From Octopus bimaculoides (Eukaryota), in contig NC_068988.1 in NCBI RefSeq assembly GCF_001194135.2, positions 20,947,119 to 21,009,469 of the forward strand: DNA of 62,351 bases, in the 5' to 3' direction. The stretch's first letter is position 1. Each line of letters starts with the position of its first letter. Under the pieces are notes generated by a model. It was not told the origin of the DNA, searched no databases, and saw only the letters and a program-made list of their open reading frames with translations. This document shows positions 1 to 62,351 of this stretch, one piece after another. Both the position numbers and the translations under genes were made by a program.

Positions 1-2142
1 CACCCATCAACTTGCAGACAGTGTATTCCGTTAAATTAATTAACTTATTTTGTAACTAAAATGACAAAAACCACAATATACAAATGCTTATGACATACCA
101 TGTTTGTTTATATATATATATATATATACATGTACACAACTGCAGAGGGAGTCTACAAATTATTTAACCAGGCAGTTATTATCACCTCAACATGATTGAT
201 TTCTTATTCTTGCTACTAGGTGTAGGCAAGTCTGTTAAGTACAGGTGTAGCTGTTAGGCACCCCCTAATCCTTAGCTAAAACATGACTATCATGTTTGAG
301 AAGCTTCCTTCCCAAACACGTGGTTCTGCGTTTCAGCCTCACTATGTGACACCATGGCCAAGTGTCTTCTACTTCAACCTCAGGGCCTTGTGAGTGGATT
401 TAATAGATGGAAACCAAAAGAAGTTTGTTTGTGTGTGTGTGCACATCCATGTCCGTACCCTAGTTTTAACAAAATGTGATAGTTGTAAGTAAGCATCATC
501 ATGCAAACGGTGCTATTCATTCCCAGTTTTCCATGTAAAACATACCTGGCTATGGGGAAACATTACTTCGCTTGGAAACAAATGAGGGGTGATATTAGGA
601 AGGGCATCTATCTGTAGAAAACCTCCTTAGACAAAACACCATCTGACCCATGCGAACATGGAAAAGATGTTAAATGATGATGCTGATTTTCAAGGGTGGC
701 AGATTAAATGGTTTGTAGCATTTAGTTTTATTCCTTCATGTTCCAAGTTCAAATCCTGCTGAGGACGACTTTTCCTTCATCTTTCCAGGCTTGATAAAGT
801 AAGTGGCTCAAAGCATTAAATAGTTTGGGACCTAGCATTAAATAAATAGCTTGGGACCTACTAATTTTTCTAACACTGTCCATGATTATAAATAAGAGCT
901 ATTACTATATCACCATCATCATTTTACATCTGTATTCCATGCTAGAATCGATTGGGCTGTTTGACGAAATTCAACAGGTCACAAGACTGTGTCAAGCTCC
1001 AGTGTCTGCTTTAGCATAGTTTCTACAGACAGATGCTCTTCCTAATGCAGGCCATTTTACAAAGTGTACTGGATGCTTTTTTTCACATGACTAGCACTAA
1101 TGAGATCACCAAGTAGCTTACAAGATAAGACTCTTTGATTGAGGGTGAATGTAGTATTGAAGGAAGTGGCTTAAGCCAGGTGTTGAGGGGCAGGTGCATA
1201 GCAAAAAGAAGAAATAAATGATTTGCTGTAGAGGAGATACTTAGCCACCCCAAAAGTAAAAGGGAGAGAAGATGGTGGTTGTGGGTATGTGTGTGCATGT
1301 AACAACAGCAGAGGAGTTTACAAACCCTATGCGATCGGTAAGATTAAATGTGTAGGGATCGGTGCCAGTAAGAAAAATATGAGCAAGAACAGGGAATTAC
1401 AAACAAATGACTGAGTAGCATTCTAGGGCAGCATCGTATGCACACATATTTTTCTTTCAATTTGTAACAAATGGCCATGGTAGCTTCCTTAAATTGGTCA
1501 ATTTAATTCAGAAGAGAGGAAACTGTTGGCTGCTAAGGCAGAGAAACAAAGCAGTTTCAGATCTCATTTACAAAATATTGCCTAACAAACATTTGCAATA
1601 TACAACTCCAGACACTTTCCTTTCGATGCCTCCCAAGCTGTTTAGCAATGACCTTTCCCAAGCTTTCTGTTAACAGGAGACACAATAAATTACTGATGTC
1701 CTGTAAACTAAGCATACAGGATAAGAAGAAAAAGTACATGCAGCCATCTTTGTTTTGTATCTCCCTTTTTCTTTTAAATTAGTGTTGCCACGCATAATTA
1801 ATCTAATGTTTCTGTTGAATGAGATTAAGTGAAATAGTTTTGAAATGGGAAATGTCTGTTGTGACTCAAGACAATGGAAAAAGATACACACGTAAATAGA
1901 TACGTATATATGTGTTTGTATGTGTATATTTGTGCATATGTGTGTGTGTATGTGTGTGTGTGTGTGTGTGTGTATGTGTCTCACTGGATGGAGTACATTT
2001 TTTTTTTTGTTGAACCCACAAATATTGCTTATAAAGTTATCATATATATACACACACATATAAATATGCTTGGCTTGCATATGATTGTATAACTTGCATG
2101 TACAGAGAGAATGCACAGGATATATACATATAAACATATAAG

Positions 2143-2183
<41 letters not shown>

Positions 2184-3420
2184 TCATCATCACTGTTTTA
2201 ACATCCACTTTTCATGTATGCATGGGTTAGATGGAATTTGCTGAGGCAGTTTTTTTTTTTTTTTGGCTGGATGCTCTTCCAGTTGCCAACCCTCAAGCAA
2301 AGTAATATTTCTTCATGATTGGACATATTTCCACAGCAAACTAGAAACAAAGAACACCACATGTATGACAGTGACACTTGTGTACAGTTATCATGTGATG
2401 TCCATACACACACATTTCACTGATTTCTGTACAGTTTCTGTTGACAAATTCCACTCAGAAGACTGAGTCTAAAACCACACTTACCCAAGGTGACAAGCTT
2501 CCATGTGTGTGTGTGTGTATTTATACATTTATGAAAAGTTTAAGTTATCTTTCATCATTACAGTATTACTGAAGGAAGAAATGCGAAACTGGGTAGCAAC
2601 AGAAATGTTTATATATATATATATATATATATATATNNNNNNNNNNNNNNNNNNNNNNNNNNNNNNNNNNNNNNNNNNNNNNNNNNNNNNNNNNNNNNNN
2701 NNNNNNNNNNNNNNNNNNNNNNNNNNNNNNNNNNNNNNNNNNNNNNNNNNNNNNNNNNNNNNNNNNNNNNNNNNNNNNNNNNNNNNNNNNNNNNNNNNNN
2801 NNNNNNNNNNNNNNNNNNNNNNNNNNNNNNNNNNNNNNNNNNNNNNNNNNNNNNNNNNNNNNNNNNNNNNNNNNNNNNNNNNNNNNNNNNNNNNNNNNNN
2901 NNNNNNNNNNNNNNNNNNNNNNNNNNNNNNNNNNNNNNNNNNNNNNNNNNNNNNNNNNNNNNNNNNNNNNNNNNNNNNNNNNNNNNNNNNNNNNNNNNNN
3001 NNNNNNNNNNNNNNNNNNNNNNNNNNNNNNNNNNNNNNNNNNNNNNNNNNNNNNNNNNNNNNNNNNNNNNNNNNNNNNNNNNNNNNNNNNNNNNNNNNNN
3101 NNNNNNNNNNNNNNNNNNNNNNNNNNNNNNNNNNNNNNNNNNNNNNNNNNNNNNNNNNNNNNNNNNNNNNNNNNNNNNNNNNNNNNNNNNNNNNNNNNNN
3201 NNNNNNNNNNNNNNNNNNNNNNNNNNNNNNNNNNNNNNNNNNNNNNNNNNNNNNNNNNNNNNNNNNNNNNNNNNNNNNNNNNNNNNNNNNNNNNNNNNNN
3301 NNNNNNNNNNNNNNNNNNNNNNNNNNNNNNNNNNNNNNNNNNNNNNNNNNNNNNNNNNNNNNNNNNNNNNNNNNNNNNNNNNNNNNNNNNNNNNNNNNNN
3401 NNNNNNNNNNNNNNNNNNNN

Positions 3421-3545
3421 GTTCAGTCCCACTGTGTGGCACCTTGGGCAAGTGTCTTCTACTATAGCCTTGGGCCGACCAAAGCCTTGTGAGTGGATTT
3501 GGTAGATGGAAACTGAAAGAAGCCCGTCGTTAATATGTATATATA

Positions 3546-3595
<50 letters not shown>

Positions 3596-3805
3596 TGTCT
3601 GTGTTTGTCTCCCCAACTTCACTTGACAACCGATGCTGGTGTGTTTATGTCCCTGTCACTTAGCAGTTCGGCAAAAGAGACCGATAGAATAAGTACTAGG
3701 CTTACAAAGAATAAGTCCCGGGGTCGTTTTGCTCGACTAAAGGCGGTGCTCCAGCATGGCCGCAGTCAAATGACTGAAACAAGTAAAAGAGTAGAAAGAG
3801 AGTAA
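3421..3805 (+). mobile_element. Family A+B SINE, 5' end in gap
   Basis: Highly similar to 12440-12790. Confidence 0.85.
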
Positions 3806-5499
3806 ACCCTGTATTAAACCATCCAGTATCATTTGCCCCGCTAAGGTAGTGCCTCACAGGGATCAGCAACGTACACTCTTAATCCTTAGCTAAAAGTTCA
3901 TTCTTTTGCTGTAGTAGGGTAGTGAAATAAATGAGACAGAACTTCTCTTGGGTAAGATAGCATATTGCAGGTAGTTTTACACATTGGGAAAAATTGAACA
4001 AAGCATTTTGCAAGGTAACAAATCAATAGTCTATTCTCTAGAACTGTCACTGTTTACACTGGTGAGTATTAATCAAAATTAAGTGGACTTATAGCCAAGA
4101 TGTGGTAAATGTGTTGTATTCACAATCATCAGAACATGGGTTTGATTCCCAGGATGGACAGTGTGTTATGTTGTGCTGGGACCGGTATGTCAAAGAATAG
4201 ACCCAATGTTTTCTCTGCACATCATAAAAAGCAACTAAATGAGGTTGAGGTAGAATTTGCACTTTGACCTTGTAAAATTCTCAACATCAAATGACTGTCC
4301 AAACTGACCCATGGATTGGAGGCTTGTCACCCAAGTGGGGCAGAGATGTCAGCCACCAGGAGGAGTAGGGAATCACCAACAAATGGTGGATGCAGCAACT
4401 CATTTTTACAGCGCATGCCATCCCCTACTACTGCTACTACAACTACTACTACTGCAGCCAAGATGACTCACAGTTACATAAACTTAGCTTTTCGGACTTA
4501 AGTGTCTTAGCTACAAAACAGAGCTAATATTTGTGACAGGATACAAGCACCAAGAACTGTTAGTTGCCAATATCATATTGACTTAACCATTTATGCTCTC
4601 TTCATCATTAAGCATAATAGTAACAATTATTTCTACCACAGGCACAAGGCCTGCAATTTTGTAGGAAGGGTGCCGGTCGATTATCTCAACCCCAGTGTTC
4701 AATGGGTATTAATTTTGTAAACCGCAAAAGAATGAAAGCAAAGATGCTCCTGATGGAATTTGAACCCAGAATGTAAAGAGCTAAAAGAAATGTTGTTAAG
4801 CGTTTAGGCCAATATGGTAATTATTCTGCCTTTGGCATGATAGTGACAATAACGACATCCAACATAGGTAAATGCTAGATGTCCTTGAAAGAAATATTGT
4901 CTTTAAAATAAATCGACCTAGAAATTGATAGATATTTATTTTATCCGGGAAAGATGAAAGAAAAAGACAGCAAGGCATCATTTGAATGGAGTGTAAAAGA
5001 ATACACATCTTCAACAGATGCTTGACAATCTGGTATAATGTTTAGTATTGTTGTTGTCTCCAGCATGCATTTAATAATCACAATATTCGCAAATTATCAA
5101 AGAGATAGCTTATGTGAGGATTGATACCCATTTTGAATATCTATTGCACACCTTTTAGATTTAAGTAACCTTTCATTTGCAGAGATGATGACGATGATGA
5201 TGATAGATCAACCCTGTTTGATCAAAAGCATTCCAACCATGAACATCCAGTTATTTGAGGTTTATGTAGGACGACATTGTCCACTGAGTCCATTTTTAAG
5301 ATGGTTATGTAATGTGATATTGATTTAGCCTCTATTTCTATCATAAGTTGAACTTCTTTTTTGTTAACAAGGAAGGGTTGTGTTGCAAAGGAAAGAGTAA
5401 GAAGAAATGAAACTAAGATTCTAAGGATTTTCTTGGTCATTGTGCCAATCACCAAGCAGAAAGAATGTAAGCCACTCTGTACTCAGTGGATGCCACCTC

Positions 5500-5892
5500 A
5501 TTATCATCGTTTAACGTCTGCCTTCCATGCTAGCATGGGTTGGACAATTTGACTGAGGACTGGTGAACCAAATAGCTGCACCAGGCTCCAATCTGATTTG
5601 GCAGAGTTTCTACAGCTGGATGCCCTTCCTAACGCCAACCACTCCGAGAGTGTAGTGGGTGCTTTTACGTGCCACCGGCACAAAGACCAGTCAGGCGGTA
5701 CTGGCAACGGCCAGACTCAAATGGTGTATTTTACATGCCACCTGCACAGGAGCCAGTCCAGCAGCACTAGCAATGATTTCACTCGAATGTCTTTACACGT
5801 GCCACCAGCACAAGTGCCAAGAAGGCGACACTGGGCACACAGTGCCATCACGATTTCGCCTTTGCTTTCCCCAACAGGTCTTCGCAAGCCGA
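5500..5892 (-). mobile_element. Family C repeat
   Basis: Reverse complement aligns to 58870-59280. Confidence 0.8.
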
Positions 5893-6714
5893 GATTGAAA
5901 TTAAAGAGAGGGTGTGAGATTATGTTCCAAATATTGAAATACCTTTCAGAAGTATTACCCTACCCATGAGTTTAGGTTACTAACTACCTGGTGACATGTT
6001 TCTGTGAAAAATACTGACAGTCATTAAACATTTCTGGGAAACAAGCCGTTGACAGGAAGTAACAGTTTGGACCCCAGTAAAGCAAAGCACTAACCAAAAG
6101 GCCTCCTGCAATAAAGTTTGATGATAGGAACAGACCTCCAGCTGTAAAACACTTGCTTCATTCAACATTTATGCAGATAACCTGATTTACAGAATTATTT
6201 TATGGTAACACAGTAAAAGAAATAGCTTGTAAGTGTGTGTGTGTATGAGAGAGAGAGAGAGAGAGAGTATAGAAAATCATGTGTAAGTGTATGATATTGG
6301 AATTTGTGTGCCATACAGTGTCATATATGAGTGGTATATTTGTGTTTATGTATATGGTATAATAGTATAGTATAGTGTGGTACACTTATATGTGCACCAG
6401 AGCATAGTATTTAGATAAAACAGAATAGTTCATAACAAGACTAGCTGAACCTTCTTAAGCTTTTCAACCAATGACAGACGTTATCTCACCATTCATTCCA
6501 CAGCCTTTAAGTGGTATCAGAGTTTCAAATCCAGCTACATAATACGTGATATCACTAGTATCAATAAAAGGAGGATACTGACACAAGAAGTTCAGATTTA
6601 TGAAAGATTAAGAGCAGCAAACACCAGCACCTACCACCACCACAACCATTTTTATCATCTCAAACCTTTGAATCTATTTAATCATTACAAAAATATATAT
6701 TTTTTTTTACTTAC

Positions 6715-6772
6715 CACTACTACTACTTGCTTCAACTTTTTGCTTTCTGGTTAAATCATTCCTTCTAAACAT
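6715..6772 (-). CDS. Candidate alternative first coding exon of Abl (MFRRNDLTRKQKVEASSSS + G)
   Basis: ATG two codons after an in-frame TAA, 19 codons, then phase-1 donor G|GTAAGT (same phase as the 1b exon). A strong polypyrimidine acceptor TTATAG| at 6934 would define a 220-nt exon. Confidence 0.35.
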
Positions 6773-7136
6773 TCCTTAACTCGGGTCAACTCATAACATA
6801 TAACATAAAAACCTAACTGAATGAATAGGTTAGGACTTGCGCTTAACTTGAGATTGATAATCTCTAAGTATCATCAATTCAGCAGGTGGGTTTATATATA
6901 TATACATATATATTATCATTAACTACATTAAGTTCTATAATGAATAAAATTAAAAACAGAAAGGAAAGAGAAAAGCAACTTTAAGCAAATGCAACTTGTA
7001 CTTTTTTCTCACCATCCTCTACCACGTGTATGAGAGTTAAGAATAAAATATTTCCAGTATTAAAACAAAAAATAAATCAAAAGATTAATCATTGTATTAC
7101 ACAAAGACTTGCTAACATTTTTCCCCTGCTGTTCCC

Positions 7137-7175
<39 letters not shown>

Positions 7176-9524
7176 TCAGAGTCAACTCCTAGCAAATACA
7201 GAACATGAGAATAAGTATTTAAAAAAAAAAAAATTAAAAAAACATAGTNNNNNNNNNNAAAAAAATTAAAAAAACATAGTATTTAAAATAAAAAAAGACC
7301 CACCCAAAAGGTGCATGTGTGTATACATACACACATATATATATATATACACACACACACAAACATACACATGCATAATATTAATGACTTACACAACCTT
7401 ATTATATTGGTAGTAGTAACTAGTGACTTATGTACCAAAGTAGGTCACTGTAACTATATTCAATACAGAAAGAACCTGACTTCTTTTTCAACAATTTAGA
7501 TTATTACCAAATAGATAAACAACTATGAGCCTCTACACACAAGGTCACTTGACCTAGCAGCCAAATCTTCTCCAAATAACACACACCTCTCTTAATAAAA
7601 GAGAAAGATATATTATATAATGAATGAGTCCTGAAAACTATGACAGAATGTTCATGGTTGGAATGCCTTTGAACACAGGCCTGTTTAATCAGAGCTGACC
7701 TATGGTCAAATGGCAAAGAGAAACAAGTTAAAACGTATTCAATGATTTCTATAGTAAAAACTCCATTAAACTTTCAGTCAACTTACTGCGTGCACACACA
7801 AACACACACATAGAGTAAACCTTGTTGTTCATTATCAAATTAATTTACAGCGAACTGGCAGAATTGTTAACATGCCAGACGAAAATGCTTAGCAGCATTT
7901 CATTCATCACAACATTCTAAGTTCAAATTCTGTCACGGTCGACTTTGTTTTTTACCTATTCGGGGGTTGATGAAATTAGTCTAAGTTGAGTACTAGGGTC
8001 AATGTAATTGACTGGTCCCACACCCCTAAAAGATTTCAGGCATTGTACTTATAGTAGAAAGGATTATTTTTTATGTTTCTTAATTCTTTTAAACATGAAA
8101 AAAAAAAAAAAATTGACTATATTATTAAACACCATAAACTGAAAGCTGAGAAAATAAATTTGCTGTATACAAGCAGAAATTACAAGTAGAAACAAAATTA
8201 TCAACTAACAAAGTGTTGGTGTCACATAAATGATATTCAGTAACACTGTGAAAACCAAAAAAAAAAATAATAAAGTACTTCTAATCTATGGAGAATAGCC
8301 TAGTGACTAGGGTGTTGAACTCATGATTGTAGGATTGTAATTTCAATTCCTGGAGCATGTAGTAAATTGTGTTCTTCAGCAAAACACTTCATTTCATATT
8401 ACTCTATGTAACAGATACACTATGACAGATTGGCATCCCATTCAAGAAAAAAATCTGTGATCGCAGTCACTAATATGCCATGGAAATCAAGTAATTGGTC
8501 CTATGAGTCATAAGACTTGACACAGTAATTGGCCAGGGGTTGATGATGATGATGATGATGATGATAACACAAAATCTAAGGGAACATCTAGTAAAACCGG
8601 GAACATTACTATTTAATATCCCCATAGGCCATAGACCCTAAATCGGTACCTAGAGTAACAAACTATTTAAAATAGAAAACAAGGATATTTGACAGCTATT
8701 TCTAGCTGATGTGTTGTGTCCTATAACACCCTCCCTTGCAAAGAGCCACTATTTGTGTTATTGAAGTTTACATGAGGAAGAAGTTTGCTTTCAGATATAA
8801 CAAGCGTTTGGCATGGCCCAAGCCCATTGTACTGCCTACACACACGTGTGTGCGCACACGCACGCATGCGCGTGATGGTTTAAACGTATTGCTGTATTTT
8901 CTGCCCCATTTATTTGCTGGCCCACCTGCAACCACCGACTTCCAGCAGGGCTACTAGTGGTTAGCATCAAACCCACAAGTGGTGATTCCTTCTTCCCTTC
9001 CCCCACTTGCACCAGTCTTGGAGGTCCTGCAAAGGTCACGATGGTGCTGCCTCCTCTCCTTTGATGAAACCATAAAAATTCAAAAAGTTTAAAAAAAAAA
9101 TCAAGTAATAATAAAAAAAAAAACAGCATCTGGCAAGATAGTCAAATGTAAGCACTAGATAAGTGAATGAATATAATGTAGGTGAGTGTTAACTTAGACA
9201 TCAACCACTAATTCAAAACAATACTTAGCTAAATTACATTTATCTTAACTAAGTCATTAGATTGAAATTGGAATAATTGGCAGGTCTACAATAACATGAT
9301 TCTAATTGACAGCGGGAAGTGATATAACACAACACCCACAACTGATGCCCACATTTCAACAACTGGAACAGTTGTGGAAGCAATATAACATTACACCAAG
9401 TGATGCCATAATACTCAGACTATAAGAGATATGACTTATGACAGCGATAACCATATCATAAAAACAGCTATTGTGATGTAGGTGTCACTATTAGTTATTT
9501 TGGAATAGGTGTCACTATTATAAT

Positions 9525-9720
9525 GGGGAAGTCAGAGTGTTGGACTCATGATCATAAGATTATGGTTTTGATTCCTGGACTGGGCAACATGTTGTGTTCT
9601 TGAGCAAAACACTTCATTTCACATTGCTCCAGTCCACTCAGCTGGTAAAATTGAGTAATCTTGTGACAGACTGGCGCCACAACCAGGGAAGAATATATAC
9701 ACCAGAGAAACCAGCCCTAT
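9525..9720 (+). mobile_element. Degenerate tRNA/CORE-type SINE (family G)
   Basis: GGTTTTGATTCC B-box-like, then TGTGTTCTTGAGCAAAACACTTCATTTCAC; related at ~8290-8520 (+) and 20790-21052 (-). Confidence 0.55.
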
Positions 9721-9953
9721 GCTGCTTGTGGAGTAATGTGAACTAACCATAACCATTACAACTGTTGCATTGCATGGGTATGAATACCACAATTGTGGTG
9801 AGAGCATCACTACCCACCTTATGTGGTGTGAGCAATACACCCAAAGGTGTTATAGAATGGGTATTAGTCACAGCCGTTGCATTATGGGTAACAAAGCCTA
9901 AGCTGTTGGCTGTGAACACCATGCTTGATACCACTCCCATATTTATTCTGATG

Positions 9954-10338
9954 AGTGGAGGTGTAATGGCCCAGTGGTTAGGGCAGCGGACTCGCGGTCA
10001 TAGGATTGTGGTTTCGATTCCCAGACCAGGCATTGTGAGTGTTTATTGAGTGAAAACACTTAAAGCTCCACGAGGCTCCGGCAGGGGATGATGGTGAACC
10101 CTGCTGTACTCTTTCACCACAACTTTCTCTCACTCTTACTTCCTGTTTCTGTTGTGCCTGTAATTCAAAGGGCCAGCCTTGTCACACTGTGTCACGCTGA
10201 ATCTCCCCGAGAACTACGTTAAGGGTACACATGTCTGTGGAGTGCTCAGCCACTTGCACGTTAATTTCACGAGCAGGCTGTTCTGTTGATAGGATCAACT
10301 GGAACCTTCGACGTCGTAAGCGACGGAGTGCCAACAAC
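9954..10338 (+). mobile_element. Full-length tRNA-derived SINE (family E in this report) with 13-bp TSD
   Basis: A-box TGGCCCAGTGG, B-box GGTTTCGATTCC, (AAC)n tail; TSD ATTTATTCTGATG at 9941-9953 and 10339-10351. Confidence 0.9.
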
Positions 10339-10855
10339 ATTTATTCTGATGTGAGTGTCACTGTCATAGCCACTACAGTGTACACACCTGACACTGTGGT
10401 GTACCACTGAACAAAGCAAATAAATCTGCCTTCTCAAGTTTGTCTGACTGGCATTATGTTCTTAAACCTCTACTTCAAGATGATCAGAAACAGGAAAAGC
10501 ATCCAGTTGTAGCGAGAACATCCATCAAACTTATCTTATCCAGGGTAAACCAGGAAAATAGAGAGAGAGAGAAATTAAGTTGGTGGACAGGTGACTAAAT
10601 AATCAAGAGTTCAAATCTTAGTACAGCCACTGAGTTTTGCCCTTAGACAAAGCTCATGACTCTACTTGTCTCAGTGTGTTTAAACTAACAAGTTTCAATC
10701 TTACATCATAGTTGAATGGTTAAATGTATAAACTGCATTAAACCATAAAAACAACTACACCAAAACTAAAGTAACTGCAGAAGTGTTGCAAATCAAAAGT
10801 AACTATTTATTATTCACCACTAAGTCTCCTTGTCAAGAGTATGTTTCTAGCACAT

Positions 10856-10888
<33 letters not shown>

Positions 10889-12390
10889 TCAACGCTTTAT
10901 AGCTGAAAGAGGTCAGTCAACCTTGAAATAACTGAAATACATAGAGTGGAGAATTTGAAGTTTATTTGTTGTTCAGGGGATATTTTGCTGGTATTTAAAA
11001 GCCTATTAGACAAGATATGTAGTCAGACATTGTACCTATAATCACAATACCCATTATGTCCCACTTTTTCTTTTAGATAGCAGGATGTGATTTAAAAGAT
11101 CTGGTTGCTATTTCTAGTAGGATCAGTGACTATGTAGAGGTAACCTTATATTTAAGTTATGGTAGAAAGAAAACTAGAAACAAGTCAACTAGATATATGG
11201 CTTTTGCTGCAAAATTAGAGCGGAATTAACTTACAAGACACATGAGATTTAAAAGAGACCACAAATTCTAAGCAAAACAAATAAAAATTCCCAAGTGTTG
11301 AGGGACATTTTTTTATAAAAGTGAAAGAGGAAAACTGAGGGAAGTATCAAAAAGATTTCTTCAAAGATGTCAGATTAGAAATAGCTTCAAAGATAAGGGG
11401 TTAAAGTCTTGTGTGTAGGGGCAATGACTGGGTGGATAACCTAGCTGTAAACAGAACATAACTGACACAAGTTATCTGAGAAACTAGAGCACACTGCATA
11501 ACTATGGAAAACTGATCTTGGTTTTATAAACAGGCACTCAAAGCCAGTCATACTTGATATTTACAGAGGAGAACAAATGAAGTTGTGTGGTGTTCAAGAG
11601 CATTACCAGCAAATGTGAAGTGAAATGGCATACAACTGGAAACTGAAACCAAGTCTTAGGATCAACTGATTCTAGTGCACTTGCCTCACATATCATGACG
11701 CCAGTGAATGGTAGACGCTATATTAGAGACAGTTTGGTGTCTAGCTTGGAGTTTCATTGATCACAGTTCATACTCTACTAGGATTATTTTTTATCTTTAT
11801 ATGTGATAATGATGATGATCAAAAAAAGTTCTGGCTTAGCTACAAATGACCTACGTGCTATCTGTAACTGAAGAGGTGAAATCACACCAAAAACTGTATC
11901 TGGTAGTTCACTGATGTCACTTGGAGCTCAACTTCATATGTTTTCTACACACAAAACCTATTGACAAAGAATATGTTTTTTCTCTAAGACAAAGACTCAC
12001 AGTAAATTGCCTTTCATGTTCTTGGATACAAAAGGATACTTTTATTTTTAATGTATGTATATGAGTGTTAATAAAATGAGGACCAGTAATATACTGCAGT
12101 CGTGCATATTACAAACATTATTAACTTCAGTTTGGTACCAACCTACCACACAGACAACAAAGTATATATGAGATGATGAGCACTGATAAAATAAGGGCTA
12201 CCATTATTTTATTTACATTCAGGGTTTTCTGGTACTGATTGTGATAGAAAGGTATATGGTATACTAAGTAACAACTATGACCAGAGAAACAATAGGGAAG
12301 TCTTTTAACACTGCAGAGCCAAAGCATGTAATATTAACATAGAGAGAAGTTTGTGAAATACATAAAAACATAGATATATGCATGTATATA

Positions 12391-12790
12391 GGCACAGGAG
12401 TGGCTGTGTGGTAAGTAGCTTGCGTACCAACCACATGGTTCCGGGTTCAGTCCCACTGCGTGGCACCTTGGGCAAGTGTGTTCTACTATAGCTTCGGGCT
12501 GACCAAAGCCTTGTGAGAGGATTTGGTAGACGGAAACTGAAAGAAGTACGTCGTATATATGCATATATACATGTATGTGTGTTTGTGTTTGTCCCCCCAC
12601 CATTGCTTGACAACCGATGCTGGCGTGTTTACGTCCCCGTAACTTAGCGGTTCGGCAAAAAGAGAACGATAGAATAAGTACTAGGCTTACAAAGAGAATA
12701 AGTCCTGGGGTCGATTTTATCGACTAAAAGCGGTGTTCCAGCATGGCCGCAGTCAAATGACTGAAACAAGTAAAAGAGTAAAAGAGTAAA
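12391..12790 (+). mobile_element. tRNA-head, CORE-like SINE with internal (TA)n(TG)n and (TAAAAGAG)n tail (family A+B)
   Basis: A-box TGGCTGTGTGG, B-box GGTTCAGTCCC, CORE-like CCTTGGGCAAGTG, tail GAAACAAGTAAAAGAG. Further copies at ~3421-3805, 18925-19282, 37700-38070, 51410-51820 (+) and 30410-30657, 49715-50089, 56115-56465, 59920-60119 (-). Confidence 0.85.
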
Positions 12791-13111
12791 TATATATAGG
12801 GAGAATTCACAAAAAAAACAAAAGACGGGGTAGGCATCATTTAATGTCCATGTTCCATACCGGCATGGATAGGACGGCTGGACAGGATCCAGCAGCTCCA
12901 AGAACTGCATCCTGATCCAGTATCTGGCATTTTGTGTTTTCATCCAGAATGGAGATGAATATCTTTCCTTCATGTGATTGGCTTGAAAAATTGTAAAGAT
13001 ATTAAGATATTTTTCTTAAGAGGAAACCAATAGTAGTGTTAATGGACAAATGATGAAATTTTATCCACCAAAGCAGTGTTGAGCACTCTTGTTGGTCAAC
13101 ATTTATGTATA

Positions 13112-13984
13112 CAGGATGCGATGGGTAACTTGTTGCCATTTTATATTCTTAATTTCGCACATGCGCATTGTTTGCTTTTGATTTTGTCGACTACACAGTA
13201 TAGTAGGGTCAGTTCATCACCATCTGTGAGAAAATCAGCACCATGGTGCAATTCACTCTGCCAGAAATTTAGAAACGACATGCTGTACTGCTTGGCATTT
13301 GCACTGGAAGCTCCAATATGAACATTTCAGAGTGTTTGGGTGTCAGTCTGAGAACAGTGCAATCTGAGGACATTATTGAGAATGATAAAAATCAAACATC
13401 AAGTCAACATCATGGTGTTTAGAGTGATCACTAATGATATCAACATCATGCTTCTATTCCTCTTCCCACATGGCCTCACAATCAACATGGAGGCCTACAT
13501 CAAGTGCATGGGGGAAGTAGTGCTGCCCTGGGTCAAGAGGGTGGCTGCTGGAAGACCCTATATCTGGCAACAGGACTCTACCCCATGCCACACAAGGAGA
13601 ACCCAGTCATAGCTGTCAGACAATTTCTGTGACCACAGCACCCCTAACATCTGGCCACTTAACTCCTTAGACTGCAACCCCCTTGATTATTATGTGTGGG
13701 GCACAGTTGAGAGAAAGACCAACAAAACTCCTTGTAACACCAAAGATGAACTGAAGACAAGTATTATGGCAGCATTCAAACAAGGAGACCATCCAGAAGA
13801 GTTGCAGATTCCAAAGTCATCTGGAGGCTGTAGTTGAAGCCAATGGTGATTTTAATGAATAACTTTACTCTAGTATTTCAAGATATTTTAATGTAATTTT
13901 GGCAAACATATTCTGTTAAAATGAGATGTCAATGTTATTTTCATTTCTGCGTAATTTAGATGACAGTCTATTCACTGCACCCTG
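13112..13984 (+). mobile_element. Decayed maT (DD37D-like) Tc1/mariner transposon
   Basis: Translates to WQQDSTPCHT...WPLNSLDCNPLDYYVWG...LEAVVEANGDF with a stop and frameshifts. D-to-D spacing is 36 here, consistent with DD37D minus one codon. Degenerate TIRs (CAGGATGCG.../...TGCACCCTG) with TA at the left end. Confidence 0.75.
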
Positions 13985-15386
13985 TGTGTATACACACACA
14001 CACACGCATACATTTATACAAACTTAATCCTTTAAAATCCACATCAGTCAGACAGAAATTGTTGAGGCAGATTTTCTGTCACCTCTCAACCTGTTTCCCA
14101 GTAAGGTAGACATGTCTTAAAAGATTGAAAGCAGAGACTGCTTTATATGATGGTGACACTCACAATTATTATTGCGCAATGCCAAAGCAAGCAGACAGTA
14201 ACACACACGCACGCATGCATTCACACACATGCACACACATATATATATACAAAGGGTTTCTTTCAGTTTCCATTTATTAGATTCCCAAACACTTTGGTTA
14301 GTGCAGGAATTATAGAAGATACACAACAACGGTGTAACACAGTGAGACTGAACCTGGAACCAAGAGGTTGGGGAAGCAAACTTCTTACCACACATCCTAG
14401 CCACACCTGCACACATGTATATATATCTATACAAATATATACATGTATTTATATAAATATATATATATGCATGTGTGTATGTATGCATATATATATATAT
14501 ATAAACATGTACACATATGCACGAATATACACATATACACACACATATATATTAGCATGTATGACATACATTCATATATAGACATAAACGTGTATATATA
14601 CACACATTATGTGTGTGTGTATATATATTATACATGTATATGTATATATATAATATATATATATAATATATATATATATACATATATGCACATACTCACG
14701 CAAAGATCTACAGAATTTCCGTCTACCAATGTCACTTACAAGGCACTGATTGGTCCAAGGCTGGCCAATATATATATATATATATATCGTCATTCAGTTT
14801 CATGGTTTCACATCCAGAGACAGTTCCAGTGTAGCTGGATGATTAACATATAAGTTAAATACCACAGGTGTGGTATTTAATATTATGAAAGCTTTATTTG
14901 GCAATTAGTATCCAGAACAAAAGATATAATGACTGCAAAGTGTGTAGGAATGTACGGTAACACTCTTAAATAATAACCCTATACTTAATAAAGTCATATC
15001 TCTATACCTTGTGTCTGTTCATTAATTCTACCCTTGTCTCTTCACTTATTCTACAGGCATTAGAAGGTAAAAACACACACATATGTTATATATATATATA
15101 TATATATAAATATGTACATGTGTATGTATGTCTGTATTGCAGTAACTGTACAGAAGCCAAAGTCATTTACCGGCCATTACAAAACTATATAACAGACACA
15201 CACTATCAATCTTATTATCTTGTGATTCAACACGGCTTGTGTGTGTGTGAATCATTGACCAGATATACAGTGCTAGGAACTCATTTCTCTACATACAATC
15301 TAGTTGTGTTCAGACAAGCCTTCAGTATGCTACTGCATTCGACTGCAACACCAGCACACACACAAACAAACACACACGTACATACA

Positions 15387-15418
<32 letters not shown>

Positions 15419-16107
15419 CAAACGGGGGACACATACACACCACTTATCTGCTAGCAATCAATCGTATCATAATCCAACAACAGAAAAGCAAATAAACATC
15501 AACAGTGGTAACAATAACAACAAAATTAATCATGAGAAATAATTTAAAGGAAGAAGTGAGAAACAACACACAGGCATTATGTTTCTTCTTGGAGAGAAAT
15601 CTGTTAATCTTAATGAATTGTCATATTCTTTCTTATCTCTACGGTTCCCACTTTCTTTTGTGTCTTTCAAAGAAAATGTCTCTGGCATTAAATATAAAGA
15701 TTCATCCCATATCTCCTTCTTCTCTCTCTCTCTCTCTCCTTTTTAATATCATTAAAAAGGATAGAATATGTCATAACATCTAAATCAATCAATGTTTAGG
15801 TAATAGATAAACAGATGAATGATCAACACATTTAGTCATCATTTGTAGCAGGTGAGAAAAAAAAAGGAAGTCAACTGAAGTGTACAGTGGAAAAGCTTTG
15901 GGCTGATTTACCCACAATTCTAAGGCATAAAATAACAACAAAATGAAGGGATTAGCAACACTTCGGGGGTTCTATGCCCCTTTTTTTTTCTTTTTTATTT
16001 AGTATCTAGAATGCTTTATGTAGTTGGAGAAGATCAACCAGCAAAGACATTGTCATGCAGTCGTACCACTAGCAGCAGCAGCAGCAGTAGTAACATCCAG
16101 CCAAAGA

Positions 16108-16545
16108 ATGAGCCTCTACATGGTAGTCTGACCTGACAGAAATAGCAGCCAAATCTCCCTTGGATTGCTCCTTACTGTTGTCATAAAAGAAATGGGAGTC
16201 GGGGGCGCAGCCTGAATAATGAAGTACGAGATAAGCAATGACTGTAAGAAGGATGGGACAGTCATACCTGAAACATTTTTTATCACGGGGTCTGGTTTGT
16301 GTCAGGCAGGGTCGACCTAGGCTGAACAATATTAGTAGTAAGAGCTAGTGATTGAGCCTCTACACAGTAACCCGATCTGCTAGAAATAGCAGCCAAATTC
16401 CTTCAAATTATATCCTACTCTCATAAAGAAACATAGCTACACTGAAAAAAATATACTCCTAGATATACACAAAAAAAATGGTTAGAGCAAAAGTGCCTTT
16501 GATCATTGTGTTGCTCAATCAGGATTGACCAGGGGCTTTAACAAT
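16108..16545 (+). repeat. Two tandem copies of an unclassified dispersed repeat (family F)
   Basis: TGAGCCTCTAC...AGAAATAGCAGCCAAAT...GACC(T/A)GG; other copies at ~7527, 25140, 25375, 42060, 43370. Confidence 0.6.
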
Positions 16546-16721
16546 TATGACAACATCAGCATTAGTAGCAGCAGTTAACTCAACCACAAACACTGCCACT
16601 AACTACCACATCTAGACAAGATACAAAACAGCAGCTACAGCATCATCTGGTTTTTCCCTTGACAATATTTGCAGCATTACTTGGTTTATGTCCAACAAGC
16701 CAGTCATCTCGGTTGGCTATA

Positions 16722-16752
<31 letters not shown>

Positions 16753-17289
16753 AACATACATATATACATACATGCATGCACACACACCGGTGCTAGTGCA
16801 GCTTACTCATTCTTAGTTGCCACTCTACCAGCATGGCCGGGTAATTTATTCAGACAGAGAATGGAAAACAGAGAAATCACCAACGCACCACCATTCAGCT
16901 GCTTAACATCCCCAAACACATCACATTGCAAAAAAAATAATTCAATGATATTTTTCAAAAGGCAGGCACACACACACACACACAATATGAGTTGTGTGTG
17001 TGTGTGTGTGTTTGTGTTTGTTCATAAAAACCAGACACTTTCAACTTGAAGAACACAAAACCTAAAGACATAGTAGATCATAAAATATATATTACGGCTG
17101 AATATGTTACTCCTTTCTGCCTCATATACCCAACACACACACACACACACAATACTGTAGGGGCTGAGATTTCTTTCGGTTCCTACTCTGATTATCCCTC
17201 CAATATGCAACAGAGGAAACTCAGCAATAATCTTTTTCCTTGTTTGTAAATTCAAACATACACATTTCTTTGTGCAGTTTTATGCATGT

Positions 17290-17376
17290 ACATGTACATA
17301 TAAATACATCTGTGTGTGTGTGTACATATATGTATGTATATATATATTTATATCTACATATATATATACATATACA

Positions 17377-17448
<72 letters not shown>

Positions 17449-18340
17449 TATGCATATGTATATATTTATGTATACATATGTATATATATATATATACATA
17501 TATATGTATACATATATATATGTATAAACATGCATATGTATACACATATACATGCATTTGTATATATATGCATATATATGTATATACACATATATATATA
17601 TATATATACATACATATATATATACATGTATACATATATATGTGAATACATATATATATATNNNNNNNNNNNNNNNNNNNNNNNNNNNNNNNNNNNNNNN
17701 NNNNNNNNNNNNNNNNNNNNNNNNNNNNNNNNNNNNNNNNNNNNNNNNNNNNNNNNNNNNNNNNNNNNNNNNNNNNNNNNNNNNNNNNNNNNNNNNNNNN
17801 NNNNNNNNNNNNNNNNNNNNNNNNNNNNNNNNNNNNNNNNNNNNNNNNNNNNNNNNNNNNNNNNNNNNNNNNNNNNNNNNNNNNNNNNNNNNNNNNNNNN
17901 NNNNNNNNNNNNNNNNNNNNNNNNNNNNNNNNNNNNNNNNNNNNNNNNNNNNNNNNNNNNNNNNNNNNNNNNNNNNNNNNNNNNNNNNNNNNNNNNNNNN
18001 NNNNNNNNNNNNNNNNNNNNNNNNNNNNNNNNNNNNNNNNNNNNNNNNNNNNNNNNNNNNNNNNNNNNNNNNNNNNNNNNNNNNNNNNNNNNNNNNNNNN
18101 NNNNNNNNNNNNNNNNNNNNNACGCACATTCATATATTATATATAAATATATACATATATGTATGCAAATATGTGTGTGTGTGTGTGTGGATACATGTAA
18201 TATATACAAATATCTATGTATACATATAATATATATATATAAACACACACACGCACATTCATATATTATATATAAATATATACATATATGTATATACATG
18301 TATGAACTATATACACACACACACACACACACAGATACAT
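17290..18340. repeat. (TA)n/(CA)n microsatellite block with assembly gap
   Basis: Direct reading; N-run at 17662-18121. Other N-runs at 2637-3420, 7249-7258, 26062-26320, 36232-36582, 38475-38531, 50090-50949 and ~60120-60665, most flanked by simple repeats or SINEs. Confidence 0.9.
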
Positions 18341-18924
18341 ATCTAGACAACAGGCTTCCTCACAGTTTCTATCTACCAAATTCACTCCGAAAATGTCAAC
18401 TCGAGGTTACAGATGCAGGCCCAAGGTGCCACACAGTGGAACTGAACCTGAAACCATGTGGCAGCAAACCAAGCTTCTTAACCACACAGCCATGTATATA
18501 CAAGCATACACATCTAGACAGAAAAGGTCAAAGAAGAGAACCAAAACACTTATCCACAGTTTTTCACTGAGAACAGCAAAGTTCAGGCTAGCATGCAAAT
18601 CCACTCCAGAAAGTAATCTTAATTTCTTGAAAGTGATTTCCTCTTCTTGAGAATAACTCACAATTGCAAAAATTTCAAAAGGAAATTCCAACAAATTATG
18701 AATTTCATTTTATATATGTACAGGCGAAATGCTTAATGGTATTTCGTCTGTTGTTACGTACTGAGTTCAAATTCCGCCGAGGTCGACTTTACCTTTCATC
18801 CTCTCAGGGTCGATAAATTAAGTACCAGTTACACACTGGGGTCGATATAATCGACTTAATCTCTTTGTCTGTCTTTGTTTGCCCCCTCTCTGTTTAGCCC
18901 CTTGTGGGCAAAAAAAAAATAAGA

Positions 18925-19282
18925 CACTTGCTTCTCGACCACATGGCTCCGGGTTCAGTCCCACTGCATGGCTCCTTGGGATAGTGTCTTCTACTACAGC
19001 CTCAGGCCAACCAAAGCTTTGTGAGTGGATTTGGTAGATGGAAACTGAAAGAAGCCCATTGTATATTTATAAGCGTGTGTGTGTGTCTGTGTGTATGTGT
19101 GCGTGTTTGTTCCCCCAACATCGCTTGACAACCGATGTTGGTGTGTTTATATCCCCATCACTTAGCAGTTCGGCATAAAAGACTGATAGAATAAGCACTA
19201 GGGTTACAAAGAATAAGTTCTGAGGTCGATTTGTTTGACTAAAGGCAGTGCTCCAGCATGGCCACAGTCAAATGACTGAAAA
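18925..19282 (+). mobile_element. Family A+B SINE
   Basis: Aligns to 12420-12780. Confidence 0.8.
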
Positions 19283-19309
19283 GAATAAATATCTATATAG
19301 ATTTATATA

Positions 19310-19696
19310 CAGGGTTGGCCAAAAGACACCCGAGAGTAGATCAAAATTCCATAAATACTATCTGTAATTCTGTACTGACTTGAATGATAAAATATGTCGA
19401 TCAAGGAGGACTTCAGTTTGAACAATTTTCATGATATTTCATATCTAGATCATCATCATCATCATTATCATCACTGTCATAGTTTAACGTCCGCTTTCCA
19501 TGCTAGCATGGGTTGGACGATTTGACTGAGGACTGGCAAACCAGATGGCTGCACCAGGCTCCAATCTGATCTGGCAGAGTTTCTACAGCTAGATGCCCTT
19601 CCTACTTTTATTAAATTCATTCAGTTGTTAAACTTAAATAAATCTTGGAATTTAAATGGCTTTGATTTCCTGTCAGGTGACTTTTGGCCAACCCTG
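19310..19696. mobile_element. Tc1/mariner-type MITE interrupted by a SINE fragment
   Basis: 21-bp TIRs CAGGGTTGGCCAAAAG(A/T)CACC with 1 mismatch; TA at the left flank; SINE fragment at 19451-19603 inside. Confidence 0.75.
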
Positions 19697-20389
19697 TGTG
19701 GCGTTAGGAAGGGCATCCAGCTGTAGAAACTCTGCCAAATTAGATTGGAGCCTGGTGTTGCCATCCGGTTTCACCAGTCCTCAGTCAAATCGTCCAACCC
19801 ATGCTAGCATGGAAGGCGGACGTTAAACGATGATGATGATGATGATGATGATATACACACACACACACACACACAAGTATATTCATAGATAGGTATATAT
19901 ATGTAAATATACAAACAAGTGCATGTGTGTGGGTATATATATATATATATACGGTGACACGTAAAAAGCACCCAGCACACTCTGCTAAGTGGTTGGCATT
20001 AGGAAGGGCATCCAGCTGTAGGAACCATGCCACAACAGACAGTTGGAGTTCAGTCAGTTCCCTGCTAGCCAGCTCCACGTCAAACCATCCAACCCATGCC
20101 AGCAGAGACTGGACATTAAACGATGATGATGATTATAAAGTGAAATCAATTGATACTGGGATATCTATACTCCTGTTTGTAGACTTATAAACCAGAAGAA
20201 CCGTTTTTCTAAATGTATTTGCAGCATTTTCCATGCGCGTTTACATATAGTGAGAGGTACATGGTTTTGAAGAGTTTTATTCTTCTTTCAAGCAAACAGG
20301 TACATATTGTACCCTGACTTTTAATACATATATACATATACAGACACACACCACACGGTCACACACACACACACATATATATATATACG

Positions 20390-20768
20390 TGGCATTTCGT
20401 CGGTTACAACGACAAGGGTTCCAGTTGATCCAATCAACAGAACAGCCTGCTCGTGAAATTAACGTGCAAGTGGCTGAGCACTCCACAGACATGTGTACCC
20501 TTAACATAGTTCTCGGGGAGATTCAGCATGACACAGAGTGTGACAAGGTTGGCTCTTTGAAATACTGGTACAACAGAAACAGGAACAAAAAGTGCGAGAA
20601 AGTTGTGGTGAAAGAGTACAGCAGGGTTCGCCACCAACCCCTGCCGGAGCCTCATGGAGCTTTAGGTGTTTTCACTCAATAAATACTCACAACACCCGGT
20701 CTGGGAATCGAAACTGATCCTACGACTACAAGTCTGCTGCCCTAACTACTGGGCCATTGCGCCTCCAC
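20390..20768 (-). mobile_element. Second family E SINE copy
   Basis: Reverse complement aligns end to end with 9954-10338. Confidence 0.85.
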
Positions 20769-21502
20769 ACATACACATATATATATAATGGACTCTCGTG
20801 ACATATGAGGGTTCGACAATTTCTTACCAAACAACCACACAGATGATTTGTTTATAGTGATCAAATGTTTGTGTAGACATAAGCTCACCCCCTCCATCAA
20901 GTCGACATTACCTGTACAGGTGCAACTGGGTACCACATGTCAGATGTTGAAATGAAGTTCTTTGCTCAAGAACACAGTGCCCGGTCTGGGAATCAAACCC
21001 ATGATCTCGCAATTGTGAGTGCAACACCCTTACCACTAAGCCATGTGCCTTCACTATATATGTATGTGTGTGTATGTGTATATAGGCACAGGCATACTTT
21101 TGTGGCTACAGAGAACTTCATAGTTCTTTAGGCCTTTTAAATTCTACCCTACAGCGTGAAACCCTGAGCTCTGTGAGTGGAATTGGTAGACAAAAACTGG
21201 AAAGAAGCAGGTTATGTACATGTGTGTGTCCATGTGTGCATGTAAATGTTAACAGCCCGTGCTTTCATTCGTTACTGTCTGAGTGTACAGCAGTAATGTG
21301 ATGTTTAGTCTCATGGCATTACAAGTGATTGTTCTTAATTTTCAAGACCAGCAGAATAAAGAAATCCTATATCTGGCAAACAAATAAATGTTGGCAACAG
21401 GTAGAGCATCCAGCCATAAAATGATGCTTTAAAATATGACTCCATTTGACCCATGCTAGCATGGGAAAAATGGACATAAAGCAAAAAATGAATGTGTATG
21501 TA

Positions 21503-21548
<46 letters not shown>

Positions 21549-21786
21549 CATATACATACACAAATACATGCATACTAGATTACATGTGCTGTGATTGTAT
21601 TGTTCCTGTTCAACAGAAATGTGCAGCCAGCCTATTGTGTCAGTCTCCAAACAGGTTTCATGCTAATCTACTCATGTTAAATTATTATAAGGATGTTGTA
21701 ACCAGGTCTATTGTTGACAAATGCGAGCAACATGAACCCCATGGTTATGGCTCTGGGTTTCATAGATATGCTAACACATTGCTTCA

Positions 21787-22006
21787 CCCTTTAGCATCCA
21801 TATTATTCTGTCAAAAGCAATGCTTATTTATTCACATTGTTTTGAATTAATCATGCATCATCTTGTTGCATTAAAATTTTGATGAGGTAGCTGTTAATTT
21901 TTAGAATGATAGTGTAGGATTGGTATGAGAGGCCAAATCTGGCCAGTTTGAACATAAAGTAGACAGAAGATTTTGTACGGATATGGCTGGTTTAAATGCA
22001 AAAAGG
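21787..22006. mobile_element. piggyBac-like MITE
   Basis: TIRs CCCTTTAGCAT / ATGCAAAAAGG (9/11 complementary), flanked on both sides by TTCA (TTAA-like 4-bp TSD). Confidence 0.5.
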
Positions 22007-22063
22007 TTCATTTTTGTTACAACCATAGTAATTATTTACAGATACATATAATATATATGTGTA

Positions 22064-22094
<31 letters not shown>

Positions 22095-23220
22095 GTATAT
22101 ACACACACACACATATATATAATAGAGGCAGACAGCCAGACAGGGGCCTAAATAATAGGGGAGGAACATATACAGGTAAGGTATCTTGAATACTAAAATT
22201 AATATACAGATGAATCTGAAAGCCTCAACAGTAATGATTAATATAACACTCTCATTCTTTCCACACTATATGCTACAACAAATGAAAACAGGGGATAGTA
22301 ATCTTATTTTAAAATGATGCAATCAAATTAATAAAAAGGGGCAAATGTGATGGTGCAACATTCATGCATTTTCACTATCCAATATGCTAACCTATGAGAA
22401 ATAGCAGGCTTGAAGGGGAACAATGTTTAGTGTGCCTTCAATGAGGAGGATTATGGTGTTTAAAATGTAAGCAGTAGTTGAGTATATTAAAGATGGCAGC
22501 ATTCACCATTCCAAGTGTAGAAGGAAATAGGTGTAGTTTTACTGCTATAGTTGTTGTTAGTTCTGATTGTTGTAGTTGTTGAGCCTCTTGTCTGGGAGAC
22601 AATGCCAATGGAAATTGTTGCAAGAAACAGAATATGAAAAACAGTTTACAGACAGGTGGATAGACAGATACACAGACAGATAGACAGAGGGAGAGAGAGA
22701 GAGAGAGCTCGACAGACCAGACAGACAAATAGATAAACAGACAGATAGACAGATACATAGAGTACACAGATAAATGCTGTTCTTTGTTCATAATAATAAG
22801 GCTCAAACATATTGATTAGTGTACTCAATACTTCAAGAAGTACAATATGTTGTATTCTTTATTTTATGACTAGTTTTCACAGTTAATTATGTTTCCGTTC
22901 TAACTGGGCCTGTTCACAACTAGCTAGCCCTGTGAATAACAACTGCAAATTCTACTCATCAGGTTTTACTGTGCACACAGACAGACACACACACACACAG
23001 AAGTATATATGGCTAAGAACATAATATGTTTAGCCCAAAGTAAGCCCTGATAAAACAGGAATATGATCTTAAACCATTCTAATGATAACCATCCCATCAT
23101 TTTACTTATCAAGGACCACACTATGCCCTGGTTTTAAGGGAGTGAAGTGTGATTTAAGGGAATTTGGCTCCTCTATTTAACAAATCAAGCAGCCATGTCA
23201 AGAAACTTTAGCAAGCTAAC

Positions 23221-23276
<56 letters not shown>

Positions 23277-23556
23277 CATCAACATTTAACGTACATTTTT
23301 CTACGCTGGCATGGGTTGGACAGCTAGACAGGAACTGTCAAAGCCATGGGTCCATAATTTGTTGTAATATGTATATGTGTGTATATATACTGTTGTGTCT
23401 GGGGAGAGTCATTTTCTTATTGTGCCTTAAAATTTAACACATGCACCATTAAAATTTCCACTTATTTCTTATTTTTATTTTCCTAAAATTTTTGTTGTGT
23501 CTTGCATCCTTTTCGATAGTCTTGACTCTGTCCATTATATATTATATATATGTGTA

Positions 23557-23619
<63 letters not shown>

Positions 23620-24489
23620 ATAGATAGATATACATGTATATACATAAACATTCACACCCACCCATACAGACACTAATACACACACACATATATTTGTATG
23701 TGGGTATAGGTGTATACACAGGCTTGCCTGTTTGATGTGGGAGTGTATATGATGAACATTGTAATGCTTTGTCATGCAATAAGGAGTTGAGAGCCCAGCG
23801 GAATATGGATCCTAAATAGATCCCTGTGTGAAAAAAAACGTCCCATATCTTCATAAACACTCTGAGTAAATTCTAAGAAAAGTACAAAAGTTAGCAACCA
23901 CAATGTTCACAAGCAAATTTTCTTGGTAACAGAACCAAGGTTTACATGGCGAGCGTGGAACAGAAGGAAGAAGGGAGATCAGATATGGAATTTGGAGGGT
24001 CATAGAAGAATAAGGGTTGTGGAAGGTCTTTAGCTCCAGGTGAGACACAATCAAGCAGCCCTATTTTCAGAGGCATTCCAGAAGTGGCAATCCCACCTTT
24101 TTTTTTCGTGCACTAGAACTACAATGTCCGAATGTATCCTTCTTATTTTAAGACAGTAGGGTATTTAATGTGAAAGACATTTTGACTGCTATTTCTAAGA
24201 GTTCGGGCAACCACGTCAGGAATCGAAAGGTCAGCAGATAGGAAGTTTTAGAACAGAAAGAGGAAGGATCAACAAGGATTTACCATTAGGTGCTGGAAAG
24301 AGGAGGGGGGTGTAATTATGAGGTAATGGTGCCAGTGTTAAAGTAGGTGAGGGGGGGCATCGGAATGTGTGTTTTGTGGGAAGAGGGGGGGAGGTTGCCT
24401 ACAGAAAATCTTAATTGAACAATAATTTTTTTCCACAAGTCAATAAATTACTAATGCAAAAAGTAAGTGGGAGGAGAGGCAAAGTCAAA

Positions 24490-24706
24490 GTAGCAGCAGC
24501 AGCAGTAGTAGTAGTAGTAGTAGTAAGAGTGGTAGTAGTGGTGGTGGTGGTGGTAGATTCGACTGTCGGATGGTAAAAACCGTCAAACGATCAGAAACAG
24601 GTATATTCGACGTATTTGTTCTCGGTGCAGAAATCCGGACTGGACGGTATGGAAAGAAAATGCATACACATACAACTCGATGCTAATGAGAAGGGCTGAG
24701 AATATG

Positions 24707-24763
<57 letters not shown>

Positions 24764-24778
24764 ATGGTGGTGGTAGCG

Positions 24779-24819
<41 letters not shown>

Positions 24820-24900
24820 GGTGGTGGTAGTAGTGGTAGTAGTAGTAGTAGTAGTGGTGGTGGTGGTGGTGGTGGAATTAGTAGTAGTCGTAGTAGCAGC
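24490..24900. repeat. Compound (GTA)n/(GTG)n microsatellites
   Basis: Direct reading of the sequence. Confidence 0.9.
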
Positions 24901-25100
24901 TTCGGCGGCGACGAAAGGTAAATGAGAAAACAAAAGGAAAGAGAGAGAGAGAGAGAAAAAGGATAAATGTTGCTGCTGCTACCGCGGCCGCTGCTGCTAC
25001 AACTGGAAAGAGACAGGAAGACAAGGCAGATTGGAGATTGGATGTCGATCACTCCACACTTCCGCTTCGGGACCGGGAGTGGGGACACTAAGCAGGCGCA
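24674..25100 (-). promoter_or_regulatory. Putative internal alternative promoter and 5' UTR exon
   Basis: CpG-rich segment within otherwise CpG-poor intron. ETS motif CGGAAGTG (25057-25064, minus), then UTR-like simple repeats and a candidate donor GTT|GTATGT at 24674. Confidence 0.4.
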
Positions 25101-25821
25101 CACTCAAGCATAAATACGTGCAAAATAGAAGAGCCGCGAGTGAGCCTCTACGTGGTCACTCAGACTGCTAGAAATAGCAGCCAATTCACACCCTACCGTC
25201 TTAGAAAAAGACATTGAATAAAAGATTGTCTGGGCATGCAAAACCTGAGAAATAGACGGGATGGTCACAGCAGGAAGGCTCACTTGGAGTTGAACGACAA
25301 CGTGCAAATAAACATACGTGTGTTAACATAAAACTCTACAGTGCGGCACGATCGCAAAAGGAAATCTATGTAGCCATTCGACAAGCAGGAAATAGGAGCC
25401 AAATTTCCTTCAAATCATATATGTATCAACTTAAATAAAGGATGCATAAGTAAGAGAAGTTTGCTTTGGGGAAGGAAGCCTGTCGGACGGACCGGATTCA
25501 ATTTACTCCTTGTGGGATAGATTGGATTGCGAAAGGAGGCTTTAGCAAAACAAACTTTGTAATGTGTCATGTAAGCTTTGTGAAACGTTTCAACCAGGCC
25601 ACCTGAAGGCAAATATGACCTGTCAGTCTTATTTATTTATTCCACTGGACAAATGTGATCCCTGGTAAATACGAAAAGATAGGATAGTCAAAGTGCTGAA
25701 ACACCTTTGATCATAGGTGTTTGATGAGAAGTGACCTCTGGCTAAACATTATCATCAACTCACTATAGAATTAGAATGATTTCACGTCTTGATCATAGTG
25801 AACGACCGTTTGCTTCAATTA

Positions 25822-25857
<36 letters not shown>

Positions 25858-26029
25858 CTAATGATTTACAATGACCATTCAACAAAACAGCTTCTCTACT
25901 GCACAACACTGCAGTCAGTATGTGTATGTGTGCACTGCTACACATCATAACTCCTCATTCTCTCCTACACAAGTAGTTTTGAGTAATTTTACCAAAAGAC
26001 TACATCTGTCTACCTATCTATCTATCTAT

Positions 26030-26061
<32 letters not shown>

Positions 26062-26321
26062 NNNNNNNNNNNNNNNNNNNNNNNNNNNNNNNNNNNNNNN
26101 NNNNNNNNNNNNNNNNNNNNNNNNNNNNNNNNNNNNNNNNNNNNNNNNNNNNNNNNNNNNNNNNNNNNNNNNNNNNNNNNNNNNNNNNNNNNNNNNNNNN
26201 NNNNNNNNNNNNNNNNNNNNNNNNNNNNNNNNNNNNNNNNNNNNNNNNNNNNNNNNNNNNNNNNNNNNNNNNNNNNNNNNNNNNNNNNNNNNNNNNNNNN
26301 NNNNNNNNNNNNNNNNNNNNN

Positions 26322-26384
<63 letters not shown>

Positions 26385-27586
26385 AACGATAAATAAATAC
26401 TATATCGCGTACATAATGTGATCAAGAATACTACCTGAGGAGTGTTGGAGAGATATTGCAAGGTGAATGTAATACATGCATTATGTGAAGGCGTTAGAAA
26501 TTATAATACGTATTGCTACAGAGGTGTTTAGAAAGAATATTTTAAATGGTGCAATACAGGCGTTAGAAGGTATAATAATTACATGGTGCTGTAAGAGGCT
26601 TGAGGTGGGATACATGTTTTAAATATAGACACGGCAGAAGGGATACTACATGGAGATACAGAGATGTAGGAAGTGTTACTACTACACTGTAGGTAGGAAG
26701 AAGCGCTAACAAAGATACAAGATGGAGAATATAGGAAGAAATATTAGAAACCAAGGAACAGACTCAAGCTAATGGTGACGCTGAAATGAATGAGAGAACG
26801 TCTCCAATGGACAGCATTACAAGAGTACAAAGGTACCATACAAAATGTATTAGAAAAATCTAAAATCTGATGCATCGCTGAGTTATTAGAAGTACTAACA
26901 CCAGAAAAATACCGAGATGAAACTGGCAGAGTTTTGTTTCATTTATATTATTTTATTTTTCACACTTTAAATTTACTATTGCAAAATGTCCTGTCTAATC
27001 GAGCTAACTCAATTAAACAACATCGAAGTGCTGGTAGCGAAGGCTTAGTATTCAGGATGGCTTACCTACCTACACACACATACATACAAATATACCGTAG
27101 TGCTTTCAGTGTAACTAACAAAACTAATTATAGCAGTCAGACCCTAAGGTACATTTATTATAACGTAAGTTCTTGTCACATCGATCAATGCTGGTGTTGG
27201 AATGGATATGGTGAAATGTTAAAGCACCAAAAACGTGTGTGAGGGAGAGAGAGAAAGAGACACAGAGAGAGAGAGAGATTAAGTATTTCAAGTGTCACAC
27301 CCAACAAAAATCGAAGAAAATGCAGAGGGTTGGCTTACAAGAACCACTCACTGTTCACATATCACCTACACATTAGTATACACTATACCCGTATAATTTA
27401 ACTGAATACATATAGCTTCTGTGTATATAGTGAGTGACCAGAGAAGTATATCAGGTAAGGTATCAGAAAGCAAGTGTTACAATTCCAAATTAGAGACAAT
27501 CATACGTAACACTCTACAGCCATTGTCGCCTTTTGAATATAAAACATGTGTGTGTGTGTGTGTATATATATATGTGTGTGTGTGTG

Positions 27587-27627
<41 letters not shown>

Positions 27628-30129
27628 GTGTGTGTGTGTTTATATATAAACATAAAGCATATATACACACACAAACATGCATATATATATATATATATAC
27701 ACGTGTGTTTGTGTGTATAAATATAAAATATATATAGATGTATACAACAATATATATAGACACAAACACAGAAAGAGAAAATATAGATATCGTATAAACA
27801 ATTATATGCATGAATATAGAATACGTATATACATCTAATATAAACAATAAATATAGAATATACATATATATTCTATAGGCATTGTATATCATTATCATGC
27901 TGGCATGGATCGGACGGTTTGACAGGAGTTAGCAAGCCAGAGGACTCCTGTTTGCTTTGGCACGGTTTCTATGGTTGGATGCCCTTTCTAACGCCAACCA
28001 CTTTTCAGAGTGCACTTGGTGCTTTTATGGAGCACCAGCACCAGAGAGGTCACCAGGTATACTTACAAAGCGAAACCCCCTTTAACGAGGTGGGAATAAT
28101 ATTGAGATGGGTGGCTCTGTGCCAGGTGATGTGAGGTTAGAGTATGGTAGAGGGACAGAAATAGTCTTGCTACAGAGGAGATACATGGCTAACCCAGTTG
28201 GAAAAGAGAGAGAGAAGTTGGTGAAGAAGTATCAAGGTATACCCTAAAATCACAGGGTGGTGAAAGTAAATAAAGCAGTATGGAGGACAGGACAGGAGAG
28301 TAGGTAGGCAAGCTCACAATAAGCATGTTATGTGTGTGTGTATGTAGGCATTTATAGATAGACAGATAGATGTCCTATAAATATAATACTATGTATTATA
28401 TGATATATACATCAAAGCTGTGCTATACATACATCACCATATTCATTTTCATGATCATATTTCTATGCTTACACAGGTCAGGCGAAATTTGTTGAAGCAG
28501 ATTTTCTGCAGCTGGACGCTCCTCCTGTTGCCAACCCTCGCCTGTATCCAGTTGGAGGAGTGTCACACTCTTATGTCAGCGCCTTCATGTGGATTCTACA
28601 GCTGCAAACCTTTTCCTAACACCAGCCACTTTTATAAAGTATAATGGAAGCTTTTTCCTTGGAATATCACCATATATCTCCATCATTTAATATCCACTTT
28701 TCCATGCTTGCATGGGGTAGATGGAATTCATTAGGGTAGGTTTTTCTACATCCAGGTGCCTTTCCTTTCACCAACCCTCATTCATCTCCAGCCAAGGTAA
28801 ATATTTCCACATGACAGGAAATGTTTCCATGAAAGACTGGGAAAATTTACACCACTTATATGCAATTTCAAGATGAGGAGGCATTAACAGATGTGCTCAT
28901 AAGTCTTTGGTTAGCCTGGAAGAACAATGAAAGTAACTTGCCAAAGGTACAATGTAGAGGGACTGAACAAAAAACGACATGGTTGAGAAGCAAGCTTCTT
29001 AACCACAGCCGTATATACGAACATGAGTTTGCGCAAATAAACATATATGTATAACTATATGTATTTATGTATATAAGTGTGTGTGTATGCATATACGTAA
29101 AAAGCACCCAGCATACTCAGTTAAGTGGTTGGCATTAGGAAGGGCATCCAGCCACAGAAACCATGCCAAAACAGACAGCTGGAGGCTGCACCAGGCTCTA
29201 ATCTGACCTGGCAAGGTTTCTACAGCTGGATGCCTTTCCTAATGCCAACCACTCTGAGAGTGTAGTGGGTACTTTTTACATGCCACTGGCACAGGATCCA
29301 GTCAAGCGGTACTGGCATTGACCACGCTTGAATGGTGCTTTTTACATGCTACCAGCATGGGAGCCAACCCAGCAGCACAGGCATCGACCATGCTCAGATG
29401 GTGCTTATTACGTGCCACCAGCATGGGTGCCAGTCAGACACACACCCACACACATTCATATATATCCGGATATATACATATCATCATCATTTAATTTCCC
29501 TTTATCAATGATGGCATAGGTTGAAAAGTTAAACAGGAACCAATGAGCCAGAAAACTTTGCTAAGCTCTAATGTCAGCTTTGGCATGGTTTCTATAGCTG
29601 GATGCCCTTTCTAATATCAGCCACTTTACAGAGTGCTTTATTCATGGTGACCCCACCAGTGCTGGCACCGGTGGGATCACCAAGTACTCTCAAAACGAGA
29701 CACCCTTAACTGAGTTGAGTGCAGTAAATATTGAGAGATGTGAAAGCACGGTAGTGGGACAGGCTTCCTCAGTTGGAAATAGAGGAGTATTAGGTCAAGG
29801 TAGCAGGTGAATATGAGAGGGAGAATAGGGACACAAGAACAGAAAAAATGAGTGGGTACATACGTGCACTAGAGTGAAAAAAGTGTCACAGATGATCAGA
29901 GATTGAGGTGGGTGCATTGAAATATTAGTTTGGATGAGGGAAGTGAAAGAAATAGGTCAGGGAGGAGAAGGAGGAGGGGATAAGAGGAAAAAGTAGGGAT
30001 ACAATGTGTATTGTGTAGATAAATAGTATAATTTATAGTATTTGGGTGAGTAGTGCCACAGGTGGAAGATTGCTGGAGGGATAGGTGTTAGAAGGCAAGT
30101 TGTGTGGTTAGGTCTGATAGGACCTCATT

Positions 30130-30400
30130 TTTGCTAAGATAAATAGGTCTTCTCAAGCACAGTATATCATCATTCATATCAGTCGTTTTGTCATCTCCTC
30201 TAAGTCTCTACATTTTAAGGTCTACTTCACCCCACATCTCTCTATTCCAGAGGTAGCATCTACATTTGGCATTGAGCACTTCTTTATACATTTCTCCTTA
30301 TCCATCTGCATCACATGATCATGCCAGCTCACTCTTCTCACACATCTGATGTTTCTTACACCCAATTTTTCTCTCAACACATCTGTATTTTGTCATATAG
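30130..30400 (-). mobile_element. RTE LINE 3' ORF fragment
   Basis: Minus strand gives ...KLGVRNIRC...SWHDHVMQMDKEKCIKKC, homologous to 45300-45450. Confidence 0.55.
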
Positions 30401-32867
30401 GTACACTCTTTTACTTGTTTCAGTCATTTGACTGCGGCCATGCTGGAGCACTGCCTTTAGTCGAGCAAATCGACACCAGGACTTATTCTTTGTAAGACTA
30501 GTACTTATTCTATCGGTCTCTTTTGCCAAACCACTCACAATGCTTTGGTCAGCCCGAGGCTATAGTAGAAGACACTTGCTCAAGGTGCCACGCAGTGGGA
30601 CTGAACCCGGAACTATGTGGCTCATAAGCAAGCTACTTACCACACAGCCACTCCTGTAAACGTAATGAACATTAAAAAGGTGTTAACGGCTTAATAGAAA
30701 GAGAATATATCTTAACTTTTCAGATGTTAGTCCTTCATCATAAGAGAGAAGTTTAGATGGAGAAAAACGATAATCAGTAAAAAAAAAATGGACAAAGGAT
30801 TGGAAACCAGATAAGAAAATTGTTATGTGGGTTGAGTTAAGGAGGAATGGGCAGGTGTGTAGATGCAAATATATGAGTATACCTGTGTCTGGAAACAAGC
30901 ATAAAGGAACGGGGTGTTAGCATGGTATATGTGTATAGTGATGTGCAAAAAAAAGTGTAATGGTATTGGTTAGTGGGGGGACATTGGTGTGTTGCTGTGT
31001 GCATACTGATCATTATGTAAGTGATGTGAAAGTGAATGTGAGGCGGTACAGATATTGGTGAATCACAAAGGGTGACAGCAGCAATGAGGAAGACACTATG
31101 TGCATGCAGGTGTATAACAAAAGTACATCGGTGTGTGAAAGTATTTTTTCACAAAGAGGGAAGGTTTAAACAAATTTGAGAAAGATGGAAAAATTTAAGA
31201 ATTCTGTAAAGAGAAAAAAAGTCAAGGAAACTGGTAAAAAAAAAACTATACAACAGTGGTAAAAGGTCCAGAGTGTTTGGTAGAGCACCCAAAGAATGGT
31301 AAGATACTTATAAAATCCATGAATGAAGGGAGATATCTGAGACGAAGAAGCCAGTAAAATCCATGGGGAAGAAATAACTGTGATGAACAAGTGAAAAACC
31401 TTATGTGATACATGTGATGTAAAAAGAAAATAGTAGACAACAAAATTTGTCTTTTTGAGAGAGAAGTAGAGAGTAAGGGAAAGGAAGAAGCAAGAGAACT
31501 ATCATGTGGGGGGTGGGCAAGCTAAAGAATGAGTATCGGTCAAACAGAGGTGACAGGTGGAGGAGGGGGGGAAGAAAGGCATGATTCAAAGTTGTCAACA
31601 AAAAATAGTGCTTAAGTGTTGAAGAGTGAGTGTACATAAATGTGCACACATCCACATACCTGAGTGAGTGTGTGTGTATATATGTTTGTATACATGTGTA
31701 TAAGTGGAGAGTGTACTTACAAGAGTAATAGTAACTGCATTTATGTGTCTATGTAAAGAGTAGGCAGGTATGGGTGCGTGTGTGTGTGTGTGTATCAAAG
31801 AGATAAGATGGTATGCGTATGTATGTGCACATGGAATAAATAGATGTAAGGGGATAAGTGTATCTGCATGTCAGTGCATGTGTGCAAGTGTGTGAAAGAG
31901 ATAAGGTGGTAGAGGAGTTGAGGTGTATGTGCGTACACCAATGGGTAAGTGAAAGGTGTGAATGTATATGGGAGTGGTGATTGAAAAGATGTGTATAGAA
32001 ACTGTATGTGTTGAGGGTGTGTGTGCAAGGTGACTCATGGTTAGTAGGAAAGGGAGAGCAAGAGGAAGAGGTGTGTAATTCTGGAGCAGTTGGAAGAAAT
32101 ATACAAGTTAGACAAAGTGCGGTTGTGAATTTAGACCAAAGGGCATGAATGTTGGAGAGAGAAGATGAGTTCCTGCTCTCTATGAATCTGAAGGTGAGTG
32201 TTAGATGCCAAGCCACATACTGAGAGTGGTAGGCAGAGCAGTGCAAAACAAAGTAGAGAGAACAGTACTCAAGACCCAAAAGTAGATTAAAATATAGTCT
32301 TTTATTGAAGCTGTTACTCTGAGTTGACGAAAGCAAGTATCATACGACTACCTGTAACACTATTTTCACTCAGTGTACTTCCTAATCTGTCTCATATCCA
32401 CATTGTACCTAAACCTCACATCTCTCTCTCTCGTCTTCCAGGTTAGTAAGTCATGTATTCACCTCTTCAGCAAAATACCTGCTCTTCTCCCTCTACCATA
32501 GTTTCTCTCTCCAGTCTATACCCAGCTCAGTTGAGAAGTCATATCTTGCAAGTCTTGGTAACCTCACTGGTGCAGGTGCCAGGTAGAAAGCATCCAGCAC
32601 ACTCTGTTATGTGGTTGCATTAGGAAGGGTATCTAACTGTAGAAATTATACCAAAACAGACATAGAGCCTAACTGAGCCTTCTGGCTGATCTGTTTTTCT
32701 CAAACCGTCCAACCCATGCCAGCAAGGAAAAAGGGACAGTAAATGATGATGATATATATATACTCATATATACACATTTATATATGTGTTTACATATATA
32801 TAAATGTGTGCGTGTGTATATAATTGAATAAATATAAAATACATCAAGTACAGGACATCACCAACAA

Positions 32868-33035
32868 GCATATGTGGGCACAGGACGTCATTAAACCTGT
32901 ACAACAAAAAAATACGTTGTTCGTCTTATTTTCCATTTGTGTCTTTCGTTGTTCGAAAAATAGTTCATATTCCATGTTCTCGTACTTCGTATTTTTTGTT
33001 GTACACGTTTCATGACGTCCTGTGCCCACATATGC
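32868..33035. repeat. MITE-like fold-back with ~48-bp inverted arms
   Basis: 32868-32916 and 32988-33035 are inverted copies with 2 mismatches and 1 indel. Confidence 0.75.
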
Positions 33036-33729
33036 ATACATATATATACTTATAGATGTAAGTATGTACATATACATATATATATATATATTATTTATAT
33101 CATTAAATGATTGAATGCCACGCATCCTCTTCCAAGTATATATATATAAGAAATAATTAAGATTCAGTTGAATTAGGTACTTAAGCTGAAACACAAAGTC
33201 AGTCTGGTATTATCCGCACAGCTCAAAGTAAGGTGAATAAAATCAAAATAATCAACAGGATATCAAGTAAGTAATGCAGTATGACTGTTTCAAAATGGAG
33301 AGATTCAATGGATATAAGTTACTTTAAAAATTAATAATATTAACGCATGTGTGCATGCACACACACATAATAAACATGTTTATGTATTCTTAGTCTATTG
33401 GAGTATTTCAACTGATCAAAATGTAATCTCTCTGTATTATCCTTTTTCATACCCTGAAGATTTTCCACCCAAAGTATTTTGAAATGCAAACTTATATATT
33501 TATATATGTTTTGTAACTTAAATAGGATGGGAAATGAAACAATTGTAGGTAACAATGATAATCAATTAATAAATTAATTTATATCCATTGACTCTCCTTT
33601 TTCAAAATAATATTTGATCATTTATAATATATTCATTGAAGAAATATTTCTTCAAAATACAATATATTAAACCAGCGTATCTTGGATAAAAAATATCCCT
33701 ATAAGAGGTCTAAATATCCTCATAGTGAC

Positions 33730-33789
<60 letters not shown>

Positions 33790-34196
33790 AGATACATGCA
33801 TGTATACATAAATAGATGTATATATACATAAATATATATGTGCAAGTGTCTTCTGCTATAGCCCTGAATCAACAAAAGCCTTGTGAGGGGATTTGGTAGA
33901 TGGAAACTAAAAAAAGCCCATCATGTGTGTGGTGTTGGGGGGATGAGAGGAGTGGCTGTGTGTGTGTGTGTGTGTCTGTGTTCTCAATCAAAACTGTCTA
34001 AGAAACGGAAACATGAAACTCTGAGTAGCAGTTTTTTGCAATTTCTAGTGATGTCTTTGCAGCTTTAAGAATAAAGCATATTACTCTACCTCTGGTATTC
34101 GAGTACTATTTTTTCCCACCTTGTTTCACATTTATGTGCTTACTCCAGTATATATATTTATATACATATATACATGCATGTATACATAAATACATG

Positions 34197-34244
<48 letters not shown>

Positions 34245-34327
34245 CGTCTTCTTCTATAGCCCTGGGTTAACCTAGTGGGTGGATTTGATCGATGGAAACT
34301 AAAAAGGCCCATCATATATGTGTGAGC

Positions 34328-34366
<39 letters not shown>

Positions 34367-34719
34367 AGTGTGTGTTGGTGTGTGTCAGTGTGTGTGTATG
34401 TGAGGCATGTGCAGGTGTTTGTTATTATTTCCTTGCCTTGACTTTGTGTGGTAGTTGTAAACACATCACAGTTATACAATCAGTTTCCTTTGTTTCCAAT
34501 GTTCCATGAAAATATGTCTGGTCATGAAGAGATTATACCTTACTTAGAAACAGATGAGGCTTGGTGATAGGGAAAGCTTCTGGCTGTAAAAAAAATCTAC
34601 AACAAATTTCATCTAACCCATATGAGCATAGGAAAGTTGGCGTTAAAAAAATTGTGATGATGGTATGTGTGTGTGTGTGTATACAAAAACAAGCATACAC
34701 ACATATCTATATACATGTC

Positions 34720-35012
34720 TCAGAGGCAATGACAAATGACTGAGACCTTTGGTAATGTGCCGTGCTTGAGAAGACCCATCAAACCAAGTGAAATCATAGA
34801 GATGGTAGATGCTAGTGTCATGCAACTGGCACCCATGCCGGCGGCGTGTAAAAACACCCATTACACTCTTGGAGTGGTTGGTGTTGGGAAGGGCATCCAG
34901 TCATAGAAACCATGCCAAATCAGACTGATATCTGGTGCAGCCCCCTCAGCTTATCAGCCGTGGTCAAAGCACCCAACCCAAGCCAGCAGAGACAATGGAA
35001 GGATGATGATGA
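34720..35012 (+). mobile_element. RTE LINE 3' end fragment
   Basis: Last ORF codons (GTGCTTGAGAAGACC) followed by the RTE-type tail ending in GATGATGAT. Confidence 0.55.
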
Positions 35013-35169
35013 TACACACACACACACAAAGAGGGAGAGCAACAGACAGATTAGGTAGCCATATATATATATATATATATATTAGTCATATATATCGATA
35101 TGGTTTGCTGATTCACTCACCAAACAGTGAATCCCATTTCACACCCTGTCTGATTGGTACCCAAAAATG

Positions 35170-35908
35170 CATGTGCCAATGTGAATCATTTTCAGATTCT
35201 TGTTCAACATCTTTCTATTAATGGCTACAGTCAACTTTTTGAAAGTCTCAATGTACTGCTCACATTTCAAAGTGCTGCTACATTCCAGTAAAAATTTGGA
35301 TAATGATTCCCAAAAATGCCGCCCTTGTCATTCCAAAAATCAGTCACCATAACATCCTGTGCTGAGTGTTGGCTCTTGAAATCCTTAGGCCTAGTAGAAG
35401 AGTTGTAACACCATTTCATGGACTGATTTTCTACCTCTGGATTATAAAGATACTGCCACATTTCATCCCTTTTTGCTAGATCTGAAAAAAAAATATGTCT
35501 TCATTGGCTTCCAATAGATCAGAGTAAACTTGCACCCTTCTCTCCTTCAAATCAGAAGCCAACTACCAAGGTACCTACTTTGTACACACTTTCTGATACT
35601 CAAAGTGTTCCCCCATCTTCTGTACTGCCCTATGACCACAATCCAGTTGTGCAGTAATGTATGCAAATCAATTTGTCCACCCTGATGGGCAATTCATATC
35701 CATGATCAAAGTTGAGTCGAGTCCCCTACTACATGGTCTGTCTTCAATACTGGTTTCACTTTTAAACCTCATCCATTTCTGTACACTGGACTTGTTAATG
35801 GTGTATCCTTGTAAACAACACAGGGGTCTTCTGTGAATACCAGACATTCTGCACCTGCTTTTTCATCAAGATCTAAATGACAACACATTGCTCCTGCTTC
35901 AGACTCAT
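35170..35908 (-). pseudogene. mariner (DD34D-type) transposase remnant
   Basis: Fragments EDRPCS, YQKVCTK*VPW*L and DEMWQYLYNPEVENQSMKW...KDFKSQHSAQDVMVTDFWND resemble the mariner WVPxxL / GDETW / SAGKVMATVFWD motifs; many stops and frameshifts. Confidence 0.75.
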
Positions 35909-36200
35909 TATTTCCCTACAATGTAGAATAGGAAGAAGAGTTATTCTACCAACATGTGCAATTTGAATGACCTATGTCAAGTTCATAGATATGTTATGCC
36001 CACTTTTGCTAAACATCTGGCAAAAACCTTGTGTGTATGTAATATATACACATGCACATATAAATACACATCCGATATATGTATATACATATTTATGTAT
36101 ATGCAATATATACATCTATATATATATTCAATATATGTGTGTATGTATATATAAACATATATCTGTGTCCCGAATGCCTACACACACACATTTGTGTGTG

Positions 36201-36231
<31 letters not shown>

Positions 36232-37167
36232 NNNNNNNNNNNNNNNNNNNNNNNNNNNNNNNNNNNNNNNNNNNNNNNNNNNNNNNNNNNNNNNNNNNNN
36301 NNNNNNNNNNNNNNNNNNNNNNNNNNNNNNNNNNNNNNNNNNNNNNNNNNNNNNNNNNNNNNNNNNNNNNNNNNNNNNNNNNNNNNNNNNNNNNNNNNNN
36401 NNNNNNNNNNNNNNNNNNNNNNNNNNNNNNNNNNNNNNNNNNNNNNNNNNNNNNNNNNNNNNNNNNNNNNNNNNNNNNNNNNNNNNNNNNNNNNNNNNNN
36501 NNNNNNNNNNNNNNNNNNNNNNNNNNNNNNNNNNNNNNNNNNNNNNNNNNNNNNNNNNNNNNNNNNNNNNNNNNNNNNNNNNATATATATATATATATAT
36601 ATATATATAGGCACAAGTATGGATGTGTGGTTGAGAAGCTTGCATCCCAACCATGTGGTTTTGGGTACAATCCTACAGTGTGGCACCTTAAGCCAGTTTT
36701 CTACTATAGTTCTAGACTGACCAATGCCTTATCATTGGATAAGGTAGGAAACTGAAAGAAGCTCATCGTTTATATAAATATATATATTTATGTACATATT
36801 TGTGTGTAAACATGTTTGTGTATACCATTGTCTTGATATCAGGCACTGGTTGGAAACGGACATCCTTCAAGCAAGTATAACCACGAGGAAATATTCCTTT
36901 GCTTGGTAACAGCTGAGAATTGGCAACAGGAAAGGCGTCCAGCCACAGAAAACCTGCCTTGATGAATTCTATCTGCTCCATCAATGGCGCATGGAAAAGT
37001 GGACATTAAAACATTAAAAAAAGTGGCATATATCCATGTACATGGCTAAGGAGCTTGCTTCCCAAGCACTAGCTTCCAGATGTTTTCTACAATAGTCCCA
37101 GAGTGATCAAACATGTGAGTGGATTTGGTAGATGGAAACTAAAAGAAGCCCATCATATGTGTGTGTG

Positions 37168-37615
37168 AGGCACAGGTGTGGCTGTGTGGTAAGAAGTTTG
37201 CCTCCCAACCACAAGGTTCCGGTTTCAGTCTCACTGCATTGCACCTTGGGCAAGTGTCTTCTGCTATAGTCCCTGAGCACCCAAAGCTTTGTGAATGGAT
37301 TGGTAAAAGGAAACTGAATGAAACTTTTCATGTATGTATGTGTGTGTGTGTGTGTGTGTATGTAATGTATGTATGTGTACGTTTGTGTCCCCTTGTCTTG
37401 ATATTGTGTGGTAGTTGTAAAAATTAGTGTCACTGTCATACAAGCAGTTTCATTCGTTTCAAATATTGTGTGGACATGTCTGGCTATGTGAAAATACCAT
37501 TTTGCTTGGAAACTAGTGAGGGTTGATGACAGGAAGGGCATCCAGGCATAGAAAATCTGTCTCCATAAACTGCATGTGATCCATGCAAGCATGGAAAAGA
37601 GGACAATAAAATGAT
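37168..37615 (+). mobile_element. SINE with family A head and a different 3' module (A+H)
   Basis: Same tRNA/CORE head, then after the microsatellite CTTGATATTGTGTGGTAGTTGTAAA...AGGAAGGGCATCC...CATGCAAGCATGGAAAAG. Similar at ~290-688, 21080-21480, 34430-34655, 36820-37020 (+) and 2185-2420, 28670-28860 (-). Confidence 0.7.
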
Positions 37616-37699
37616 TATATATATAAGTATATATCTATACATGTCTGAACGTGCATGTGTATGTATGTATATATATATAGAGAGAGAGAGAGAGGGGGC

Positions 37700-37841
37700 A
37701 GTGTGGTAAGTAGCTTGCTTACCAATCACACGGTTCCGGGTTCAGTCCCACTGCATGGCACCTTGGGCAAATGTCTCCTACCAAAGCCTTGAGTGGATTT
37801 GGTAGACGGAAGCTGAAAGAAACCCGTCGTATATATATGTG

Positions 37842-37872
<31 letters not shown>

Positions 37873-38070
37873 GTGTTTGTGTCTGTGGTTGTCCTCCCAC
37901 CATCGCTTGACAACCGCTGGTGTGTTTACGTCCCCCCTAACTTAGCGGTTCGGCAAAAGGGTCCGATAGAATAAGTACTAGGCTTACAATGAATAAGTCC
38001 TGGAGTCGATTTGTTCGACTAAAAGGCGAGGCTCCAGCATGGCCGCAGCTAAATGATTGAAACAAATAAA
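37700..38070 (+). mobile_element. Family A+B SINE
   Basis: Aligns to 12405-12775. Confidence 0.8.
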
Positions 38071-38630
38071 AGAACATATATATATCCGGCCATAGGAAAT
38101 ATTATCCATCTGACCCATGTAGGCATGAAAGACTGGACGTCAAATGATGGTGTGTGTGTGTTTGCATGTTTACACTTATTCATAAATTCTAATATAAATA
38201 TGCTTATACGTACATATATGTTTTATACAAATATAAATATACCTACACATATATATTTATTTTATATAAATTTACATACATAGAAATATATTCTGACATA
38301 TTAATTTTACATTTAAACATAAAATTACCTGAATATACAAACATACTCTTACATATATACATTTATACACACACACAAATACTGTACATACATTCTTATA
38401 TAGCTTATATAGATTTACACGTTCTCATATATAGTCATAAATACTCCCTTATATATATATATATATATATATATNNNNNNNNNNNNNNNNNNNNNNNNNN
38501 NNNNNNNNNNNNNNNNNNNNNNNNNNNNNNNTATATATATTTATATATATATATATTATAATTTTTCGTCTTCTATTTGTTTCAGTTATATGACTGCGGC
38601 CATGCAGGGGCACATCCTTGAAATTATGAG

Positions 38631-38671
38631 TTCCCATGCCGGGAATCGATCCCGGCCGGGCCGCCTGGGTG
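38631..38671 (-). pseudogene. tRNA-Glu (TTC-type) 3'-half fragment
   Basis: Minus strand CACCCAGGCGGCCCGGCCGGGATCGATTCCCGGCATGGGAA matches the 3' half of eukaryotic tRNA-Glu, with a 4-nt CCGG duplication and a T>A in the T-loop. 5' half absent; no CCA. Confidence 0.7.
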
Positions 38672-39561
38672 TGTGTGCGCCGTGTGTGCGCACACACACA
38701 TACATACATACATACGCAGTATATACATTCTTACAGATATATCCGTTTATATTTAAGTACAATCTTTACGCACACACCAAGTATAAATATATGTGTGCAT
38801 GAATGTAGAAAATATATTTTCTCCTCAGTCACACACACACACACACATATATTCATAAGTGTATATAATAATTCATTTGAACTGAGTAATGTTATGAACA
38901 CGCAATGTGTATAGTACAAAGGCAGTGTTCCTACTGGAATAGTAGGATCAGTTTTGTGTTCGCCCCCAAGCTGGATAGATTGAGAAGTAGGCTAAAGACA
39001 GGAACAACCGAAAATACAGGTGGACTGGCAGGAAATAGTTGAAGACATAATGGTAAATGGGAGGGAAAGGAGGAGGAGGGCGTTGTGAAGAAAGAACTGA
39101 TAGCTGGTTTGCTTGTACGACGAGGCCTGGAGATAGGATAGGGAATGAATGACAGATACACACACACACGCACCTAGATATATATAGGCAGAGATCGAAA
39201 TGAAATGTAAAATTTATGTTAAAAAAGGTACAACGATAAGAAGAGTTCGATAGATGGCTAGATCTTAGACGAATCCATAGCTAATAGCATATTAAATTTG
39301 TCTGAAATAATAGCGATCGACTGACAGATTTTTATAATAAATAGATATACAAATATATCTAATAAATATATATACATCTATACGTACATCTGTGTATGCG
39401 TATTTGCATATATATATGTACACACACACGTATGTGTGTGTATATAAATATATACATACATGTATGTGTGTATATAAATACGTTTATATATAAAAATACT
39501 TGTATACATACAAAATAATGTGTATGCATATATATGTGTATACACACACACTCTCACACAC

Positions 39562-39604
<43 letters not shown>

Positions 39605-39974
39605 CATGCACACACATAACACACGTTGGGATGGATTTAAGTATTTTGTTGTAAAACACGACACCAGTGGAAGAAAGAAAGATAGGGGAGTTGCAGGGGG
39701 GGGGGACGAAATGATGAAGAGTTTTGTAAAGGATGGAGAATTATGGGGGATAAGGAGAAAGAATACCGAAAAAGGGATGGGAAATCGATCGGCTTAATCT
39801 ATAATCCACAAATCACAGGGATATAATAAGAACAGCAACAATAATAATAATAGTTATAAAATAGCATCAACGTTGGTGTTGTTACAAGGTAATGAATGAA
39901 GGCGGGGTGAGGGATACCAAGTGGCGTGGTTTAATATACAGACTGATGTAGGGAATGGGGAGGATGTTACTTAC

Positions 39975-40086
39975 CATTGTGCTCTGCAAAAATATTTCCA
40001 GAGGAGATCCGTGGTTCTTTTGTCTTCGGTACTTTACTTTTCCCAGAACTGGACGATCTTGGTTCTTTGGTCTGTTGAGCTCCCAT
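39975..40086 (-). CDS. ABL1: Abl non-receptor tyrosine kinase, N-terminal myristoylated cap (1b-type) first coding exon; partial CDS
   Basis: Manual translation gives MGAQQTKEPRSSSSGKSKVPKTKEPRISSGNIFAEHN plus one base (G), then a GTAAGT donor. It has the M-G-x-x-x-T myristoylation motif. MGAQQ and NIFxEHN|E match recalled Drosophila Abl (MGAQQ...NIFTEHNEALL) and human ABL1 1b (...NVFVEH|EALQ, phase-1 intron). Downstream SH3/SH2/kinase exons were not found in the window. Confidence 0.85.
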
Positions 40087-40320
40087 TTTCTTGTTATTGT
40101 TTGGGGGGATGATGGTAACTGTGTAATATTCTTCCCTTTTTTTTTTCTTTTAATAATCCACCAGGGCGTGTTGAACAGATTTATGGTATGTATGTATATG
40201 CATATACATACATACCATAAATATAGATATTATGTGTATGTATAAATGTAAATACGATAATTAGCTAGATGGATGGATGGGTATATATATTTATTATATA
40301 TACATGTGTATATATATATG

Positions 40321-40375
<55 letters not shown>

Positions 40376-40911
40376 CCACCCTAAAGACCTAGTTTATTTA
40401 TATACAAGTGTATGTGAGATTAAGTCCTATGTGTTTATATATACATGTATGTACATACATGTGTACATATATATACATGAGTGAGAATGTGTATGTATAT
40501 ATATGAATGTTTGTATAATTAGTAAGTGCCTATTGATAATGTAAATCTGTGTGTCTACACATCGCCAATGGCCAGTTCTTGGCTTCCCAGTGGATAGCAG
40601 TACCACATCTTGACCATGTTACTCTCTCACTCCCAATGAATGTGTGTTTGTATATATATATGTACCTAACAGGGTGACACCTGCCCAGCTGCTCGTTGAA
40701 TATATATAACATCTAAGATACATATATTATAGGAAAGCTTTTTTCTTTTTAAATGAGGACTAAAATAATCAAAACATGTCAGAAGATGGTTGCGTATATA
40801 GGCATGTAAATGTGGATATGTATATATATATGTGTGTGTGTGTGTTTCTAAAGCTTTCTATTAGTATGTAAGTGTGATCATGGGAGAATGAGAGAGCTTG
40901 GGTTTTCTTAC

Positions 40912-41220
40912 AACACAGTCGGTCTACAACTGACTACACAATATCATAGTAATAGTAATAGTAGTAGCATGCTAACAAGAGCGGAGCTTCATTTTCAATT
41001 GGATGGATGAGTGTGACTGGAACTGGACTTGTGTTTCAACTAGCATTTCCGTCCTGCCGTCGAAAACAAATGCTAACAGCACCAGGGTAAATATCTGGCC
41101 ACAGACTGGATCTTATTTAGTGGCCAGATAAAGCCGAATTTCATCCATTGAAGGGGTAAACGAGAGGCACTGTTGGCTATTTCCTTGGTTGTGTGGCTGG
41201 CGCCATCTTGACGTCTTTGC
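40912..41220 (-). promoter_or_regulatory. Putative Abl promoter and non-coding first exon
   Basis: CpG-retaining segment with CAAGATGGCG (YY1/TISU-like, 41201-41210) and TGACGTC (41209-41215). Candidate donor GTAAGA follows 40912 on the minus strand. A long GA-rich tract lies upstream (41230-41830). About 0.8-1.1 kb upstream of the Abl ATG. Confidence 0.5.
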
Positions 41221-43504
41221 TATTACAGACGGGGGAAGAGGGAGGAGGGAGAGAGTGAGAAAGAGAGGAAGTAACATAGATTGAGCGAAGGAGTGGAGGT
41301 AAGAGAGAAAGGAAAGAGTAAGGATGAAGACAGGGGGGAACGGTTAAGATATAAAGAGGAAGAGATAGAATGTGATTGAAAGAAAGAAATAAAAAGAAAT
41401 ACCAAGTGGAAATGTTGAACGATAGATAGAAGAATAGAGGGCGAGAAAAATACAGAGAGAAACATGAGAGGGGTGTTATGAGGTGAACGAACATGAGGAA
41501 ACAGAAAGAAGATAGAAAAAGAAAAACAGATATATCGAGAGAGAAAGATGTTTAGAGAGATTTAGGGAGAAAAAGAGAAGGTGCGAGAAACAGGCATTGA
41601 GAAATTCAGGGAGAAAATAAACAAAAAGGAAAATTAAACACAGCTAGAGAGAAAACATGTTCATAAAGAGAGAGAGAGAGAGAGAAATGTACTAAAGGAG
41701 GGAGATATTGAAATGGAAAAGAAAGAGAGAAAGTAGGTACGAAGAAATTTAAGGGTGGGACATATGGAAAGAGAGGCGAAAAGAGAAAGATAGATTGGTT
41801 TGATAGAGTGAGAATGTCATAGAAAAAAGGAACACAGTGAGACGAAGGGGACAGCTCTAGTACGACAACAGAGAGGAATAGGGGCAGTTAGCAGGCAGTT
41901 CGGTGCTTGCAGTGAGGTATGGAGAAGTAATAGGGGTAAACATGTGTATGAGGGGAAGCTTAGACAATGAAAGAGTAAGCGGAAGGCGGTTTAGAATCAT
42001 CATTTCCTGACATACACGAGACTATGGCATGTCAATTTCGAACACTGGACCAGGGTACTGCTACTACTTCAACTACCAGTACTAATACCCAACGAAGAAC
42101 CCCTGCGTAGTCGTTCGACCTACTAGAAACCGCAGTCAAGTCGCGCCCTACGGTCTTAGTAAAGGAAATTACACAGTAGATTAACGTACTGCTAAAAGAA
42201 TGGGATGTTTGCGACTGGAATGCTTGATTCAAGGCTGACCTAGGCCTAAACGACAACTACTACTACTAAGTTTCTATGACTAAGCAGAACACCAATATCT
42301 AGAAAGGTGTAATCGATTGTTTCGACTTTTAGTATTTTACTGGTACGTGTTTATCGAACCTGGAAGGATAAACATTGGAGTCAATCCCGTTGGAATTACT
42401 GTTTACTTTTGTAAATCTTGATTTATTATATCAATCATGTAAATAATCTCCAGGAACATTTAGGCTGAGAACCATTAATTTTAAAGCATCAAATGGTTAG
42501 AGCTCGGAGAGGAGTTCGATATTTTCCTTCCTCGTGGCACTTGGACTTATCGAACTCTGCTTAGAACTCTCTCCTGTTGACTAACTGTTGCAGACGCAGA
42601 CAATCACTAATTTCCCCGGAAATCGGACTTTTCTCTGAAGCATCAAATGCAGTACTTTTACTGCTTTAAACGTAATTTATGGTTTTGTACCTATGTTAGA
42701 AGTCATTATTAATAATAACTGTTTCTAACATAGGCATAATGCCAGATTTTTTTTGTTTTTCGGATAGGGTGGAAAACATAATACCAGAAAGATTAAAGGC
42801 AGGCGCGATTTGAACTCGGAATGTAACCACCCCGAACAAATATTGTAAGACATTTAATCCGTTGATCTAACGATTCCGCTATTTATGGCCCTTCGTTTCT
42901 GACATAGACATAGACACAAAGCCTTAAATTTAAGGATAAAAGAAAAACCGATTATATTGACCCTATATTTCCCTGAAACTTTATTTTATTGACACCTCCA
43001 CCACGGAAGTTTAACTGGCAAAATCGATTTCGGAGGAATTTGAACTCGACATAAAAACCTGTTACGAAATACCGCATTATTATTATTTTGTCCGTGGCTC
43101 TAACGATTCTGTCAATCTCCAGTCGCAGTTTATTGAATCAACCCCACTACATAGCTGGTACTTATTGATTATAACAAGATCAAAGGTAAAAATTAGTTCT
43201 GACATGATTCCAAATCAGAACATAGAAGAAAAATACAGAACTATATTTACTCCTTGGCAATTCAGCTAATTCATCTTAAATTGTTTTAATAATAGCAATT
43301 TTGTCAACTAGGGATCCCTACACGGTTGATTACACCATTAGATATATCAACCGTATCTTTTTTCTTTGATCACACCTTACTGCCTTAAAAAAGGAAGGAC
43401 ACATTGGATAATATAGTCCTAGATATACTATGTCTAAAAAGACCGGGTGGTCATGGCTTGAACTCTTATTCAGTAAGGGTTGACCTGTGGATAAGCAACA
43501 CCGT

Positions 43505-43840
43505 TATCATTTAATGTCTGCTTCCCATGCTGGCATGGGATGGACGGTTTGACAGGAGCTGCTGAGCCAGAGGACTGCATCAAATTCAACTGTCTGCTTT
43601 GGTATGATTTCAACAGCGGGATGCCCTTCTTAATGCCAATCATTTTACTGAGTGACTGGATGTTTTTTGCTTAGCACCAGCACCAGTGAGGTCACCAAGT
43701 ATATTGCAAAACAAGACTGCCATTGAGTAGGGGATAGTACCGAGGGAAGAGGCTTTGTGCCAGGTGATGAGCTGCTAGAGTATGACAGAGAGACAGAAAG
43801 AGGTGTCTTCTGTAGAGGAGATACATAGCTATTGCAGTTG
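43505..43840 (-). repeat. RTE-tail-related dispersed repeat (family I)
   Basis: Alignable copies at ~912-1250, 27890-28200, 29485-29760, 49225-49360. Confidence 0.55.
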
Positions 43841-44563
43841 GGAAATGAGAGAGAGTAGATGGTGATGAAGATGTGCAGAGGCATACCTTCAAGTTACAGG
43901 AAGATGAACATAAGTGGTGTACACAGGACTGGATAGGGTGAGTGGACAGGTAAGTTCACAAGAGAGGGGTGAATGCAATGAGTGAATATGGGTGGAGAGA
44001 TGTGGAATATAAGGAAGATGAGGTATGAGGGAGAGATTTGTCAAGGACAGATTGTATGCAGGGGAATAGACAGACATAAACTATAATTTCTTAGTTTAAC
44101 ACTGGGACACAAATTTGCAAAAGAAAATGTATAGGGGATGATCATGGCTTAAACTCATTAACAGGTTTGCTCATTAAGGGCTGGCCTAAGAATAAACAAC
44201 AGCAACAACTAAAATTATTTATTTGTTTGACTCTAGGACACAGATTTATAAAAGAAAAATATAAATCAGAATGAACAAGGGATTATTTTATTAAGCTTTC
44301 AGGAAGAATTGTTATAAGTTAAACTCACAGGAATTGAACACAGAATGTAGACAACCAAAACTAATTACCATTAGACATTTAATGCACCAATCCAGTATTT
44401 GTTCTCTGTTGAGTAGGATATATGCTCTTAGTAGACTACATGTATCATGGTTTGAATTTCAACCTGCTTTGCTAAATCTAGATATTTAATTTCAGTTGCT
44501 GTATAATTATACATATAGTATTTTGTGTGCAAGATTCTTGATGTGGATACGTGTGTTGAAAGA

Positions 44564-45124
44564 TATACAATTAAACCTTGGGAGAGGCATTATGCCAGTA
44601 ATAAACACACGCACTGGTTCAGTCCTTTATTAATTTATATAGTTTTTTGTTAAATTATTTCATTGCACTCTTGCAATCTCTTCAGTAACTTGTCTCTCCA
44701 CTTCCATTTATTTTGTCCGTGGCTCTAACGATTCTGTCAATCTCCAATCGCAGTTTATTGAATCAACCCTACTACATAGCTGGTACTTATTGATTGTAAC
44801 AAGATCAAAGGTAAAAATTAGTTCTGACATGATTTCCTATTAGAAATACTTCAGACAGAGAATCAAATAATATATTATAAACACGAACACATAAGTGCGT
44901 GCACACATACGAGCTTGCACACACTCACATGCTCATACCGAACAGTTTCAAAACAACGCCAGATCATACATTCAAAATAAATGGAAGTGGAGAGACAAGT
45001 TACTGAAGAGATTGCAAGAGTGCAATGAAATAATTTAACAAAAAATTATATAAATTAATAAAGGACTGAACCAGTGCGTGTGTTTATTACCGGCATAATG
45101 CCTCTCCCAAGGTTTAATTGTATA
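44564..45124. repeat. 151-bp inverted repeat enclosing templated copies of neighbouring sequence
   Basis: Arms 44564-44714 and 44974-45124 have 2 mismatches. 44708-44834 copies 43083-43209 (3 mismatches); 44832-44879 copies 46002-46049 (identical). Confidence 0.9.
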
Positions 45125-45297
45125 CATATAGTAACAAGCCTAGAAATAAAAAAGGTACACTTACCCATGCACAGAAATCTATATTGCTATAGCCTTAATT
45201 AGGAATAACAAAAAAAGATTCATAGAGGAGACTAGGTTGCATCCTTAAAAATTGTATTATTTGTCAGGTTGTGTATGTATGTATGTATAAATATATA

Positions 45298-45855
45298 AAA
45301 CTGGATATCAGAGGCATCAGACGTTGTGTGCAAGAGAGAGGACTGCACTGGTTTGGTCATGTGATGCATATGGATGAGGACAGCCATGTAAAGAAGTGCT
45401 GAGCTCTAACTGTGGAGGGTACCTGTAGAAGGGGTAGACCCAGGAAGATGTGGGATGAAGTGGCAAGAAAGGATCTTTGGACACTGGGCCTCACTAAGGA
45501 AAACAAGAGATCATGAGATGTGGTGATTTACTGTACTTGATAAGATGCATCAAGCTAAATAAAATCACTGTCCTCTACACATACAGGCCTGTCCTTTCTG
45601 GTGCCAGTGCCACATAAACACACCCATGCCAGTGCTGCATAAATGCACCCACGTCGGTGCTGTGTAAATGCACCTATGTTGGCACCTATGTTGGCAGCAC
45701 ACTCTCTTAAGTGGCTGGTATTAGGAAGGGCATCCAGTCATAGAAACCATGCCACAACAGACAAATGGAGTCTGGACAGCTCCCAGCTAGCCAGTTCTAT
45801 GCCAAACCATCCAACCAATGCCAGCATGGAAATCAGATGTTGAACAATGATGATA
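45298..45855 (+). mobile_element. 5'-truncated RTE-clade LINE (ORF C-terminus plus 3' UTR and (ATG)n tail)
   Basis: KLDIRGIRRCVQERGLHWFGHVMHMDED...RRGRPRKMWDEV matches the RTE WxGHVxRM...GRPxxxW C-terminus. It runs directly into the TTAGGAAGGGCATCCAG...ATGATGAT tail shared with many short repeats here. Confidence 0.75.
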
Positions 45856-46141
45856 TATATATACATATGTATGTATGCGTATGTATATTATATAACAAAG
45901 CAGCAATCTGGAAAATTTTAGGTATTATTTATTCACCATTACACATGTTTCATTTACTAATAGGAATCACAAAATGTACATGCTGGATAAACATGTAAGA
46001 AATTTCCTATTAGAAATACTTCAGACAGAGAATCAAATAATATATTATATTATATATATATATATTTACATTTCTTTCCAGACTGGTTTGGAATATATTC
46101 AACTCAATCTTATTCACCATGATCTAGATTACATTTCCAGT

Positions 46142-46990
46142 ATGCCTAAAGCTACAAAATTTTCCAAAATTGAACAAGGGAAGATTCTTGCACTGAAAGT
46201 AAAAGGAATGAGTAACCAGAAGATTGCCAAGAAGATTTGGTGAAGCAGTGGATAATTTCCTGAAAGATTTTAACGGCTACAACAAGGTTCATGCTGGTGG
46301 ACATCCCAAGGCTACATCAGAAAGGGATGAAAGGGCCACTGTCAGAGCCGTGAAGAAGTCATACTGCTTTTCTGTTTCTCGGCAGCATCAGACGTGGGAT
46401 GGTGAATGGATCAAAGTTCTGTTCTCTGAGAAAAAATGGAATTTGGATTACTTCCAACGCTTATAAGTATTACAGGACAGATAAATGTATACAAAATTCT
46501 ATATATTCCAAGTGGCAGAACAGCAGAGGAAGTCTTATGGTGTGGGGAACAAAATCTGCCAATGGGAAGCTGTCACTTGCCATCATAGATGGTCATTTCA
46601 ATGCTGTGCAATGCATAGATATGTTGGACAGGGATTGGCAAAGAAGGTAGAAGACTTCATGACAAGAACTTCATATTTCAACAGAACAATGCTCCTATTC
46701 ATCTAGCAAAGCAGCTTTGAATTTCCTCCATGCGATTGAGGTTGAAGTCATGCCATGGCCAGCAAGAAATCCTGACCTTAATCCTATAGAGAATGCCTGG
46801 AGATATTTCATGAATGTTGTGTACAGCAAAAGCAAACAGTATTCATCTGTTGATGAACTGGAAGTGGCAATGAAGAAGGCCTGGGAGCCTGGGAAGAGTT
46901 TCCATTTGATCTGCTGCAGAAGTTGATAGGCAACATGAAATCGTGTGTCTTTGAAGTAATTCATAAAGGTGGTAGTCAAACACACAATTG
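46142..46990 (+). pseudogene. Tc3-like (DD34E) transposase remnant
   Basis: MPKATKFSKIEQGKILAL...GGHPKATSERDERATVR; VLFSEKKWNLD (first catalytic D deleted); GSLMVWG; FQQNNAPIH (second D changed to N); WPARNPDLNPIENAW. Frameshifted. Confidence 0.85.
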
Positions 46991-47599
46991 TTAATGTATT
47001 GCATGAGAATATCATTGAAATATATCATAATTTTCTTGTTTTACATCATTTCTGCAACATTATTCAACTTAGCGTTATAATTTTGAACAAGGGGTTTCTG
47101 GCTCTGTATGTTTTTTTGAATTATCATCTAATTCATTTTTAGATTTCAATAAATTTGAATATTGCAATGCCTTCTTCTATTCCATTTCCTATCTAGAGGT
47201 GAGTTTTGTGAATTTGGATAGTATAGTTCACCAGAAAAAAACAGACAGTGCTCTGGCTTTATAGTTTTGAAGAGTAGTTTATATATTTGCAAAACCCAAA
47301 GGATAGCAAAATTTGATATAAAGGAGAGGGGTATATTTGTTAAATAACTTACTGATAGATAGTAGTGTTTGTTTTTCAAACTAAATCCTATGGGGTAAAT
47401 ATATAGATTTTACCAGCCACTGCATCATTAGATTAAATTTATTTAACACATTGGATAGATATAATGAAATGGCTTAATTGTATCAAAAGTACTGAAACAC
47501 ACCAAATCAAATAACAAAATTCAGTTGCAGCAACACCATCTCAACATCACTCACTGGTAAATGCCTTTCAAAAGTACAAGAGAATAGAGCCAAAACAAC

Positions 47600-47930
47600 A
47601 TCTGGGGATGGTATTGAAAAGAATAATAAAGGACTAACATATTCAAAGCAGGATATACAATATGTGCATTCTTTCAGAGCCAAAGATAAAATAGATGTCA
47701 CCTCTTTGACCAAGTACATTTGGAAACTGAAAGAGAATAGAATTGGCACTAGTGCTACAAATTGTACTTTAGCTGAGACTGCAATTCTATATTCAAATTA
47801 ATTAAAAAGATGCAACCTATGTTTGGCTAAGAAACAATATTTTAATGCAACTCTTCAAAGTGTAGAATATACAAAATAATTATTGTGTCTAAATGTAAGC
47901 ATATGAATAGAAATCTGTTAAAACACTTTT
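47600..47930 (+). mobile_element. Penelope-like element, GIY-YIG/C-terminal fragment
   Basis: GLT...HSFR...TSLTKYIWKLKEN...KRCNLCLAKK...SKCKHMNRNLL resembles the C-terminus of Penelope-like ORFs (LSKYIWxLK, CxLCLxEK, SKCRHxNK); stops present. Confidence 0.6.
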
Positions 47931-48328
47931 TCCAACTATAAACAAGGTAAGAATACCACCACCTGTACACACTATTGGTATTAACTAATCAAACAATAAT
48001 TTTCCATCCACCTCCACAATATCATGTGACAGATTAGAAATTTGATCATTTTTACTGAGATTTCTACTCCCAACTACTAATAGGCTGGAAGTCTACACTG
48101 TTAGGAACTCCACTCCTACATCCTCAACAATGACGTCTGACCTATGAATAATATAAATGATAGTGACCATGTTCTGGAATCTGAGCAGTTTGTTCTTCTC
48201 TTTGTCGCCTACACAAGTGAGAAAATCATGCAAGTTCAATGAGGGATGAATATTATATATACATGCATACATACATACAATACATACATGTATATGTGTG
48301 TGTGTGTGTGTATATATAAATATGTATG

Positions 48329-48372
<44 letters not shown>

Positions 48373-48384
48373 CACACACACACA

Positions 48385-48562
48385 GACATGGTGCGATGGG
48401 TAAATTGTCCCAATTTTATATTTTTAATTTCATGCATGCACATTGTTTGTTTTTGATGTTGTCAACTACACAGTATAGTAGGGTCAGGTGGGCACCATCT
48501 ATGAGAAAAACAGTACCAGGATACAGAAATTTGGAAATGACATGCTGTACTGCTAAGCTTCC
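48385..48562 (+). mobile_element. 5' end fragment of the same maT-like family
   Basis: Clearly alignable to 13112-13300 (e.g. ACTACACAGTATAGTAGGGTCAG, GACATGCTGTACTGC). Confidence 0.7.
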
Positions 48563-49714
48563 AGGAGGATGATGGGAGAAGGAGGGGGATGGGAGGAGGA
48601 GGATGGGAGAAGGAAAAGGATGAGAGGGGGAGGTGCCTTCATATATATATATATGTAAATATGAAAATGGAACACAAAGGCAATAGAGGGCATTAAAATG
48701 AGACAATACAAGGTCGGACAGGAGAAACAACAATTAGAAGGACAGGCAAAAAAGGATGGGTCATTCTTGGCTTTCTTTCATCAGTCAAGTCCCAGAAGTC
48801 ACGACCATTTCGGGCAGTTACACTTGAGATGGTTCAATCTGGTTGCTCCACCAAAAAGTTTAAGATAAGAGCATTAGACCCCTTTGTAAGAAAGCTAGCG
48901 AATGTATATATATTGTTATATTTGGGGATAATCATATTTTTTTGCCAATTAACCACATTGCTCTCTAAGTCTGTTCTTCACTTCAGTTTTATTATTGTTT
49001 TTATTTTAGTGACCTTTGTATGTAAATTTTTCATCACACATTCTGTGACCTCTTCAACAACATTCCATTCCATATATCTCCTCCTGTTCTGTTTAGTCCA
49101 GTCTCTAAACATATGGTATGTATACTGAAGTTATGTACAGTATATATGTGTGTGTGTATACTGAAGTTACATACAGTGTTTGTGTATGTGTGTGTGTGTG
49201 TGTGTGTGTGATCATAATTGTCATTGTCATCTTTTTATGCCTACTTTCCATGCTGGAATGGGTTAGATGGTTTGACAGGATCAAACAAATCAGATCACTT
49301 CTTGTCTCAATGTCTCAGTTTTTGGATGCCCTTTCTTATGCCAACTATTTTACAGGGTGTGACAAGGACCTTCTTTTTTTTCTTTTTTTGTGTGTGTGTG
49401 TGTGTGTGTGACATCAGCACTAGCAAATTTGCCTTGTAACTCATTAGATTAACGAGCTCTCGTGACAGAAAGGAAGTATAGGAAAGAGGTTTGTGAATTT
49501 CAGTGAGATGTTTTGAAGTTTAAGTATGATAGGAAAAACAGATTTATTGTTGTAAGTGGTTTTGACGGAGCGATTAACAGAAACAGTGTGACAGCTTTAG
49601 AGGTTTATAATCAGGGCTGGATTAAGATCCATTGAGACCCTAAGTACTTAAAAAGATTTTGGTGCCCTCATATATATGTAATTCAAAATATAAACAATAA
49701 TAACACAATATATA

Positions 49715-50089
49715 CTCTTTTACTCTTTTACTTGTTTCAGTCTTTTGGCTGTGGCCATACTGGAGCACCGCCTTTAGTCGAGCAAATCGACTCCAGGACT
49801 TATTCTTTGGAAGCCTAGTACTTATTCTATCGGTCTCTTTTGTCAAACCGCTAAGTTACGGGAACGTAAACACACCAGCATCAGTTGTCAAGCGATGTTG
49901 GGGGAACAAACACAGACACACAAACACATACACACATACATATATATATATACATATATACGACGGGCTTCTTTCAGTTTCCATCTACCAAATCCACTCG
50001 CAAGGCTTTGGTCGGCCCGAGACTATAGTAGAAGACACTTGCCCAAGATGCCATGCAGTGGGACTGAACCCGGAACCGTGTGATTGGTA
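49715..50089 (-). mobile_element. Family A+B SINE, head in gap
   Basis: Reverse complement aligns to 12420-12790. Confidence 0.8.
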
Positions 50090-51409
50090 NNNNNNNNNNN
50101 NNNNNNNNNNNNNNNNNNNNNNNNNNNNNNNNNNNNNNNNNNNNNNNNNNNNNNNNNNNNNNNNNNNNNNNNNNNNNNNNNNNNNNNNNNNNNNNNNNNN
50201 NNNNNNNNNNNNNNNNNNNNNNNNNNNNNNNNNNNNNNNNNNNNNNNNNNNNNNNNNNNNNNNNNNNNNNNNNNNNNNNNNNNNNNNNNNNNNNNNNNNN
50301 NNNNNNNNNNNNNNNNNNNNNNNNNNNNNNNNNNNNNNNNNNNNNNNNNNNNNNNNNNNNNNNNNNNNNNNNNNNNNNNNNNNNNNNNNNNNNNNNNNNN
50401 NNNNNNNNNNNNNNNNNNNNNNNNNNNNNNNNNNNNNNNNNNNNNNNNNNNNNNNNNNNNNNNNNNNNNNNNNNNNNNNNNNNNNNNNNNNNNNNNNNNN
50501 NNNNNNNNNNNNNNNNNNNNNNNNNNNNNNNNNNNNNNNNNNNNNNNNNNNNNNNNNNNNNNNNNNNNNNNNNNNNNNNNNNNNNNNNNNNNNNNNNNNN
50601 NNNNNNNNNNNNNNNNNNNNNNNNNNNNNNNNNNNNNNNNNNNNNNNNNNNNNNNNNNNNNNNNNNNNNNNNNNNNNNNNNNNNNNNNNNNNNNNNNNNN
50701 NNNNNNNNNNNNNNNNNNNNNNNNNNNNNNNNNNNNNNNNNNNNNNNNNNNNNNNNNNNNNNNNNNNNNNNNNNNNNNNNNNNNNNNNNNNNNNNNNNNN
50801 NNNNNNNNNNNNNNNNNNNNNNNNNNNNNNNNNNNNNNNNNNNNNNNNNNNNNNNNNNNNNNNNNNNNNNNNNNNNNNNNNNNNNNNNNNNNNNNNNNNN
50901 NNNNNNNNNNNNNNNNNNNNNNNNNNNNNNNNNNNNNNNNNNNNNNNNNTGGTGGTGGTGGTGGTGGCGGCAGTGGCGGTGGCAATGATGAGGATGATGA
51001 AAATTATGTTGACAATAGAAATAATGGTAATGATAATGATGATGATGATGGTGTTGATGGTAGCTCAGTATACTGCAAATGGGATTGGAAGTGCAACAAT
51101 TGATAAAAATGCCAATTGCAACACAGGATGTAAGGTGTATGTGTATATGTGTGTATTGCCAGTGTTTATATGTATGTCTATATATTCATTTGTGTATATA
51201 TGTGTTTGCTATATGACACAATGCACTCATAGCTGATTGCTTGTGTATTCTCTTACAGCTCCAAAAAAGCTATGAGATGATATGCAATGCACTCAAGTAT
51301 GAGTGCATTGCATCTTAGTGCAGAAACGACTGTAAGCTAATGAAACTCATTATATAATTTCTTGTTCGCTTGTGTGTATACATATATAGTAGTGCATGTG
51401 ACTTGTAGG

Positions 51410-51533
51410 CCCAGGAATGGCTGTGTGGTAAGTAGCTTGCTTACCAACCACTTGGGCAAGTATTTTCTACTATAGGTCGACCAAAGCCTTGTCAGTGGAT
51501 TTGGTAGACGGAAACTGAAAGAAGCCTGTCGTA

Positions 51534-51606
<73 letters not shown>

Positions 51607-51820
51607 GTGTGTATATGTTTGTGTGTTTGTGTTTGTCCCCACAATATCGCTTGACAACCGATGCTGGTGTGTTTACGTCCCCGTAACTTAGCGGTTCGGC
51701 AAAAGAGACTGATAGAATAAATACTAGGCTTCCAAAGAATAAGTCCTGGGGTCGATTTGCTCGATTAAAGGCGGTGCTCCAGCATGGCCACAGTCAAATG
51801 ACTGAAACAAGTAAAAGAGT
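51410..51820 (+). mobile_element. Family A+B SINE with a small head deletion
   Basis: Aligns to 12391-12785; the B-box segment is missing. Confidence 0.8.
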
Positions 51821-54252
51821 AATTTGTAGATTACTAACATTGAAAAAGCAGAATGTCATGTAAATAACTAACTACTGAGGTACATATTCTATTTTAGAAT
51901 ACCGGCTATATCAATGTTCTAAAAACCATTAATATTCATACATTTATTTCTCTAATAATGGCTGGTTGAAGTGGCTGACACCTTGAAATGTTTTCTTTAT
52001 ATTCAAATTTAATTTCATCAGATTTATTGCCATTTTATGTACAACAAATATTCCTTGATATCCTAAGTTTCAATATGGATTAAACCATTTTAGAACAACA
52101 TGAATAAAGCATGTTACAACAAAAGTAAATACACTAAAAATACACACACAAAAAAAAAAGCATAAAATTACACATATAGGCGCAGGAGTGGCTGTGTGGT
52201 AAGTAGCTTGCTTACCAACCGCATGGTCCCGGGTTCTTCTCAAATGAGTGGCACTAATCAGTCATGAAGACTAGACTGAAATTCCAATACTGACTCAGCT
52301 CATTGAAATGATGGCCCATCACTCCTTCCCTGCCAAAGATGCAGGAATACTTTCAGTATTTATCTCGCCTGCCCCTGTTAGACTCCCTTCATTGCTTCTA
52401 AGCTTCTGTTTGAGAAATCAAAGTTGGTCGGTACTATCCTCATGTCAGCTTCCAAGGCACTATAACATGGTTGATCTTGGAATTCCATGGAAGAGATGAA
52501 TCTGTGATGATAGGCACAGCACCAACTGTAGGGGGCTACCAAGCATTCAGTTTATCAAATGTGGCTTTACTATCAGCCTACCTTGCTATGCTGTAGTGCA
52601 GGAACCAAAATTATGATTACTACCTTACCCTTGCCATTTTGTCACCGTTGTTGGTCAGACAATTTGGATCTTCCATCAGTTATTGATACTAGAGCAGATA
52701 CTGCCCAACATCAGAACAAGTCACCTTGTTAGAAGCTTACTGTTGGAATCAAGACATTTTGTGAATCAACAGTGTCATCTGGCTCCTTTCCTTTGTGTAA
52801 GCTTGAAGTTGGTCCCTGATTGCATATTCGACAAAGCCATATTTGCAGCTAGCTTCCATATGCAAAGGCCACTTCACTATCTACCACCTATGGATGTTAA
52901 AGAATGCATTGGAATGTTAGCCAATTCTGAAGTGACAAGTAAGTAGTATAAACATGAGACACGGGTTGTGATGCTGAAAAATTTTATGGAATTTCTCCAG
53001 AGAAATTGACCATAACATCAAAGCAAAAAGCAGATAGAATTATTATAAGATCTTGGGTACTGCAATTCTCCGTGATAACAGAGTGGATATAAGAATGGCA
53101 ATTCTTAGCGGGCTATGGATTCTGTCTGTCACTGATGAAGTGTGACATACAGAAACATGTATCCTCAGTCTGATGATGATATTCATAGCCCAGTTCAGTG
53201 TTTTCACACACACCGTCTATAAGGAAAATTTCTCTTCTCAGACAGTAGTCACAGCAAAAGTCTTTCCACATTTGAATGTACACAAATATTTTGAATATTA
53301 ATGTACACATCATATCTTAATAATCACTTCTTTGTGTGCTCTTAATTAATTCTGACTTGACAAAACTCTGCACACACCAGCAAATATATTATTTGCTGTT
53401 TACATATAAGAATGAATGTTCTTAGTGGGCTGTTAATGATGAATTCAGTGTCTTTGACAGGTGATGTGTAACAACACAGAAACATGTGTGCTACTCTCTA
53501 ATGACGTTGTTCATAGTCTAGCTCAATGTTTTCACAGACATTGCCTGCAAGGTGAATTTCTCTTCCCAGACAGTTATTCTAGAGAATGTCTTTTCACATT
53601 TGAGTGTACACAAAAATTTTAAATATAAATTAACACAATTTTAAAAAATTGTATATGATAACTAAAGACAGGTTCAATAGAACTATAGACACATTTTAGC
53701 ACAATTTCATTTCATGTTTTTCTATATTCTTTTCATTCTGTTCGTGATTTCACTCATTGACTTATGACCATTTTGGGACACATCCTTCAAACACATAGCT
53801 GAATATAATCAACTCTGTTCTTCATTGGTACTTATCAACCTCAGAATAGTATTTCAGTGTAGTTATATTTCATCAGCTACAGATTCTGAATTAGTCATTC
53901 ATAGCCCTCTAAGGACAGTCATTCTTATATGTAAACAGCAAAAAATATATTTGCTGTTGTGTACAAAGCTTTGTCGGGCTGAATTAATTAATTAAAATTA
54001 TGCAAAGTAATGATTATAAAAATAAAGATGTGTACATTTATATTTAACATAATTCATATTGACTCAAATGTAGAAAAACCTTTGTGATGATTGTCTAGGA
54101 AGAGAAATACTCGTTATAGAGAATGTGTGTGAAAACCCAGAGGTGTGTCAAGAATGATATCATCAGATTGTAGAATACATGTTTCTGTATGCTAAAGCAA
54201 AGTCAGCCTATGCAGGAATTGAATTCAGTAAATAACTGGACATAATCAAATA

Positions 54253-54498
54253 CAGTAATCCCTTGTCTATTACAGGTGTTACATCCCAAAACTCCCCACG
54301 ATAGGTGAAAATCCATGAAGTAGAAACAGTACTGTATTGTGTATTTTTTAATTTTTATAATCTGTATATATTTATTTTATTATAAATACAAAACAACACC
54401 ACAGAGGAATCAATGTAAACTTAAATAATAAACTGCAATAGGTAAACCACAATAGGTAAGCCACAATAGGTGAACCGCAATATGGTGAGGAATTACTG
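54253..54498. mobile_element. pogo/Tigger-like MITE
   Basis: TA|CAGTAATCCCT ... AGGAATTACTG|TA ends; three subterminal 14-mer repeats AATAGGT(A/G)A(A/G)CC(A/G)C. Confidence 0.7.
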
Positions 54499-55184
54499 TA
54501 CCACAAAATATTTTGTCTGACGCTTTACCTCTTCCCCAGCTGTTTTTTTTTTTTTCTTGTTTTGTAGCATTCAAGAATGGAAAGAGATTAACTTGTGTCT
54601 TCAGTTTTATTAAAGTAATGAGAGAATACATATACAAAGCTACAGTGTAGCTACTTTAACAATAATTGGCATTTTCATCAGGTATAACATAACTGAAATC
54701 TGGTGTTACTAAATCTTTTTGCTTGGTGGTCAAATATTTTAGTATTCTGGTGTATAACAGATGCCAATATGAAGATAACAAAAGGTTCAATTTGGAAAAC
54801 AACTGCACAACTTGTAAACTAATAAATTAAATTAAGTTCAATTCAGAGACTCTTTCATAGAAAGACTGAAATATATTCAAATATCTTTACCTACTTCAAA
54901 TTTAATTTCTCTGTCTTGCAAACCATGTTGTGCTTTCTAGAATTAGCAAATAGATAACAAATTTTGAAACTCAGCTCCCGAGACTCATTGAAAGTGTACT
55001 TTCATAACTTAGAAAGTAACTCAATGTAAATTTAATTCTTTGTGTATTCAACCTTTGTTTAATATTTTCATAACTTATCCATGACTGGCTCCATATTGTC
55101 TTTTATTACCTTCAGATTATTTTTTCTGAACTTGAAAATTTGCTAATTTTTTATGTTATTATTATTGTTGTTGTTGTTGTTGTG

Positions 55185-55410
55185 AAGGTGATGAGCTGGC
55201 AGAATTGTTAGCATGCCAGGCAAAATGCTTAGCCATATTTCACCCATCTTTACGTCCTGAGTTCAAATTCTGCCAAGGTTGACTTTGCCTTTCATCCTTT
55301 CAGGGTCGATAAATTGAGTACCAGTGAAACATTGGGGTCAATGTAATTGACTAGTCCTCTCCCCACAGATTTCAGGCCTCATGCCTAGAGTAGAAAGGAT
55401 TATTATTATT
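55185..55410 (+). mobile_element. tRNA-related SINE with a Meta/MESC-like central domain (family D)
   Basis: CTGGCAGAATTGTTAGC...GAGTTCAAATTC, then GGTTGACTTTGCCTTTCATCCTTTCAGGGTCGATAAATTGAGTACC, resembling the Meta-SINE domain as recalled. Copies at ~692-805, 7850-8065, 18720-18908, 59658-59800 (+) and 4620-4830, 42290-43270 cluster, 61895-62100 (-). Confidence 0.65.
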
Positions 55411-55924
55411 ATTGTTGTCATCATCATCATCATCATCATCATCATCTTTAATGTCATCATCCTTTTTGTCCACATCATCATCACCATTGACACCTGTACC
55501 ACTATTACCATCATCATCATTACACTAATGACTACAAAAGCAAAAACTATCATCATGAACATACTGATCAGTATAGTTTCCATGAACTTGAATATCATCC
55601 CCATTTTCATCATCATATCGTTATTGTCATCACTGTCATTGTCCTCATTGTTACGTCTGTTTTTCCATGCTGACAAATGCTTGAAAGGACTTTTTCAAGC
55701 AGTGTTTTACAGACCTAAGTCCTTTCTGATGCCAACCATTTTAGTCACCTCTTATGATATACGGGGTTATAGTACACCTGCCGCAAAAACAAACAAACAC
55801 ACCAATGTATGTGTGCACAGGCATACACACACGTGTGCATGCACATACATATGCACACACATACATACATGCATACATACATACATACACACACACATAT
55901 GTACATACATTTATCCACATACCT

Positions 55925-56102
55925 GAATGGATGGGTGGATGGATGGACTGATGGATGGATAGATGGACAGACAGACAGACAGAAGGACTGACTGACAGAC
56001 GTATGGATGGATGGATTGATGGATAGACGGACAGACGGACGGACGGACGGACGGACAGACCAACTGATGGATAGATGGACAGATGGGTGGATGGATGGGT
56101 GG
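55925..56102. repeat. Compound tetranucleotide array (TGGA/GACA/CTGA/GACG)
   Basis: Direct reading of the sequence. Confidence 0.85.
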
Positions 56103-56114
56103 CTACTCTTTTAC

Positions 56115-56329
56115 TCTTTCACTCTTTTACTTGTTTCAGTCATTAGACTGCGGCCATGCTGGAGCACCGCCTTTAGTCAAGCAAATCGACCCCAGGACTT
56201 ATTTTTTGTAAGCCTAATACTTATTCTATTGGTCTCTTTTGCTGAACGGCTAAGTTACAGGGATGTAAACACACCAGCATCGGTTGTCAAGCGATGCTGG
56301 GGGGACAAACACAGACGCACAAACATATA

Positions 56330-56362
<33 letters not shown>

Positions 56363-56465
56363 GACGGGTTTCTTTCAGTTTCCATCTACCAAATCCACTC
56401 ACAAGGCTTTGGTCGGCCCAAGGCTATAGTAGAAGACACTTGCCCAAGGTGCAACGCAGTGGGAA
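56115..56465 (-). mobile_element. Family A+B SINE
   Basis: Reverse complement aligns to 12450-12790. Confidence 0.8.
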
Positions 56466-56934
56466 TGATTGCAATTTGAATAAGAACAGAGAAGAGAAAC
56501 CTGATATCTTGGGCCAAACCCTTTGTCTAATCGAAAAAAATTGTTTTCGAAACGTTTGAGAGAGGATATTTGACATCATGTTTTCATGGAGATTCTCATA
56601 CATCATATCATGATGCATGAAAACATGAGGGAGAGTTGGGAGGGAGTATAACCCAGCAAACCCCCCCCCAAAAAAAAACAAGGTATTAGTAAGAGGTCAA
56701 TGGTGAGAGTGAAAACTGAAATGTAGAAAAAGAATACTGATAACTCAAGCTGAGTTTGACACACATTATAGATGGAGGGGTGAGCTTAAAAGTGTATCAA
56801 TCATTAGTGTTGGGAGAACGTAACAACCCATGCCAGTATGGAAAACAGACATTAAAGGATAATGATGGTGTACATACGAACCCCACAAACACATAAACAA
56901 AAATGGCGGTAAGTGGAATCTATATTTATATTGC

Positions 56935-57212
56935 TCTGCCGCTGGACTGGCTCTTGTGCAGGTCGCACGTAAAATACACCATTTTGAGCATGGCCGTTGC
57001 CAGTACCGCCTGACTGGCCTTCGTGCCGGTGGCACGTAAAAGCACCCACTACACTCTCTGAGTGGTTGGCATTAGGAAGGGTATCCAGCTGTAGAAACTC
57101 TGCCAGATCAGATTGGAGCCTGGTGTAGCCGTTTGGTTCACCAGTCCTCAGTCAAATCGTCCAACCCATGCTAGCATGGAAAGTGGACGTTAAACGATGA
57201 TGATGATGATGA
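56935..57212 (+). mobile_element. Family C repeat
   Basis: Aligns to 59005-59290. Confidence 0.8.
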
Positions 57213-57246
57213 TTGCTCTGATAGAGAAGAAAGGGTAACATGCAAA

Positions 57247-57693
57247 CAGAGCTGGATTAAGACCTTTTAGAAAACTAAAGCACTTAAAAGATTTTGGTAT
57301 TCCTTTATATATGTAATTCAAAATATAATTGATAATAAACCATAAAATAAATTTTTATTTTTCAAAATGAAACAAAATTAACAGTAAAGATGGAAAGTAT
57401 TATGTTTGAATACTTCCACTTATATTATATATTATATATTATATTATATATTATATTGGAGAAGTTTTCTCCTGCTTTTTTTAATTGCAAAGTTTTTGAT
57501 CAGCTCCTCAAAATTAATCTTATGTAACACATCTGCTTTTATCCAAAGTAAAGACAAGGCACCCTGAATATTATTTTAGCAAGTTTAAAGTGATTTCTTT
57601 TGTGCTGTAAGCCATTTACCATTTCTTTGGTGCATCCCTTTCCTTGATGCCCTAATCATGTGCTTATTTTGCCTAGTGGTTAATCCAGCACTG
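57247..57693. mobile_element. hAT-like MITE
   Basis: 14-bp TIRs CAG(A/T)GCTGGATTAA; 8-bp flanks CATGCAAA / CATGTAAG (6/8). A related 5' end lies at ~49611-49710. Confidence 0.7.
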
Positions 57694-57889
57694 CATGTAA
57701 GGAGTAAGTGGCAAGAATATATGCATGAATGTGTACAGATGATTCCCGATGAGTCTTCAATGAAAGACAAAAAAACTAATCAGCTTGATCCTCAATCCAA
57801 GCGGCCAGAATCCTTGGTTTTAATCATGGGGTCTGTTTTTCAGGGAAGCTGAATGTATATATGTTTATTGAACAAATGTATATATCTCT

Positions 57890-58410
57890 ACATTGCTCCT
57901 CCTCCTCCTCCTCATCATCGTCGTTGTCATCATTGTTGTTGTTGTCATTGCCGCCACCATTGTCATCATTGTCATCATCACCACCACTGTTGCCGCCGTC
58001 ATCATCATCACAGCCACCGTTGCCATCGTCATCATTATCGTAATTGTTATCGCTACCACCGTTGTCTTCGTCATCATCATCGTCGTTGCCACCACCATTG
58101 TCATTGTTGTCATCATCACCACTGCCATCGTCATCATCATCGTGGTCATCATTGCTGCCACCATTCTCACCGTCATCGTCATCATTGTCATCACTGCCAC
58201 TACAGTCGTCATCGTCGCCACTACCGTTGTCATTGTCATCATCATCATCACTGCTGCCATCATTGTCATCATTGTCGTCTTCACTGCTGCCATCATCATC
58301 ATCGTCATCATTATTGCCATCATCATTATCATCATCACCATCACTGCCACCACCACCACCACCACCACCACCACCACCACCACCTTCATCATCATCATCC
58401 CCACTACTGC
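57890..58410. repeat. Long degenerate (CAT/CGT/CAC/TGT) trinucleotide array
   Basis: Direct reading; source of the overlapping poly-D/H/I/S ORFs. Confidence 0.9.
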
Positions 58411-58711
58411 CACCAACCCATCGTCTGTAGTATATTACCACTCATCTCTGACCTCTGCTTCTCATATAACCTCTCATCTGCAAAGTCCCACATCCTGATA
58501 TCTAACCTCTCTATTTCCTCTCAGCAATAGATTCAAAAACTGCAGATTTGTTTTACAAGCCAAACCCGCTTTCTTGAAGTTGATATCATTATCACCAAAT
58601 CTGTTAAGTGATGTTGACACTTAAAGCAAATACATAAAACGGAATTAGAGCCTACCACAACAAAGCAATCATATACATCATTTGTGTGCATGTGTACATG
58701 TACATATTCGG

Positions 58712-59262
58712 ATAAGACCTCTGCCAGGGGTGTAGCCAGCCCACTTATGCGTACCTTGCCTTCATTGGACACTAAACTCCGCTTGCAAAGACCTGTTGAG
58801 GCAAGTGAAATCGAAATCGAACTAAATTCGACGACTGGCACCCATGCCAACGTCGTCTCCTTCATTGGACACGAAACTCAGCTTGCGAAGACTTATTGGG
58901 GCAAGCGAAAGCAAAATCGGGATGGCACCTGTGCCCAGTGTCGCTTTTCTGGCACTTGTGCTTGCACCATGTGTAATGACTTTCGAGCGAGATCGTTGCC
59001 AGTGCCCCTGGACTAGCTCTTGTGCGGGTAGCACATAAAATACACAATTTTGAGCGTGGTTGTTGCCAGTATTGCCTGACTGGCCTTCGTGCGGGTGACA
59101 CGTAAAAGCACCTACTACACTCTCGGAGTGGTTGGCATTAGGAAGGGCATCCAGCTGTAGAAACTCTGCCAAATCAGATTGGAGCCTGGTGTCACTGTCG
59201 GGCTCCACCAGTCCTCAGTCAAATCGTCCAACCCATGCTAGCATGGAAAGCGGACATTAAAC

Positions 59263-59297
<35 letters not shown>
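58712..59297 (+). mobile_element. Long RTE-tail repeat (family C) with an internal ~100-bp tandem duplication
   Basis: Ends CCAACCCATGCTAGCATGGAAAGCGGAC(A/G)TTAAACG(ATG)n; the CCTTCATTGGACAC... unit occurs twice. Other copies at 5500-5892 (-), 19451-19603 (-), 19700-19851 (+), 56935-57212 (+), 60720-61021 (-). Confidence 0.8.
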
Positions 59298-59298
<1 letters not shown>

Positions 59299-60719
59299 AT
59301 ATATATATTCTTTTAGTCATTGACTTGTTTCAGTCATGTGACTGTGTCCATGATGGAGCATAACCTTTAGTCAAACAAATTGACCCTAGAACTTATTCTT
59401 TGTAAGACTAGTACTTATTTTATCGGCCTCTTTTGCCGAACCGCTAAGTTATGGGGGCTTAAACATACCAACATCGGTTGTCAAGTGATGGTGTGGGTCG
59501 GAGAAACACAGACAATGTGTAGACATTTGCAAACAACTGCTGGCATCTCCTTCAGATACCCATTTTTGATATTGAATTGTAACTAGGGATAGAAAATGGT
59601 TTTATTTCCTTTGAGTCACTCTGTAACTTCTGACTGTTATTCATAAAATATATCCATTAGGCGGTGAACTGGCAGAATTGTTAGCATGCCAGCAGAAATG
59701 CTTAGCAGCATGTTTTCTAACTTAACATTCTGAGTTCAAATGCCATGGAGGTCGACTGTGCCTTTTATCCTTTTGGGGCTGATAAAATAAATTAACATGA
59801 AATTTTGATGGAAGGTTTTAATTTAGGAAGTTTTTATCATTAGAACCAGGGACAGGCTCAGTGGGGTTCATATCAAAAGGTCAAAGCTAGCATTCATACA
59901 ATGTTCTTTTATTCTTTCATTTTTTTTTTACTTGTTTCAGTCATTTGACTGCGGCCCTGCTGGAGTACCACCTTATAGGGTTTTTTTAGTCAAAGAAATC
60001 AGCCCCAGGACTTATTTTTTGTAAGCCTAGTACTTATTCTATTGGTCTCTTTTGCCAAACTGCTAAGTTACTAGGACATAAAGACACCAACACCAGTTGT
60101 CAAGTGGTGATGGGTGGGGNNNNNNNNNNNNNNNNNNNNNNNNNNNNNNNNNNNNNNNNNNNNNNNNNNNNNNNNNNNNNNNNNNNNNNNNNNNNNNNNN
60201 NNNNNNNNNNNNNNNNNNNNNNNNNNNNNNNNNNNNNNNNNNNNNNNNNNNNNNNNNNNNNNNNNNNNNNNNNNNNNNNNNNNNNNNNNNNNNNNNNNNN
60301 NNNNNNNNNNNNNNNNNNNNNNNNNNNNNNNNNNNNNNNNNNNNNNNNNNNNNNNNNNNNNNNNNNNNNNNNNNNNNNNNNNNNNNNNNNNNNNNNNNNN
60401 NNNNNNNNNNNNNNNNNNNNNNNNNNNNNNNNNNNNNNNNNNNNNNNNNNNNNNNNNNNNNNNNNNNNNNNNNNNNNNNNNNNNNNNNNNNNNNNNNNNN
60501 NNNNNNNNNNNNNNNNNNNNNNNNNNNNNNNNNNNNNNNNNNNNNNNNNNNNNNNNNNNNNNNNNNNNNNNNNNNNNNNNNNNNNNNNNNNNNNNNNNNN
60601 NNNNNNNNNNNNNNNNNNNNNNNNNNNNNNNNNNNNNNNNNNNNNNNNNNNNNNNNNNNNNNNNNCTTCTTCATTGTGATTAAAATGGCACCAAAAGGAA
60701 AAGAATTGTCTGAAGATTT

Positions 60720-61021
60720 CATCATCATCATCATCATCATCGTTGTTTAACGTCCGCTTTCCATACTAGCATGGGTTGGATGATTTGACTGAGGACTGGT
60801 GAAACCAGATGGCTACACCAGGCTCCAATCTGATTTGGCAGAGTTTCTACAGCTGGATGCCCTTCCTAACGCCAACCACTCCAAGAGTGTAGTGGGTGCT
60901 TTTACGTGCCACCGGCATGAAGGCCAGTCAGGTGGTACTGGCAACGGCCACGCTCAAAATGGTGTATTTTATGTGCCACCTGCACAGGAGCCAGTTCGGC
61001 GGCACTGGCAATGATCTCGCT
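60720..61021 (-). mobile_element. Family C repeat abutting the Tc1 remnant
   Basis: Reverse complement aligns to 58985-59285. Confidence 0.8.
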
Positions 61022-61865
61022 TGAAAGACAATTATTTTTATTTTGCCCGAGAATGGTTTAGGATACAGGTTGATTAGCAAACGAATACATGTTCGTGTAA
61101 ACACAGTTGCCGAAGTAATTCAGAAGTACAAAGATACTGGATGGCTCATCCAGGTCGTCCTTCTATTTTAACTACGTGTGATATTCGCCACATCCACTTA
61201 AGAAGTGTCTTCTGTTAGTGGAAAGAGTGTATATGCCCAAACAGTTCGCTGAAGTTTGTACCAGTGTGGTTTTCATGGATGCATTCCTCATAGGAAGCTT
61301 CTCCTCATTGCTAGGCATAAATCAAGTCGTCTTTCTTTTGCCAAAACCTATGTGAGAAAGGTGAAGGAGTTTTGGAATAAAATTTTTTTTCTGACGAGAC
61401 TAAAATCAACTTGTTTGGGTCAGATGGTATTAAACAAGTATGACAACGACTAGGTTGAAGATAATAGTGACAAATGCACCATGCCTACCATGAAACACGG
61501 TGGTGGGAGTATTATGCTTTGGGGATGCATGAGTGCGGTTGCTGTGGGAGGACTCACATTTATTGAGAGAAGAATGGGTTCAAGGCTCTATTGTGACATA
61601 TTGCAGAAAACAATGTTGAAAAGCATCATGGAACTAGGAAGGCATTCCATGTTCCAACATGATAATGACCCTAAACACACTTCAAAGATAACGATAAAAA
61701 GGGAAAAATTTTGCCTTGGCCTACCGTGTCACTTGATTTAAACCCAATAGAACATCTGTAGGATATTTTGAAAAGAAGGTTTGGGAGAAAAAAACCCACA
61801 ATGTAACACAGTTGAAAGACATCATTCAGGATGAAAGGAGGTCAATTTCATCTAATACAATAAAT
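61022..61865 (+). pseudogene. Tc1-like (DD34E) transposase remnant, 5' end cut by a SINE
   Basis: GLGYRLISKRIHVRVNTVAEVIQKYKDTG (HTH region); SDETKINLFGSDG; KHGGGSIMLWGC; FQHDNDPKH; LNPIEHL. Stops and frameshifts. Confidence 0.85.
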
Positions 61866-62351
61866 GTGAAAGCTAATTTTTGTGTGTCAGTGTGGCACAC
61901 TTTGGCCCCACTCAAATTTTGGGGAAGGGATTAAGTTGATTACATCAACCCCACTACATAACTGGTACTAATGTTATTGACCCTGAAAGGATGAAAAGCA
62001 AAGTCAATCTCAGCAGAATTTGAACTCAAACCCTAATGGCAGACGAAATACTGCTAAGCATTTCACCTGGCGTGCTAACGATTCTGCCAGCTCACTGCCT
62101 TAATATAATATAATATAATAAATGTGAATGTCCGTGTGTCACACTTTTTCAACTTTACTCCTAGAGGTTGTAGCCCAACATATCATAACATTTTGGAATC
62201 AAGCTTACTCCGTGAAGTAAATTAAAAACATTCTGGGCTGAATCTGGACCCGTAATCCTGAAATTTTGGATCCCCAAGTTTTCGTTAATGTGATTGTTTC
62301 CAGCAATTTTTTTACGTGACTTTTTGCAATAAATTTTTTTGTACAATAACA

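What the first reader, a model, noticed from the sequence alone, without database searches (positions are those of the whole stretch)
43083..46049. Patchwork insertion from three local templates inside a 151-bp inverted repeat
Seen: 44564-44879 consists of an inverted copy of 44974-45124 (151 bp, 2 mismatches), a copy of 43083-43209 from 1.6 kb upstream (127 bp, 3 mismatches) and a copy of 46002-46049 from 1.2 kb downstream (48 bp, identical). Junctions share 7-bp (TTATTTT) and 3-bp (ATT) microhomologies. Established: this is the signature of microhomology-mediated template switching (Pol theta/MMBIR/FoSTeS). Alternative inference: the arms read TA|CAATTAAACC...GGTTTAATTG|TA like a pogo-type TIR with TA duplication, so it could be a fold-back transposon that captured flanking DNA from both sides. 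One donor sits just 5' of the Tc3-like transposase, and the site is ~3.4 kb upstream of the putative Abl promoter.
Basis: partly seen in the sequence, partly recalled or inferred. Interest (0 to 1): 0.75.

Follow-up and report, generated by a model that had tools for sequence, protein, structure and literature searches.

The report
Hairpin built by local template switching
A 312-bp insertion in an octopus-like intergenic region is stitched from three nearby templates joined at short shared sequences, which created a 152-bp hairpin: a clean example of a known copying error during DNA replication or repair, with no sign of a function.

Summary
Arms 44564-44715 and 44973-45124 are a 152-nt inverted repeat with 2 mismatches. 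Next to the left arm lie a 127-nt copy of 43083-43209 (3 mismatches) and a 48-nt exact copy of 46002-46049.

I add three points.
- Donor 43083-43209 spans the junction of two adjacent SINE-like copies. It runs collinearly with that family across 43209/43210, so the ATT junction is new and not the empty site of a 2.8-kb insertion.
- The whole 312-bp insert (44568-44879) comes from local templates and is bounded by TATA on both sides. The junction overlaps are TATA, TTATTTTG, ATT and TATA.
- All patches differ from their templates by about the same amount (1.3-1.7%, transitions only), which fits one old event rather than an assembly chimera.

Best reading: one serial, microhomology-primed template-switch event (MMBIR/FoSTeS or polymerase-theta type) made the hairpin in place.

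Main rival: a TA-flanked MITE-like transposon whose interior was rebuilt by abortive gap repair. I could not exclude it, because no genome of the source species was searchable. The arm has no other copy in the 112 kb of octopus DNA at hand.

The neighbouring gene remnant is Tc1/Tc3-type. No Abl coding sequence was found. This is a new instance of a known kind, of modest interest.

The parts
44568..44879 (+). The inserted patchwork (312 bp). It is made entirely of three locally templated segments.
   Evidence: every base is covered by the inverted copy of 44973-45120, the copy of 43083-43209 or the copy of 46002-46049.
44564..44715 (+). Left hairpin arm, the reverse-complement copy of 44973-45124. 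Under the best model this is the newly made arm.
   Evidence: 150/152 complementary. Both mismatches are transitions, one at a CpG kept in the right arm.
44973..45124 (+). Right hairpin arm. Under the best model this is the ancestral sequence that served as template for the left arm.
   Evidence: No relative elsewhere in the window or in L001.
44708..44834 (+). Copy of donor 1 (X1') in direct orientation.
   Evidence: 124/127 identical to 43083-43209, with 3 transitions.
44832..44879 (+). Copy of donor 2 (X2') in direct orientation.
   Evidence: 48/48 identical to 46002-46049.
44880..44972 (+). Unique 93-nt part of the loop (U). It has no local template and is presumed ancestral. It opens with an alternating purine-pyrimidine (CA/CG) tract.
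   Evidence: only low-complexity matches elsewhere; a 16-nt period repeated 2.3 times.
43083..43209 (+). Donor 1 (X1). It comprises the last ~32 nt of SINE-like copy a, an 8-nt linker, and the first ~87 nt of SINE-like copy b.
   Evidence: copy a is 42926-43114 (nhmmer E 1.7e-13) and copy b is 43123-43225. The model alignment runs unbroken across 43209/43210.
46002..46049 (+). Donor 2 (X2). A unique sequence that abuts a (TA)n run and the left edge of the Tc1/Tc3-like remnant.
   Evidence: Homology to the O. vulgaris paralogue starts only at about 46066. No SINE-model hit.
44564..44567 (.). Junction J0: TATA. It is shared by the left flank and the inverted template (45121-45124).
   Evidence: The palindromic 4-mer extends the inverted repeat. 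P(overlap >= 4 bp) = 0.022.
44708..44715 (.). Junction J1: TTATTTTG, shared by the end of the arm and the start of X1.
   Evidence: P(overlap >= 8 bp) = 0.00065.
44832..44834 (.). Junction J2: ATT, shared by the end of X1 and the start of X2.
   Evidence: P(overlap >= 3 bp) = 0.065. Shown to be a novel junction.
44876..44879 (.). Junction J3: TATA at the end of X2'. It repeats the TATA at 44564-44567, so the insert is bounded by a 4-bp direct repeat.
   Evidence: Read directly from the sequence.
46064..46991 (+). Context, not a working part: a degenerate Tc1/Tc3-type transposase remnant with several frameshifts and stops.
   Evidence: Pfam DDE_3 at E 1.2e-8; Sleeping Beauty catalytic domain at E 7e-17; relatives carry the Tc3 HTH domain PF11427. 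80% nucleotide identity to a paralogue in O. vulgaris.

Best explanation
One mutational event made the insert in place. A growing DNA strand ending in ...GAAAGATATA (44567) left its template at the edge of an alternating purine-pyrimidine tract. It then copied three nearby templates in turn, re-priming each time on a short overlap.
1. It copied the opposite strand of 45120-44973, primed on TATA. This made the inverted left arm.
2. It copied 43083-43209, primed on TTATTTTG.
3. It copied 46002-46049, primed on ATT.
4. It returned to the original site through TATA and continued into AACACG... (44880).

The result is a 312-bp insertion with no loss of flanking sequence, and a new 152-bp hairpin with a 257-nt loop. 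The event belongs to the serial microhomology-mediated template-switch class: MMBIR/FoSTeS at a stalled fork, or iterative polymerase-theta-type synthesis at a break.

Shown: the four segments, their templates, the overlaps, and the ancestral continuity of donor 1 with its right flank.

Inferred: the single-event history, the order of the switches, the trigger, and that the right arm was ordinary host DNA rather than a transposon end. No function is indicated. It is a scar a few per cent old.
For: - All 312 inserted bases have a template within 1.6 kb, and nothing is left unexplained.
- Every junction has an overlap of 4, 8, 3 and 4 bp. Counting TATA only once, the joint chance is about 1e-6 from the simulated distribution.
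- Donor 1 spans a unique junction of two SINE-like copies. The SINE model aligns straight through 43209/43210 in the outer locus (model positions 19-126). In the inner copy the alignment stops before ATT. So the outer locus is the source and ATT is a new joint.
- Other copies of that SINE-like family in the window match donor 1 at only 62-79%, against 97.6% for the local donor.
- The arms differ at 2/152 positions and the direct patches at 3/175, all transitions. That fits a single age for all patches.
- The arm has no other copy in the window or in 50 kb of O. vulgaris DNA. It has no internal sub-repeats.
- The alternative orientation, with the right arm as the copy, leaves 93 nt untemplated and gives no overlap at the return (read).
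Against: - No empty site, second individual or sister species could be examined, so the ancestral state is a prediction only.
- The arm copy number was tested in only about 112 kb of a genome I take to be gigabase-sized. A low- or mid-copy MITE family would have been missed.
- TA...TA flanks and a 560-bp size are also what a Tc1/mariner MITE looks like.
- As far as I recall, templated tracts of 127-150 nt are long for polymerase-theta repair, and a 557-nt jump is long for classic short template switches.
- TATA is common in this AT-rich DNA, and donor 2 ends in a TA-rich run, so the closing overlap is weaker evidence than its nominal P value.
- The window is a gapped draft assembly, and I had no reads.
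Confidence: 0.58

Rival explanations
1. The arms are the ends of a TA-targeting non-autonomous DNA transposon (MITE or fold-back type) that inserted here. After an excision, gap repair from the sister chromatid aborted and switched templates. It extended the left end with an inverted copy of the right subterminal region and filled the interior with flanking DNA from both sides, as proposed for the mosquito MITE Goblin.
For: - TA|CAATT...AATTG|TA flanks and a 561-bp size.
- Tc1/mariner remnants lie at 46064-46991, 61000-61900 and 13352-13834.
- The same template-switch junctions are expected in this model.
- A precedent exists for TIR lengthening by template switching, and for 6-8 bp microhomologies, in MITE birth (PMC3814204).
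- A 10-mer like the arm end (CAATTAAGCC) sits at 47471-47480, past the transposase remnant.
Against: - No second copy of the arm in 112 kb.
- The 10-mer match is within chance: 0.43 matches to the degenerate pattern are expected in the window, and the only match outside the two arms is this one.
- The arm shows no similarity to the flanks of the neighbouring remnant.
- From memory, the CAATT end is not the usual CAG(T/G) of Tc1/pogo ends.
- The TATA that closes the insert at 44876-44879 would be a coincidence under this model.
- The arm has no internal binding-site-like repeats.
Confidence: 0.28
2. This is an assembly or library artefact: a chimeric molecule, or a wrong join in a short-read draft, that does not exist in the animal.
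For: - The window is a draft with eight N gaps.
- From memory, inverted chimeras with microhomology junctions are known products of strand-displacing amplification.
- No reads could be checked.
Against: - The copies differ from their templates at 5 of 327 positions, and an artefactual copy should be identical.
- Overlaps of 3-8 bp are far below assembler k-mer sizes.
- The structure sits inside an 11.5-kb gap-free block.
Confidence: 0.07
3. 43083-43209 and 46002-46049 were once contiguous. The inner copy would preserve that 'empty site', and the 2.8 kb between them would be a later insertion with an ATT target-site duplication.
For: ATT is present once in the inner copy and at both outer edges, exactly as a 3-bp target duplication would appear.
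Against: - The outer sequence continues collinearly with the SINE-like family across 43209/43210. MAFFT suggests this continues to about 43275.
- 46002-46049 is not SINE-like.
- The supposed insertion would contain the very copy it post-dates.
Confidence: 0.02

Closest known systems
MMBIR/FoSTeS templated insertions (serial microhomology-mediated template switching; e.g. MMB-TI events, PMC8421209)
   Same: Several templated segments are joined in series, with an overlap at every junction. The templates are nearby, and at least one segment is inverted relative to its template.
   Different: The MMBSearch tool of that paper looks for inverted templates within 100 bp and for insertions from 10 bp up to read length. 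Here the tracts are 48-148 nt and the templates lie 0.1-1.5 kb away. This event is an old germline one in an invertebrate, not a somatic or disease event.
Short template-switch mutations that create hairpins (four-point model, PMC5453318; RNA hairpins, PMC8794818; de novo miRNAs, bioRxiv 10.1101/2023.04.19.537475)
   Same: A reverse-complement copy of adjacent sequence creates a near-perfect stem in one step.
   Different: That model covers a single short-range switch and return. It explicitly leaves out long-range switches and multiple successive rounds. Here there are four switches, two of them to direct-orientation templates.
Polymerase-theta end joining with templated inserts (PMC4912351, PMC5068794)
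   Same: Microhomology-primed synthesis in repeated cycles, from templates in cis or in trans, including snap-back copying.
   Different: As far as I recall, such inserts are typically tens of nucleotides or fewer, from templates very close to the break. Whether that enzyme acted here cannot be told from sequence.
MITE birth by abortive gap repair with template switching (Goblin, Gnome and Elf from Ozma in Aedes, PMC3814204)
   Same: TA-flanked inverted ends, 6-8 bp microhomologies at internal joints, and TIRs lengthened by an inverted copy of the opposite subterminal region.
   Different: Those families have a known autonomous parent, and Gnome alone has 480 copies. Here no parent and no second copy were found, and the filler comes from host DNA on both sides of the site.
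Fold-back (FB) transposons
   Same: Long inverted arms around a variable middle.
   Different: As I recall, FB arms are built of tandem sub-repeats. These arms have none.

Membership tests
Serial microhomology-mediated template-switch insertion (MMBIR/FoSTeS type) | Every inserted segment has an identifiable template nearby. | tested here: met
   312 of 312 bases are templated within 1.6 kb.
Serial microhomology-mediated template-switch insertion (MMBIR/FoSTeS type) | Overlap at each junction beyond chance. | tested here: met
   Overlaps of 4, 8, 3 and 4 bp. Simulated P values are 0.022, 0.00065 and 0.065.
Serial microhomology-mediated template-switch insertion (MMBIR/FoSTeS type) | The junctions are novel, not inherited adjacency. 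| tested here: met
   The SINE model runs across 43209/43210 in the donor locus but stops before ATT in the copy.
Serial microhomology-mediated template-switch insertion (MMBIR/FoSTeS type) | The insert is absent from the ancestral allele (an empty site exists). | not testable with these tools
   No eukaryotic genome collection could be searched by DNA. Searches by encoded protein sequence found nothing at this locus.
Tc1/mariner or pogo MITE | Terminal inverted repeats. | tested here: met
   152-nt arms at 98.7%, far longer than most MITE TIRs.
Tc1/mariner or pogo MITE | TA target-site duplication. | tested here: inconclusive
   TA is present on both sides, but as part of a palindromic TATA that equally extends the inverted repeat.
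Tc1/mariner or pogo MITE | Multiple dispersed copies. | tested here: inconclusive
   None in the 62-kb window or in 50 kb of O. vulgaris DNA. Metagenome and prokaryote scans were empty but uninformative. The whole genome was not available.
Tc1/mariner or pogo MITE | Ends matching those of an autonomous element. | tested here: inconclusive
   No similarity to the flanks of the neighbouring remnant beyond a chance-level 10-mer. That remnant has no recognisable ends of its own.
Short template-switch mutation (four-point model) | A single switch and return, with only a reverse-complement fragment inserted. | tested here: not met
   Two further direct-orientation fragments lie between the inverted fragment and the return point.
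Fold-back (FB) transposon | Arms composed of tandem sub-repeats. | tested here: not met
   No direct repeats inside the arm.

The most novel reading that the evidence does not exclude
This is a snapshot of a MITE-like element being born from ordinary host DNA. A template-switch error created a TA-flanked, 152-bp-armed fold-back with no transposon ancestor. Tc1/mariner transposases in the genome could later mobilise it. Alternatively, if transcribed, it would supply a long double-stranded RNA stem for small-RNA production or A-to-I editing next to a gene.
Probability: 0.08. Interest if true: 0.6.

Novelty: new member of a known kind. Interest (0 to 1): 0.3.

Why it matters
- It is an unusually legible germline example of multi-step template switching. 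All templates survive within 3 kb, and all four joints can be read.
- It shows how a long perfect hairpin can arise in one step from non-repetitive DNA.
- It is a practical warning. Structure-based MITE finders would call this a transposon. Repeat-based reasoning could also misread the ATT joint as a target-site duplication.
- It has no evident effect on a gene.

Tried and rejected
- Exact look-ups of 11 window ORFs in the protein collection: none on record.
- A composite six-frame query of arm and donor translations against 5.8 billion proteins: no hit. Raw octopus ORFs are evidently not in that collection, so copy number could not be reached this way.
- Exact-pattern scans of metagenome contigs (twice) and prokaryotic genomes with arm sequences: empty, as expected for animal DNA.
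- The one octopus locus retrieved (L001, O. vulgaris OX597840.1) is a paralogue, not the orthologue. It has no arm copy.
- Looking for an old repeat that spans either predicted empty site: only low-complexity matches, so uninformative.
- Homeologous recombination between two SINE copies at the ATT joint: donor 2 gives no hit to the SINE model.
- Ectopic gene conversion: the flanks of the copied tracts share no homology with the donor flanks.
- RNA splicing as the source of the donor 1 / donor 2 joint: no GT...AG on either strand, read.
- Rfam: nothing relevant.
Full report
**Observation**

The structure is in the sequence as described, with small corrections.
- Arms 44564-44715 and 44973-45124 form a 152-nt inverted repeat with two mismatches.
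- The 257-nt loop starts with a 127-nt copy of 43083-43209 (three mismatches).
- A 48-nt exact copy of 46002-46049 follows.
- The loop ends with 93 nt (44880-44972) that have no template in the window beyond low-complexity matches.
- The arm overlaps the first copy by 8 bp (TTATTTTG). The two copies overlap by ATT.
- The arm and both donors are otherwise unique in the window.
- This is the only 99% inverted repeat in the window. The other long inverted repeats are SINE pairs at 89-93%.
- As single-stranded DNA the region folds at -184 kcal/mol, z = -29.5 against shuffles.

**Setting**

The window is a gapped draft of AT-rich, repeat-dense animal DNA. It has eight N runs, none between 38532 and 50089.

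It appears to come from an octopus.
- The closest named relative of the neighbouring transposase remnant is a gene model in Octopus vulgaris.
- A SINE in the window matches copies on that O. vulgaris chromosome at 80-92%.

The remnant at 46064-46991 is a frameshifted Tc1/Tc3-type transposase.
- Pfam DDE_3 matches at E 1.2e-8.
- The Sleeping Beauty catalytic domain matches at E 7e-17.
- Relatives carry the Tc3 HTH domain.

Its homology to the O. vulgaris paralogue begins at about 46066. Donor 46002-46049 is therefore host sequence just outside it, separated by a (TA)n run.

No Abl-like coding similarity exists in the window.

ATT sits at the right edge of donor 1, at the left edge of donor 2, and once in the inner copy. 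That is exactly what a 3-bp target-site duplication would look like. In that reading the two donors were once contiguous and the inner copy preserved the empty site. I tested this.

Donor 1 turns out to be a composite of two adjacent copies of a ~200-bp SINE-like family, which has eleven copies in the window.
- It holds the last ~32 nt of copy a, an 8-nt linker, and the first ~87 nt of copy b.
- A profile built from seven other copies aligns to the outer locus without a break across 43209/43210, through model position 126.
- A multiple alignment suggests the collinearity continues to about 43275.
- In the inner copy the profile alignment stops before ATT.
- Donor 2 gives no hit to the profile.

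So donor 1 has always been continuous with its present right flank. The ATT joint is new, and the outer locus is the source.

Other family copies in the window match donor 1 at 62-79%, against 97.6% for the local donor.

**The closing junction**

The four bases before the left arm's CAATT are TATA (44564-44567). The last four bases of the copy of donor 2 are also TATA (44876-44879). The four bases after the right arm are TATA as well (45121-45124).

Because TATA is its own reverse complement, two steps become possible. A strand ending in ...GATATA can prime on the opposite strand at 45121-45124 and copy leftwards, making the left arm. After the third template, a strand again ending in TATA can re-anneal at the point of departure.

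The insert is therefore 312 bp (44568-44879). It is fully templated, bounded by a 4-bp direct repeat, and involves no loss of flanking sequence.

In random junctions from the same block, overlaps of at least 8, 4 and 3 bp have P = 0.00065, 0.022 and 0.065. Counting TATA only once, the joint chance is about 1e-6.

The opposite polarity, with the right arm as the copy, leaves 93 nt untemplated and gives no overlap at the return. I reject it.

**Age and reality**

The arms differ at 2 of 152 positions and the direct copies at 3 of 175.
- All five differences are transitions. One is a CpG retained in the right arm but CpA in the left.
- Equal, non-zero divergence fits one event followed by ordinary decay.
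- It argues against a chimeric read or a mis-join, which would be identical to its templates.
- Assembler joins also occur at k-mer-length overlaps, not at 3-8 bp.
- I could not inspect reads, so a small probability of artefact remains.

**Mechanism**

The best account is a single serial template-switch event.
- The nascent strand disengaged at the border of an alternating purine-pyrimidine (CA/CG) tract that begins at 44880. The tract is read from the sequence; that it acted as the trigger is inference.
- It copied the opposite strand 0.1-0.56 kb ahead.
- It then copied a tract 1.5 kb behind, then a tract 1.1 kb ahead, and then returned.
- This is the logic of MMBIR/FoSTeS, or of iterative microhomology-primed repair synthesis (PMC8421209, PMC4912351).
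- It goes beyond the single switch-and-return four-point model, which explicitly excludes multiple successive rounds (PMC5453318).
- Which polymerase acted, and whether the lesion was a stalled fork or a break, cannot be read from sequence.

**The transposon rival**

The TA...TA flanks and the size fit a Tc1/mariner MITE. MITE birth by abortive gap repair is documented, including template switching that lengthens a TIR with an inverted copy of the other end (Goblin, PMC3814204). That model needs the same junctions, plus a pre-existing element.

Evidence against it:
- There is no second arm copy in 112 kb.
- The arm is not similar to the flanks of the adjacent remnant.
- A 10-mer resemblance at 47471-47480 is within chance, with 0.43 matches expected in the window.
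- The arm has no internal repeats.
- The closing TATA would be a coincidence.

None of this is decisive. The decisive test is genome-wide copy number or an orthologous empty site, and it could not be run.

**Verdict**

The template-switch reading is supported and sharpened. The transposon reading is demoted but not excluded. The contiguous-donor reading is rejected. This is a well-preserved instance of a known mutational mechanism, with no evidence of function.

Noticed in passing
window 41230-41980: A ~750-bp purine-rich (GA) tract on the + strand (GC skew 0.52, AT skew 0.38). It is triplex-prone and lies 1.1 kb upstream of donor 1. It could act as a replication barrier, but I did not test that.
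   Followed up: partly
window 42305-43275: Four same-orientation copies of a ~200-bp SINE-like family are packed into 1 kb (42305-42397, 42785-42882, 42926-43114, 43123-43225). Seven more copies lie elsewhere in the window.
   Followed up: yes
window 61000-61900 and 13352-13834: Two further Tc1/mariner transposase remnants, different from the one at 46064-46991.
   Followed up: no
L001 10001-39919 (O. vulgaris OX597840.1, 2.30-2.35 Mb): The annotated 'pif1-like helicase' gene model (P0010) takes in a Tc3-like transposon fragment at its 3' end. The fragment starts at about 39551 and continues past the end of the model to about 40213. (TG)n lies before it and (CA)n after it. This looks like a chimeric transposon-derived annotation.
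   Followed up: partly
window 58977-59288 / 60719-61030; 49720-49960 / 51582-51822; 56937-57138 / 60803-61004: Several SINE pairs in inverted orientation at 89-93% identity within 1.4-3.7 kb. These are potential long double-stranded RNA formers if co-transcribed.
   Followed up: no
window 17258-17661: A long TA/CA-type palindromic microsatellite block abutting an assembly gap (17662-18121). It is a likely cause of that gap.
   Followed up: no
window 44880-44940: An alternating purine-pyrimidine (CA/CG) tract, Z-DNA-prone, starts exactly at the proposed departure and return point of the template switch.
   Followed up: partly
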